DNA of 62,073 bases, filler included, from Trichosphaerium sp. ATCC 40318 (taxonomy: Eukaryota; Protista; Tubulinea), in NCBI GenBank assembly GCA_038496445.1. It is 3 parts of 3 records of this genome, joined end to end, with 100 filler letters (N's around TTAATTAATTAA, not from the genome) between each part and the next. Parts side by side here need not be neighbours in the genome. Positions count along the whole stretch, not along the records: positions 1 to 20,724 come from JALMLS010000515.1; 2 more parts are not named here. One strand, written 5' to 3'. The notes below the pieces were generated by a model, which had not been told where the DNA came from, made no database searches, and was given only the letters and a program-made list of their open reading frames with translations. Below are positions 1 through 62,073 of this stretch, in pieces. Every line of letters starts with the position of its first letter. Within the stretch, counting starts at the first letter, position 1. The position numbers were made by a program, and so were the translations under genes.

Positions 1-2202
1 CCCTTCAGTAGATAAACATCCCAAACATGCATTGCAACATCAAGAGGAAGAGTTTTTGAAAAAATTGTGAGCACCCTATAAAAACCGCGGTAAGTCAAAA
101 CACAATGGTGCAGCAAGTCTGCTTAAAGGCCGAAAAAAATGTGAACAAAAAAAAAGAAAAAAATTAAGTGTACCAATCCAGTAAATACAATTCAGGAGGG
201 ACACCCAATTTTGTGAGGTGGGCACTTAGTTTAGGAAGGAAAAAATCAAGCATGGTTTGAAATACACGGTAATACGCATGTATCTAAGACAGAAGGTTAA
301 CAACAGCTGGCGCAAATACTACAAAGGTTACGCACTTTTTCCACTTGCATACTGTAAAAAGCAAGATGCATCCGCGTATTCAACATATTGGCAAGAACAA
401 TAAATGCATTACACTCACTCACATTCAATAAGAGTATTGCAGCTAAATACGACATGCCTTGAACCTAACATTGTAAGAAAAAAAGAAAAAGAATAGCAAT
501 AATTTTTTTACAAAGTTGCTTCAGCACATAGCCTAAAAGGTTATTATTGAACGCACATATCCAATATCAGGTCTAAAGCATACATATGCCTCTAAAACAT
601 TACGCAATATAGGATGGTAAGGGCCATCTTCATTAAAAAATGATAAAGCTGGAAAAGTTCGTGGTAAATCAAGTGGAATTAATAATACTGTATCTTCCTT
701 CCCAACACCAACTTTTTCCTCTTTCATTTCTCTTCGTGCCTGGATCAGAAAGTAAATATTGTAATACAGACCACTCATTTCCAGTATAGTTATTATACTC
801 ACCCTTTCGGCACCCTTTAAGTGAATAGTGTACAATTCAGGTGTTATATTCAATTCATTTGAAGCCATTTTTACCCAAATATCACCACGCATATTTGAAG
901 GTACACCATGTAACCACAAGTCTTTTGTTCGCTCTGCATCTTTTCTACATGGTTTAAGAAATAGCTCTTAAAACACTGGAGTACAAAAAAAAGAAACCAA
1001 ACAACAATAAAAGATAAGCGAACCTGTGCCATGTTGGTAAATGTTGTTTCCACCTCTCTATATTTTGGCCTATTTGATTTTCCCTTCTCCTCTTCTTCTC
1101 TTCTCGTGTAAGTCGCTGTCTTTCTTCTTTTGTACCTAACCGTCGGTCACATAAAAGACACCAAAACGTTTTCAAAAAAACCAATCAACTCACGTGATTT
1201 TCTCATCATCTCCTCATATTGACGTAAATGACGCTCCTCTTCTGTCTTATCCTTTGGTGGCAACATTCTAAGAGTAAATTAAGATAAAATAAGCGCAATA
1301 AAGCGAAATTTCAATATATTATTATTTGTTTCCACTTTGTAATGTGTATACGCACCTTGGCCTTGTCGTAGATATATGTAATTCATTTATATTTTTTTGA
1401 AAAATCTGGAGGTAACATAAGACCACATAACGACCTAATGTATCTCCGTACGTTTTAAATCTTGTAAAAAATCTACCAACATTTTGTTCAGGCTCAAAAT
1501 CACTTGCTAGAGAACTCTTATCTCGTCGTTTATCTAAACCAATCGTTGGTAATGATAGTGTTAGTTAATGGAATATTACTAACCTTGTTCATCAGCGTTT
1601 GCGTCAGCATTAGCGTCATCTATTGGTGTTTCTACTGGAGGTGCACTTGAACTTCTGCCTGCACGGGACCGTCCCGAACCGACATCTGCTTCACTACCGC
1701 TAGGACGCACAGGTGTATTAAGCGTGCCTGTCGAACTACGCCTTCTTTCTTTGACAGGCTCCTGTACTTCCTTATTCTCATCTGTTGGCGCGTCTGGCGC
1801 TTCGATTGGCGTTGTGGTGGCCTCTGCCGAATTTACGCCCTGTTCATTGACTGAAACACCTGAAGTCTAATAAAAATAAGTTGCAGGCGTCCAATACTTA
1901 TTGTAGCGTACGAGAGATCTATTGTCGGTTTCTTCGAGATCAATATTATCACTAACACCCGCTTCTTCTCCTGATTCAGTTTGCTGATCATTTGTATCGT
2001 CTGTATTATTATCTTCACCCGTTTCATCTCGTGCTTCAGCTGTTAAAGAGTCGATTGCAGTGCGATCGTCTGAGGCACTTTTTGAGTCGCTCACGGCTAC
2101 TTTGGTTTGGGTTTGTTCCTCTTCCGTACCCTTGTCACCAGTTTCAGCTGTAGCATTCTGTAATGCTGTTTCGTTTTCGAAAGCACCCTCTACAGATGTC
2201 AT
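1..2202 (-). CDS. TBC-domain Rab GTPase-activating protein (TBC1D12/14-like), multi-exon, runs off the left edge
   Basis: Exon translations LWLHGVPSNMRGDIW, IPLDLPRTFPALSFF, LRNVLEAYVCFRPDIGYV/QGMSYLAAILLLNVSE contain the TBC IxxDxxR and YxQ fingers; acidic low-complexity N-terminus starting MTSVEG. Confidence 0.9.
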
Positions 2203-2417
2203 CAAGGTGGTAGGGTATCTTTTTTGAAAATAACTGACATTTACAGTTAACAAAAAGCACTACTTCCATTACAACAGGAGCAGAGTCTAAACATCTTTCT
2301 TTGACAGCCTGTGCTTAAAAGAGCAGAAAAAGAACACCAGTATAATTATAAAACCACTCAACACAGCCTATACGCGTGCAACTACTTAAAAAAGATCACA
2401 CATTCATATTTATCAAA

Positions 2418-2941
2418 ATGGCTGACGCAGATGGTCCTAATAAGAAAAACTTCCACCGTGCTGTCTCAGACCCTAAATTCACGCCAAAACTTTACAATAT
2501 ACCAGCAAACGCGCCAAGAGGCTTGGGTAAACTGACTGCCATTAAATGGTTTCAAGTTGCGAGGCTTGTTTTATACGTATCGGCACCATTGGTAGCGTGG
2601 AGAATATCAGAGGAGCTAAGAACTGCTTCATTTGCCCCACAACTCATAGAATACGTACGCAAACTAATTTTTAGCGCCAACACGTATTAATACAATCGAT
2701 TTACGCTCTTTCTTACGAATTCCGGTTGTTGGTTGACTAATCTTATTCACAGTTCGGCTGGCTCATACCCATAGAAAAACAAATGGAATACACCATAACT
2801 CCACCAGAAAAACAACAAATTTTATTTGAGCGCACTCAAGAACGCCTTGCGGCAGCAGATGATGGCACTTATCTCACTGGCGACCCTGAAGCAGCACAAA
2901 GGAAGATATTTTGGTCTGACATAATGTTAAAAAAGAAATAA
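2418..2941 (+). CDS. Small mitochondrial-type protein, PET100-like COX assembly factor (2 exons)
   Basis: Spliced product MADADGPNKK...KWFQVARLVLYVSAPLVAWRISEE...PPEKQQILFERTQERL resembles the PET100 pattern (E-x-x-R-x-x-x-Y-x-x-x-P TM segment, then PPE and a charged helix); GT-AG intron after codon Y at ~2655. Confidence 0.5.
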
Positions 2942-3097
2942 TTTTTCTTTCTCACAACGCTCTAACGAAACCAAACAAACACCCAAAAAGCAAAGATAAA
3001 ACCCTGTGTTTTTTTTGTAAAATGTAATTTTTTTGTACAAGCATTTTGATGTCCATACAACGCAAAGCGTTATTATACTAATAAAACCCATAAGGAA

Positions 3098-4763
3098 TCA
3101 AAAAAATAGCAAGTCGTTCGTTCCTCCAACTGTAGCAGTTGCTTTCTGAAACAAAGAGTTAGAGAGTGATCAACAAGTTTAAAAATAAAGGAAACAAGAC
3201 GTAAGACGTCTTTCTACTTACTGGTGCACCAGCGCTGAACGCATCAAATGGGTTAGCTGGTTGAGTTGGTTGAGTTGGTTGTGCTTGTTGTGCTGGAGCC
3301 ATACCGCCTTGGAAAGGTGTGAAATTCAACTGACCGCCCTGTGGTTGACCTATTTCATTTTGAGATTTTGCTAGAAATGTACTATTCAAACAAACCTTGG
3401 AACTGTTGCTGTTGTGGCGGTTGCCCATACTGGTTAAATCCCGCGAATGGGTTACTTGCAACCAAAGAAGGGGATTGATTGTATTGTACTGGTTGCGGTT
3501 GATTGAATTGCAGTGGCTGGTTGTACTGTTGTGTAGCAGCTTGCTGTTTAGGTACAAATGGATCAAAACCTAAGTCCAACAAATTGCCTGTTGGTTGTGC
3601 AGCAGGTTGGGCTTGTTGAACTTGTTGAACTTGCTGAGTTTGCTGTGGTTTCTGTTGAGCTTGCGCTGGACGAGTGTTGGCAACTCTAGTTTGCTACAAT
3701 TATGTAAGACAATGTAAAAAACAAAAATCTTAAACGAAGAAATCTGGGAGTAATGTCTTTTCTCCACTCTGCACCAATAAATATGTCACTATTTCTTATT
3801 CCCTCTAAGATACAATGTGATGTAACTCACCAAAGCAAATAATTACCAAGTTCATTGGTGCTGAGCACAGAAAAAGAACAAAACTTCCAAAATCAACCAG
3901 TTTTGTTATTTGTAAAAAAGAATAATAAAATTCTCCAGACTTGTTTGACGTACGCTACTACCACTTGAACCAGGAGGCGGAGGTAGGAATGGAACCTATG
4001 ATATTATAAGGTTTATAAACATGCCAGTTAAATCACGTACAGCGACATCCGGTTGCGTGTTTTTCTTTGGAAGCGGCTTGAGTGGCTCAAGTTTTGTTTT
4101 TTTGCCCTTCTTCGATTTTTTCTTTTTCGCCTCGTGCTTGCGACGTTTGTCATCGTGGGTACCTTTAACCGACGCCATGATATCTATAAATATGAGATAA
4201 GCTTGCGTGTACGTCAAACGAATCCTGTGCGATTACCTTCAACCCATGACTGGCGTTCTTGAGGGGAATAAGGGAAAAGTACAAAGGTTCTTGTTCTACA
4301 ATACAAGCGAATTTCACCTGTCGCAGTTAAGGATTATTGGTTTAACACAAGTTATTAGGTGTAAGGGTGCATAAGGATACGTCCTTGTTCTTCAACTGAC
4401 ACAGTCGGACTGTTCAAGGTAATGTGAATGCGCAACCAATATTTACGGGACTTTTCCTTCTTACAAACGAGCATAATGTCGTTAAACAGGAAGAAGTGCC
4501 TTGGTTTCTGTTTCTTGTCCTTATCACTCCACATTTGCATGGTACCTTCGCTAGTTGCGTGTGAGGATAATCAGAGTGTATGATCGCTATGTAGAAACAA
4601 AGACTCAACGTACCGCACAAAAAACCTTCCATCCGTCACGAGGTCCTAAAATCTACGTTACCATTTTATAATTAACTAAATAACGCACTGGTGGCTTTGG
4701 TGTTAGAACGTCATGTATTTCCCACACGCGAGAGGTGCTATATAATTCTGGAGATGTAGCCAT
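3098..4763 (-). CDS. PH-domain protein with a Q/P-rich tail carrying endocytic motifs
   Basis: EGTMQMWSDKDKKQKPRHFFLFNDIMLVCKK is a PH strand pattern; the tail has LLDL, FDPF, two NPF motifs and ends NDLLFF*. Confidence 0.7.
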
Positions 4764-4978
4764 AGCGTATAGTTACCACTTATGATTCTCCGGCCGCTTT
4801 GTAAATTGGTGAATAACTACTTTCCTTTGACTGCTTTTTCACCGCATTTTTCCAAAATAAAAACAAGCAACCACCAATGTTAAGACTAAGATTTACAGTA
4901 TACTTATGTACAATTTATTTAAGCTTATTGGCTATATTGACACTTTAATAGCCAAAATGACTTTTTGAAGAAGTCTCA

Positions 4979-5891
4979 TTATGACTCTTGTTTTATCTTC
5001 ATCCGCTTAGCTTCTCTGGTATCTTCTGCGTCAAGTTTCTAAAGAGAATGTCAATAAATCTTTGAATTTGATGTTGGTAGGCGTGCCCTCTTGCGTAATG
5101 GAAACTACAAGAATGTTAGATGAGAAGAGTATATTGAGCGACGTACTTTGGCTTCAAGTGTAGAAAAAATACTATTAAGTTGGCTGTCATGTACCCGTGA
5201 TGGCCTGCCCTCAGTCTTTATCGAGTTTGTCTCTTCATCAGTGAACTATGTAGTTGTTATGTACTGAAGGGCGGTTAAAGCGTTAATACTTTGCCCTTTC
5301 GCCAACTGTACTTGGTGAGCGGATCAAATGTAGTGAAAGACTTCATTGCTTTGAAAGCCTCATGGGCATGAAATGAGCTACAATGCTAAATTTGGGTTAT
5401 AACTGTTCATTTTTGTTGCTTATGTACGTACAACACGTGACAATAGTACATCTCTCACAGTAGGAGATTGATAAAAGTCTGCGTTAATGAGGTAGAAGGT
5501 CGATACAGGTTTTGTCGTTGCTCGATCTTGGCGGTACTCTTTACGTAGAACAGTTAAATTACCTCCTTCTGGAAGCTTCTCTGCGTGGTGAATAGCGTAT
5601 TGCAGCCCTTTCATATTCCTTTTAAGGTATTTAATACATCAGAATGATATTGATTGGCGTTACGTACAACAGCAAGTCCTCCTGGTGTTCAAATTCATGG
5701 CCTTGCATTTGTAACGCGGCATTATCGCATGACTTGTCAAAAAACGGCGAATATGCGAAATAATGCATTGCATGCTCTGGTTCGGGTATACCGAACTGTG
5801 CGACCCACATACCATGCGAGAATCTTTGCTGTGATAAATCCGCCTCTGGATACGGTATTTCAGACTCTCTATTGTTGCCGTCTTGTTCCAT
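4979..5891 (-). CDS. MED6: Mediator complex subunit 6
   Basis: MHYFAYSPFFDKSCDNAALQMQ and FYLINADFYQSPTVRDVLLSRV match MED6 conserved blocks (YF...PFYD.TCNN...MQ; YY.I.G..YQAP....V..SR). Confidence 0.85.
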
Positions 5892-6029
5892 TTGTTGTAC
5901 GATAAAAAAGAATTTGCTGCCGTGCTTCCTTCTCCGTGTTTGTTTTGTTGAATTGATTCAAAGCCTAACTTAAAATACAGGTTTAAAACCGTTCAAGCAA
6001 CAACACCTTCTACTTGTTACACTACAAAA

Positions 6030-6603
6030 ATGGCTGATGTTGTAGGTACTGCTTGGCTATTGGAAATCGCTATAATTCGCCCCTTATGCATTTGTAGTAC
6101 CACGAAACTTTCGTTTGTTAGAAGAACTCGAAAGAGGTGAAAAGGGACTCGATGGCAACGGATCTATCTCTTATGGTCTAGAAGACGGAGCGGACATGTC
6201 ATTGTCTTCCTGGCAATGTACTATCATTGGACCACCTGGCGTATGCGGCAGATAATAACGCTTTATACATAACCTTTTGCTAGACACGCCACGAAGGTCG
6301 CATTTATAGTTGTAAAGTACACTGTGGCGATAATTACCCTAATCAGCCTCCTACAGTCCGTTTTTACTCCAAGATCAACATGAAGTGCGTCAACGCTTCA
6401 AATGGGGTATGTAGCGCTTGAATACGCTCCATTATTTAAATACCACTAACGCTTAGCAGCAGGTAGTAAATTTAAACGTCTTGTCAAACTGGAAACGTGA
6501 GTACACCTTGGAGACAATTCTCAAGGAACTACATCGCGAAATGGCAGCTCCTCACAACAAAAACCTTTCCCAACCACCAGAAGGAGCAAACTACGGATAT
6601 TAA
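6030..6603 (+). CDS. UBE2V: Ubiquitin-conjugating enzyme E2 variant (UEV1/MMS2)
   Basis: Spliced [17 protein letters not shown]...ISYGL...[38 protein letters not shown]...QPPEG is the diagnostic UEV sequence. Confidence 0.95.
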
Positions 6604-6872
6604 AATGACATGCACCCAACAAAACACACCACGCGAGTGTCAGCGCGTTCCTACATCACTGTGTAATGCTGTAAAAAAAAATCAAAAAAGTTTTGACAAT
6701 TATACTGTTTGCAAGTTCAATTTCGTTGTGGCGATATACGTTATGCAATACGCATGAATGTACGCTGTTTGACTGTCCAGAAATGGCCGAAGTTTTTTCG
6801 CGTCAAAAACCGGGAAATGTTAAACTTGAGTCAATAGTATTCTCTAATCGTTACTTAGGAAGAAGCATCGCA

Positions 6873-7813
6873 ATGAGCTACACTGGGGTATGATAATACT
6901 TGTAACGCTATATGCAGGCGTAATTTCTCAACTTATTCCAAGGAAATCGTGATCGATGGAAAGGACCATTTGATGGGCCGTTTGGCTTCTATTGTTGCCA
7001 AGCAATTGCTCAACGGCAAAAGAGTTGTCGTCTTGCGTTGCGAAAAGATTATAATATCTGGACATTGTACGCCCTTCATTTTACGTTGTATCCACTTCTA
7101 ACGCATTATTTAGTCTTGAGAAACAGAAGTACGTGCTAGATGATTGTTTTTAAGCTGATCTATTCCTTCTAGTCAAGTTTCAACACTGGTTGAACAAAAC
7201 CAGAAACTACAACCCAGTAAATGGTCCTAGACACTACCGTGCTCCATCAAAGATCTTTTACAGATGTGTACGCGGTATGGTCCCACACAGAATCCCTCGT
7301 GGAGGAAACGCCCTTGGCAGACTCCGTGTCTTCGAAGGTGTACCTTACGAATTTCAAAAGTCTAAAAGAGCCCTTGTCCCTGATGCTCACCGGTACAATA
7401 TCATCAAAATTACTCAACTACGATATAAACGCGTTATTTTCACCATTGCGCCTTTTTCTTTTAAATCGTATTTTGCAATTCAAGTAGAAATCTCACTTTT
7501 GTATTTTAGCGTAAACCGCCTTCGTCCTGGTCGTAAATGGACCATTCTCGGCGAACTCGCCAATACTATTGGCTGGAAATACCAAGGTGTCGTCAAGGCT
7601 CTCGAAGAAAAGAGGCAAGTCCGTGGCAAACAATTCTTTCTCCGCAAGCAAGCTCTCCAGAAACTACGCAAGGAAGCAGTTGTCGCTGTTGAAGCCAAGA
7701 TGGGTGATGAAGTCAAACAACTCGAAGAATTTGGTGTTCCTCTCGTCAGTGTATGGCCAGGCCGTCTCGAAAAAGAAGTCCTCAAGCGACCAAGAGCTGA
7801 GAAATCGCAATAA
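6873..7813 (+). CDS. RPL13A: 60S ribosomal protein L13a (uL13)
   Basis: [70 protein letters not shown]; four introns including a 15-nt exon. Confidence 0.97.
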
Positions 7814-8008
7814 ATTTTGTATTGTTGTGCGACCTTGGCAGTATTTTATGTGGAGAAAATCATGTGCTATTATAATTAAATCCATAACTGTTGTGATTGC
7901 ATTAGTGACTTTGTTATTCTTCTGTATTTGTTGAAAACAAATTTTGTGTTTATTTTGTTTTTTTCAATTACCCGTTTTGACTAGTTTCGGCTTTTTTTGC
8001 CGTTGGAG

Positions 8009-9044
8009 ATGGTTCTCGTTCTTCGCAGGGTGTTGGACGTTGAAGACATCACATATTTACAATGTATTTGGTTCATAGTTATTTCAACGTTCTTGATGGT
8101 TGTTCTGGTGTTGGAGTCTTTGCTTGCCTGCAGCCGTAGTAAGAAACTCATCGATCCAGAGGATAGAGAGAGCAGTTTTAATGCCAAGGGAATACAAAAG
8201 ATTCATTATGATCTCCCAGCTATCAATTGTGCGCACGTGATAAACTAAACGCATACAATTTCGCTGCTTACTATCACGTTAGCATTTAACGCGTATTTAC
8301 GTGATGTTGTGCTGTTTTATTCCGAACACAGCGTTATAAGCTGTTGTAGGTGGGCAGCTTGCTATTGTGTCGTTTTAGCATATATTTTTGCATGTGATAG
8401 GACGCCTGCCTTTTCGTTTGTCTCAAAACACTACTTACCACTGGAATTCGCCATAGTTCTATTTATATGTTTGATTGGTGCTTTCGCTTCAATAAGGAAA
8501 GAACCAGGTACGCTACATAACGGAAAATGAGCTAACTAGAAAATCTCGAAATAGAAAAATATGGAGTTGCTCCAGTGTTGTCTCGGAATCAAACAAACGA
8601 ATGGAAGGGGTGGTTGCAACGTATGTATTCTGATACTTAAGAATGTTATTTAATATTTATACAGTACTTATCCTTGCGTATCATTGGTACAATGCAAAGG
8701 GGATATACAACTAGTACGTTCTAAGAAAACTGCAAATAATATTTGATTGTTTATTAACTTGTTGCACTTGTTTTAAGCATCCGGCTCACTATTGGTGCTT
8801 ATGTATGGTAAGATAGATATCAAACCCTCATCGTGTAATGTAAATAGGTTATCAGGATTCGGTCACTTCATGTATTTTGTCAAGACTGGTGATTTTAGTG
8901 GTAAACGAGTTATAAAGGTTAGACAGTCTCTTTTTTGGCAACTTTTTCTGTTGACTTGTTTCCTTAGGTTCTCTTTCGTTTGAATTTCTTTTGCCTTTGC
9001 TTGTCTTCTATAATGAATAATTATTATATGACTTACTATATAAG
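8009..9044 (+). CDS. Cas1p/CASD1/RWA-family membrane O-acetyltransferase, apparently 3'-truncated
   Basis: Spliced LSRNQTNEWKGWLQ-LLILAYHWY, IRLTIGAYVWLSGFGHFMYF..TGDFS, LFRLNF...NNYYMTYYI match the plant RWA/CASD1 blocks (LNRHQTEEWKGWMQ; AYVWMTGFG; NNDYMLYYI). The expected C-terminal part is not found. Confidence 0.8.
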
Positions 9045-9244
9045 GTATGGATTGATTACTGTGTCCTCTCTAAGTGTTTTTTTAAAGCCCAATATTTACA
9101 TTTTATTTCTTTTTTTTTTTTATTAAGTCAGTTTATTGACACGACGGTACATTCCGCACATGTTTACACATGAAGTACAGCAAAAACTAAGGGTTACGAT
9201 CCCTTCGCCGTTAAACGATTAAATAGGTGGACCACACCTGCTAG

Positions 9245-12200
9245 CTAGAGCAAAGGCATGTATAAGTAGGATTTGTCTTTTGGGTTTTTAAGTCTATTTT
9301 CTACCAGAGCCATTTCTTTTTCAATCAGTGATCGGTGTTTAGTGAAAGAGGGGAGCCCTTCTGAGTGTCGGGCTGCATTATAAGCTATCCAAGTCCGTTT
9401 TATAAGGATTGCCAGGTAAAGTTGGTTAATTGGGCTAAGAGAAGATAGGGAATGCAAGGTGTCAGAACAGAATTGAAAGTTAAGTCTAAGTTTTTTAGCA
9501 ATGATGGTAGTAACATAGTAAGGAGGAGATTTGAAGAGGATCCACATAATATGGTCTTGTTCAGCGTCATAGGCGCATCGAAGTGTGCGTAGGATTGCTC
9601 TAAGTAGGTAATCTCTGAGTATAGGGAATATTTTGAAGTGGTTGCCCGTGTGTAGAACTTTGAAGGTGTTTTCCAGTTTGAGGCCATACTTGATTAGCAT
9701 CTCTTTGATACGAGCAGTTGGTTCGCCTTTATTAGCAGTAGAAAGTTTATAAAGTTGTTTGGCGCTTCTCGGTTTAGGGCCTACAGCATCTATAACTTCA
9801 TCTAAAGAGCAGTTTATGAATTTGGTGTTGAGGGATATCCAGGCGTTTCTACAAATTGTGAAATGGTAAGAGGCATTGGCTTTAGACCACATGCCAAAGT
9901 GATTATGCCATTGATTCCATAAGCGGTAAAATGGTAGGTGGTTGGAGTGGTAGTTGTACAGAAAATTTTCCCAGTGAGAAGCCAGCAAAGCTGTGTTAAA
10001 AGTAGCAGGGTTGATCAAATCAAAGCCACCTTGAGATGTGCTATTGAAGATTCGCTTAGGTGAGCGTCGAAATTGTTTGCCAAAAAAAAGGTAAGTAGTA
10101 GCAAGCTTGATAGAGTTAATTTGCTGGGGAGAAGCCTTGATAAGTCTAAACAGATATGTGAAGAGGGAGATGGAGTAAGAAACGTATATAGTTTTTTTGG
10201 AGTAGAGTGTTCTTGTGAGATTGGCCCACCTTGTGGATTTGTTTTGTAGATTATTAACAACATTCCAAATTGTATTTTCTAAACCGATATTGTTTTTGTT
10301 ATAAGTGAAGGTGGTACCAAGATAAGTGGCTGAGCTAGTAGACTTGTAAGGAGACAAAAGCGGTTTGTTGGTTATGGACATGCACTTGTCAGGATGGGCT
10401 ATAAGACCTGTAGTGGATTGAGCTGCTTTAAAGACTTTGGTCATTTCAGTAATATCTTTGACAGAAGTGGCAAGAACAACAACGTCATCGGCAAAAGCAA
10501 GATAAGTAACCTTAGTTTTGTGTAACATGACACCATCCAACTTGCGGTTAAGCAGGTTGAGGAGTGGTTGAAGAGTGATAACAAATAGGGTAGGTGAAAG
10601 AGGGTCTCCTTGTTTGACTCCACGGGATACCAGAAACGGCTTAGACAGGGTGCGATTAACATAGACTTTGAAAAAAGTGTTAGAAAGGCAAGCTTTGATA
10701 AGGTTAAGAAAGGGCTTAGGCACTTTGAAGTGTTTGAGTGTGCGAAAGATGGCTTTATGATCAACTGAGTCAAATGCTTTTTGAAAATCAATAAAGGAGA
10801 AGTTGTAAATGTTGTTACCATCACCACAATCAATTTCTTGGAAGAAAGCCTCCTCCAAAGTAATGATATTTGTGGTAATGTCCCGTCCAGGTACAAATCC
10901 GCTCTGTGTTTTAGGAATGATGTGTTTGAGGATACAGCGTAACCTGTTGTTGATCAAGTGAGTGAGAATTTTATAGTCAGTATTGAGAAGAGCAATAGGG
11001 CGGCGATTACGAGGATCCAGAACATCACCTTTGTTTTTGTAAAGAGAGATAAATATTCCTTTTTTGAATGCTGCCGGAATGGAGACTGAGGAAGGGTTGC
11101 TAGTGTATGTGTTGTTAATACACCTGAGGAGGGAAGAAGAGAGTTTTGGAAACATTTTGTAGACAAAGGATGGTAATCCATCTGGACCTGGAGCAGAAGA
11201 ACCATTGAGCTTTGTGAGGACCTTATTCATTTCATCTTTGGTAAATGGTGAACTCATGTTTTTGAGTGCAGATTTGGGGACTTTGCGAAGCAGTGGTTTA
11301 AGAGAAGAGCTTTTAAGTATAAGGCCATGTTTGGTAGCATTAGTTTTAGATTTTTTGTAAAGGTTTTCATAGAACGTACGCAGCACTTCAAGGATGTCTT
11401 TTGTAGAGTGAACTATCTCATTTTTAGAATTTTTCATAGCAGTAACGATTTGATTGTGACGTTTGCTGGCTAATCTAGCTGAAAGTAACGGACCAGGCAC
11501 TTCATCAACAGTAAAGTCTTGAAGCCCTGCCTTGAACATTTGAACAGATTTGTAGCCTCGCTCCCAGTAAGACAGCTTGGCACATAAATGAATATGTTCA
11601 GCAGTACCTGGTGAAGTGTTACTAAGTTGCTGTTTAACTTGATAGCGATTATGATTAATGATTTTGACCAGATCTAATTGGTTTTTTTTAAGAGAGTGAG
11701 TAAGAGTACGCTTTATGCTACACCATTGGTGAAGGTTATTTGCTAAATGTGTGTTGGTGGATTGGACAGTGGTTTTTAAAGTTTCAGAGTATTTCATCCA
11801 GTTTTGGAGCCGCCATAAGCCTTTGCTAAGTTTGTTTTTGTGAGAAGAGAACTTGGAAACAAGGAAGCAGTGGTCATAGTTTGATAGTGGAGGATCAACT
11901 TCGAATTTAGTGCAGGATTGATGCCAAAATTTACTAGCAAAAATATAATCGATTTTAGACTGAGAAGACTTACCACGGTAACAGGTAGAGAGAAGGTTAT
12001 TGTCAATATCAGTTAGACTGTTAGAGAGAAGAATTGTACCTAGTTCAGACAAGCCCGTAAGCCTAGAATCTGAACTGCTACAGTGTGGGGTGACATGTTT
12101 GACTGAAAAAATTGTATTGAAATCACCTAATAGAAAATCGACGTTGCTAACGTTTTGATTAAGAGAGGAAAAAAAAGCAGGGCGTTCTTTAGACTGAGAG

Positions 12201-12568
12201 GGAGCGTATACAACACAGATGTTGAAGGAAACAGCATTTTTGGTGACTGTGGCTGTGACATACCTGCCGGATTGGGAGAGCACAATATTTGAGATGTTGA
12301 GTGACTTGCGGAGTATCAGTGCTGTACCTGAATGCCTTGAGGAAGGTTGAGGAGACCAAGCGACCTTGTAAGTAGAAGAGGAGACAAAAAAGGGTATAGA
12401 GTTGGTTCTACGTGAGTTAGAGGAGTTTGAAATAGGTTTCCAATGTGTTTCAGAGACAGCGACAAGGTCAAGATTGTGAAAAGACATTTTTTGAAGCAAG
12501 AAGTTCCATTTATTGACAGTAGTAAGTCCGTTAGCGTTCCAAGAGCCTATAGCTAAGTTGAGAGTCAT
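9245..12568 (-). CDS. LINE ORF2: APE-type endonuclease plus reverse transcriptase
   Basis: SWNANGL, VSETH, VYAP, LGDFN, SKIDYIF, YDH (EN); SAPGPDGL, RPIALLNTDYKI, QSGFVPGR, DFQKAFDSV, GVKQGDPLSP, FADD, YLG (RT); 1107 aa uninterrupted. Confidence 0.97.
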   Translation of the reverse strand: MTLNLAIGSWNANGLTTVNKWNFLLQKMSFHNLDLVAVSETHWKPISNSSNSRRTNSIPFFVSSSTYKVAWSPQPSSRHSGTALILRKSLNISNIVLSQSGRYVTATVTKNAVSFNICVVYAPSQSKERPAFFSSLNQNVSNVDFLLGDFNTIFSVKHVTPHCSSSDSRLTGLSELGTILLSNSLTDIDNNLLSTCYRGKSSQSKIDYIFASKFWHQSCTKFEVDPPLSNYDHCFLVSKFSSHKNKLSKGLWRLQNWMKYSETLKTTVQSTNTHLANNLHQWCSIKRTLTHSLKKNQLDLVKIINHNRYQVKQQLSNTSPGTAEHIHLCAKLSYWERGYKSVQMFKAGLQDFTVDEVPGPLLSARLASKRHNQIVTAMKNSKNEIVHSTKDILEVLRTFYENLYKKSKTNATKHGLILKSSSLKPLLRKVPKSALKNMSSPFTKDEMNKVLTKLNGSSAPGPDGLPSFVYKMFPKLSSSLLRCINNTYTSNPSSVSIPAAFKKGIFISLYKNKGDVLDPRNRRPIALLNTDYKILTHLINNRLRCILKHIIPKTQSGFVPGRDITTNIITLEEAFFQEIDCGDGNNIYNFSFIDFQKAFDSVDHKAIFRTLKHFKVPKPFLNLIKACLSNTFFKVYVNRTLSKPFLVSRGVKQGDPLSPTLFVITLQPLLNLLNRKLDGVMLHKTKVTYLAFADDVVVLATSVKDITEMTKVFKAAQSTTGLIAHPDKCMSITNKPLLSPYKSTSSATYLGTTFTYNKNNIGLENTIWNVVNNLQNKSTRWANLTRTLYSKKTIYVSYSISLFTYLFRLIKASPQQINSIKLATTYLFFGKQFRRSPKRIFNSTSQGGFDLINPATFNTALLASHWENFLYNYHSNHLPFYRLWNQWHNHFGMWSKANASYHFTICRNAWISLNTKFINCSLDEVIDAVGPKPRSAKQLYKLSTANKGEPTARIKEMLIKYGLKLENTFKVLHTGNHFKIFPILRDYLLRAILRTLRCAYDAEQDHIMWILFKSPPYYVTTIIAKKLRLNFQFCSDTLHSLSSLSPINQLYLAILIKRTWIAYNAARHSEGLPSFTKHRSLIEKEMALVENRLKNPKDKSYLYMPLL

Positions 12569-13398
12569 AGGTTGGAGTCGCTAGAGGGTAGTTTAACAAT
12601 TTTGCTGGGTGAGTCAATGAGAAAAGGCTCGTAAGGGTCTACTGTATCTACATGAGTTACTTTACGACGTTTGGCGGGAGGAGAGGAAGTACTTGCGTTA
12701 TTATCAGTGCCGTCAGAATATTCTGCTTTGCGAGAGGTTTTTTCGAAAAAGGTGATGGTAATGGAGTCATTACCCGAAGGTATAACAACTCTACCAGGGC
12801 CAGTGAGTTTAGGACATACAGCAAGGAGATCGACATAAATGGTTTCACCAGGGATATTGCGGATGGATACACGGTGAATAGAGCCAACATGTGCGTGGTA
12901 CGACATTTCTAAGAACTTTTGGAAAAGTTGGGGGGTAATGTTAACCGGGATACCATGGAATACAATAGTTTGCGCTGGAGGAGCTTTGGCGGAGGAAGTG
13001 TAAGCGATACCATCATGAAAACATCTGAAAATTTGGGATGGGTATGAGATACGGATATTAGCAAACGACTTTAAAATCCACCCTTCTGAGGTGTTTTTAA
13101 TGGTCGTGAGCCCTTGGTCGATGGAGTTGAGAAATTCATCAGGATCTTGAAATAATGGCGTGATAGCGGTACGTAGGAACGTAGGAAAGTCAGGAGCTAA
13201 GTTTTTGTTGACTCTAACAGCTGTAAAGGTGAGATTTGGGTCATTGAGGTTATCCGCCGTAACAGCGGTTCCATTAGGCAAGTTAGGGGTACCAAGAGCA
13301 ATAATAGTGACGATAATGGTGGTTTGGGCAGTATTAGCTAGCAGGGCGGACCAACCTTGTAGTACTGTTTCATTCGGATTAGTCTGTGGAGCCGCCAT
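12565..13398 (-). CDS. LINE ORF1 protein
   Basis: Lies upstream of ORF2; RRM-like TIVFHGIPVNITPQLFQKFL segment; SV40-like NLS PPAKRRKV; its stop overlaps the ORF2 start (ATGA). Confidence 0.8.
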   Translation of the reverse strand: MAAPQTNPNETVLQGWSALLANTAQTTIIVTIIALGTPNLPNGTAVTADNLNDPNLTFTAVRVNKNLAPDFPTFLRTAITPLFQDPDEFLNSIDQGLTTIKNTSEGWILKSFANIRISYPSQIFRCFHDGIAYTSSAKAPPAQTIVFHGIPVNITPQLFQKFLEMSYHAHVGSIHRVSIRNIPGETIYVDLLAVCPKLTGPGRVVIPSGNDSITITFFEKTSRKAEYSDGTDNNASTSSPPAKRRKVTHVDTVDPYEPFLIDSPSKIVKLPSSDSNL

Positions 13399-13803
13399 GG
13401 CAGAGACGTTGCGATGATAGAGTAGTTAAGGAAGGACCTTGGTTGATGGTAAACAGCTTGGTAAAAGTAAAGGATGGTGTAAAGCTAAAGTAGGATTTTG
13501 CAAATTAGATACGAAAGTTGACTTCGCTCAATTTTGTTGGTAAATCTAGTTATTAATAAAGTGAGTCTTTTAAAAGATAGCTTAACCCTAAAATAACGTA
13601 GTGCAATTTCAAGTCAAAGCCTTGCTACTGCATTCACGTGCCATGAATTAGCACGTGTGTGCTGTTACATAGTTATAAACGTTCTAAATCTTTGTGCGGG
13701 GAAGAAAAACACTGGGTGTTACGGAGCGAAAGACAAAAGTCAGAGGACCAAGGTTTTATTCATAACCAAATTGTTAACATAAACAATGAGGATGTATCAC
13801 ATA

Positions 13804-16800
13804 TCAATTGGTACTACTAGTTGAAAGGCGAGCGTGCAAGCTTTGAATTTCAGTTTGTAAACTTTGATTCTCGGCCTCCAGTTTTTTAATCTTCTTCTTC
13901 AAATCAGGTTCTTTGCGGCTGTCAAAAGCACCTAAATCAAGCGAATGTTGCCTAACATCGTTAGCTCATAAATGAGCACATAGTGTACTTACTGTTGAGA
14001 CCTGAGAGGTACGTCATTACCAAATAAAATGACATACAACTTTGGCGCAAAGATAACAGCAAGAGTCACTAAAAGAACAAGATTTAGTAATTACGTCCAA
14101 AGTTGTTTGTGATGTACCTGTTGTACTTATCCAAATTGCAACTGAGAAAAGAATACTCACACTCCTGAGAAGTGATAGTGACGTGATGGCGTATCCCAAA
14201 CCAACAAGTATCAGCGCCCATACAAACATATCATAAATAGCTGCTCCCAACCAACGTGATTCATTATAAATACTTGGAGCCTTACGGACTGCAAACGCAA
14301 GATATGAACCAACAATCAATATTATTCCCTACCACAATTGTTTAATAGAATGAAGTACCAATAGCTTGCGTACATTATAGACAATAGTGATAATCAGAAA
14401 TACGCTAGCATATCTACTCTTGCAGTGCGCAACTTGAAAGCTGCTATCGCCTGGATCTGTTGTGTGCCTGAGCCGGTTTGGAGACATTACTGACCACATA
14501 ATTAAAGCAACCTTAACAAGTTTAAGGATAAACAAAAGTAACAAAAGCGAAACAAACAAAAGCAAGGCATAAGGATACTATCTGACCGCTTATTAATGCA
14601 GCTGTTAGTTTAACAACATCTATTAGAGGCACTGCAACAACATGAGTTGGACATTTCTTGAGGGTGTTAAATATTCTGTGAATTCTGTAAGTTTTCGCCA
14701 CAAGCGGCCTTAAAGTTGTGGTTAGTAGTTCAAACATATTGTAGTTGTACTGAAATAAAGCGTACGCCATAGTAGTAATAAATCCCATCAATGGAATCCA
14801 TATCCGCAACTCACAGATAACATCAGATATAGGAGCACTCCTTTATTGAGTTAGTACAACTTCATAGTACTACTGCCATACCAAACAATTGTGCCACAAT
14901 ACAACAAATATATACCAACAAGGATAACCACAAGTAGTTCTGGTGTTGATGCCGTCAATATTGGTGAAGATTTCCTATTCAAACGTTAGTTAGTGTTGTT
15001 GAGAAAATACGATTTTAATGACATACCAAAAGAATAATACAACAGCGACTACAGACAAAGTTAAAAGCAATCCAAAGCACCCAACTGATATTCCTATTAT
15101 AGTTGCAGCATCACTCCACCTCCAAACCCTTAAGGTTTGTTCTCTTTCCACCATTTGAATTGACACGGAACTATTTGAAAATACAAATGCTGGGGAAAAT
15201 GGAAAAGTACCACTGTATTGGCGCTCAACAATCATGGTTCCATTAAATATAACACTTGACCCTTTAGAGAATTTCATCAAAGGGAATATGTCAAACAGGT
15301 GAACGCATGTTGAAGTAGGTATTGATATGAACAGTGTACCCACTAAACAAAAATAAATCAGGGCTGTAAAATACAAACTTACTAATAGTAATATTTGATT
15401 CAGTGATGGCCAAATAAGACTTGCCCAGTGTAATATTGAACCTGCTTTGAGAGCTAATAAGAATATCTGTAGAGTTTAGGCTTACACGTCCCTACATATT
15501 TGTAAGCAAGTTAACATGACCATACACTTACGTCAACAACTAATGTCGAGTTTTGAAGCATTTCCAAAAAACTGTCTTGCCCATGAACAAACATCTCTGG
15601 TGCAATTCTCAAAGTGCCATATTCGAGGGTAACAATAGTAGTATGAGGGATATATATTGTGCTTGATATTAAACTATGTATGCTAATTGATCCTATTTTT
15701 ACAAGGTTAATAACGTGATCTTTCAACTAAGAAATATACCTCTGTTTTCTATTCCTATGGAATCTATTATCATGCCAGAAACTGAGGAGGTGCAATTCCG
15801 TTTGAGTATGAGCTGTTTCTCGAGGTTAGAAGACGTTCCCTAAATTTAGAAGGATTAAGAAGTGCATGACTTTGTTTCAACAGCAGTACATAAATTCGTC
15901 CACTTTCAGCATTAAAACTCGAATACACTTCCAACACTCCATCCTTCGAAAAATTCAGAAAGCCGTTTTCAATTACCAGATGTTCGACAGTGTCTGATTG
16001 CTCTTTGATCCAATTTGAAAACAGTGGCATACGCAATGTGCTAAATACATTACCTGAACAATATGTCATTAAAACAGCTACAAATAGAAAAGGTACCTCC
16101 AGTAATCCGTGGGAACAAGTCATCAAAATCATCTGGATTGGTATTTTCGAACACGTTGTTTGATACTGTAGTGTTTTTTAAATATCCGTTAGTTATTATA
16201 TCATTTTCAAGACCACTATCGATTGAGATAGCTAGATTCTATCAGCGTTTATTATGGTATATGGTAGTACCTGATCCAGTATTGTTCTTGAATAAGTTAT
16301 TTTCTACTGTAACATTACTTGTTATCAGTCTTAGTGCACCACCTCTATCATCAGCGGTGTTATTACTACAACTACATAAGCACTTTACAGTCATTTATTT
16401 TACCTGAAAGTGCACTCTTGCATTGAGGAACTGGTACTATTCCAGCTGAATAATCCACCACCATCATGAGCAATGTTATTACTACAACTGCATCAGCACT
16501 ATTCATTCATTTTTTATACACTCAATTATACCTGAAAGTGCAGCGTTGCACTAAGAAACTGCCCTCCCCGCTGTATAATCCACCACCAAAATCAGCGATG
16601 TTATTACTACATCTGCATCAGCGCTTTATAGTCATATATTTTACCTGAAAGTGCACTCTTGCATTGAGATGTCCCCGTTGTTGTGTAATCCACCACCATC
16701 ATCATGAGCGATGTTATTACTACATCAGCATCAGCACTTTACATTCATTTATTTTACCTGAAAGTGCAGTCTTGCATTGAGAAACTGGTACTATGCTGAC

Positions 16801-19800
16801 TGGATAATCCACCACCATCATCAGCGGTGTTATTACTACAACTACATAAGCACTATTCATTCGTTTTTTCTACACTCATTTATTTACCTGAAAGTGCAGA
16901 CTTGCATTGAGAAACTGCAATTCCAACTGTATAATCCACCACCATAATGGGCGATGTTATTACTACAACTGTGTCAGCACTTTACAGTCATTTATTTTAC
17001 CTGAAAGTGCAGTCTTCCATTAAGAAACTACCATCCTTACTGTATAATCCACCACCATCATTAGCAATGTTATTACTACAACTGCATCAGCGCTTTACAA
17101 TCTTTTATTTTACCTGAAAGTGGAGTCTTCCATTGAGAAACTGGTACTATGCTGACTGAATAATCCACCACCATCATCAGCGGTGTTATTACTACAACTG
17201 CATCAACACTATTCATTCATTTTTTATACGCTCATTTATTTACCTGAAAGTGCAGTTGTGGATTGAGTAACTGTCTTTGTAGCTGTATAATCCACCACCA
17301 AAATCAGCAGTGTTATTACTACATCTGCATCAGCGCTTTACAATCTTTTATTTTACCTGAAAGTGCAGTCTTCCATTGAGAAACTGGTACTATGCTGACT
17401 GGATAATCCACCACCATCATCAGCGGTGTTATTACTACAACTACATAAGCACTATTCATTCGTTTTTTCTACACTCATTTATTTACCTGAAAGTGCAGTT
17501 GTGGATTGAGTAACTGTCTTTGTAGCTGTATAATCCACCACCAAAATCAGCAGTGTTATTACTACATCTGCATCAGCGCTTTACATTCATTTATTTTACC
17601 TGAAAGTGCAGTCTTCCATTAAGAAACTACCATCCTTACTGTATAATCCACCACCATCATTAGCAATGTTATTACTACAACTGCATCAGCGCTTTACAAT
17701 CTTTTATTTTACCTGAAAGTGCAGTCTTCCATTGAGAAACTGGTACTATGCTGACTGAATAATCCACCACCATCATCATGAGCGATGTTATTACTACAAC
17801 TGCATCAGCGCTTTACAGTCATTTATTTTACCTGAAAGTGCACTCTTGCATTGAGATGTCCCCGTTGTTGTGTAATCCACCACCATCATCATGAGCGATG
17901 TTATTACTACAACTGCATAAGCGCTTTACAGTCATTTATTTTACCTGAAAGTGCAGTCTTCCATTGAGAACCTGGTATTGTACCAACTGTATAATCCACC
18001 ACCATCATGAGCGATGTTATTACTACATCAGCATCAGCGCCTTATAGTCATCAATTTTACCTGAAAGTGCAGTCTTCCATTGAGGAACTGGTACTATGCT
18101 GACTGGATAATCCACCACCAAAATCAGCGGTGTTATTACTACAACTGCATCAACACTATTCATTCATTTTTTATACGCTCATTTATTTACCTGAAAGTGC
18201 AGTTGTGGATTGAGTAACTGTCTTTGTAGCTGTATAATCCACCACCAAAATCAGCAGTGTCTTTGTAGCTGTATAATCCATCACCAGCGATGTTATTACT
18301 ACATCTGCATCAGTGCTTTACATTCATTTATTTTACCTGAAAGTGCACTCTTCCATTGAGAACCTGGTATTGTACCAACTGAATAATCCACCACCATCAT
18401 CATGAGCGATGTTATTACTACATCAGCATCAGCGCCTTATAGTCATCAATTTTACCTGAAAGTGCAGTCTTCCATTGAGAAACTGGTACTATGCCAACTG
18501 AATAATCCACCACCATCATCAGCGGTGTTATTACTACAACTACATAAGCACTATTCATTCGTTTTTTCTACACTCATTTATTTACCTGAAAGTGCAGTCT
18601 TGCATTGAGGAACTGGTACTTTCCACACTTAATAATCCACCACCATCATCACCAGCAATGTTATTACTACAACTGCATCAGCACTATTCATTCGTTTTTT
18701 ATACACTCATTTATTTACCTAAAAGTGCAGCGGCGCACTGAGAAACTGCTAAACCCGCTGTATAATCCACCACCACCATAATTAGCGGTGTTATTACTAC
18801 AACTGCATCAGCGCTTTACATTCATTTATTTTACCTGAAAGTGCAGTCTTCCATTGAGATGTCCCCGTCGTTGTGTAATCCACCACCATAACGAGCAATG
18901 TTATTACTACATCTGCATTAGCACTATACACTCATTTATTTACCTGAAAGTGCAGCGGTGCACTGAGAAACTGCCATCCCCGCTGTATAATCCACCACCA
19001 TCATAATGAGCGGTGTTATTACTACATCAACATCAGCGCTTTACAGCCATTTATTTTACCTGAAAGTGCACTCTTGTATTAAGAAACTGCCATCCTTACT
19101 GTATAATCCACCACCAAAATAAGCGGTGTTATTACTACAACTGCATCAGCGCTTTACAATCTTGTTTTTACCTGAAAGTGCACTCTTGTATTGAGATGTC
19201 CCCATACACAAGCCATACTGCCCCACCATTGGATGTAACTTGGTTGTTTGTAAATTTAGAACCTGAAATGTGTACTGTTGATTCGTTGCTTTGAGATGAT
19301 TCAATTGCTAGAACAATTAGCTCTAAAAAAACACGTGGTAAACCTACCGATTCCTCCACCTAAATGTGCTGAACCAAATAAAAAGCTGCTATTCTTTACA
19401 ATCACATTCACTGTTCCTTCGCCATAAATTTGCCCTTTAACAGTCAGCAACAATTTGTTTTGAAAGCAGCACCTTTGTACACGCGTCCATAGTTGAAGAC
19501 GGAACTTTCAACAACTAGTGATGAGTTGAAAATGCTGACACTTGCTAAGTTTTTTTCAAAATGTACTCTAAAGAGTTATCAGTAAAACTACAAGTTCAAT
19601 TTCCCTACCCTTTCAATGCCATAGAGCCTCCTTGATTTTGTATTATACTTGTAGTACGCTTGCAGTCGAAGCCGCACTTGTTTCGACGAAAAACACAGTC
19701 CCTACGATAGTACCAGTTAGAATAGTAATGGATACTAGAGGATGAAAAAGAAGGTCTTGACGAGATACATGTGAACGAAATAACAGTAACTACTCAAAAA

Positions 19801-20724
19801 ACAATGCGTGGGTTTGCACTACAAATTAGGGCGCATGTTCTATTTCTTTGAAATTCGTTCTTTTGGTGGCCTTTTGTACGACATTTTTGCAAAGAAAACA
19901 GCGTATTTTTAGTCAATCATGGCTAATCAATATCGCGAAAAGTAGTGCAAACCCCGTTAGCTATTCAACTAAAAAAACTGCTTTGCTGTACGCCTGTGTC
20001 CCTTGCTATAAGTTCTTTAAATATTTAAAAACGTAGCTGTTCCTAAAATCGGCAAACCGAACATCAAAAAGCGTAAGCGAAGGGTTACCCTGGTAGTCCT
20101 AAGAAACTTACAAGAGCAGGCTTAGGTTTTCTACGAATAAAGCCACGTGTTTGGTAAAAAAAAAACTCAATTACTTTGCAGTTTTTGCTGTACCTAACGT
20201 CAACGTGCCCACCTCGTATTGTAATTACCGAAGCGATATCACTCCCATCGTTACACTAAAGCGGAGTGTTAATATTATTAAAGTCAGCGTTAATTGTATG
20301 TTGTACGTTAAACCAAGGACACTCCATCTGTGAAATTATAAGGTTTGAGAGTGTAATGTTAACACCAAAAGTCTGAATAAAGTAATTCGAATGTCCACCG
20401 TCAATAATAGTTTCGAAATCACCGCTTCCTATTACGCGTTTTAATACAAAAGCTGGGTACTTTAGTGCGTTGAAGCAAAACCATAAACGTACCTTCAATC
20501 GTAATTTTGGACAGATTCAGAACACTCCACGTGAGGTTGGTATTGTTGTAGCCTTGTACAAAACTATTTAATGATTGAAAACTGTTCTGTCTTACCCACA
20601 TACACTCCAGCACCAAGCTTTATCACGTCATCAGATATCGCCTCAGAAAACAAGGCATATCTCAAGGATTTACATGGATTCAAACGACTACAGTCGCCAT
20701 CATCTATACCTACAATAGTACCGT
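13804..20724 (-). CDS. Family C (GABA-B/Grl-like) 7TM receptor with a Pmp/pectate-lyase-like beta-helix ectodomain; 5' end lies in the gap
   Basis: 7TM_3 motifs PILTASTPELLVVILVG, CELRIWIPLMGF, PLVAKTYRIHRIF, LAFAVRKAPSIYNESRWLGAAIY; C-terminal coiled coil LKKKIKKLEAENQSLQTEIQSL; N-terminal GIDDGDCSRLNPCKSLRYAL...DVIKLGAGVY and many FxNN...GG(A/G)L repeats. Linking the exons at 19840-20724 to this gene is inferred. Confidence 0.82.
16366..19171 (-). repeat. Tandem array of 24 near-identical introns and 23 cassette exons (unit ~110-146 bp)
   Basis: Donor motif (+ strand TACCTGAAAGTG) recurs 24 times from ~16403 to ~19171; introns of ~38 or ~50-52 nt end in GCAGTTGTAG-like acceptors; exons of 72-81 nt (one 108 nt) are all phase 2-2. 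Confidence 0.95.
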
Positions 20725-20824
20725 NNNNNNNNNNNNNNNNNNNNNNNNNNNNNNNNNNNNNNNNNNNNTTAATTAATTAANNNNNNNNNNNNNNNNNNNN
20801 NNNNNNNNNNNNNNNNNNNNNNNN
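20725..20824. other. Artificial assembly spacer (N run with TTAATTAATTAA)
   Basis: 100-bp N block with a central six-frame-stop linker, identical to 44644-44743. Confidence 0.97.
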
Positions 20825-21861
20825 TTGACCTTTTTTGAAGTTGTTAAGGAGAAGCACTCAAATCTTATCTCTTTTAAAAATATCCTCAATAATTACGTAC
20901 TACTTTAGTAGCCTTTGAGGCTTCATGAGTGAGATCGAATACCATATCCAAGTCTGACACTGTCTCTTCAAATTTCACTTTTTTATAGTTGATCAATTCA
21001 TCAGCACCAAAGGCTTTCAATTGCTCTAGTTTTGGAGAGCTTCCTGTTGTGTACACAGTACCAGCATTGAACATCTTCTTTGCTATTTGCAGAGCAAACG
21101 TACCAACACCACCAGCACCGGCTGTGATGAGAACTTTCTGCCCCTTGCTAAAATCTTGTCAATAAAAAAAAAGTGTTGGTTTCTCTTACGCTAAGCTGCC
21201 CTTCTCGAAAGCTTGGTATGCCGTCTGTGCAGCAAGTGGTATAGCAGCAGCTTCAGTCCAGCTTAGTTTAGTTGGTTTTTTAGCAAGAACAGATGCCTTA
21301 CAGACCTGAAAGAACAAAAAGTTAAGAACAGCTATAAGTCAACTTTCTTTCAGCTTCTGACATAATGAAAGCATTTGTGTAAACTAAAGGTATTCGGAAC
21401 GTACCACAAAGTCAGCCATACTTCCGTGTTCTAGAGAACACGTCAGATTTTCTTCGTTTTAAGCATAATGGTTTACGTACGCGTTGGTACAATCGCGTTA
21501 ACATGAACGTTTCCATAAACCGCATCGCCTGCTTTAAATCGTTTGACATCTTTACCAACTTCCTCAACAGTGCCTGCAACGTCATATCTACAGAAAGGTA
21601 AGCCCGAAATGACAGAAACGAAAATAAACACGGAGAAAAAGAGATAAAAGTGATAAACAGTTGTTTTACGTACCCACATACTACCGGCCAGACCTTTTCT
21701 TGAACCAAGCCACCCATACGCTTGTAATCAACAGGGTTTATAGCAGACGCGTATACTTTGATTAGAACATCATCTGGTGCGCTGATTGTTTGTTTTGGTA
21801 CTTGACCAAGTTTTAAAACGTTGATATCTCCAGATTTGTCGTAATGAAGTGCTTTCATCAT
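20825..21861 (-). CDS. NADPH:quinone oxidoreductase / MDR-family enoyl reductase, 3' end in the gap
   Basis: MKALHY, DVLIKVYASAINPVDYK, GYDVAGTVEEVGKDVKRFKAGDAVYG, EAAAIPLAAQTAYQ, KVLITAGAGGVGTFALQIAK, GADELINY. Confidence 0.93.
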
Positions 21862-22738
21862 CTTGAATGCTTGAATAAATGCAATAAGAACACAGACAGT
21901 TTAAGTCTGTATTTTATTGTATAAGCGCAACCTCCATGTGTTTATCTCTGAATTTCATGTGCCTTCCTCGGAAACTGAGTAACTACTCTATTATATTGCC
22001 CTTACTTTAGACTATCGTCACCCACAGTTTGACGCTAAAATATGTCATACAAAGGAATGCCTAAAAAGGATTTCCGCATACGTCATAAAATGTGCGATTT
22101 TCTAGAGTTTAGGAGAAAGAGTAAGATTACAACAAAGCTCAATCAATACACAATGTACCGGTTAGATGGTCTGGCTCGGTTATCAATCACGTGACGGATA
22201 ATCTCTAAGCGAAAACAGTATCCATGAACCGTTTTGGCAATCATTTGATGTACTCAAAAACATACTTGCTATGAATCCCCAGTCGTATTGATGCAATGAG
22301 TAGTTTGCAATCTAGTGGAAAGATACGCTAGACCCAAGCTATCCTGTGTCGACTATCTTATCACTAGCCACTTTCTATCCGCGTCTCTATGGTTTGTTGT
22401 TAGCCTGTTGGGCCTACAAGTAAAGACAACTTAAGACACAGGAAGGAGATAAATTGTAATTACCTAACCGGTCACGTGACCGATTTTGCAGTGGAATTCC
22501 ACTGAAAGCTAAAAACAAATCCCTCTTCGTAGTAGCGAGTACTGGTTGGATAGAAAGACGCTTATTTGGAGTTCGCAACTGCACGTACGACAGAGATGGA
22601 GGAGCCACAACGAAAGCGTTCAGAGTCAATAGAAATGATCAGTTTAGTACGTATTACGCTACCTTTATTTGAAAACTGGGTTTGGCGCAATTAAGCAATA
22701 AAACGGACATTCTAATAGAAGGGCGCAGTCTAACGCCA

Positions 22739-24699
22739 TGGGCGATGTTGGTTATGAGGATATAAGCCTTGAAGATAATTTGCTAGGCGTTGTGTCTGAT
22801 AAGACTACGTTTACGAAAGTACGCGCTAACTGTATAACGTACAAGCACTTATATGCCTCAGGATGAAATAACTGCAGCAGGTGACGCGTTGATTCGTAGT
22901 GGAGACAAATGGGCTGCTCGTAGCTTGCTCCGTGCTATGTTCTTGCCACAGGCAACCTCCACGTAAGATTTTTGCCCAACTCTCACACTAGCGTGTTTCT
23001 AACTTTGCCAAAAACAGAGATCCGCCTACTACAACTGAAATCTTCAACGCAGCAGTAATTCTACATGTCAAAGGGACGTTTTTATGCCCGCTCGATCAAA
23101 ACTGCCGCTTTCTGTATCTAACAAGTAAATTTAGGCGCTAAACGTTCAACTCGTAGTATTTTAAAGCGATTTATAACAAAGGTAACGCGTTAAATTGATC
23201 TAACTTCTAAAAACGGCTAAACTTGCATCTAACGCTACGAAAAGGAAGATATTGTGCCTTCTTTGATGCTACACATGGCAAGTTGGAGTTTAATAAATGA
23301 TTACCCGAGAATCGGGCAACAACTCATGTCAAAGGTAATTTCTACGCCATAGAATGACGAAAACATCATTGGTTTCTTATCATTTTGATTTTCAACAGAA
23401 AACTGACGTATTTTTGTTTCAAATCGAAGATCGTTCTTTTTTTCGTTTATACCTCTTAGGTCGATCATCCTGATCCGGAAAAACTGTGTCAAGCAGCAAT
23501 ATCATGTTTTGAAGTACGTTATTTGGTGTAAACCATGAAGTTTAGAGTCATTTCGGAAGTTTTATTTAAAGACCTTTAGAAAAAAGAAAGAGACTTAGCA
23601 AAGTCATTACTTGTTGATGCTAAGGCTTGTCATGATAGTCAAGACATTATTGTAAAGACTATGCATAAAGGTATTAAGAAGTTATATGAATCTAAATACG
23701 AACCACCACATGATACATTGATCTATATGCTCCGTGTACGCCACAAACTGTTTTTCAAAAAAAAAAAAAAAAAAAAAAAAAGGAAAAATTGCAACTGGTC
23801 AATACAATTTCGTCACAAGCTCGATTTGACGTTATACTTTTTTAGGCTCTATGTAATTTATTGACTGATGAAAGTCCCTTGACTGCTTGGGCACCATTAA
23901 AGGAGTTATCAGAGTTCTGTCATTCGCTTACATCAAGCTCTGAAGTTGAGCTATTTTATATTGTTTCATACTGGGAAATTACAGAAATAATTATTACTCA
24001 TATTGTAGATCAAGGTGCACCTGACTCAAATAACTACCTCCTAATGGCGGAAGTACGTATAATTTCTTTAACTTAAATTTAATAACTTGAACCAATAGTG
24101 CTTACTCCGTCGCGATCACTCATCTCTGTTATCGGAGAAATTTTTAGATAAAGCACACGTGCGTTGCGGGTTTTTTTTGGTCTTCTCGTGCTGATGTTCC
24201 TCAATAGGAATACTGTAAAGAAGCAATAAAGTTGAATAACCAAGACTTTCACGTATACAAAGTCCAAGGTACGCTAAGGTGTAGATAGCACTTATTAACG
24301 TAATTTGTTTTCTTTTTTGTCTTTTGTTTTCTTCTTTTTTTCTTTTTCGTTGTAATTGTTCCAAGTCGTTAAATCCCACGTTCGAAAAATCTTTTACATT
24401 ATTCGAAGAGTAGTATTTCGTTGTTAGATAAATATGTATTTTTGTTGTGATAGGTATAACTAACTCTTTTTTTGAAAACAGCTGAGATTTATTGTCATTT
24501 TGCTGATAAATATCAAACTGATCCGGATAAATTCAAAGCTTTTACGGAGAGTAAAGTAAATGCCATGGAGTGTTTAGATAAAGCAATAAGTCTATTAAAG
24601 ACACAAAAAGGACGTGCAAAATATGTATCACGCTTAGAAGAAAGAAAAAAGGAGGTTGTCAATGAAACACATAAATACGAGAAATACCACATTAGCTAA
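22739..24699 (+). CDS. Hypothetical helical (TPR-like) protein, multi-exon
   Basis: Chain of short exons bounded by GTAC../AG starting MGDVGYEDISLEDNLL; last exon KTAEIYCHFADKY...AMECLDKAISLLK is TPR-like; family not recognised. Confidence 0.45.
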
Positions 24700-24874
24700 A
24701 AAACAAAAAAAAAAAAATAAAAATAAATCCATTGTAAAATAAACATAATTTAGTTAGTAGCTAAATTGTACACAAACTAAATAAAGTGTCAACAAAAGGA
24801 ACGGAAACCAAGAACTATTTCCGTACTTTGACAGCTAGTAAATGACAGACCTCTTCAGGTAGTTGTTTGAGTTT

Positions 24875-25930
24875 TTACTTTATTAAACTTGAAACAATGG
24901 CTATTCTGCTTCCTGCTGCTTTCGGAAATATGCGTGTAGTAGTTGCTCTTCTATTGATTTTGCAACAGCTTTTCCAAGTAGTTCGTATCCATCCTTATTG
25001 TAGTGTACACAACCTAATTTAAAAACACGTCAAATCGATGAACAAAAAATGACTACTAAAAAATACCTTCATTTTGGATCGAACAAGAGGTATAGTTCGA
25101 GTGGCAAACATCATCAACAACCTTATGTAGATCATCTATAAAGTTAATACTGTGTTCTTTCATAACTTCAAGAGCCCCTATATTGTACTCGAGTACTGAA
25201 TCCTCACTTGTATGTACACTACAAGACTAAAACATGTTACCAATTAATTCACTTTTCATATTCAAAAAGTACATTTGTAGTGTTAGGCGAAGGGACTGGT
25301 GTTGTCGTAGCCCACATGAGTGTTGCATTAGTGAGTTTAAGCGTTTGTATTATTTTGCCAAGATTTTCTTTATACTTTGGTAATTCAACGTATTGAAACC
25401 CGTTATCACGTGTGTTAATATCGTGAAGACCAAAATTGAAATGGATGATATCTATGGATACAACAGGTTTTGTATAAATCCATGCTTTGATAATAGTTAA
25501 TATAATTCGATACTATATGATTACCATCCATGCATATGAGTCCCTTTACAGTATTGGCTGCGCCACCATCAAATTGTGGTGGGTTGTGAATGACATTAGC
25601 CTAAAGAAACATTTTACTGCAAAATATTCGTCCTGTTCAAGATACTTTTCCCTCCAGTATTTGCTCTACTACTGGCCAGTATCCCAAAGAAACAGAATCG
25701 CCAATTATCAATACTGTAGGTAGCGAAGCATCCACGGTGTAAGCTATTGGACAACAAGCTGCAAAAGGTGGCTTATTGTTTGTTAGTACGATGTGGCGAA
25801 TACAGCGCAAACTTGCCTGCTTACCGCACCATTTATTTAGGCACGTGCCAATACATGTATCTGGCGCTTGAGAAAAACAGGCGTTAATCGCTATAAATAC
25901 GAATAGAAGCACTGTGAGTGAAGGAGACAT
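24875..25930 (-). CDS. Secreted SGNH/GDSL hydrolase
   Basis: Signal peptide, Cys-rich linker, block I VLIIGDSVS, block II GGAANT, block III IIHFNFGLHD, WATTTPVP, block V CVHY. Confidence 0.88.
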
Positions 25931-26205
25931 TATTTGCACGAAAAGAAAGTTGGTTGACATTTCTATCTCGACTTAGGTAGCTCTCCTTAGCCAAACAAAC
26001 TTAGAAGCTGTTAGCACGTTTACCTTCCCTGACCAGGTACCACAACTCACGTGTACATGGTACTTTACTACGTACAAGGTGGGAAGTCACGTGATAAAGA
26101 CCAAGTAACTTGGGGACGATTTTTGAAGTGTCTTCACTCTAACCAATAGTATTTTGCAATAGATGTATTCAAAGGTATTTATTAACAGGTGCATTTAGTT
26201 AGTAC

Positions 26206-26538
26206 TCAATGAAGTACTTGGCCCTTTTTACTGTTGGAAAGGACTTGTACTTTTTCTTGTGTTTGTACTTTATCATCATGGGTCTTTGTGCTTTTATCAT
26301 GGCGCTTTGATGAGAAGAGTTTTTTGTACCAAGGGACTTTGGTCTTTTTGGTCTTTGTTTCCTTCAGTTGCTTCTTCTTGCGGCGAGCTTCTTTGTGCTT
26401 TTTCTTTGTTGCTCTACTACCGTGGTGTGTGTATACTCCTGGGCTGTTATTCGCGGCTACTGCCGTCATTAAGGCCAAATTAGTTGTGCATGCGAAGGAT
26501 GCTGTGTTACATGCGAAGGATGCCGAGTTGCAGTACAT
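26206..26538 (-). CDS. Small Lys-rich hypothetical protein
   Basis: Open frame from MYCNSASFAC to a Lys-rich tail; no family recognised. Confidence 0.35.
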   Translation of the reverse strand: MYCNSASFACNTASFACTTNLALMTAVAANNSPGVYTHHGSRATKKKHKEARRKKKQLKETKTKKTKVPWYKKLFSSKRHDKSTKTHDDKVQTQEKVQVLSNSKKGQVLH

Positions 26539-26604
26539 TGGTGGTTGTTTATGTTTTGATTTTATGTAGACCCAATTCAACGCGACTTAACTTGTATATT
26601 TCAC

Positions 26605-27480
26605 TAGTGGTTGAAAGTTAACGGCTCAGCTCTAAATGACTTTTCAAACAAAAACAACTCTATTTAACCGGCTAACCGGCTCCAAATTGTTACAATAAAA
26701 CACGTGTTTGGAAATTTATTTGTAGCTTATGTAGTCTAAGTACTTAGCATTAACTGCAGCACAAACTTGCAGTTCTAGAGATTTTGTACTCAGACTAGTA
26801 CGTTTGCTTGTCATCACAATAGAACCACAAGAAAATACTCTCTCAACTGTTGCGGAACTTCCTGGTATTCCTAAGTACACTCTAGCCAAAGCTGAAAGGA
26901 GAAAGTAAGAACGGTTGCCACTCCACCATGTTAATGCACACTGGTTTAGGGCAAGTGCTGCATCCGTCTGTATTGCTTCAGTTCTTTGGCAATCTAAGAA
27001 AAAAAGAAAATAAAAGTTTTCAAAAAAAAAAAAGAATCCGAGGATCAAGAGCGGAAGCAACATGTTACTTGCCATTGATCTTTGTAGAACCCATCTCAGT
27101 AACAAATTGTCTAAGCACACTTGATCTTCATGCAATAGCGTAGGGTTTGCTTTGAATCCCATTGAGGTGAGCGATAGTTGTTTCAGCTGGGCTTTTGTTC
27201 CATCGTTTAAGCACAATTTACAAACTTGTAAATGCTTGCGAAGTGTATCAGTCTGGAGTTGCGACTGAATGGTGCTTGACAATAGGCACAAAAAACCTTA
27301 TCAGGCGAGTCTATCATCAATGTTCTTGTTAGTAGACGTTTTTTGGTTCCGCTACTTGGTGGTTCAGCCATTGAAATTGGTATTTAGAACGGAAACGATT
27401 AAGTCAATTAAGTCATTTATTTTTTTCGTAACAGCCAAATGACTAAGCCGGTTAAATAAGCCGTTTACCTACAACCACTA
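26605..27480 (-). mobile_element. Non-autonomous hAT-superfamily DNA transposon (876 bp)
   Basis: 8-bp TSD TATTTCAC (26597-26604 and 27481-27488); imperfect ~22-bp TIRs TAGTGGTTGaaagTtAACGGCT; internal hAT dimerisation domain (WW...LSALARVYLGIPGSSATVERVFS) and a frameshifted BED-finger remnant (CAYC...TLRKHL). Confidence 0.9.
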
Positions 27481-29001
27481 TATTTCACTGAATTCCCGTA
27501 TTTTCTCCAGTGTGACTTCTTTTAATGGATTTGCATTGTCACGCTACAGAACTCTTCGCCCAATTATTACGAGAAAATTAGGGTTGGTTCAAGTCAGAAT
27601 AAGTAAACCCAACAAAAAAACCGGGGGTTAGCTGAAACGACCATAAATACGGGAGCAGCCATCTGCCATTCGTAGTAGTTCATGTCCGTGGCGTATTGTA
27701 CCTGTTGAGATTTCTTTCAGTCCAGAATACTCTGTGACCAAAAAAAGTACTCATAGCACTAAAGTTGCACAAACTAACTCTCTGGGCGAAAAATTGGATA
27801 AGGGTGGCGGTAGTAACACATAAAAGAAGTTTATTTACACTAGATAGAGGTGGTAGTTTGATTACAGGCGTGCGTTATCTACAAATATTGTTGTTCGGCC
27901 AAACTGGTGTTTTTTGGGTATTTTTTTGGCCTTATGTACAGTTATGATTTTTTTTTGAATATCTCGGTCTAAAGTGCTGCATGATGCTTTCTGCCGACAG
28001 AAGGGCCATCATGGAGATCTTGTATACCTTCCATCTCGTCACCGGAACATATGCTAGCGTCTAGAAACGTTGTTACGTTTTAAACAAAAAGTAGTAAAAA
28101 TGAAGGAATCTCATGTGTTGAAAGTCATCTCACCTCGTATCACGTGATAATCACGAACAGATAACAATTTTTTCATAATAAAGAACGCACTAGCACGTTC
28201 TCTCTTTGCTAGAATAGGTTCTACAACCTAACCGTAGTGAGCACACACTTGAGAACGCAGAGTTCAGTTTGTTGAAACCACTTTAAAAAAAACACGTCTT
28301 ACCTCTATTAACCGCTCAAACATACGTTTTGCAACGCGCTCATATGATGCTACACCCACTTCATATACGTTAGAGCCATCGCATAGTAAGATACGAAAGT
28401 AAGGATCTACGTTTTACCATTTAGAGTCGTTAAAATGAATCAATGTCGTACTCTTTGTAAGCCAGTTCACTGGCATACGGTATGCTTGAAATATAAAGTG
28501 TTGTGATCGTCGTATTTGTTTCCATAGCGTTTTATTGGTCTTAGTTTCTTTTAGTTTACTCCAAGCACTGTGTTTTGCTACACGGTAAGACATTGTTTCC
28601 CTGGGTAACACGTTGGCAATTAATGTAACTTGAGTCGTTAAGTTAACCCGGAAGAATAAAGAAAGTTCCTCCAAGCCCATCATGGGAACTTTGAAAGTAC
28701 CCTAGCAATACCTTTGATCAATCACCAGTCTACCCGAAAAACACAACGACAATTCTATTCTGCAAAGTGAGTAAGCTTAATTAGCCCTTTAAGTAAGTGA
28801 TTCGTGACACGACACTCAGACTTGATGATCACATCCACCCCATTACATAACAGGCTTGACACCTGGGCAGAAGTAAACCCGGCTAGACATTCTTGAGTGG
28901 CAGCGCACTAGCTTTATTGAGATACGCTCATGCAAGGACTTTGTTGAACAGCTCTGACTGTTGTAGTTCTTTTTATTGTGGCTGTATGTACAATTAAATG
29001 T

Positions 29002-32000
29002 CATGGAAACGAGTGCAGGCATAACAAAACAGAATACTCAGCTCGTAGCTAGATTAACTCTAAATCTTGTACAACAATTAGCAAATTCACCTCAAGACAC
29101 AAATGGTTTATTCCAACGAGCGTTTAATAGCCTTGGCGCCAAAATACCAATCAACCAAAGTTTGACTGACAGAGCTACCCTTATAAACGTAATTAAAAAA
29201 GGCCGTACGTTATAAGTACCAAGTTAAAGCTAATTATTTTAAATAGTTGCAAAAAATCCCAACGATCGCGCGAGTGCCAAACGGTTTGATGAGTTGGTAA
29301 CGAAATTGAGCCAGTGCAAGCCAATAAAACGAAAATGGGCGGTGTTATACGTACTTCAGGCGTTACAGCGCAAACGCACCTCTAGTTCCGTCCCGTCATA
29401 CGCACAGCCTTTAAAACCTATATCGGCTGTGAAACAGCCTAGAAAGTCATCTGGCAACCACTCTTCATTACGTGGGCGAAACTTACCAATACAGAGTACG
29501 CGCAATTGCTACTTGATACATAAATAACGGATTATGAAAGTGATTGGATCTTTATCGGAGAGAGAAATTGTTCGTGATGTCCTATACGTACTACAGGGTG
29601 TAGACGGTCAATTACTACAGAAAACCGCAAGCGGATACGCCTTTAACGCACAAGTAAGTGATAAAATACTGTTTGACACGCAAACAAACCATCCTGGTTT
29701 TTTGTTTGTTTGCCTTTGTCTTCAAACTCTTTATTCCAAATCGCTAAATCATTGGTTGGGTTGGGATGGACATCCCTCGATCGACACAAATACTGTTATC
29801 ATGGTTTGGTGAGATGGGTGACATGTATGTCAAGATTGCCAAATTGATTGAAGAAACACGAAAGACAAAAGGTGCTATCACTCGTGCATTTGGAGAAGGC
29901 CTTGGAAACGAGATACAGTCATACTACCGATTACTTGCATCCCTAAGAAGCTCTTTGGATATGAAGGAGACCCTTACTCTTCGTAGACTGACTTCATGGG
30001 CCGCAGCACCGAAGGTACAAAATCGTTTGATGAAGTTTTTCTTTTGATGAAAACTTTCGGTTGGTATCCATGTCGGGGATCTCTTAAAGTTGTAAGTGCA
30101 CGATTGACGTATTTTTAGCATCGTTTACATTGGCTTTGTCGTGTTGTATCCAGCTACACCTCTGGCACCCCAATTTTGGATGTTCTTTATCAGCATGCTC
30201 AACACGGAGACCCTATTGTTGTAGATATTGCTAGAACTCTTAGTGAAGGTGTTTATAAACCTCTCATGGCTCATGTTCGTCGTTGGATCTTCCAAGGTGA
30301 ACTTGACGATCCTCACTCTGAGTTTTTTGTTGAACTTCAAGAAATTACTGAATCTAATAATGTATGGGACGAGGCGTATACGCTTGAATCAGAACGTATA
30401 CCGCCACTAATAACAAAGCGTTTGGCAAAGAATGTACGCCATTTCAAAGGAAATGCGAAGAAGAACATAGAGTTTTTTGTTTTCGAAAGTCATTTTTTTA
30501 TTGACTTTTTTTTTTGTAGATCTACGATATTGGTAAATCTATCCACTTTTTGAGAAGCTACTGCAATGACGGGGAGTGGATTGCTTATACGTTTGATAAG
30601 CTTAATAGATTGGCTGATAATGTTCATGTATCGGCACTTTCAAGGCTTGAAAATGTTTGTCAACGCGTTAGATCTGAGACAGATTCTCGGCTTTTATCGC
30701 TTATCCGAGATAAATATAACGTACTGGAACACTCTAGGGCTATTAAAAGTTACATATTATTATGCCAAGGTGACTTTGTGCATACTTTAATACGTCTATT
30801 GAGGTAAGAAAGAGGAAAACATTTCTCTCGGATTTCTTTTTTTTTCTTACTTTTTGGTGTTTAGCCCAGAGCTAGCTGCTCCAGCATCTTCAATGTATCG
30901 CCATAACTTGCTTAACATTCTATCAAATGCTATGGACTCTAGTAACGCACAATATGAGAAGGAAGATATCCGCGCAAGGCTCGATGTCGCTCTATTCCCA
31001 GTAAGATTCCCTTCTTTTTTGAAAGCACTGAGTGTTCATAGGATCGAGGAGAAACCGGCTGGGATGTGTTCTCATTAGATTACCATTTCAGAGTACCTCT
31101 CAATGTAATATTTACAGCAGATTCTATGAGCAAGTAAGTTAGAAAAAAACAAGTAATTTTTTGAATTCGGAGCCTTTGTTTACGCGCGCTTAGATATCGA
31201 GAAATCTCTGCATTCCTGATCCAAATAAAACGCGTTGAGTATGTTCTTTCAGGTCTTTGGCATAAACACATGGAAGTTCACAGACTCGTAAAACCCGTTT
31301 ACGAAATAAGTACGTGCTCTGTTTTAATGCGTTTTTACGCCTTTACTCCACTATTGGATGGCGAACAAACACGTAAACGTCAACTGCAAAAAGGAAAAAA
31401 ACAATTCTCTAACTTTGTCTCAGGAACACTTTTACACCACTGCAACGCATTGCGTAACGAGATGATACAGTTTGTGGTATCTCTACAATACTATGTCATG
31501 TTCCATGTTGTCGAGACGGAATGGCAGAACTACGTTGAGGCTTTAAACAAAGCTAAGCACTTGGATGACGTTATACAAGCACACGACACTTATCTACAAA
31601 ATATTTATTTCGGAGTGCTGTATCACACCTCTCCAACTATTCTTCAAGACAAAACACATGCCATCCGTAAAACGCTACTAGCTCTTATGGCTCTCATGAT
31701 TAAATTCGAAAAATCCCAAAGCTCACTTGTAGACGCTGCTGTTAAGGTGGCAAATGCTAGAATGTCAGAAGAGGAGGTAGACCCAGAACGAGACGAAACT
31801 GAAGCCGTGGACTGGCAATTTCAGGAGCACGTTGATGGCGTGTTCAAGGTGGAGTTCGCTAAGATTTACAACGAATATAAAACATTGCTTGGTGCATTGT
31901 ATAACCAAAAACTCGCTTTTTTGTTGCCTAAGAATCAATAAAACGACGAACCTGCGTATGACCAGTTTGTTGAGTGGTTTTTTTTTTTTGCCGCGGCGGA

Positions 32001-32050
32001 AAAAAGACTGAGTGAACCCTGTTTAGGCTCGATCGCTGCGCGCGTACTGA
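29002..32050 (+). CDS. TUBGCP3: Gamma-tubulin complex component 3 (Spc98/GCP3)
   Basis: LSEREIVRDVLYVLQGVDG, HGDP, RWIFQGELDDPHSEFFV, AIKSYILLCQGDF, HNL..IL...SSNAQYE, GWDVFSLDY, LQYYVMFHVVE; terminal exons uncertain. Confidence 0.92.
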
Positions 32051-32282
32051 GTGGTGTTTTCAGACCGATTCTTAGGCTTTGTGGGCAGAAAGCTGAATAA
32101 TTTGTCTTGGAGGAAATTTTTCTGTCATTTAAACTAATAGCGTAGTGGCAATAATGAATATATTACGACAGGAGTGCGAATTGCCCACCAAGTGAATAGT
32201 TACGAAACTGAATAGCATATTACGCCAATATGCTTATGAACACCCTTGTTTGACATCTCTGAGTTTAGCTGGCGAGATCTGA

Positions 32283-32697
32283 TTAGTTCGAGTTTCTTGC
32301 CTTTAATTCGTTGTCTGCGAGCTCTTTGAAAAGCGTTTTTACAGCCTGTATTCAGTATTACTAACGAGAGGTTAAATACTCAAATACGTACGTGTTTATC
32401 AACGCAGTGATGCCAATCGTAAAATTGGTAGCGACAATGTGCTTCCGGTGTATTGTTTGCCTTCATAGCTGGAATCCTTCCCAAGCAATCTTGGTAAATG
32501 TTGAACCATTTCATGCAGCTTGGTCTAGCCAAAGCTCTGTGCTAATGTAATACTTAGCTTTGGTATGCGCCTAAAAAACAATTGTTTCATACTTTAGAGA
32601 AAACTTCGCATTGGTAGTCCTTGTATTCTTCCCATTGTGGGTGTCCAGCGTAGTATTCTTCGTCGGTGTGATTAGAGAGTGTTGGGTTAAGAGCCAT
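32283..32697 (-). CDS. QCR6: Cytochrome bc1 hinge protein (QCR6/UQCRH)
   Basis: Spliced PSCMKWFNIYQDCLGRI...EAHCRYQFYDWHHCVDKH-AVKTLFKEL matches the hinge pattern C....YQ.C..RI...HC..Q.FD.W.C.D.....LF..L; acidic N-terminus. Confidence 0.8.
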
Positions 32698-32837
32698 TGT
32701 GTTGTTCTCAAAGAAGCTTACGACCTTTTTTTTTCGGTGAGACTGTTTGACCACTCTCGACCTCTCCGCGCTTCTGTTTTTGTCCGTTACCAATACGCTC
32801 GAACGGATTCATTAGGCTGCAGCGTGACTAACTAACC

Positions 32838-34369
32838 ATGTCGCAAAGAGTACGCGATAAAGTGTTAACTTATATACTTTGAGTTGATAAAATACTTGTA
32901 GAGTCGCCTCACTAAAAAGCAGAAGGACTCAGTACGCAAATAATGGCAATTAATTTTGCTCTTAACAACTCATCGTAGGTGCGAAACTTTCGCGCTTTCA
33001 CCAGTGCAAGGTACTACGAGTGTTGAATTGATTTGTCAGATATTGGTGTTTTGTTTAATATTTTACAAACACAAAAAAACCCTAAGCGATTAGCTGCTAA
33101 CAGCTGTTTTCAGCGAAAAAGTTGCCATAGAGGTTCTCAACAGGCACAAGTGGAACATTGAGGTTTGAAAAAATAAGAATCTTTGGCTATCTTGCCTCTT
33201 ATTTACGCCTGATAGGTTGCCGTTGACGACTACTTCGCAAATCCTCCATCCATAGTAATAGATGATGATGAGCCTGAAATAAGCGACAGCAAAATACAAA
33301 AACTTTGGAAAAAGTATTGCACTGAAGAAGAAGGTGAAGAATATATAGGAGAGGAAGAAATGGAGAAGTTTTTCCAAGACATTAACGTACGTTCTTGCTA
33401 TCTTTGTTTTTTTGCTTCTAGTTTCGCCCAAAACCCAGATAAAGGAACTGTTTCAATAAGATCTGCTTTTTTGGCTTGTTTTTTGCGTCCTCGATGTCTT
33501 ATTTTTGTTTAGGTTGATCCTGCTGAGATTACTTCTTTGATTTTGGCTTGGTTGTTTGATGCAAAGACTCTTGGAGAGTTTTCAAAGGAAGAGTTTGTAG
33601 AAGGTTTGAAAAGCCTTAGGTATGTTGTTTGCATTATCTCTTGCTCTCTTTACGCGAAGATATGTGTTGTTACGACATTACAACGCTGTGAAAAAAAATA
33701 CTTTGATTTTTTTGGTTTTTTGTGACAGTTTCTTGTTTCTCATTTTAAATTATCGTATTGTGTGCGCGTAGCATGTGCATATACTAACGTTAATTATTAG
33801 ATGTGAAAGCATCGCAGACTTGAAGAAAAAGTCAAAAAACTTAAAACAGGAAATTAACAACGCCAAGTCCTTTAAAGAGTTTTACACTTTCGTTTTCACA
33901 TTCGCTAAGAGCGACGATGCACGCGTCCTTGGTACCAGGAGTTTTTTTTGTACTTTTTACAAATATTGAATCTAACCCATTACCATAGACATGGATATGG
34001 CTATTTTCCTTTGGGGTCTCTGCTTGTCAAATAGTTTTAAGTTCTTACCGGATTGGGTTGAATTTCTAAAGGTACACAACGCAGCATTTTACAAAATCTT
34101 TTTTTTTTTTCTTATTCAGATATTAATGGTTTATAGGCAAAGCACAACAACCCAATTAGCAAAGATACATGGAACCTCTTGTTGGAGTTCTCCAAATCTG
34201 TCAATGACAATATGAAGAACTACGACGCTGAAGGCGCGTGGCCTGTTCTTATTGATGAATTTGTTGGTACGTTTTAAAAGCAAGTTTAGACATGTCGACA
34301 ACTTTTTTCACCACAATCAATTTTAACCGATTTTGTTTTTTAGAATGGTACCTTGAAACAAAACAATAA
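32838..34369 (+). CDS. DCN1: DCN1-like cullin neddylation protein (UBA-like + PONY domain)
   Basis: [14 protein letters not shown]...WNIEVAVDDYF; VDP...[23 protein letters not shown]; [13 protein letters not shown]; [12 protein letters not shown]; [16 protein letters not shown]. Confidence 0.95.
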
Positions 34370-34759
34370 AGCCATAAAGAACCTATAGGTACTTTCTTGA
34401 CTCGCGTTACGTGTATTTAAAAATAGTGCCTACACGTAATGTGATGAATACATTTGTACACGTGATTTAATGGGATAAATAAATCTACTTTCTGCGCTAG
34501 CTAGGTCCTTTTTTTGATGTTCAATTAAATCCTGACGAGGGCTACTTGTGAGATGAGACTACGTTACTTTTTGATTTGCTATTTTATTTTGGTGGGTCTT
34601 CATTTTCCATGATAGTTAGCTACATCTAGTAAGTTTGTTTTTTGTTGTAGTTATGTCGTTTATTGCCAACACTATATATTTAATCGTTTGCTAAGTTTGA
34701 TAAGTTTTGTTGAATTTTTACCAAAATTACAGCCGGCGTTACCTACAAAAGCATCTCTT

Positions 34760-37700
34760 ATGGCCAACACCATATTTAGGCCAAGAACATGCGTTTACGA
34801 GATAGTTTTATTAACTACTGTTCTCATGGTAACCGTATGCGCTCAGAAAGCAACAGAAAACACTATTTATCTATCGGGGTCTTTTGCTTTACACTCTTCT
34901 CTTGGGCCTAACATACTTGTTGATTTCGAGAGCGCAATAAAAGCTGGGATGGACTACTTCGTCCATTGGATTAATGGGCCAGAGCGTCAGGGTATAACAG
35001 TACAGGGTGTGAATTATACAATCGATGTAGATGTTATCAATTCAGAATTTAACGAATCAACAAAACAGGCCCACTACCATCAATTCTGCCAACAAGCGAA
35101 GAGTGGCACTATTAAAAGATTCTTAGTAGCTCCAGTACGCTCAAGTTGGGCAGAAGGCGTTACAGCTGCTATAAATGATTCAGGCACGTATAAACGATAA
35201 AAAGATAGTAAAAAGGCGGTACATTGAAGTGTTTCATTTTCGTCATTTTGCAACTACTCAAAAACCCCGAAAAGGGAATGCTAGTTTAAAATAATCTTTA
35301 TCACCTCCAAACGTATTATTTCGCATATATTTTATGTACTAGCGAATTTTAAATGCGGTTCACAAATTATGTAAACAAAAAAAACCGTCGTACGCTTTCT
35401 ATCGCTTTCTTATGCTCGAAAACCGCGATATAGATGGTTTTCGAAATTGAAGCGAACACTTGCTTATTTTATATTCTGTAGATTGCCCGCAATTGAATCC
35501 TGGTGCTACTATTCCTTCTGTATGGATTGATAAAGATGTGGTGCCTATTGGATTAGCTCCAAAGCAGTACGAATGCCTTTTTAGTGTTTTTTTTGAACAA
35601 TTCGTATTTGTATTTTAATGCCTTCTGTTAAGCTTATTCGATGCTGCAATACCTTTATTGCGTATAAAGGAAGCTCGCACTGCGGTGTTAATGTGTGATA
35701 TGGCACCTCTGGATATTTCTAGATGCGAAGTACGTTTTTTTTTTCCTTTTTTGGACGATGGTATTGTTTTGGCTCACTAATGATGTTCTAGGGCCTAATA
35801 CAAACTCTAAAGAATACCCAAACGAGAGTTCTTGATGTTATACCACTGGAAACGCGTACAGGATTCGACGCAGCTGTTCCAAATGCAAATTGGACAGCAG
35901 CTACTGATTTTGTTGCCATTGTACGTCGGCTTGTTTTTGCTTTTTTTTCAGAGTTTCTCATTTTTTGTTTAACCATGAGACTAGAATTACCCAAATGTTG
36001 ATGCAGTTATGATAATACATTCTAGTGGTGGTAATTTTATTATTCAACGCATGCGTCAGATTGCTTGGACACCAAAAATCGTGATGTTAAGCGTTCTTGA
36101 TCCTTCAATCGGAAATCTCGATCCAACTCTTTTCAACCTCGTTACTGGCATGATAGGGGTACATAAATGAGTTTTTGTATCCTTTGCTTATGATATCTAG
36201 CTATCTGATAATAGTTATGGCAAAGGAGAGTTTTATGAGCATGATATTGAATATTTGAGACAAGACTTTAAGAATGTGACAGGCCAAGAGTTGGGTTATT
36301 TTTCGTTGAATGGATTCATAGCTTCTTTGCTCATCGTGCAAGCGATTGAGGTACGTATTTTTTCAGAGGACAGGCCATCGATAGCATTCACAAAGCAAGA
36401 CTAAACTTGTTTATTTAAAAAACGTGACAAGATAGTCACTTGAAGATTGTTTTTCGTTCTTAGTTTTTTCTGATTGTCTAAAACGTTTTGTTAGAGAACA
36501 CAATCACTTAACGCAAAAGAAGTGTTCCAGAGATTACTTCGTCAGGAAGTTCGAACCTGCAATGGCGTTTATAGTTGGGATGTAGGTAAGAGAAGATCAT
36601 AGTTTTTGAAACAAAACAGCTTTTTTTTTCTTATTGTTTGCTCTACAGATCACAGTCAGCGATTACCTCCATACTTTGTCCAAGTACAAAACTCAACAGT
36701 ATCACCTACCAAACATGTATATGGTGTACTAGGACCTGCAGGAGCATCTAATGCTGAGATTGTTTATCCATATCTGGAATGGGAAAAGCGTGTTGTTCAC
36801 ATTGACTTTGGTGAGATAAAATAGCTGTTCATTATTTAAACTTATGTTTTGTGTTAGGATCTACAGATGAAATCATAGTTGTTGTACTGACTACACTAAG
36901 TCTTATACTTTGCTTTGGATTTGCAATATTTATTGGAATAATGAGAGCCAGTAAGGTGAGTAGTATTCAGTGATATGAGCGTTCATCTGACAAATTTTTT
37001 TTTTAATAGGTTGCAAAGTATTCCTCGCCATTGTTCATGTTGTTGATTGCTTTGGGCGGTGTACTACTTTGTGCTACAAATTTGACATGGTTACCGACCC
37101 AATGGGAAACTGCAACTTGTCATATGGCAGTGTGGGTGTTCAATATCGGGTTTACATTACTCTATGGGTACAAATCATTAGCATTTTATTGGTGTATTTA
37201 ACTTTCTTGTAGTGCACTATTTGCCAAGAGTATTCGCGTTTTAATGATTATCCGTGCCTCTGAGAAGCTAAAACGTGTTGTTGTCAAAGATACACACTTG
37301 CTATTAGTAATGTCGATTCTACTTGGCGTTGACATCGTATCCTTTTGCTGCAGCTTGTTTTAATATTTTGACGTAATATTTAACATGTCAATTGCGCTTA
37401 ACTTTCAAGATAATACTGATACTGTATTCATTGATTGTATGTCCTACAGGGGCTATTGAATACCCAGATCCTTATGACTTATCAAAAGCGTACAAAGGGT
37501 GCCAATACAAACGTGGAAACACAGCATTCATACTCGCAACAGCATCCTACAAAGTACGACAACAATTTTTTTAGAAACATACTTTTAACGTTCTTGTCTT
37601 TGTCTTATATGTAGTGTCTTATGACTTGCTTAGTTTCTTCTTCTTTTATTCGGTAGTATAACGGCATGGAAAGTAAGGAAAGTACCTTTCCGTGTACTTG

Positions 37701-38391
37701 ATGAGAGCAGAGTTATTGCATTTGCAATATACAATGTTGTATTCTTTGGATCTATTGGTTTCATTGTTAGTTACTCTTTCAGCTCTGCAACTTCTGAAAA
37801 AGCTCGTCAAAGTCTTTTCATCATAAGGTCTATACTTGTTCTATTTCCTACAGGTAAGCCGAATACAAAGCGCTCGTTTAAATGCACAAAAAAGCTGCGC
37901 GGGTTTCGAGGGTTTTTGACTTTTTGTTGTTTAACTCTTGTATAGTGCTCACTATTGTCGCGTTATGGACTGAGAAAGCACTCCTCATGCGCCGTGTTAA
38001 TAAGATTGAAAATTCAGAAACAAGCAGTGTTCATTATGGGAAGGACATTGTTCCTGATATTCAACTTACACCAAGTAAGTGCTTCTTTTTGTCTTAAAAT
38101 GAAACCACTTACTTCAAAAAACTGAATCTTAAGCACACCTTTTCACACGTGCCTGAGTAACTTGAACAGATACATGTTCTATTTATTGGTTGATATCATA
38201 AGCGAATACTCACATATCTTTTTGAACTAGGAACTGCTCGTCACGATACATCAAGAACGTCTCATAGTCAAATTCAAAAAGGAGAAAAGAAAGATACAGA
38301 TGAATTAGAAAAAGCTAAGACCAGGATACAAGAATTAGAAGGTATTGTAAATAGATTGAAAGCTCAGATAGAGAGTGAAGATTCTTCGTAA
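34760..38391 (+). CDS. Family C GPCR with a periplasmic-binding-protein (Venus flytrap-like) ectodomain, GABA-B/Grl-like
   Basis: Signal peptide; type I PBP-like AGMDYFVHWINGPERQGITVQG; 7TM motifs YSSPLFMLLIALG, CHMAVWVFNIGFTLLYG-ALFAKSIRV, WKVRKVPFRVLDESRVIAFAIYN; coiled-coil tail. Confidence 0.85.
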
Positions 38392-38587
38392 ATCACGTGA
38401 CATGCGAATAATATTGTAAAAAGAACTACACCAAAGTCAGCCGAACTGAGCTCTCCAATGTACATTAAATGTATTGACTATAAACTTGGTCTATTTAAGT
38501 GAGTGTCCAAAACCAAATACATGACTTGCTAGCATCACAATCATAAACAGACGATTTTCCTTATTTGTTGTTTCCAAAAAAAAATTT

Positions 38588-39235
38588 TAATTCGTAAGTG
38601 AGGCTATCTTATCAAACACTTCTTTTCGTCATAAAATAAAAACGTCTTCAGGATCAACGTTAAGCTCAAAGGAATCAAACTTGGAAGCTTTTTATTTATC
38701 GGTACAATTACTTTGAGGGATAAGACTTTTAATGTTGTTATTGACCTATCAAATCGCGTATTGCATTGTTGAGTTGGTCGTCAGAGGCACTAACTACATA
38801 TAAGAAATTGTAAACTGTGAGTAAGAACCTACCTTGTTGACAGCATACTCTTCTCTTCCAACATAAAAACACCGCTGATATACTAAGAACCAGCGCAACA
38901 ATGCACATAACAAGGATGCCTATCCATGCTTTTGTTTCATCTAACAAATCGTTAGTATTCTTGGTTACACGTATGGCTAGCAAGGTGGTATTGTAAAAAT
39001 ATCACGTGGTTGACTACGTACTTGATAAACTCTTTGCTGCACAACAACATTCGACTGTATGCGTAGAAGGCTTTGTAGCCGGTATGCACGAGAATCGAAG
39101 CGTATTCTCTTCGCCTCCACAAGATATGTTACATTCTGCTTCACATGCTTTACAGTCTGTACATGTGAGTGTACTATTTGCTGTAACAATGAACAACGCT
39201 AGAAGCGATAAAGAGTTAAAGTGGTGTGCAATCAT
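38588..39235 (-). CDS. Small Cys-rich single-pass membrane protein
   Basis: Signal peptide, CTDCKACEAECNISC...CCC ectodomain, TM WIGILVMCIVALVLSISAVFLC followed by KRR; 3' end approximate. Confidence 0.55.
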
Positions 39236-40530
39236 TTTTAATGATAAGATAACGTTAACGTACTGAGCATTACCACAAAGTCAATGGTTCAGTATTTTCT
39301 CACACAATAATTCATGTAGTTACTTGACTCGTCTTACGTGGTAACAGGAGGCGCTACAGGTACGTTACCGATGTTACTGCTTGAAATAGAGGAGATTACA
39401 AGTACTCAACATCAGGAAAGCGCTTCTCGAGCAAGAAACGTGCTTCTAACAGTTTCAGGGAACAACGAGAATAGTGTACCAACGCAAAACGTTGAAAACA
39501 CTTTATGTCCAAAAAAATGGTGGTGGCAGGTATTGGTTGGTTTTTGTATGTTTGAAAGGTTTTCTGTCGTGATTGTTTTATGATGTCGAAGCTTATGAAA
39601 CTGGAACGGTGAGATATTCAAGGAATTCTGTAATTTACCGGATATTTTAGTTTGAGAAATGCTAGCGTCAAATTTTCAGTCAATTGTCAAATGAGATTTT
39701 TCATGTGTCTTCCGTCTATCGAATCAAAGAGTGCCTTTTACATTTTGAGTTTTAATAGGACTTAACATACTGTTTTTAAGTTCATCAAATTTGCGTATTT
39801 TTTCATCTTCTTTTCGTCAGTCAGAGAGAACAGACCCTGGGGTATAGCGTTTGGGAAAGTTTAGAAATAAATTTCTTCACATACTTTTGCAGGAAAGCAA
39901 ATATACCGTAACCATGCCACCACCAATAGAAATATCAAAAAATTCGTTTAAAAACACGACAATTTGTAAAAAAAAATTGTTGTGGGCGAACTAGATTTTT
40001 GTAAAGTTGTTCGGAGAGCGTCTACAAACATTGGGCGTTGATGATATGCATTTTGTAGCGAGAAAAGTTATCAACTCCTCAGATTCAGTGAAGCGTAAAC
40101 CACCGTCATTGTTGTCGCTACTTAGCGCAAACGAAGATTGAGCGTGTGTGGTTGTAGTGAGAGGTGCCAGGAATTACTAAAGCGAACATCGAACAGTAAT
40201 TTGAGACGTTCACTAGGAAACGCATAAAACTACCTTGTCGGTCTTTGTGACGCACGTACAGTATTTGTATTGCCTTTCTTAGGAGTACGCGTAAATAATA
40301 AAAAGTTGGCGGATATTTACTTTGTAGATTACATACTGACTGACAACTAAAACCTGCTATTTCGCGTGATATGATAATGGCAGATTACTACAAGGTAATA
40401 GAGCATTGCAGATGGTGAACAATGTCCAAATGAAAGTTGTGGTTATCTACTTGTTATTTGATCAAATATCTGGTTATTTGTTTGTAATAGATCGGGCTTG
40501 TAACTTGTTTACTGAATACTCAGTGGTCAT

Positions 40531-42386
40531 GTGAAAAAATACGTGAGCAACAGTGAGCCACTATTGGAGTTCGTGACGTGGCATAACTTACAATTGGTGA
40601 TAACGCCCATCCTCGTCACAATGTATCTAGTGATCATACTTCTTATGGCCATTGCCTTGAATTGCATCCTTTGGAGCATATTTTTATGCGAGGACACCAA
40701 AGTATTAGGCGGAAGGAGCAAACAACAGAAAAGAAAGAAACGCATTAAAAAATCGCGAAATTTCAAGGCGAAGAAACGTACTTCAAAACCCAAACCTCAT
40801 TGTACTCCTGTACAATCGGAACTAAGCGTAAATGCCATACCAGAATCAATAAGCGCTATTGTAGTTGTCAAGAAGCGAACTAGGAAAAGAGTGTACGCAG
40901 TTGATTACTGGGAGTTGCAACCAATTCTAACTTTGTTTTTATCTAGGCGAAGGAAGGCACAAAGAAGAGATAAAGTTACTAGACGATCAAATCGCTTAAC
41001 AGAAGAAGAATGGAGTGTGATTTTTGAACAAAGCGTTAAATTACCTAAACGTTTAGCAGAACTAACCAAATTCTTGTCACGTGGGATAATTTCACATATA
41101 TTTGATAACTTTGCTTCTCTTGATCCACAACTACTCGTAATATTTCCACAAGTATGTAAGCTATTTGCTACTTCTTCAACCTTTAGTCAAACAATGGAGC
41201 CTCACAGGTAAGCCAACAATAAGTTGCTTTGACTCAAGAAATCTAAAACGAAGCCAATTTTTAAACAAAATGATGATCTTATTCATTCTTTAGGTTGATA
41301 CTCCGTTGGCTGCCTCGTGAGGTAAGAAGACTTATATATGATACTACATCTCAAGGTGATCAATTAAGAGAGCTGTGGCCTCAAGTTTGTTTTGAGTTTG
41401 CAGTATCATCGAGGTATGATATGGAGCTTAATTTTCATGGAGATTTCCTTATTAAGAACCGGTACAAAACCATACACTGCACCTTTGTACATGGCGTACT
41501 TCATGGGCAATACAACTCATATTATAAAAGAGGAAGACCATATAGGTCTTTAAAGTATGACAATGGCGTTATTGTTGATGGTACATACAGAGATGACATT
41601 TATGCTGGTTATAAGGAATACACTATAAAAAATGGAGTTTATCATGGTGTTTGTACTACAGTAAGCACAGAATTTCATTATGAAAAGAGAACTGTACCTT
41701 ATGTATGTGGAAATAAAGAAGGTATGGCAGTGGTGGAATATAAATTTGGTTGTGGATTGGAAGAGAAGTCTTATGGTATGTACAAAAACAATAAGGAGAT
41801 AGGTATATGGGTATACAATGAATGTGTTACTCCTTCGCGCTTTGTTAAGTCCTCAACAGAGCATGTCACATTTCTAGAAGATGGTCTCTGTGAACGAATA
41901 CAAACACGTGATAAAAGTATATTGTATGAACCACCCATAGACGAATACATGTTACCCTCTCTGAAGAATTTTCAAATCATTAATGCTTGGAAAGGTATTT
42001 GTTTTGTTGATACAAAGAAGGATGGATACGATTTCAAGGCAACTTTTGATGTGCGAGATCACGAAGCTGTTGTTTATAAACAAACAGTCAAGGTAGACGG
42101 TGTTGATGTACTACATAGACTATGTAATATGATTGTAGTTGGCGATAAATTAGTTAAGCATGGTAGAGATGAAAAGTTTTATGTTAATGGAAACAGAAAA
42201 TATCGTTGTCATTGGTTGTATGGTATTAGTCATGGACATACAACTAGATGGGAATCTGATGGTACTATGTCTTACAGAAGAGACTTTATTTTAGGATTTG
42301 AGGCTCTGTTTGTTTGTTGTCAAGCCGATTATTCGTATTGTAGAAAATCGCTAGAAGAAGAAATGGAATTAAATTACACTTCATAG
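40531..42386 (+). CDS. TM + two F-box-like modules + MORN-variant repeat protein (2 exons)
   Basis: ORFs 40531-41211 and 41295-42386 join in frame through a GTAAGC...TTTAG intron (CAC AG|G TTG); repeated 'PQVC' F-box-like ends; HGQYNSYYKRG and KHGRDEKFYVNG repeats; start codon uncertain. Confidence 0.6.
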
Positions 42387-42735
42387 TTAGATTAACACAC
42401 GTTCTTGTTGATCTACAATACCAGACTAGTGGAGAGAATACGTTTCACACAGCTTCGATCCCTTGGACCACGTAGCCAGAGATCCTTCCCAAGCCTTATA
42501 ACCATGAAGGCCCTTCTTCTCCTGGTATTGGACTACAACGTTACCAATTACTTAATTCTCCCCTACTATGTCACCCTTGTACTCCCCATCCCATTTACTG
42601 CGTAGCCAAGATGAGTTGCTATGACTAGGGAGTAGAATTTGAGTTGCAACATCAAGTGAGCTCATGATATGAACGACTTTATTAGTGGATTGTTTCTTTA
42701 TTTTTTTTAACTGTTGTACATTAATCGGAAGTATT

Positions 42736-43615
42736 TTATGCTTGGAAAAAAAGTCTAGCGGAAACATCGTTTGTGAGCCATTCAATGGACTCCTTTAACC
42801 CAGAACCTTCTACACCACTACACCCTTGTATACGCCTAATAGTATTTAAGTAACGAGATAAACGAGAAAGAGCATGAGAAGCGATTCTTTATCAAACCAA
42901 CTTACCAATGACGTTTTTTGATGCTGTCGAGGTTCAAGGCCTATATCAATGAGCTCTTTGATTGTATTTATTATCTCACAAACCTTTTTAATGTCCTCTG
43001 GGCTTAAAGCGCCTTTAATATCCTGTTTGTTTGCCAGAATTAGAAGAGTTGCACCTGCTAGTTTCTAATAGTTGTTAAGACGTATATTAGGCGTATTTTG
43101 AGCGATTAAAGCGCTTTCCAAGTACCTCTTCTTGAAGAAGTGCGTGAAGCTGTTGTTTTGTTTGTTCCAGGCGCTCGATGTCTGCAGAGTCTACAACCCA
43201 TACAAACCCATCCGTAGCGCCAAAGTAATTGCGCCAGTAAGCGCGTAGGGATGATTGACCGCCAACGTCCCAAATATTCAATTTATATCTATGTAGCGCT
43301 TAATACGTGCGCTGGTAGTTGTAAAACCGGTATTGGTTTTAGAAAGTGTAATTTGACATTTCAGACAAAAAAAAAGCGCGTACTTCTTGTATGCTACAGT
43401 TTTGATGTTAAAACCAAGCGTAGGGCTTACATCATTAATATCCTCTCCATTTAATTTTTTAGCTATTGTACTCTTTCCCGCGTTATCTAAACCGCTTCAT
43501 AATAATCGTCAGGGTAACCTCACATACAGAAAATAATAAACTAAGCGTACAGAAATAAGATACGCATATCCTTCTCCTTTGCTTTTAGTTTCTTTAGTAT
43601 AGTAAGTAATACCAT
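42736..43615 (-). CDS. ARL2: ADP-ribosylation factor-like GTPase 2
   Basis: [88 protein letters not shown]. Confidence 0.93.
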
Positions 43616-43908
43616 GTTGCTGTACTATAGGACTGTATTTATGCTATTCTGTTCATCACACTTAACAAACCACGCTTAATTCAGCCCAACTTCTTTAAGA
43701 CTGTTTGCTAGCGAGTACCACCGTACTGACCTACCTCTCAATACGTAATCACGCTACTTGAGTAATTGATCACGTGACGCAAAGGAAAACGTGGTTTAAC
43801 ACCATTCACGCGTTCTGTGAAGATGTCTGCAGGTATTTACGGGTTTTTTCAAAATGGACATTTTTTGACTGTATTTAACCGTGGAATCCGCCGTAACAAC
43901 ACCATAAG

Positions 43909-44643
43909 ATGACCCAGGTACATCGTAGTTGTAAATAGATAGCCTACATATCTTATTGACTCTCTGTAGAGAACCAAGAGTACAAATTCATGTAATTACC
44001 TTCTACAGCTTCCATTAGAGCTACAACTTGATATAATAGAGCTTGATTTGGATGTTTTTTTGGTTTGGCCTCTTCTTTCAAAACACACTGCTACTACAAC
44101 TCGCTATGATGATAATTTGAAGAAACACGGTAAATGGCTTCGATGTGTCCGACACAAGGAACATAAAAGGAATCTTTATCCTGGCTGGAGAGTTGTTCAA
44201 GAAGAGCGTTTGGTTCATGGCCAACGTCATGGAGAGTATAAAAAATATGAGTGTGATGGTAATGTATGGATCACGTGTCATTACGTCAATGGTAAGAAGG
44301 GAGGTGAGTACAAGGAGTTTTACTTCTCTAGTGATCAAGTGATGATACAATCGTTTTATGTAAATGGAAAGAAAGAAGGAAGACATACTGAGTTTTTTGA
44401 AACAGGAGGAATACAAGAAGTGTGTTATTATACTAATGGTAAAAAGGATGGGGAGCTAAGAAATTGGTTAGAGAATGGCCAATTGACTAGAAAGTGCTTT
44501 TATGTCAACGGAAAGCTCCATGGAGAGTACAAAGGATGGTATGAAAATGGACAAATTCATGAGCATCGGTTTTATGTTAGTGGTGCTATTGAAGGAGAAA
44601 GTAAGTTATGGCATGTAAATGCACAACTCAAGCAACACTGCAT
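43909..44643 (+). CDS. F-box-like + MORN-variant (MORN_2/YwqK-like) repeat protein, 3' end in the gap
   Basis: Exon 1 MTQ, then LQLPLELQLDIIELDLDVFLVWPLLSK; repeats YVNGKKEGRHTEFFETG, YVNGKLHGEYKGWYENGQ. Confidence 0.8.
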
Positions 44644-44743
44644 NNNNNNNNNNNNNNNNNNNNNNNNNNNNNNNNNNNNNNNNNNNNTTAATTAATTAAN
44701 NNNNNNNNNNNNNNNNNNNNNNNNNNNNNNNNNNNNNNNNNNN
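44644..44743. other. Artificial assembly spacer
   Basis: N run with TTAATTAATTAA. Confidence 0.97.
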
Positions 44744-47700
44744 AATTTATCGCACTGTAATATATCATTTGTACCATACACAATAGCTTTCATGAAGAAC
44801 GTTGAGATAAATATGGAAGGAAATTCATTCACTTCTTATCCACCTTGGATACGTTCGAAAGGATGGGATGGTGTTGTGTCATTTATGCGCAACCTGGAAG
44901 AACGTGTGCCTTGGCAACACTGTCGTATAATTTTACTTGTACGTACTTCATTATCATTTGTTTCACAGATGTTTTACGTGTTGCCTTTGTCGTCAGAGCG
45001 TTTTTTTTCTTACATCAACTTGATTTAGTTGATATTTTTAATAACTGGGTTATTTGTTGTAGGGCGAAGCAAACGGTAAATCACGATTGAGGTACCTCAC
45101 ATTGAATAAACTTTTCATAATAATTACTCTGAAATAGGATTTCTCTCGGACATTCCTTTGCTTCCTCATCAAGAAGTGGGTTTAACAAACTGTTATTCAA
45201 AAAAAACCGTAAGTTGAACGGAGTGCCACAAATATCGTTTATTAATCACTCAATAGTACTACCTACTTCATCAGAATCCGTAGATTCATCCATGAACGGA
45301 CCGATGGCAACAGAAAATTGGTATCATAGTCAAGAACATTTATGGTTGACTTGCTGGGATTTTGCGCATACAGCAGTACATCAGCATGCTCTTTCTTGTT
45401 TTCTAAGGAATCCTTCAAATGTATATATCATTGTATTTAATCCACTAGATATTGAAGGTTCTAAGTACGCTATTATTTTGTTTAAACACAACAACAGAAC
45501 ACGTGTTCATTTGTGTTAATCTTGAAATATTCCTCAATACAATTTTAGGATTAAGAAATGGCTTGAAGTTGCTGATGGTGGTGGACCGATAATTCTTGTT
45601 GGTACACATCGAGATGATAAGAGATGTACAAAAAAAGTCCGTGAAGCTGCTATTGAGAAGTTACGAGATGAGCTCATAGCTTCACATCCTTCGATTAAAG
45701 ACATCTCTGTTGTTAGTAACAAATCATCTAAAGGTACAAAGATTGTTGTTTTTTAGGTTAACTTACAACAATTGTACAGGTATTAAAGCACTGAAGAGGA
45801 CAATTACGGATGTAGGTTTCTCTATGAAACCAACAACAAAGATGGTTTCCCAAAGTCAAATGTTTGTGTTAGCGAGGTAAGATTTTTTCGAGATTTTTAA
45901 TTCTTTTCTCTACTTTTCAGCATAGCAACGCTACAAAATCCTACTCACTACATACGAATTTATAGGCTTCAAGCTATACGAAACAGAGACACTATTTATG
46001 ATTCTAGTCAGTCATACTTAACGGAAGAACAGTTCAGGTAAGCAATATTTTTCCAATTATTTTAATCTTGATTCTCTTTGTAATTTTCTTCAAAAAGAGA
46101 ACTCGTAGAGTTATGTGGTGTTGAAAAAGATAATACAGGAGATATTATGAACCACTTTTTAAACTCTGGATATGTTTGTAGACTCAAGGAGATAAAGAGT
46201 CACAAATTATCAGATGTATTGGTAGTAGACCCTAGATTTCTTGTTTATCTACTCAATAACAAGCTTGATCCAAGAGTGCTCGCCAAAGTACGTTGTATAG
46301 CTATCATCTTAATCCTATATTGTCTTTTTAAACTCGTTTAGGCGGTAACTAAGTCTCAGTATGTTGGTGGTGGTGCAAGGACCACAATTATGTTACAAAA
46401 TTATAGTGCAGAGCAACGTGCTTCTGTACATCCAGATGGTACATTTGGTCATCTTCTTAGTAAACGTGCTCGTCGGTGGATTATTAATAATAAAGATATT
46501 GAGATTGATAAGGAGCTTGGACGAGGAACATATGGTGTACGTTATTAGAGCAAAAAAAAAAAATCAAGTGGTTGTTGGAATTAAAAGGCTTTCAGGTTGT
46601 TTATGTTGGTCTATGGAGGGAGACTAATGTAGCAGTTAAGAAACTTCTTATAGCTGGTACAGCTTCTGCTAAGACAGTTAAACAAAAAAAAGAGCTTTAC
46701 AAGGAGGCGCAAATTATGGTGTACGAGAGAGTTTGTTTGACTATTTTTTGTGTAGTAATTTAACTTTTTCTGATTAACTACAGAGATTTAAGACCACATC
46801 GTAATTTGGTCACTTTTTACGGTATTATGGAGACTCCACTTAGTATTGGTATACACAAATCACACTGAGTTGTTATCGAATATTGACGATTTCGTAGTAA
46901 CGGAGTTTTGTGAGGAAGGAAGTCTTGAAGATCACTACTATAACAAGAAGTGTACGAAAACAATTTGTTTTTATAACTTTTGTTGCTGAATAGCCCACGC
47001 TTAGGGGATATTCCAAAACCTGCAGTTGTAAAGATCATAAGAGGAATAGCAGCCGGTACGTCATATAGCGAACAAAACTATTTCTAACTCCGATACTAGG
47101 CATGTGCGTCAAACTATTTATAGGTATTTTTTTTTGAATATATCTTATTCTGTGAAGGCTCCACTTGCACTCTGAGGGTATTATACACAGGTAAATCTTC
47201 TAGATTTATAAAATATAATGTAATAATGATATCTAACACTACTTTTAGAGATTTGGCTTGTCGTAATGTACGCAATAATCAAAAAACAGTTGAATTAATT
47301 AGCTATTGTGCTTGAACTTATTCTTATTTTAGGTGTTGGTGCGCTACTACTCTTCAAAACATTTCGATTATACTTAGTCAATTATACGTATTTATAACCT
47401 TATTAGTTAACTACTGGATACGAGATAAAAATAAGTGACTTTGGATACTCTCGTGTACTAGATGAGCGTGCTGAATATGGAAAATCTATGATTGAGTTTG
47501 GACCTATCAAATGGATGGCACGTGCCTTTTAGGTAATATCTTACTTATAGTATATTCTTTAGCCTCCAGAGTCAATAATGGATCATGTTTACTCAGCCAA
47601 GTCAGATGTATGTTCGAGTAACAAGCTCTAGTTTGTTACTTTCTGAGTTTTTTTTCTTTTTTTTTTCTTCGTTTAATTGACATTTACTAGGTTTGGAGTT

Positions 47701-48083
47701 TTGGTGTGGTGCTTTATGAAATAATACATAGCTCGCCACCGTATACATATATAGAAAACCCAATAGATTTGGCAATCATGATAGCACGAAAGTGAGTTAT
47801 TCTTTATTTTTTTTTATCTTATTTTTCTTCGTTTCTTTGTTGCAGTCACTAATACCTTGCTCTTTTTAGAGATGTGAAACCACAGTTTATACATAGTATA
47901 CCAGTTTTAAGTGATACAATGAAATCTTGCTTTGCTTGGGAACCATTTGAAAGGCCAAACTTTAACGAGATTTGCCAACTTTTAAAGCCATTATCAGAGA
48001 ATGATATACCTAACATACCTGTCGATATTTGGTATGAAGAAAGTCAAAGTGAAGAGTCATCTACAATGCTAGCATACGAATAA
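44744..48083 (+). CDS. Roco-like protein: LRR end, degenerate Roc, partial COR and tyrosine-kinase-type domain (5' end in the gap)
   Basis: MEGNSFTSYPPWI (LRR cap), RIILLGEANGKS, LTCWDFAHT, YIIVFN, PIILVGTHRD, VLVVDPRFL; kinase ELGRGTYG, VAVKKL, HRDLACRNVLL, ISDFGYSR, GPIKWMPPES, SDVWSFGVVLYEI, CFAWEPFERPNF. Confidence 0.85.
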
Positions 48084-48561
48084 GATGAACACGTTCTAGA
48101 AAACAATCACGTGAACAACTGTACAAAATAAAATAAAAAACAAATCTAACGTTTTTGGTGACCACAGAACTGTTTGTAAGAGGTAGTTTGTTTGGGTTTA
48201 TTTCTACGCTGTTATAACGTTTACTAAGAAACAAAAGAGTATTTTGTCCGCATTAATCTAAACTAACGGCACTGACACCATACGCTGATTGCAAAATATA
48301 TATATTTTGTCTGCAACCAAAGCAATTAGAATGGCTTGAAATACCATTAAAAACAGATAGCGGAAAAATATCAAAGGTTCTATATAAGAGACGTACTCTG
48401 GTACTGTTAATATATTGAGCATACTCTTTACACAGTGAACTTTATGGTGTAGCACTATTACTTATTGGGCATGTATTGAGGCACTGCACAATGTAAACTC
48501 CCAGAAAAGGCGGAAAATGTCAATGTTTTTCTGCTCATATTTACAGTAAATTATCAGTAAA

Positions 48562-49434
48562 ATGGCTCATGCTAATAAACGAAGCTTTATTCCAGTGAAT
48601 AATAATAAACCACTTGACCATATGCCACCAGAGACGTTAACACACATTCTACGTTATTTAGAAAGAAACGACCGTATTATAACATCCACGGTTTCTCACG
48701 TGTTTAATAACATCATTCGTTGTAATATTGGTTTTGATGAACTCACTTTAAAAGAACCATCAGATTGTAGTGTCCTAAAAGGCAGTCCACTACTAAAAAA
48801 CACCAAAATACTTTGCTGTTCATTGACACTTTCACCAAGCGAGTTGAGTTGCCTTTCTGGTGTTAAATCAATAGACCTACAATCAGCAGAAATTACAGAC
48901 TCAGGTATCCTGGCATTGGTGCAAGGAGGAGATACCATTCATACCATTGATTTGTCCAATACAGATATAACAGATGTTTCGTTAATCGCACTCAGAGGTG
49001 TACACACGATCAATCTTTTTCGATGCCACTATATTAACGTTGAAGGTATTAAGGCACTCAAAGATGTACACCGCCTTACAATCAGTCACCCAAAAGAGTC
49101 ATGGTTTAATCACCTTGGAGATGTTCACACTCTTGAAGTTTATTATGGATTATCAGTGACAGGTGAATGTCTCAAATCATTGTGCAATGTCAAGAGCTTA
49201 CTATTAAGTCAGTGCTCCAATATACAAGACTCAGATTTTAAGTATTTGTTCAATCTACAACATTTGGTTCTTCAACTTTGTTTTACACTTACGAATGATT
49301 GCTTGAAGCACTTAAAATGTCTTCAATTTATTGAAGTAGTGGCATGTGAATATATCACAGAAGACGCTATTCAGTCATTGGATACACCTTTAAAGAAACG
49401 ATATTCGGGTATACTCGAGTATAATTTGCAGTAA
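48562..49434 (+). CDS. F-box + LRR protein (intronless)
   Basis: LDHMPPETLTHILRYL...STVSHVFN (F-box), GSPLLKNT linker, LRRs such as IHTIDLSNTDITDVSLIAL. Confidence 0.85.
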   Translation: MAHANKRSFIPVNNNKPLDHMPPETLTHILRYLERNDRIITSTVSHVFNNIIRCNIGFDELTLKEPSDCSVLKGSPLLKNTKILCCSLTLSPSELSCLSGVKSIDLQSAEITDSGILALVQGGDTIHTIDLSNTDITDVSLIALRGVHTINLFRCHYINVEGIKALKDVHRLTISHPKESWFNHLGDVHTLEVYYGLSVTGECLKSLCNVKSLLLSQCSNIQDSDFKYLFNLQHLVLQLCFTLTNDCLKHLKCLQFIEVVACEYITEDAIQSLDTPLKKRYSGILEYNLQ

Positions 49435-49514
49435 ACTACTTTTTGTTAAGCCACATCAGTTTGTATAGTTTATTTGAGTCAAGCAACATTACCTTACATA
49501 CCAATAATATTGTC

Positions 49515-49654
49515 GACGGCAGTCAAGTTGTTAAAAATTAACAAAGTCAACGCTGCACTTTTCTTACTGAACAAAACGGCTTAACAGGAACATTATTGTG
49601 TAATTGCAAAGTCTGGTCAAAGTCAACAATAATAATGATAACTTGACTGCCGTC
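49515..49654. repeat. 15-bp perfect inverted repeat enclosing ~110 bp (MITE-like or hairpin)
   Basis: GACGGCAGTCAAGTT at 49515-49529 and AACTTGACTGCCGTC at 49640-49654; no clear TSD. Confidence 0.55.
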
Positions 49655-50689
49655 ATTGAGTAATATTACAATTGTCTATGCTCTCAAAAAGGTATAAAGC
49701 TTGCAGTTTCAGGCTTGTTGAATCATCGACTCGTTCCAATACACTATGGCTGTGTAGGGAACTGTGTTGTTAAACTTGAAGATTTGGTTGAGAACTATTC
49801 CAAAGTAGCTCCTTTGTTTGTTACTGAGCTGTCTGGCAATGAGGTTAAAACCTATGGCTTGGTGGCATTAGTTTTCGAAGGTAATTCTGTTAATCTTAAA
49901 TCATATGTGTTCAACGTTTTTGACATTGATTGAGGTTTTGTAGAATGGATGCAGCTATGGGTTGTGTGATTTGGGTTTGGGTGTTTGTGCGCCTTGTACA
50001 CTAAGGTTGGTGATTAAGCGATTGATTGGGTTAATAAAATTGAAAGCTGCCTCTGGTCCTCTCATGCCCAGGATGACCTTTATTGTATTGTTGACTAGTC
50101 ATATGCCTGTGAGAAATCTATGTAAATTGCGAAGATATCTTTGTTGTTTGCTTCCGCTTTTTCAATGATATGGATGAAAATGAGGCTACTGGTTTTCCAC
50201 TCTTCTGGGATGGTTTTGGACGCTCTACAATAGTTAAAGACTGTGAGCAGTTAAAACAAAGTTTCCACAAGATGGCTCTATACAGCCGAGCTCTTCGCCA
50301 CTTACCAAACTTTCGCATAAATTCCAATGCTAGTTTGTAATGAGTTTGAAAAAACGGCTGGATTCGCAACAAATTACCACGTGACAGTGCAAATGTGAGA
50401 TTTGCAAGTTCTGTCAGCAGTGCCAAATCAATCAGATTGTCTAAATAGACAACACAAAAACCCATTAATTTAACTCTGCATTATCAATCTAAACATTGAT
50501 CTAGAATTGACAAAAACTTGAAAAAGGTCACTTTAAGTTAACTTGAATGACAATAATCGATTGGGGACGATGAGTATTTAGTGTTAGGTTCAAACAGAAG
50601 ATATTTCTACTTCTTTGGTTGTTAAAGTATAAGGAAAAATGGCTTGTCTCAACTTAGGTACAAAGAAAGCAATAATCAGACCTACAGCA

Positions 50690-52988
50690 ATCTACCATAC
50701 AAATTTAGTTTGCAAAAAATAAATGAAAACAAGAAAAAAAGAAACGTCTTCACATACAAACACAAGAATGCCAAATGTGACACCTAATGCCAAACCAACA
50801 TTTACTGATGCTCCATTATCACAACTATCAGATCTTGATGTGATCACAATTACACTAGCAAAATTTAGATATCAATGCAAAGATAAAAAGCATACGATGA
50901 AAGAGTACGCTCAATTCTCGCCAATACACATTTTGGTGATACTAATGTAAAAGTACCATTGATGCAGTTGCTGTTACTTCGTATTACTTCTCTTCTTGTC
51001 TCGCCAACACTTGTGTTGTTATCACTTGTGAAGTCAATGATGAACGTTGTATTTGATGGTATTACAATACATCCTAAACATTAGATTAACCAATAAACGT
51101 GTGTTAAATAACTTGTGATACAAGGCATACCTTCAACTTGAAGAAAGCCTCCAGGAGTAATTGTTGCTATCTCTGAGTTTACAAAGTCACCATTTATTAT
51201 CAAACGACTAGACAACACTATTTCAGGTGGTAGAGTACCAACTGATGGTGCAGCTGTAGGTGATACAGTTGTCGATTCAAATGTTGGTGCAGTTGTAGGC
51301 AATATTGTGGTTGGTGGTATTGTTGGAGGAATGAAAGTTTTGCCTTCACAAGTAACTATTCAACACTGTAAGCGAGCAAATACAAATAATGTATACCATT
51401 AGCTTGACAATCTGCAAAATATGTGGTGATATCAGAGTAGCTGCACCCACATGTAAGATTTGTTGGTGCTGAAGGACAATCAAAAACGCCTCCAGTATCT
51501 ATTTCGTAAATTAGTACAATACAATTGCTTGTCCAGTACTATTGTTGAGGCTGTTTTCGAATGGTGTATTTCTAAACACGATATTTAGTATTCTTACTGT
51601 CGGAAATAACATATTAGCGTGTACCTGATTGTAATGTCCATAGAAGAGCCGATCAATGCAGGGGATGTTATAGGTATTGAATTATTTTTTCTAGAAGTTG
51701 AATCAGGTATTTACTATTAAATTTACGCAGAACGTTACATGCATGTAATATTCTCAAATACACAAGAATCTATCACTGCTGATCCACTGTTTGATAGACC
51801 ACTCAAGGCCAATGAGCCAACTAACCGGCAATTAACATGATACTTGGCTAGGCGTGCGTACCAGTACATCTGTCATTGATTGGTTTTTCTTCTTCCACAG
51901 TATTATCAATAAAAGTTGAGTTCAATATCTGTACATAAGTTGAATTTGCGTATAGTACTGAACTATAGTAATCAAAGTTTGCTATATACAAATGAGAATA
52001 TATAAGGACTAAGATCTGCATACCAAAACGGCTTGCAAGTACGTAATTGTCTTTGAACGAGCAAGAGTTGATTGTAACCTAAATAAATGCATGTGTAAAT
52101 ATTTAGCTTGTTATACAAGTCACAAATTACTCTATCAACAGCTCTGAATGTAGCAACAAATCCTATGCTTAAATAGTTACGATCAAACAAAATAAAGGTA
52201 TCAAATATTACCTCTCCCTGTCGTTCTATCGACATAAAGCCCTCCCCTAAAATTATGTTGAAAATGACAATTATTCACAGAAACTGTGTCGACTGTTTCA
52301 ATCCATAATCCCAAAGGATTGGCAAATCCTATCGCATCGAACAGTTCATGGAAAAGTGAATTGCGAACAGTAACATTTCGGCTATTTTTCTCATTAAAAT
52401 ATCGAAATAAATCACGTGTACCTGTCAAATATTTGAATAGTACTCTCTGAGCCTGTAACTACCATATTCCTACACACTTGTCAACTGATCAATAAAACTA
52501 GACTTGTAATGAATGTACTCTACGGAAACATTTGCGAAGCCGTTCAATATGATTTTACAATTAATTAACGTAAATCCTGATAGTGAGATACAAATGTTTT
52601 GAGTCCCGCTCACCATCTTCATTTGAAGTGCGCATGAAATATTTATGCCTTTATTTAACGCTAAATAATATGTTACAAGAACCTTTCAAAAGCGTCAACC
52701 ATACCATAAATGTCTATACTTTCGGAAAGTTCAACTTGAAACGCGCCGCTAGGAAAATTTAACCCAGTAGAATTGAGAATAAGCGTGGTTGGCCCTTCGT
52801 TCAAGTAGCACTCCATATCAGTGCCACAAACGTGATCACTTGAAGTTACGACTAAGACATAAAAAAATTAACAAACGTCATATCACAATCGCACTATCGC
52901 GCTGAATAATATTCGTACTTGTGTTACCGTGGGTAGGTGCAGCAAGAGCAAAAAACAAAAAGGCAGTACAGAAATAACGCAAAGTCAT
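50690..52988 (-). CDS. Type I membrane protein with parallel beta-helix-like repeats and a Thr/Pro-rich stalk
   Basis: Signal peptide MTLRYFCTAFLFFALAA; repeats VTVRNSLF, VSVNNCHFQHN, ILNSTFIDN, VIDSCVFEN; PTTAPT stalk; TM VGLALGVTFGILVFV; 3' end approximate. Confidence 0.6.
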
Positions 52989-53860
52989 TTACTATAGCAG
53001 GAATAAGCATTATTTGGCGTAATGAAGCGTTTTTTATAAGGTAATCTTCCTTTTTAAAACGCACGTGATGCTGTCCAAAACTATAATCAAAATAAAAAGG
53101 TGTGATATGTTTTTGTCAACCTCTCATTTGCTTTTAATTGCCCACAGAGGCTTTATCAATCATTTTGACTCAATATATTTAGCGGATAAATTAGCACTCT
53201 TTTGTGTACCAAAAAAGTATTTGATGGTGAACTGGTTGAAAATTACAGATTACAATAAAATGTGGGCTTTAATGGACAGTCTTCTTGAGCTTGCTCGTGA
53301 TGCGTCCGTATCGCCAACCGTATAAAAAGCTCCGTTTATATGGGAACAGAAGTTACATACTTGTTCAACAATTTTAGGCTGAAAAAGTACAAACTTGAAA
53401 CAATTGCAAAGCTCACGTGATATTCTAAAGACTCTTAAATATGCTTATCACTAATGATAACCTTTACAGCCAGCAACAATGAATAAATAACAAAGCGGGT
53501 CTGGTACAATAAAAACCCGTACGCACTAGTGCGCGTACATCTTTATTTGAGCTTCCTCATCTTTTTTATTGATTCATCCGGGTCCTCCCCTCCCAAATCT
53601 GGCTTACCACTGAGTTAAAAGGATGTTTGTAGATACAAGCCAAAACGAGGTACCCATTACTCCATTAAATTAACGTTCTTCCAATCCGGATGAATACACG
53701 AACGAATACGTTTTTTTCAAAATCTACAAAATTCGTGGATTTTTGACTAAAGTTCACAGCAGAATTGACCAAGAAAAATGATTTACGGACCGTTCAATTT
53801 TAGGTGGACGTTCAGAGAAATTTGTTATGTCATGTAGGTAATCACGCATTTAATATTGTA

Positions 53861-54360
53861 CTAAGATCTGTCGCACTCGCCCTTAAAGTTTCTGTACCAA
53901 TGACTTGATGCCTGTATGCACTCACAAACGTGAATTTTGGTGTAATCCAACAAAGCCGCGAGGTCATTATCTGTCACATGTGTATTGCAAAAGGTGGTAA
54001 ACCAATAACGCTTTGCCAGAAACCTAGTTTTTTTAATCACTAATATCCTAAACATTAGATTAACCAATAAACGTGTGTTAAATAACTTGGGCATACCTTC
54101 AACTTGAAGAAAGGCTTCATCGTATTTATAACATTCACAGTGTAAGAACTTAAGAGAGGATGTATTAAACAACAAGCCGTACAATAAAAGTTAAACCTCA
54201 ACGAGAATTGAAGAAAAAGGCTGACACAATAAAACGCTTAATTCTTACAATTCCAACATGTTCTTTCATATCCGGGTCAACGTCAAAATAAATATTCTTG
54301 ACAGTTTTAACTCGCCTAAAAACACTAAATGCAAACATAGCTGTCTGCTTTTCGTGAACA
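53861..54360 (-). pseudogene. Decayed F-box/LRR paralogue carrying a 69-bp insert copied from 51071-51147
   Basis: Residual LLCQPFSSIL, VIKKTRFL and NTHVTDNDLAAL segments resemble the local F-box-LRR family, with stops upstream; the insert is an almost exact duplicate. Confidence 0.45.
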
Positions 54361-54451
54361 TAATAACATTATGACTAATTTTGTTTTCATTTATTCTGTT
54401 TGTTTATACAAAGCAATAAAAAGTGTACTATGATAAGTCTAGACGGCACTC

Positions 54452-55660
54452 TTACTTCATGAAATCTGCCCTTACTACCTGTGCACCGGTTGCCTGGACA
54501 CCCTCTTTTGAAGTTGAGGAGCAACCATACAGGGTTATAGTGTGTACACCTGCCAATGCTTTAATGCCTTCGTCTGTTACATCACAGCGTTCCAAATCTA
54601 TAGTGTGTACACCAGCCAATGCTTTAATGCCTTCATCTGTTACCTTGGTAAGTCTTAAACCTATTTCATGTACACCAGCCAATGCTTTAATGCCTTCGTC
54701 TGTTACATCACAGCGTTCCAAATCTATAGTGTGTACACCTGCCAATGCTTTAATGCCTTCATCTGTTACCTTGGTAAGTCTTAAACCTATTTCATGTACA
54801 CCAGCCAATGCTTTGATGCCTTCGTCTGTTACGTTTGTCTCTGATAATCCAATGCCATAGACTCCAGCCAATGACTTAATGCCTTCATTTGTTATTGATT
54901 TACATCTATACAACTGGATAGTGTGGACACCTTTCAAGGCCTTCAAAGCTTTATCTGTTACCTTTGTATACGATAAATTAATTTTGTGTACACCAACCAA
55001 CGCCTTGATGCCCTCATGAGTTACATTGCAGCGACACAAATTGATAGTGTGTACGCCTGCCAATGCCTTCAATCCTTCATTAGTTACCTTGGTGTCTACT
55101 AACGCAATCGTGTGTACACCAACCAACGCCTTGATGCCTTCGTCTGTTATCGATAGACAACCATATAAATAGATAGAGTGTACACCTGCTAACGCCTTCA
55201 AACCTTCGTCTGTTACGTTTGTACTTGATAATCCAATGTCATGTACTCCAGCCAATGACTTAATGCCTTTATCTGTTATTGATTCACAAAAACCTAAATC
55301 TATAGTGTGTACACCTGCCAATGCTTTGATGCCTTCGTCTGTTATTGATTCACAACAGGAAAAATTGATTGTATGTACTCCCGCTAGTAACCTCAACTGA
55401 TTGTCGTTTACATCTCTATACCCATAGAACAGAATGGGTGTATTCTGCAATAAAGGACTGCCAGAAAGCATCGTCACCTCGGTAGTGCTTTTAACAATAA
55501 TTCGATCATATCCGACATGGTTATGGACAATATCCCGCAAGAAGCGGCAAGTTTGTGCGAAACGAAGTGTAAAAGTGCCTTGTTTGAGAATATGAACTAT
55601 TAGTTCAACGGGGAGCGCGACAAGGTCACTAATGTTCTGGCTAGTCTCTTCTTCACTCAT
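54452..55660 (-). CDS. F-box + ~14 LRR protein (intronless)
   Basis: DLVALPVELIVHILK...FAQTCRFLR (F-box), GSPLLQNT, 21-22 aa repeats GVHTIDLxxCxxITDEGIKALA. Confidence 0.92.
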   Translation of the reverse strand: MSEEETSQNISDLVALPVELIVHILKQGTFTLRFAQTCRFLRDIVHNHVGYDRIIVKSTTEVTMLSGSPLLQNTPILFYGYRDVNDNQLRLLAGVHTINFSCCESITDEGIKALAGVHTIDLGFCESITDKGIKSLAGVHDIGLSSTNVTDEGLKALAGVHSIYLYGCLSITDEGIKALVGVHTIALVDTKVTNEGLKALAGVHTINLCRCNVTHEGIKALVGVHKINLSYTKVTDKALKALKGVHTIQLYRCKSITNEGIKSLAGVYGIGLSETNVTDEGIKALAGVHEIGLRLTKVTDEGIKALAGVHTIDLERCDVTDEGIKALAGVHEIGLRLTKVTDEGIKALAGVHTIDLERCDVTDEGIKALAGVHTITLYGCSSTSKEGVQATGAQVVRADFMK

Positions 55661-57060
55661 TTTGCTAATATACGCTTGAACGTTTGTTATTATTATTGTT
55701 AGATGATCGGAATATTTTTACAGGACGTCACGTGACTAAATTCGTTTTTTCCTCAACTAGTAACGACAATAACGCTAACCACCCGAAATCAACATACAAA
55801 ATGAATTTTAGCATACAGGTACGCTACTGTTTTGAAAGCAGTACTGTTGTCCATCAAGTAAGGCTGTCACTAACAAAAAAAAGCGTTTTTCTGGCTCTGG
55901 TCAATTCTAGTTAGGCTAAATTAACCGCCCATTTACCCGCGCATAGTACGTTGTAATTTTACGTTGCTACTGCGCTTTTCAAGTCGAAAATTTTCTTTTT
56001 TGTGAATCTAACCGTTTCAAACCACGTGATTTAACCAGCCCATATGTAGATCATGCACGTGGGTAAACATAATAATCAACTAATATGATATCAAAACAAC
56101 TCAATTTTAACAAGTAATCTGCCTTCACAAGACGAAATATTTTGTGTTAAGGAAGGGTACTTTCGGGCTTTTAGTTTTATTTATTTTATTTACATTAGTT
56201 TGTATTTGTTTTTTGTTTCTACACATGATCGCTTCCCTTCATTGTTACTTGTTTAGAACGACGTATATAATAAAACCATATACAAGCACCGACAATCACA
56301 ATGAGAAATGTATAAAATAGCAAAGCGTAAGCATTTCCTAGCTCAACTGCAACAAAAGCTGTTTGTCCATCAATAAGTGCATTAGCGTCTGCCTCTACAG
56401 TTCAAATGTTAGACAACGTTGAACATTAGATTAAAACATGACGTACGTGTTCTAGCTACAAATGCGTCCACTGTTGAATTACTTACAGTTGGGACTTCAG
56501 GAAGACTGAAACTTGATGGTACAATATTATCAGTAAGATAGGTCCAACAGAGCTACAAAAATTAAGCATGGATTTTTATCAATAGGGTTAAGAAGTGTTT
56601 TAACATACCGTAGCTAAACACGCTTGATTGTTGGTTTTCAACCATCAATAGATTCAAATCAAATATTACAGCCATTTAGAGAGTTTAGAACTCTTGAAAA
56701 GTAGGTGATTGTGAAGAAAACACCAAACAACTTTTTTTGCAAACTTCACTGCAGCAAACTCCAAGAGTCTGAATAGGTATCGCCAGGAATAATATGAATT
56801 ATTTGAATAAATACTAAGGTTCTTTGTCGTGAATATGAATTTGCGTATATTCGTATGGAAGAACGTTACTTTAAATCACGTGATATTTTTCAAACTACGT
56901 TCCAGGAATACTCCATAATGTTACAGTTTCAACTAATGAAATGTGTACTTACTTGATCATAATCAGTGCATAGCACACGTACTGATCACGCGATTTACTA
57001 TTGTCCACTGTTGAGCACGTGTCTGGTCGCCCTTAAACAAACAAACACTATTTCAGCAAC

Positions 57061-58375
57061 ATGGCTTCAAATCATCAACAATCTGTTTGTAGTACGCAAT
57101 TGATTTACTTTAGCGTACAACTAATATTGTTTAATAGGGACTCTTGAAAACGGTCTCGCTGTAGTAGATATTTCTCCTTTCTTCTCTGGTTCTTCAGACA
57201 GAAAACAAGAAGTCGTAGATGCAGTTGAAAATGGTACCTTTAATAACTATTTTGAAAACTTAAACCTGCTCTTCTGACGCTGTATAGCGTTTACCAATAT
57301 CGGATGCCTTTATGTCACTGGTCATGGTATTGATCCAAGCATCATAGACAACATGTTTAACGAGTCTGAAAAGTTTTTCAGTAAACCTCTTGAGGAGAAA
57401 ACGAAGTTCATCAAAAAGAGCTTTTTTGGTCGCGGATATTCTCCTGTGGAAGGCGAAAACATTAATGCTGTATTTGTACGCATTTATCTAGTACCCGTTA
57501 CTAACGTTAGCTAACACGTGAAATCAGGGAAGACCTGGACTACCAAATGACCCACTTGAAAAATTTAGTGTTGGTCCGTTCACTTCGCCTCCAAAAGAGC
57601 TGGCTTCGCACCTGCTCTATGATAGCAATTTACCACCTACATCTCATGACCACGATATAGCCATAAGAGATTACTACTACTCTGTAAGGAACTTGTTGTT
57701 CAAGTTGTTGAGGTATCTTGTTAGAGTAGTATTCTTTTTGTTTTTCAAGAGCATGTGATGGCACAACTATTCTAATATGATGAAGGATTTCAGCAGCTGC
57801 ATTGAAAGTAGAGCCGAAAGATCTTCTTGAGCCTCATGTGGACGGAGGACATTTGCTGAAAGCGTACAAATACCCTAAAGTTAAGCCAAAAGGAAACCAA
57901 CTGAGAATGGCTGAGCACTTTGATTTTACTACTGTCACTATTCTAGCAATGAGTGATGTTAAAGAATCTTTAGAGGTCCAAAAAACGAACAACGAATGGG
58001 TACTAAATGAACAACCATTTGCATTTGTAATCTGACGAGACTCTACCTTTAGGTCTTCGCTGATCCTGTTCCTAACGCTTTGTTTGTAAACTTAGGCATG
58101 GTAATGGGTAGATGGACTAACGACAGATGGAGACCGACACCACATAGAGTAAGATGGGCTAAAGAGGAAGCTGTATGTCAAGATTCTAGCGGTCTTATAT
58201 ACTTACTTGTTTTATTAAGGAGCGTATGTCAATAGCTTTTTTTGGATCTCCTAGACCTGATCACGTGATGGCATGTATAACCGATACGGCAGAGGAAATA
58301 AAATATGAACCAATGGCATTTGAACAAGTCGTTGGAGATGCACTAGCCAAAATACATGAAAAACAAAGAAAATAA
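57061..58375 (+). CDS. 2-oxoglutarate/Fe(II)-dependent oxygenase (IPNS/DIOX_N family)
   Basis: LAVVDISPF, GCLYVTGHGI, RGYSP, HFD (HxD), VNLGMVMGRWTNDRWRPTPHRV, RMSIAFF. Confidence 0.92.
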
Positions 58376-58479
58376 AACTGTGTTGTTTGTTGTGCTACAG
58401 TTTTATGGACGTTTGATATAAAGGAAGTTTGGAAACTTAACGTAGAATGTTAATAAACTAGCATTCAATACTGAAGTTT

Positions 58480-58610
58480 GCAAGAAATAAGCCTATTTTA
58501 GAAGAAGGAAGACAAGTGACAACAAAAGAAGCATTTGAACTAGCAACAAAAAATGATAGTGCTGAAATACAAGCAACAGAAGGCGACAATGTGGACGTTT
58601 TTCGTCCGTT
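58480..58610 (+). pseudogene. Possible Ras/Rab small-GTPase C-terminal remnant
   Basis: NKPILEEGRQVTTKEAFELATK...ATEGDNVDVF resembles the NKxDL..RQV...EA and SAK.G.NV...F region; no intact G1-G3. Confidence 0.35.
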
Positions 58611-59524
58611 CAGACTACCTATAATTGTGTAAGTATATGGAGCATGGCTAGTACATGGCATTTTGTACAGCACAAGAGCGTATACGATATCAAACACGTC
58701 ACTTAAGTCAATATTACTGGTTTTGAGTTTTAAAACACATCAAAGAAAAAAAAAATCAGTAAATGTTTCTTCTAATTGAGGCATAAAAAATAATTGAAAC
58801 AAGCTAGCGAGTAGGATTTTGTTTTAACCCACATCATGTTGTAAAGTGCAATGATGTTTCTCCTTTAGATGCCTGCTATTTCATGCCGGTGATTAAAATT
58901 AGCTTTTCATTTAAAAGTGTGAGATTTTGTTGGTGTTGTACCATGGCTCCACATGCTTTTTAAAGTTCTGCATGCTCTCAACGGCTTTGAAATTAGTTTA
59001 TGTTTGATACGTAGGCAAGAAGGGCAGTTGAGTTTTAGGTCGGTAGTAGGAGTGGAGTACTATACAAAGGCTGTATACCTGAATGAAAGTTTGGAGCAAG
59101 ATGATGACACCAGTACCTTTTGGAACACTGAAGCTCATGCTGAATGTCAAAAACCGCTTGATACAAGCAAAGAAAGAAGCAGGCTTTCAGAATACGAAGC
59201 TGAGGATGGTGGTGACCTTGGAGAGTTGTGTGACCCTTCATATAAGCAAAAACAATTCTTATGCACAATAAAATTGGGTTTTTTTCACAATTGTAATGTT
59301 TGTTATGGCTTTAGTTCGATTTGGGAGTAGGCCTATAGTATTGTTTTTAGATACAAAAATAAGAAGAGAAAACAATAATTTAGAAGGTGTGAGTGATACA
59401 TTCACCAAAGATGTCATAGCTCACGTATATAACGCAAAGTAGATGAAATGTAAAATAAGCTAGCCAAACAAGAAATATAGTACTCTGTCTGAAAGTAAAC
59501 CAACCTTGTTCTGAGGGTTTTTTT

Positions 59525-59905
59525 TTATTTGTGGAAAGTGCTTACAAAAATCCGATCTAATGGAATTTTATCCATTATATGGAGGTTACGGATACTAGAG
59601 AGAGTTTTAAAGTCATCATCACTCATTGTAAAATTGCCTCGAATAAGTATTTTTGTATTTTTCAAAAGAGGACTTCCATTTAGTTTGAGTAGATTTTCTC
59701 TTGACTTGACAGTCACCTTTAAATACCCCAAATGCTCTAGAATGATCGTAGAGAAGAGTTTACAAACAAACGTTGCAGATATACGGCATTTCTTACCCAA
59801 CAACGCCAGGATACAAAATATAATTTCTGTTGGCAGATACACCAATTCTAATGGCCTACGCATATAGTCAGCACAATAAGCAGGGTTTATGTTTAATTGA
59901 GCCAT
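59525..59905 (-). CDS. Truncated F-box(-LRR) paralogue
   Basis: LVYLPTEIIFCILALL...TFVCKLFS (F-box), shared GSPLLKNT linker; stops after about one LRR beside an A-run. Confidence 0.7.
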   Translation of the reverse strand: MAQLNINPAYCADYMRRPLELVYLPTEIIFCILALLGKKCRISATFVCKLFSTIILEHLGYLKVTVKSRENLLKLNGSPLLKNTKILIRGNFTMSDDDFKTLSSIRNLHIMDKIPLDRIFVSTFHK

Positions 59906-61082
59906 AAACGGCCTAATTAATGTGCAAGAACATACTCTGAAGAATTAAGCATCGTTTACTCTTGCAAATGTTGTTCAAGCAATGGCAGAATAATATGGAA
60001 AGCACTTAAAAAAATTCTGCAGCAATCTTTTATTTCCAAAAAGTTGAAAATTCTTGCGTACCTCTAAAGTCTTGGTTGGAAGCCTCCGGTGAGCATTGAA
60101 TATATCTTGTGCTTGAGCACTTAAATGTTTGAATGGTGGCTAATAAAAGAGAGTTAAGCACGTGTCCAAGCAAACAACAGAAAGCATACCGCTTTGTGAT
60201 TTGGGCAGACCAGAGTAATCTGGATGCAATTACGCAATGACTATGATGTACTAGAAAAGTTGTTTGTAGTTTTCTTGTTTGACCGTGAATAAAACAACGA
60301 TCTCAGGCTTCGTGACCAAGCCAAGAGATAGGCTCCTCCAATATGTGTTGTTGTTGTTTTTAAGGAGTCAATGGACGATAGGGACCTAATACGATTTAGA
60401 CTAAAGTACACATAATCTTCAACAACGAATTACTGCGAGCTGTCTTATTTGTAAACTATTGACTGTAATACTACAATTCTTAAACATAAATGGTTAATTG
60501 TTGCGCTGTGATAGTTGAGCGCATGTATAAATTGACAACCAAAACAAGACTTAACATGAGTTGTGACAGTGATCCATAGTGGATTGCGACACTCAAAACA
60601 GCTTACTGAAATGACAGACGTCATTGTTTAGTCTGTACGTTTCCCAAAATATTATTGAGTGCCTTTACTCCTTCTTCTGATTAACAGGAAGCGTTGTTGG
60701 TATCAAGTGATGGGATAAATAATTGGCAATGCAAAGTAAGGACAATAGCAGACCGTTTGAGGACAAGAATGTTATAATTCTTTCTTAGTGATAGCGTTAA
60801 AGCCGACTTTGTAGCAATTGCAAATAACCAAAGAACGTCATTGACGAAGTTTTATCTGGCAAGCAAATTATCCAATGATAGGCAACTATTTTGTGAGTCA
60901 AATGCAAAAAGCAGATTTTTTTTGGCAAACCTTCGATAAGAGCACGTGTTTTTTTTTGACAAAACAAGGTACGCACCACCACCGTATTCGCACTGTAGTT
61001 TTCTACACTTATATACTGCTTAAATACGTCTATCATTAGTGGTATTAATTTATTACTATTAGAGCGGTTGTTTCAATTCTTA

Positions 61083-61793
61083 ATGGCGCTTGAGCGCAAG
61101 GTACTTGTTGTTTTACCAGTTTTTTGAATTGATTGTATTTATTGTTTATCACTGAACTGTGGCTAGGCTAATACGTCAACACCATGTGAGAACCTTCTTT
61201 TGATACTTCCAATGGAGTTACAATTGTCTATTATCGCTTTAGACGTCGAAGTATATTTAAGGTGGCCAGTGTTATCTAAGGATGCAGCAGTGACAACTCG
61301 ATTTGATTATGAGCTAAAAAAACATGGAAAATGGGTTATACATGATGCAACAAACCATGTTTCGAAGCAAGTCTTACCGTGGATAACTACAAAACGACAA
61401 GAATATTATTGGAAACATGGTAAGCTTAACGGACAACGTAAATGGTATGCAAATGGTCAAATAGCTGAGGAGCTTATTGTCAATGATATTGGTGATGGAG
61501 AGTTTAAACGATGGCATACAAACGGTCAAATGTGGGATAAGTTTCAAATCGCTAATGGTAAACAAGAAGGTGATCACAAGGAATGGTTTAAGAACGGGCA
61601 ATTATTAAGACTTTGTCATCGTGTTAAGGGTAAACTACATGGATTAGAAATGGAATGGTATGATAATGGCCAACTGAAAAAGGAGTGCACATACGTTAAT
61701 GGAATACGTCATGGACAGTATAAGTTTTGGACAAAGAGTGGTACATTGAAACAGCAAAGCGTCTATGTCATTGGTACATGTACTGACCAATAA
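61083..61793 (+). CDS. F-box-like + MORN-variant repeat protein
   Basis: Exon 1 MALERK, then ILPMELQLSIIALDVEVYLRWPVLSK...TTRFD..LKKHGKW (paralogue of 43909); repeats KLHGLEMEWYDNGQ, YVNGIRHGQYKFW. Confidence 0.85.
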
Positions 61794-62073
61794 AGTCAAA
61801 AGAGTTTGTAAAATGTCTTGTGTATTGTGCTATTTACAATATTGCTTTAATGTTGAAGAGACTTGGAATCTATGGGCTCTGCCCATGCAGTTTTAAATGC
61901 TGCTTGTGTCGCCACTGAAAGAGGTGTGGATGTTCGAGTATAGTGGGTAAGGTTGTGTAGTAAGTATCATTACATTACATGACTTAAGCATCCTTACAAA
62001 TCTAGAGTGTAAATATACAGTTTTGAGTAAGCAAGTTTCTATGGCAAATACGTAGAGGAAAACGCTTCTTGCC

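Follow-up and report, generated by a model that had tools for sequence, protein, structure and literature searches.

The window, a 62,073-nt stretch of Trichosphaerium sp. ATCC 40318 DNA made of three joined pieces, carries on the minus strand of its first piece (1-20724) a single open frame of 1510 codons in 45 exons, which runs from the piece edge to a stop (Table 1). In the two related L001 genes, a hydrophobic leader exon lies upstream of the counterpart of the N-terminal-cap exon, and we infer that the signal-peptide exon of the present gene lies outside the piece, whose start falls within an intron. A one-base frameshift near 20335 was considered and rejected; the frame is open without it. 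The exons upstream of the array include among them an unusually long intron of 492 nt (19702-20193), which folds no better than its shuffles (z -0.44), and Rfam and tRNA scans gave no match. By eye, the cytoplasmic tail exon holds a coiled-coil-like heptad stretch.

Table 1. Features of the receptor gene, in the direction of transcription
Feature	Position	Strand	Evidence
First exon within the piece, N-terminal cap with Cys	20596..20709	-	Gene model; tblastn matches in the two L001 genes (E 6e-8, E 7e-9)
Seven non-repetitive exons, divergent Pmp-like rungs	19172..20552	-	Chlam_PMP E 0.002 on 19174-19305; boundaries modelled by hand, mostly without RNA support
Array: 23 exons, all phase 2-2 and each predicted to form one beta-helix coil (model residues 261-860), set between 24 homologous introns of 37-52 nt with GT-AG ends	16366..19171	-	Splice-site scan and gene model
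108-nt exon with in-frame 39-nt internal duplication	18191..18298	-	Exon sequence
Six exons, final rungs and membrane-proximal stalk	15383..16365	-	Beta_helix E 0.013 on 16272-16364; splice joints in contigs
Seven exons, stalk end and class C (7tm_3) seven-helix domain	13993..15342	-	Gene model, contigs, Pfam; same exon layout in L001
Last exon, cytoplasmic tail, stop at 13804-13806	13804..13951	-	Gene model; tails of P0002 and P0035 similar

The array contains exactly 24 donors and 24 acceptors, the first donor at 19171 and the last acceptor at 16366. The splice-site count and gene model thus agree exactly with the first-pass annotation, which had described 24 introns alternating with 23 stop-free, phase 2-2 exons, and the peptides that it quoted from them are correct. 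The introns are near-identical (17 of 37/38 nt, seven of 50/52 nt), most have a branch-like CTGAT at -15, and their 37-52 nt is the usual intron size in this gene and its neighbours. The exons are 72, 75, 78 or 81 nt long, with the single one of 108 nt; every length is a multiple of three, and all indels keep the frame. The coding frame is stop-free in 23/23 exons, versus 0/23 at frame offset 0, and retention of any array intron brings in an in-frame stop. Any donor can be joined to any acceptor without loss of frame. Twenty of the 23 exons are distinct (11=21, 13=18 and 14=16 are identical pairs), and they sort into about seven types in the order ABCBDDEFDECDAFDFDAGDCBD.

The units are a mosaic of these types with clear recombination among them. 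Of 378 site pairs, 175 are incompatible by the four-gamete test, a failure that can also come from recurrent mutation, and incompatibility grows with distance (p 0.004). Unit similarity is independent of position (Mantel r 0.0), each of the loop alleles DF, HDD and HD is combined with two or three centre types, and 17 loop/centre combinations are present. The long intron is associated with type D exons (p 3e-5). The four-gamete result and the allele/centre combinations support the unequal crossover or gene conversion proposed earlier. Perfect repeats in the array reach 138 nt, so the order of units could be mis-assembled.

Downstream of the array, one 70-residue exon (14119-14328) matches Pfam 7tm_3 with E 8e-8, at 32.6 bits against a cut-off of 33.5 set for the whole domain, and a second exon matches with E 0.09; the full 7tm_3 domain is found in 9/9 of the phmmer matches scanned. 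This match and the one open 45-exon frame bear out the suggested link between the array and a class C seven-helix (7TM) domain. In exon-wise Pfam searches the ectodomain exons match Chlam_PMP or Beta_helix or nothing, and the Venus flytrap (ANF/BMP) ligand domain is absent. The Trichosphaerium homologue P0002 combines Beta_helix (E 3e-39), the only domain in its ectodomain, with 7tm_3 (E 8e-46), and in its predicted fold (pLDDT 80.5) each coil is built of three strands. The array exons can be aligned with these coils one for one, and FxxN and GG[A/G][I/L] motifs recur in the exons once per three-stranded coil, as judged from the fold of this homologue only. The claim of one beta-helix rung per exon is thereby upheld, each exon corresponding to one Pmp-type coil. 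Foldseek returned nothing at E<=0.001, its top matches being mostly beta-helix tailspikes, epimerases and lyases, and the ESM Atlas gave no usable match for P0002. Homologue searches started from P0002 and P0035 retrieved mainly Pmp-repeat proteins of bacterial type and receptors of ANF type, with no Grl proteins among the returns. On domain and motif content, the gene is predicted to encode a GPCR of class C whose ectodomain is a right-handed beta-helix of Pmp type. Its architecture is that of GrlP/Q/R, with a long Pmp-homologous N-terminus on a family 3 7TM, and the best matches, in Trichosphaerium, together with an RPL13A cluster that has a Vannella member, point to an amoebozoan host.

In a tree of 7TMs, that of the window groups with those of P0002, P0035 and the L001 gene (99/98); P0069 is similar in architecture but falls outside this group. 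The number of rungs varies widely among the homologues. The L001 gene shares the 7TM exon layout, but its rungs, about six, are encoded in a single exon free of introns, and the exon-per-rung organisation is therefore derived.

Transcript evidence comes from public contigs, which we take as RNA from their splice joints, the kinds of run not being on record. All ten introns tested between 14400 and 16300 are present as joints in spliced contigs, some X1 contigs match the 7TM region with 100% identity, and paralogue-like contigs are spliced at 19308. Introns between array and 7TM are thus spliced in this gene or its paralogues. For the rungs themselves the support is indirect: the array is almost uncovered, and rung-rung junctions come from paralogue-like transcripts, not from the array gene itself. 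Contigs with other rung sequences at the spliced junction TTTCAG|TAATAAC, and one contig that carries a related intron where the array introns lie, point to paralogues that share the intron+rung unit. Among metagenome contigs, neither the exact rung-junction pattern nor the 7TM exon found a match. We infer that the gene is expressed, with its rungs spliced in order and its own array spliced constitutively.

The array probably arose by tandem duplication of an intron+rung unit in a GrlP/Q/R-like receptor, with unequal crossover or conversion still going on and its exons spliced serially. Within one coil, an intron would have come to sit at F-S|N-N in the lineage of this gene, and the resulting unit of about 113-130 bp would have been duplicated in tandem to 23 copies, its 24 introns descending from one ancestor. 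Because the unit is exactly one coil, in frame, any in-register crossover would yield a foldable rod. Exchange between the constant blocks, namely the intron, NN-x-A, GGGL and CTF, through repeated unequal crossover and short tracts of gene conversion, may then homogenise introns and flanks while reshuffling the pre-GGGL loop against the following strand and loop. If all array exons are normally spliced in order, they would lengthen the rod by about 24 coils of 4.8 A each, or about 11-12 nm. Diversity would arise in the genome, among alleles and paralogues, with no switch at the level of splicing. The ligand of the varied outer face is probably a polymer, perhaps a glycan or surface protein, whose binding would be signalled via the 7TM; while plausible, a variable surface for recognition is unproven.

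The array may instead merely lengthen the rod, carrying the N-terminal cap past the cell coat or presenting glycosylated low-affinity repeats, with the rung differences as near-neutral relics of uneven homogenisation. We regard this as a serious possibility that falls short of being probable. It agrees with the widely varying rung numbers of the homologues, with an N-N-T sequon in 10/23 rungs that is switched on and off by a T/I position, and with the pattern of divergence. The array introns, aligned by hand, differ by a p-distance of 0.14 (0.18 without splice signals), whereas exon centres reach 0.39 in the loop and 0.24 in the strand. The reported better conservation of introns than of exon centres is therefore real. 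Silent sites in the centres (pS 0.26, versus 0.07 in the flanks) are about as divergent as replacement sites (pN 0.33) and more divergent than the introns, and introns better conserved than coding repeats have a precedent in spidroin genes (PMC9779670); the contrast thus does not show diversifying selection. Against the array as a pure spacer, strong conversion would be expected to collapse it to one type, and the 17 loop/centre combinations remain.

A further claim, added to the favoured account of duplication and recombination, is that diversifying or balancing selection keeps the loops distinct, for recognition of prey, pathogen or self, in the manner of fungal het-d/het-e WD40 repeats or brown-algal ROCO LRR exons; we consider this doubtful. 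Variation is concentrated in loops and outward strand positions (pN 0.42 vs pS 0.19 on the putative groove face), about seven types persist despite homogenised flanks, the indels are all in frame, and several expressed paralogue-like sequences bear different rungs. On the putative inward/outward register of rung positions, omega is about 0.45 at inward, constrained positions and about 1.1 at outward ones. The rate ratio of 1.84 (p 0.011) was obtained against pooled intron and silent sites, a test that leans on constrained, converted introns and on columns chosen after the data were seen. Against silent sites alone, amino-acid change is not in significant excess (omega 0.96 overall and 1.01 on the putative groove face, p 0.59-0.69; bootstrap range of pN/pS 0.69-3.55), and neutral change in loops is tolerated in any beta-helix.

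Diversification by splicing, whether by Dscam-like exclusive choice or free exon skipping, is unlikely. All donors are in frame with the acceptors, skipping would be invisible in short contigs, and alternative splicing is reported for the ROCO LRR exons of the brown alga Ectocarpus (PMC11378527). Yet rather than one variant exon per transcript, the paralogue-like contigs have consecutive rungs joined. Introns of ordinary size impose no steric exclusion, the lone docking/selector candidate in the array, of 12 nt, is not above chance (P 0.12-0.32 by shuffling), and the three identical exon pairs add nothing to a repertoire of choices. Frame-preserving exon skipping is also largely confined to animals (PMC6142364). 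No copies of the unit, orphan or inverted, were found elsewhere in the 20.7 kb of 1-20724, and within this piece the gene is open to its stop, with no VLR-type incomplete germline gene flanked by donor cassettes. The Dscam/VLR framing first given to the locus is not supported, and nothing in our analysis shows Dscam-like splicing or selection for diversity. An assembly artefact, or a non-coding minisatellite in a pseudogene, is very improbable: although short-read assembly of high-identity repeats is unreliable (PMC12222747) and public contigs barely cover the array, assembly error could alter the number and order of units but not create the unit, and the 20 distinct, stop-free exons have indels of 3n, a frame that runs on into unique exons at either end, and matching spliced junctions in independent runs.

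There is a modest chance that an amoebozoan class C GPCR family uses one-coil beta-helix exons as modules that recombine and are diversified by selection, and so has a fast-evolving repertoire with which to recognise bacteria, parasites or kin, possibly extended by exon skipping. If so, it would be a third independent solution, wired to a GPCR and built on a new scaffold, after brown-algal LRR/TPR exons and fungal WD40 repeats. Should strains differ in rung order and selection be present, the gene would be a tractable model of protist recognition; otherwise, it neatly illustrates how tandem duplication can multiply an intron.

Drosophila Dscam1 and agnathan VLRs resemble the array gene in having interchangeable repeat modules in a receptor ectodomain, but the array gene is without signs of mutually exclusive splicing, docking sites, an incomplete germline gene or flanking donor cassettes. 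The vertebrate glycoprotein-hormone receptors LHCGR and FSHR are class A receptors with ancient, diverged LRRs and unrelated introns, unlike the beta-helix and class C 7TM here. In common with the array gene, these GPCRs have an ectodomain in which each phase-2 exon holds a single repeat and the exons are spliced in series (as cited in PMC11378527). Iterated, homogenised small introns flank protein repeats in Argiope MaSp2 and flagelliform spidroin genes, including two intron types, but these encode structural silk, their coding repeats are homogeneous too, and the alternation is regular rather than mosaic (PMC9779670).

In the array, as in ROCO and het-e-type genes, each module holds one repeat and the modules recombine. 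Ectocarpus ROCO LRR and NB-ARC-TPR arrays likewise devote an exon of 72 nt, phase 2, to each solenoid repeat, with exon shuffling and a candidate role in recognition (PMC3341825, PMC11378527). The array gene differs from ROCO in its beta-helix coil in a 7TM ectodomain, its tiny homogenised introns, its lack of inactivated or inverted intronic cassettes, and an omega of about 1 that gives no significant sign of diversifying selection against silent sites. Podospora het-d/het-e WD40 repeats, of the high-internal-conservation kind, are also near-identical, with concerted evolution, variable positions and reshuffling by recombination, but they form the beta-propeller of an intracellular NLR, for which selection and allele specificity are proven (PMC12222747).

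Closest in architecture are Dictyostelium GrlP/Q/R, family 3 GPCRs with a long Chlamydia Pmp-homologous N-terminus (PMC1885808, PMC10445921). They too have this N-terminus in place of ANF/BMP, and are 1095-1604 aa long versus about 1530 here. We found no report of an exon-per-coil array or near-identical repeats in them, and in the open-access literature no paper on exon-per-coil organisation of a Pmp-type beta-helix or in an amoebozoan GPCR. Each ingredient has a precedent, and the array gene catches the origin of such an array, with relatives that lack the introns and 24 introns from one. It hints at what may hold for the GrlP/Q/R class, which is unstudied, and offers a concrete test case for how free-living amoebae might vary the receptors on their surface.

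Parsing of the minus strand between 19171 and 16366 gave 24 donors and 24 acceptors, which delimit 17 introns of 37/38 nt, 7 introns of 50/52 nt and 23 exons of 72-81 nt, one exon reaching 108 nt. All exon lengths are multiples of three and phase is 2-2 throughout, with 23/23 exons free of stops in the coding frame versus 0/23 in frame offset 0, so the counts, sizes, phase and open frame reported in the first-pass annotation were exact. Each of the 24 array introns (16366-19171, minus strand) has a length not divisible by three and an in-frame stop, so a transcript that keeps any of them would encode a protein ending ahead of the membrane; judged from sequence, this could yield a rod that is secreted and varies in length, or the transcript could be subject to decay.

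Our hand-built model of the receptor gene has 44 GT-AG introns and one open frame of 1510 codons, running from the edge of the piece (1-20724) to a stop at 13804. The piece opens within an intron, and therefore the real first exon here begins at 20709; we infer that a signal-peptide exon is missing from the piece. In exon-by-exon Pfam searches, array-flanking exons matched Chlam_PMP and Beta_helix weakly, and two 7TM exons matched 7tm_3, the seven-helix domain. With one open frame through both regions, the array is tied to a class C 7TM domain, as had been proposed. At 20320-20345 (minus strand) the modelled frame is open, and a shifted frame there resembles a Pmp motif; splicing may differ at this point, or a single base may be wrong.

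Contigs from four public runs of two samples, the run kind not being on record, behave as RNA: every one of the ten introns modelled from 14400 to 16300 is spliced out in them. A number of these contigs match the 7TM region at 100% identity and others at 90-97%, which suggests several putative expressed paralogues or alleles. Their coverage leaves the array nearly bare, and likewise the unique 5' part. Loose contig ends at both array ends carry spliced TTTCAG/TAATAAC junctions with differing rung sequences, and one contig has a related intron at that position. Paralogue-like transcripts are therefore spliced there, as the gene's own array presumably is.

The best full-length match among 35 proteins found with the 7TM exon is P0002, from Trichosphaerium sp. 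(Amoebozoa), with Beta_helix and 7tm_3 domains. Its residues 240-640 fold with three strands per 24-28 residues (mean pLDDT 80.5). Among solved structures the closest hits are chiefly beta-helix tailspikes, epimerases and lyases, and no hit reaches E<=0.001. Each coil of P0002 can be aligned with a single array exon (best pair 12/24 identical), thus one exon is one coil, with the intron within the third strand, in support of the earlier proposal of one rung per exon. By the usual in/out alternation, N2, A4, GGGL, C, F and the hydrophobic strand positions would be inward or structural, and the variable columns would be the pre-GGGL loop, the residue after L, the next loop and outward strand positions. 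An N-glycosylation sequon, switched by a T/I column, occurs in 10/23 rungs.

Units (intron plus rung) can be sorted into about seven types, arranged along the array as ABCBDDEFDECDAFDFDAGDCBD. Three pairs of exons have identical sequences, the closest-related units are seldom adjacent, and the long array intron is tied to type D exons (p 3e-5). The four-gamete test is failed by 175/378 informative site pairs, more commonly with distance (p 0.004), and loop alleles recur with different exon centres. Such a pattern is consistent with unequal crossover combined with short conversion tracts that run between the constant blocks, much as first suggested. Divergence per site is 0.14-0.18 in the introns; at silent sites it is 0.07 in the exon flanks versus 0.26 in the exon centres. 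Because their silent sites diverge so far, the centres are older or less converted; the noted excess of intron over centre conservation is present, but this accounts for much of it.

Omega estimates, resting on only ~14 silent sites, are ~0.96 over all positions, 0.45 for the inward ones and 1.1 for the outward ones, nowhere significantly >1 versus silent sites. One pooled test gave a ratio of 1.84 (p 0.011), with a constrained baseline and columns picked after seeing the data. These values are compatible with selection for diversity as well as with its absence, and we give a selected, diversified recognition repertoire a low but real probability. The Dscam-like framing is not supported: neighbouring rungs are joined in paralogue-like transcripts, the docking-site search gave a sole candidate, a 12-mer, at chance level, introns this short are the rule in this genome, and frame-preserving exon skipping occurs mainly in animals (PMC6142364). 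Free exon skipping, a candidate mechanism here, has been reported for brown-algal ROCO genes (PMC11378527). Nor is a VLR-like system supported, since the gene already has an uninterrupted frame and the piece (1-20724) holds no donor cassettes.

The 7TM domains of the joined gene model, P0002, the similar P0035 and the metagenome contig L001 (ENA) form one group in the tree (99/98); eight other scanned matches have ANF domains. L001 carries two tandem genes of this family (1097-5195 and 5400-7171), one complete and the second partial, ending with the contig. Their 7TM exon layout is that of the receptor gene, and no exon array was seen in them; about six rungs lie within one intron-free exon, so the exon-per-rung layout is derived. 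Contig L002 encodes, adjoining an EMP70 gene, the intronless 980-aa P0069 (309-3251), with Pmp-repeat and 7tm_3. The P0069 7TM sits on a long branch outside the group, and therefore this architecture could have more than one origin.

Features around the receptor gene in the first part of the window
Feature	Position	Strand	Remark
RabGAP-TBC	533-1184	-	ordinary neighbour, short introns
MED6	5631-5891	-	ordinary neighbour, short introns
Ubiquitin-conjugating-variant-like gene	about 6030-6600	+	by eye; short introns
RPL13A	about 6870-7813	+	ordinary neighbour; 117-nt intron
Non-LTR retrotransposon, apparently intact	9108-13400	-	just downstream of receptor gene, same strand
Retrotransposon poly(A) tail	near 9120		
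Retrotransposon ORF1	12565-13398		277 aa; overlaps ORF2
Retrotransposon ORF2			1107 aa; RVT_1 E 4e-39; N-terminus endonuclease-like by eye
492-nt intron	19702-20193	-	remaining receptor gene introns 37-67 nt
Inverted repeat in 492-nt intron	19810-19822 / 19942-19954		perfect, 13 nt

The inverted repeat perhaps marks a small inserted element; the 492-nt intron has no Rfam match and no folding signal, and a 12-nt perfect complement between its 3' end (19707-19718) and seven type D array exons is not above chance. The retrotransposon ORF1 has no Pfam match, and the element's flanks show no convincing target-site duplication. The best match of RPL13A is at 46%, and this match clusters with a Vannella sequence, which points to a probable amoebozoan host that lacks close relatives in the databases.

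The beta-helix/Pmp plus 7TM protein architecture is already known, since published work places Dictyostelium GrlP, Q and R among the family 3 GPCRs and gives them long N-termini with homology to Pmp (PMC1885808); by predicted architecture, the product here is a GrlP/Q/R-like receptor. A search of the open-access literature yielded no account of this exon-per-coil combination built on a beta-helix scaffold within a GPCR of an amoebozoan. The array works like the 72-nt shuffled exons of brown-algal ROCO LRR arrays (PMC3341825) and the fungal het-d/het-e repeats (PMC12222747), resembles spidroin genes in its homogenised introns (PMC9779670), and shares with gonadotropin receptors the layout of one repeat per phase-2 exon.
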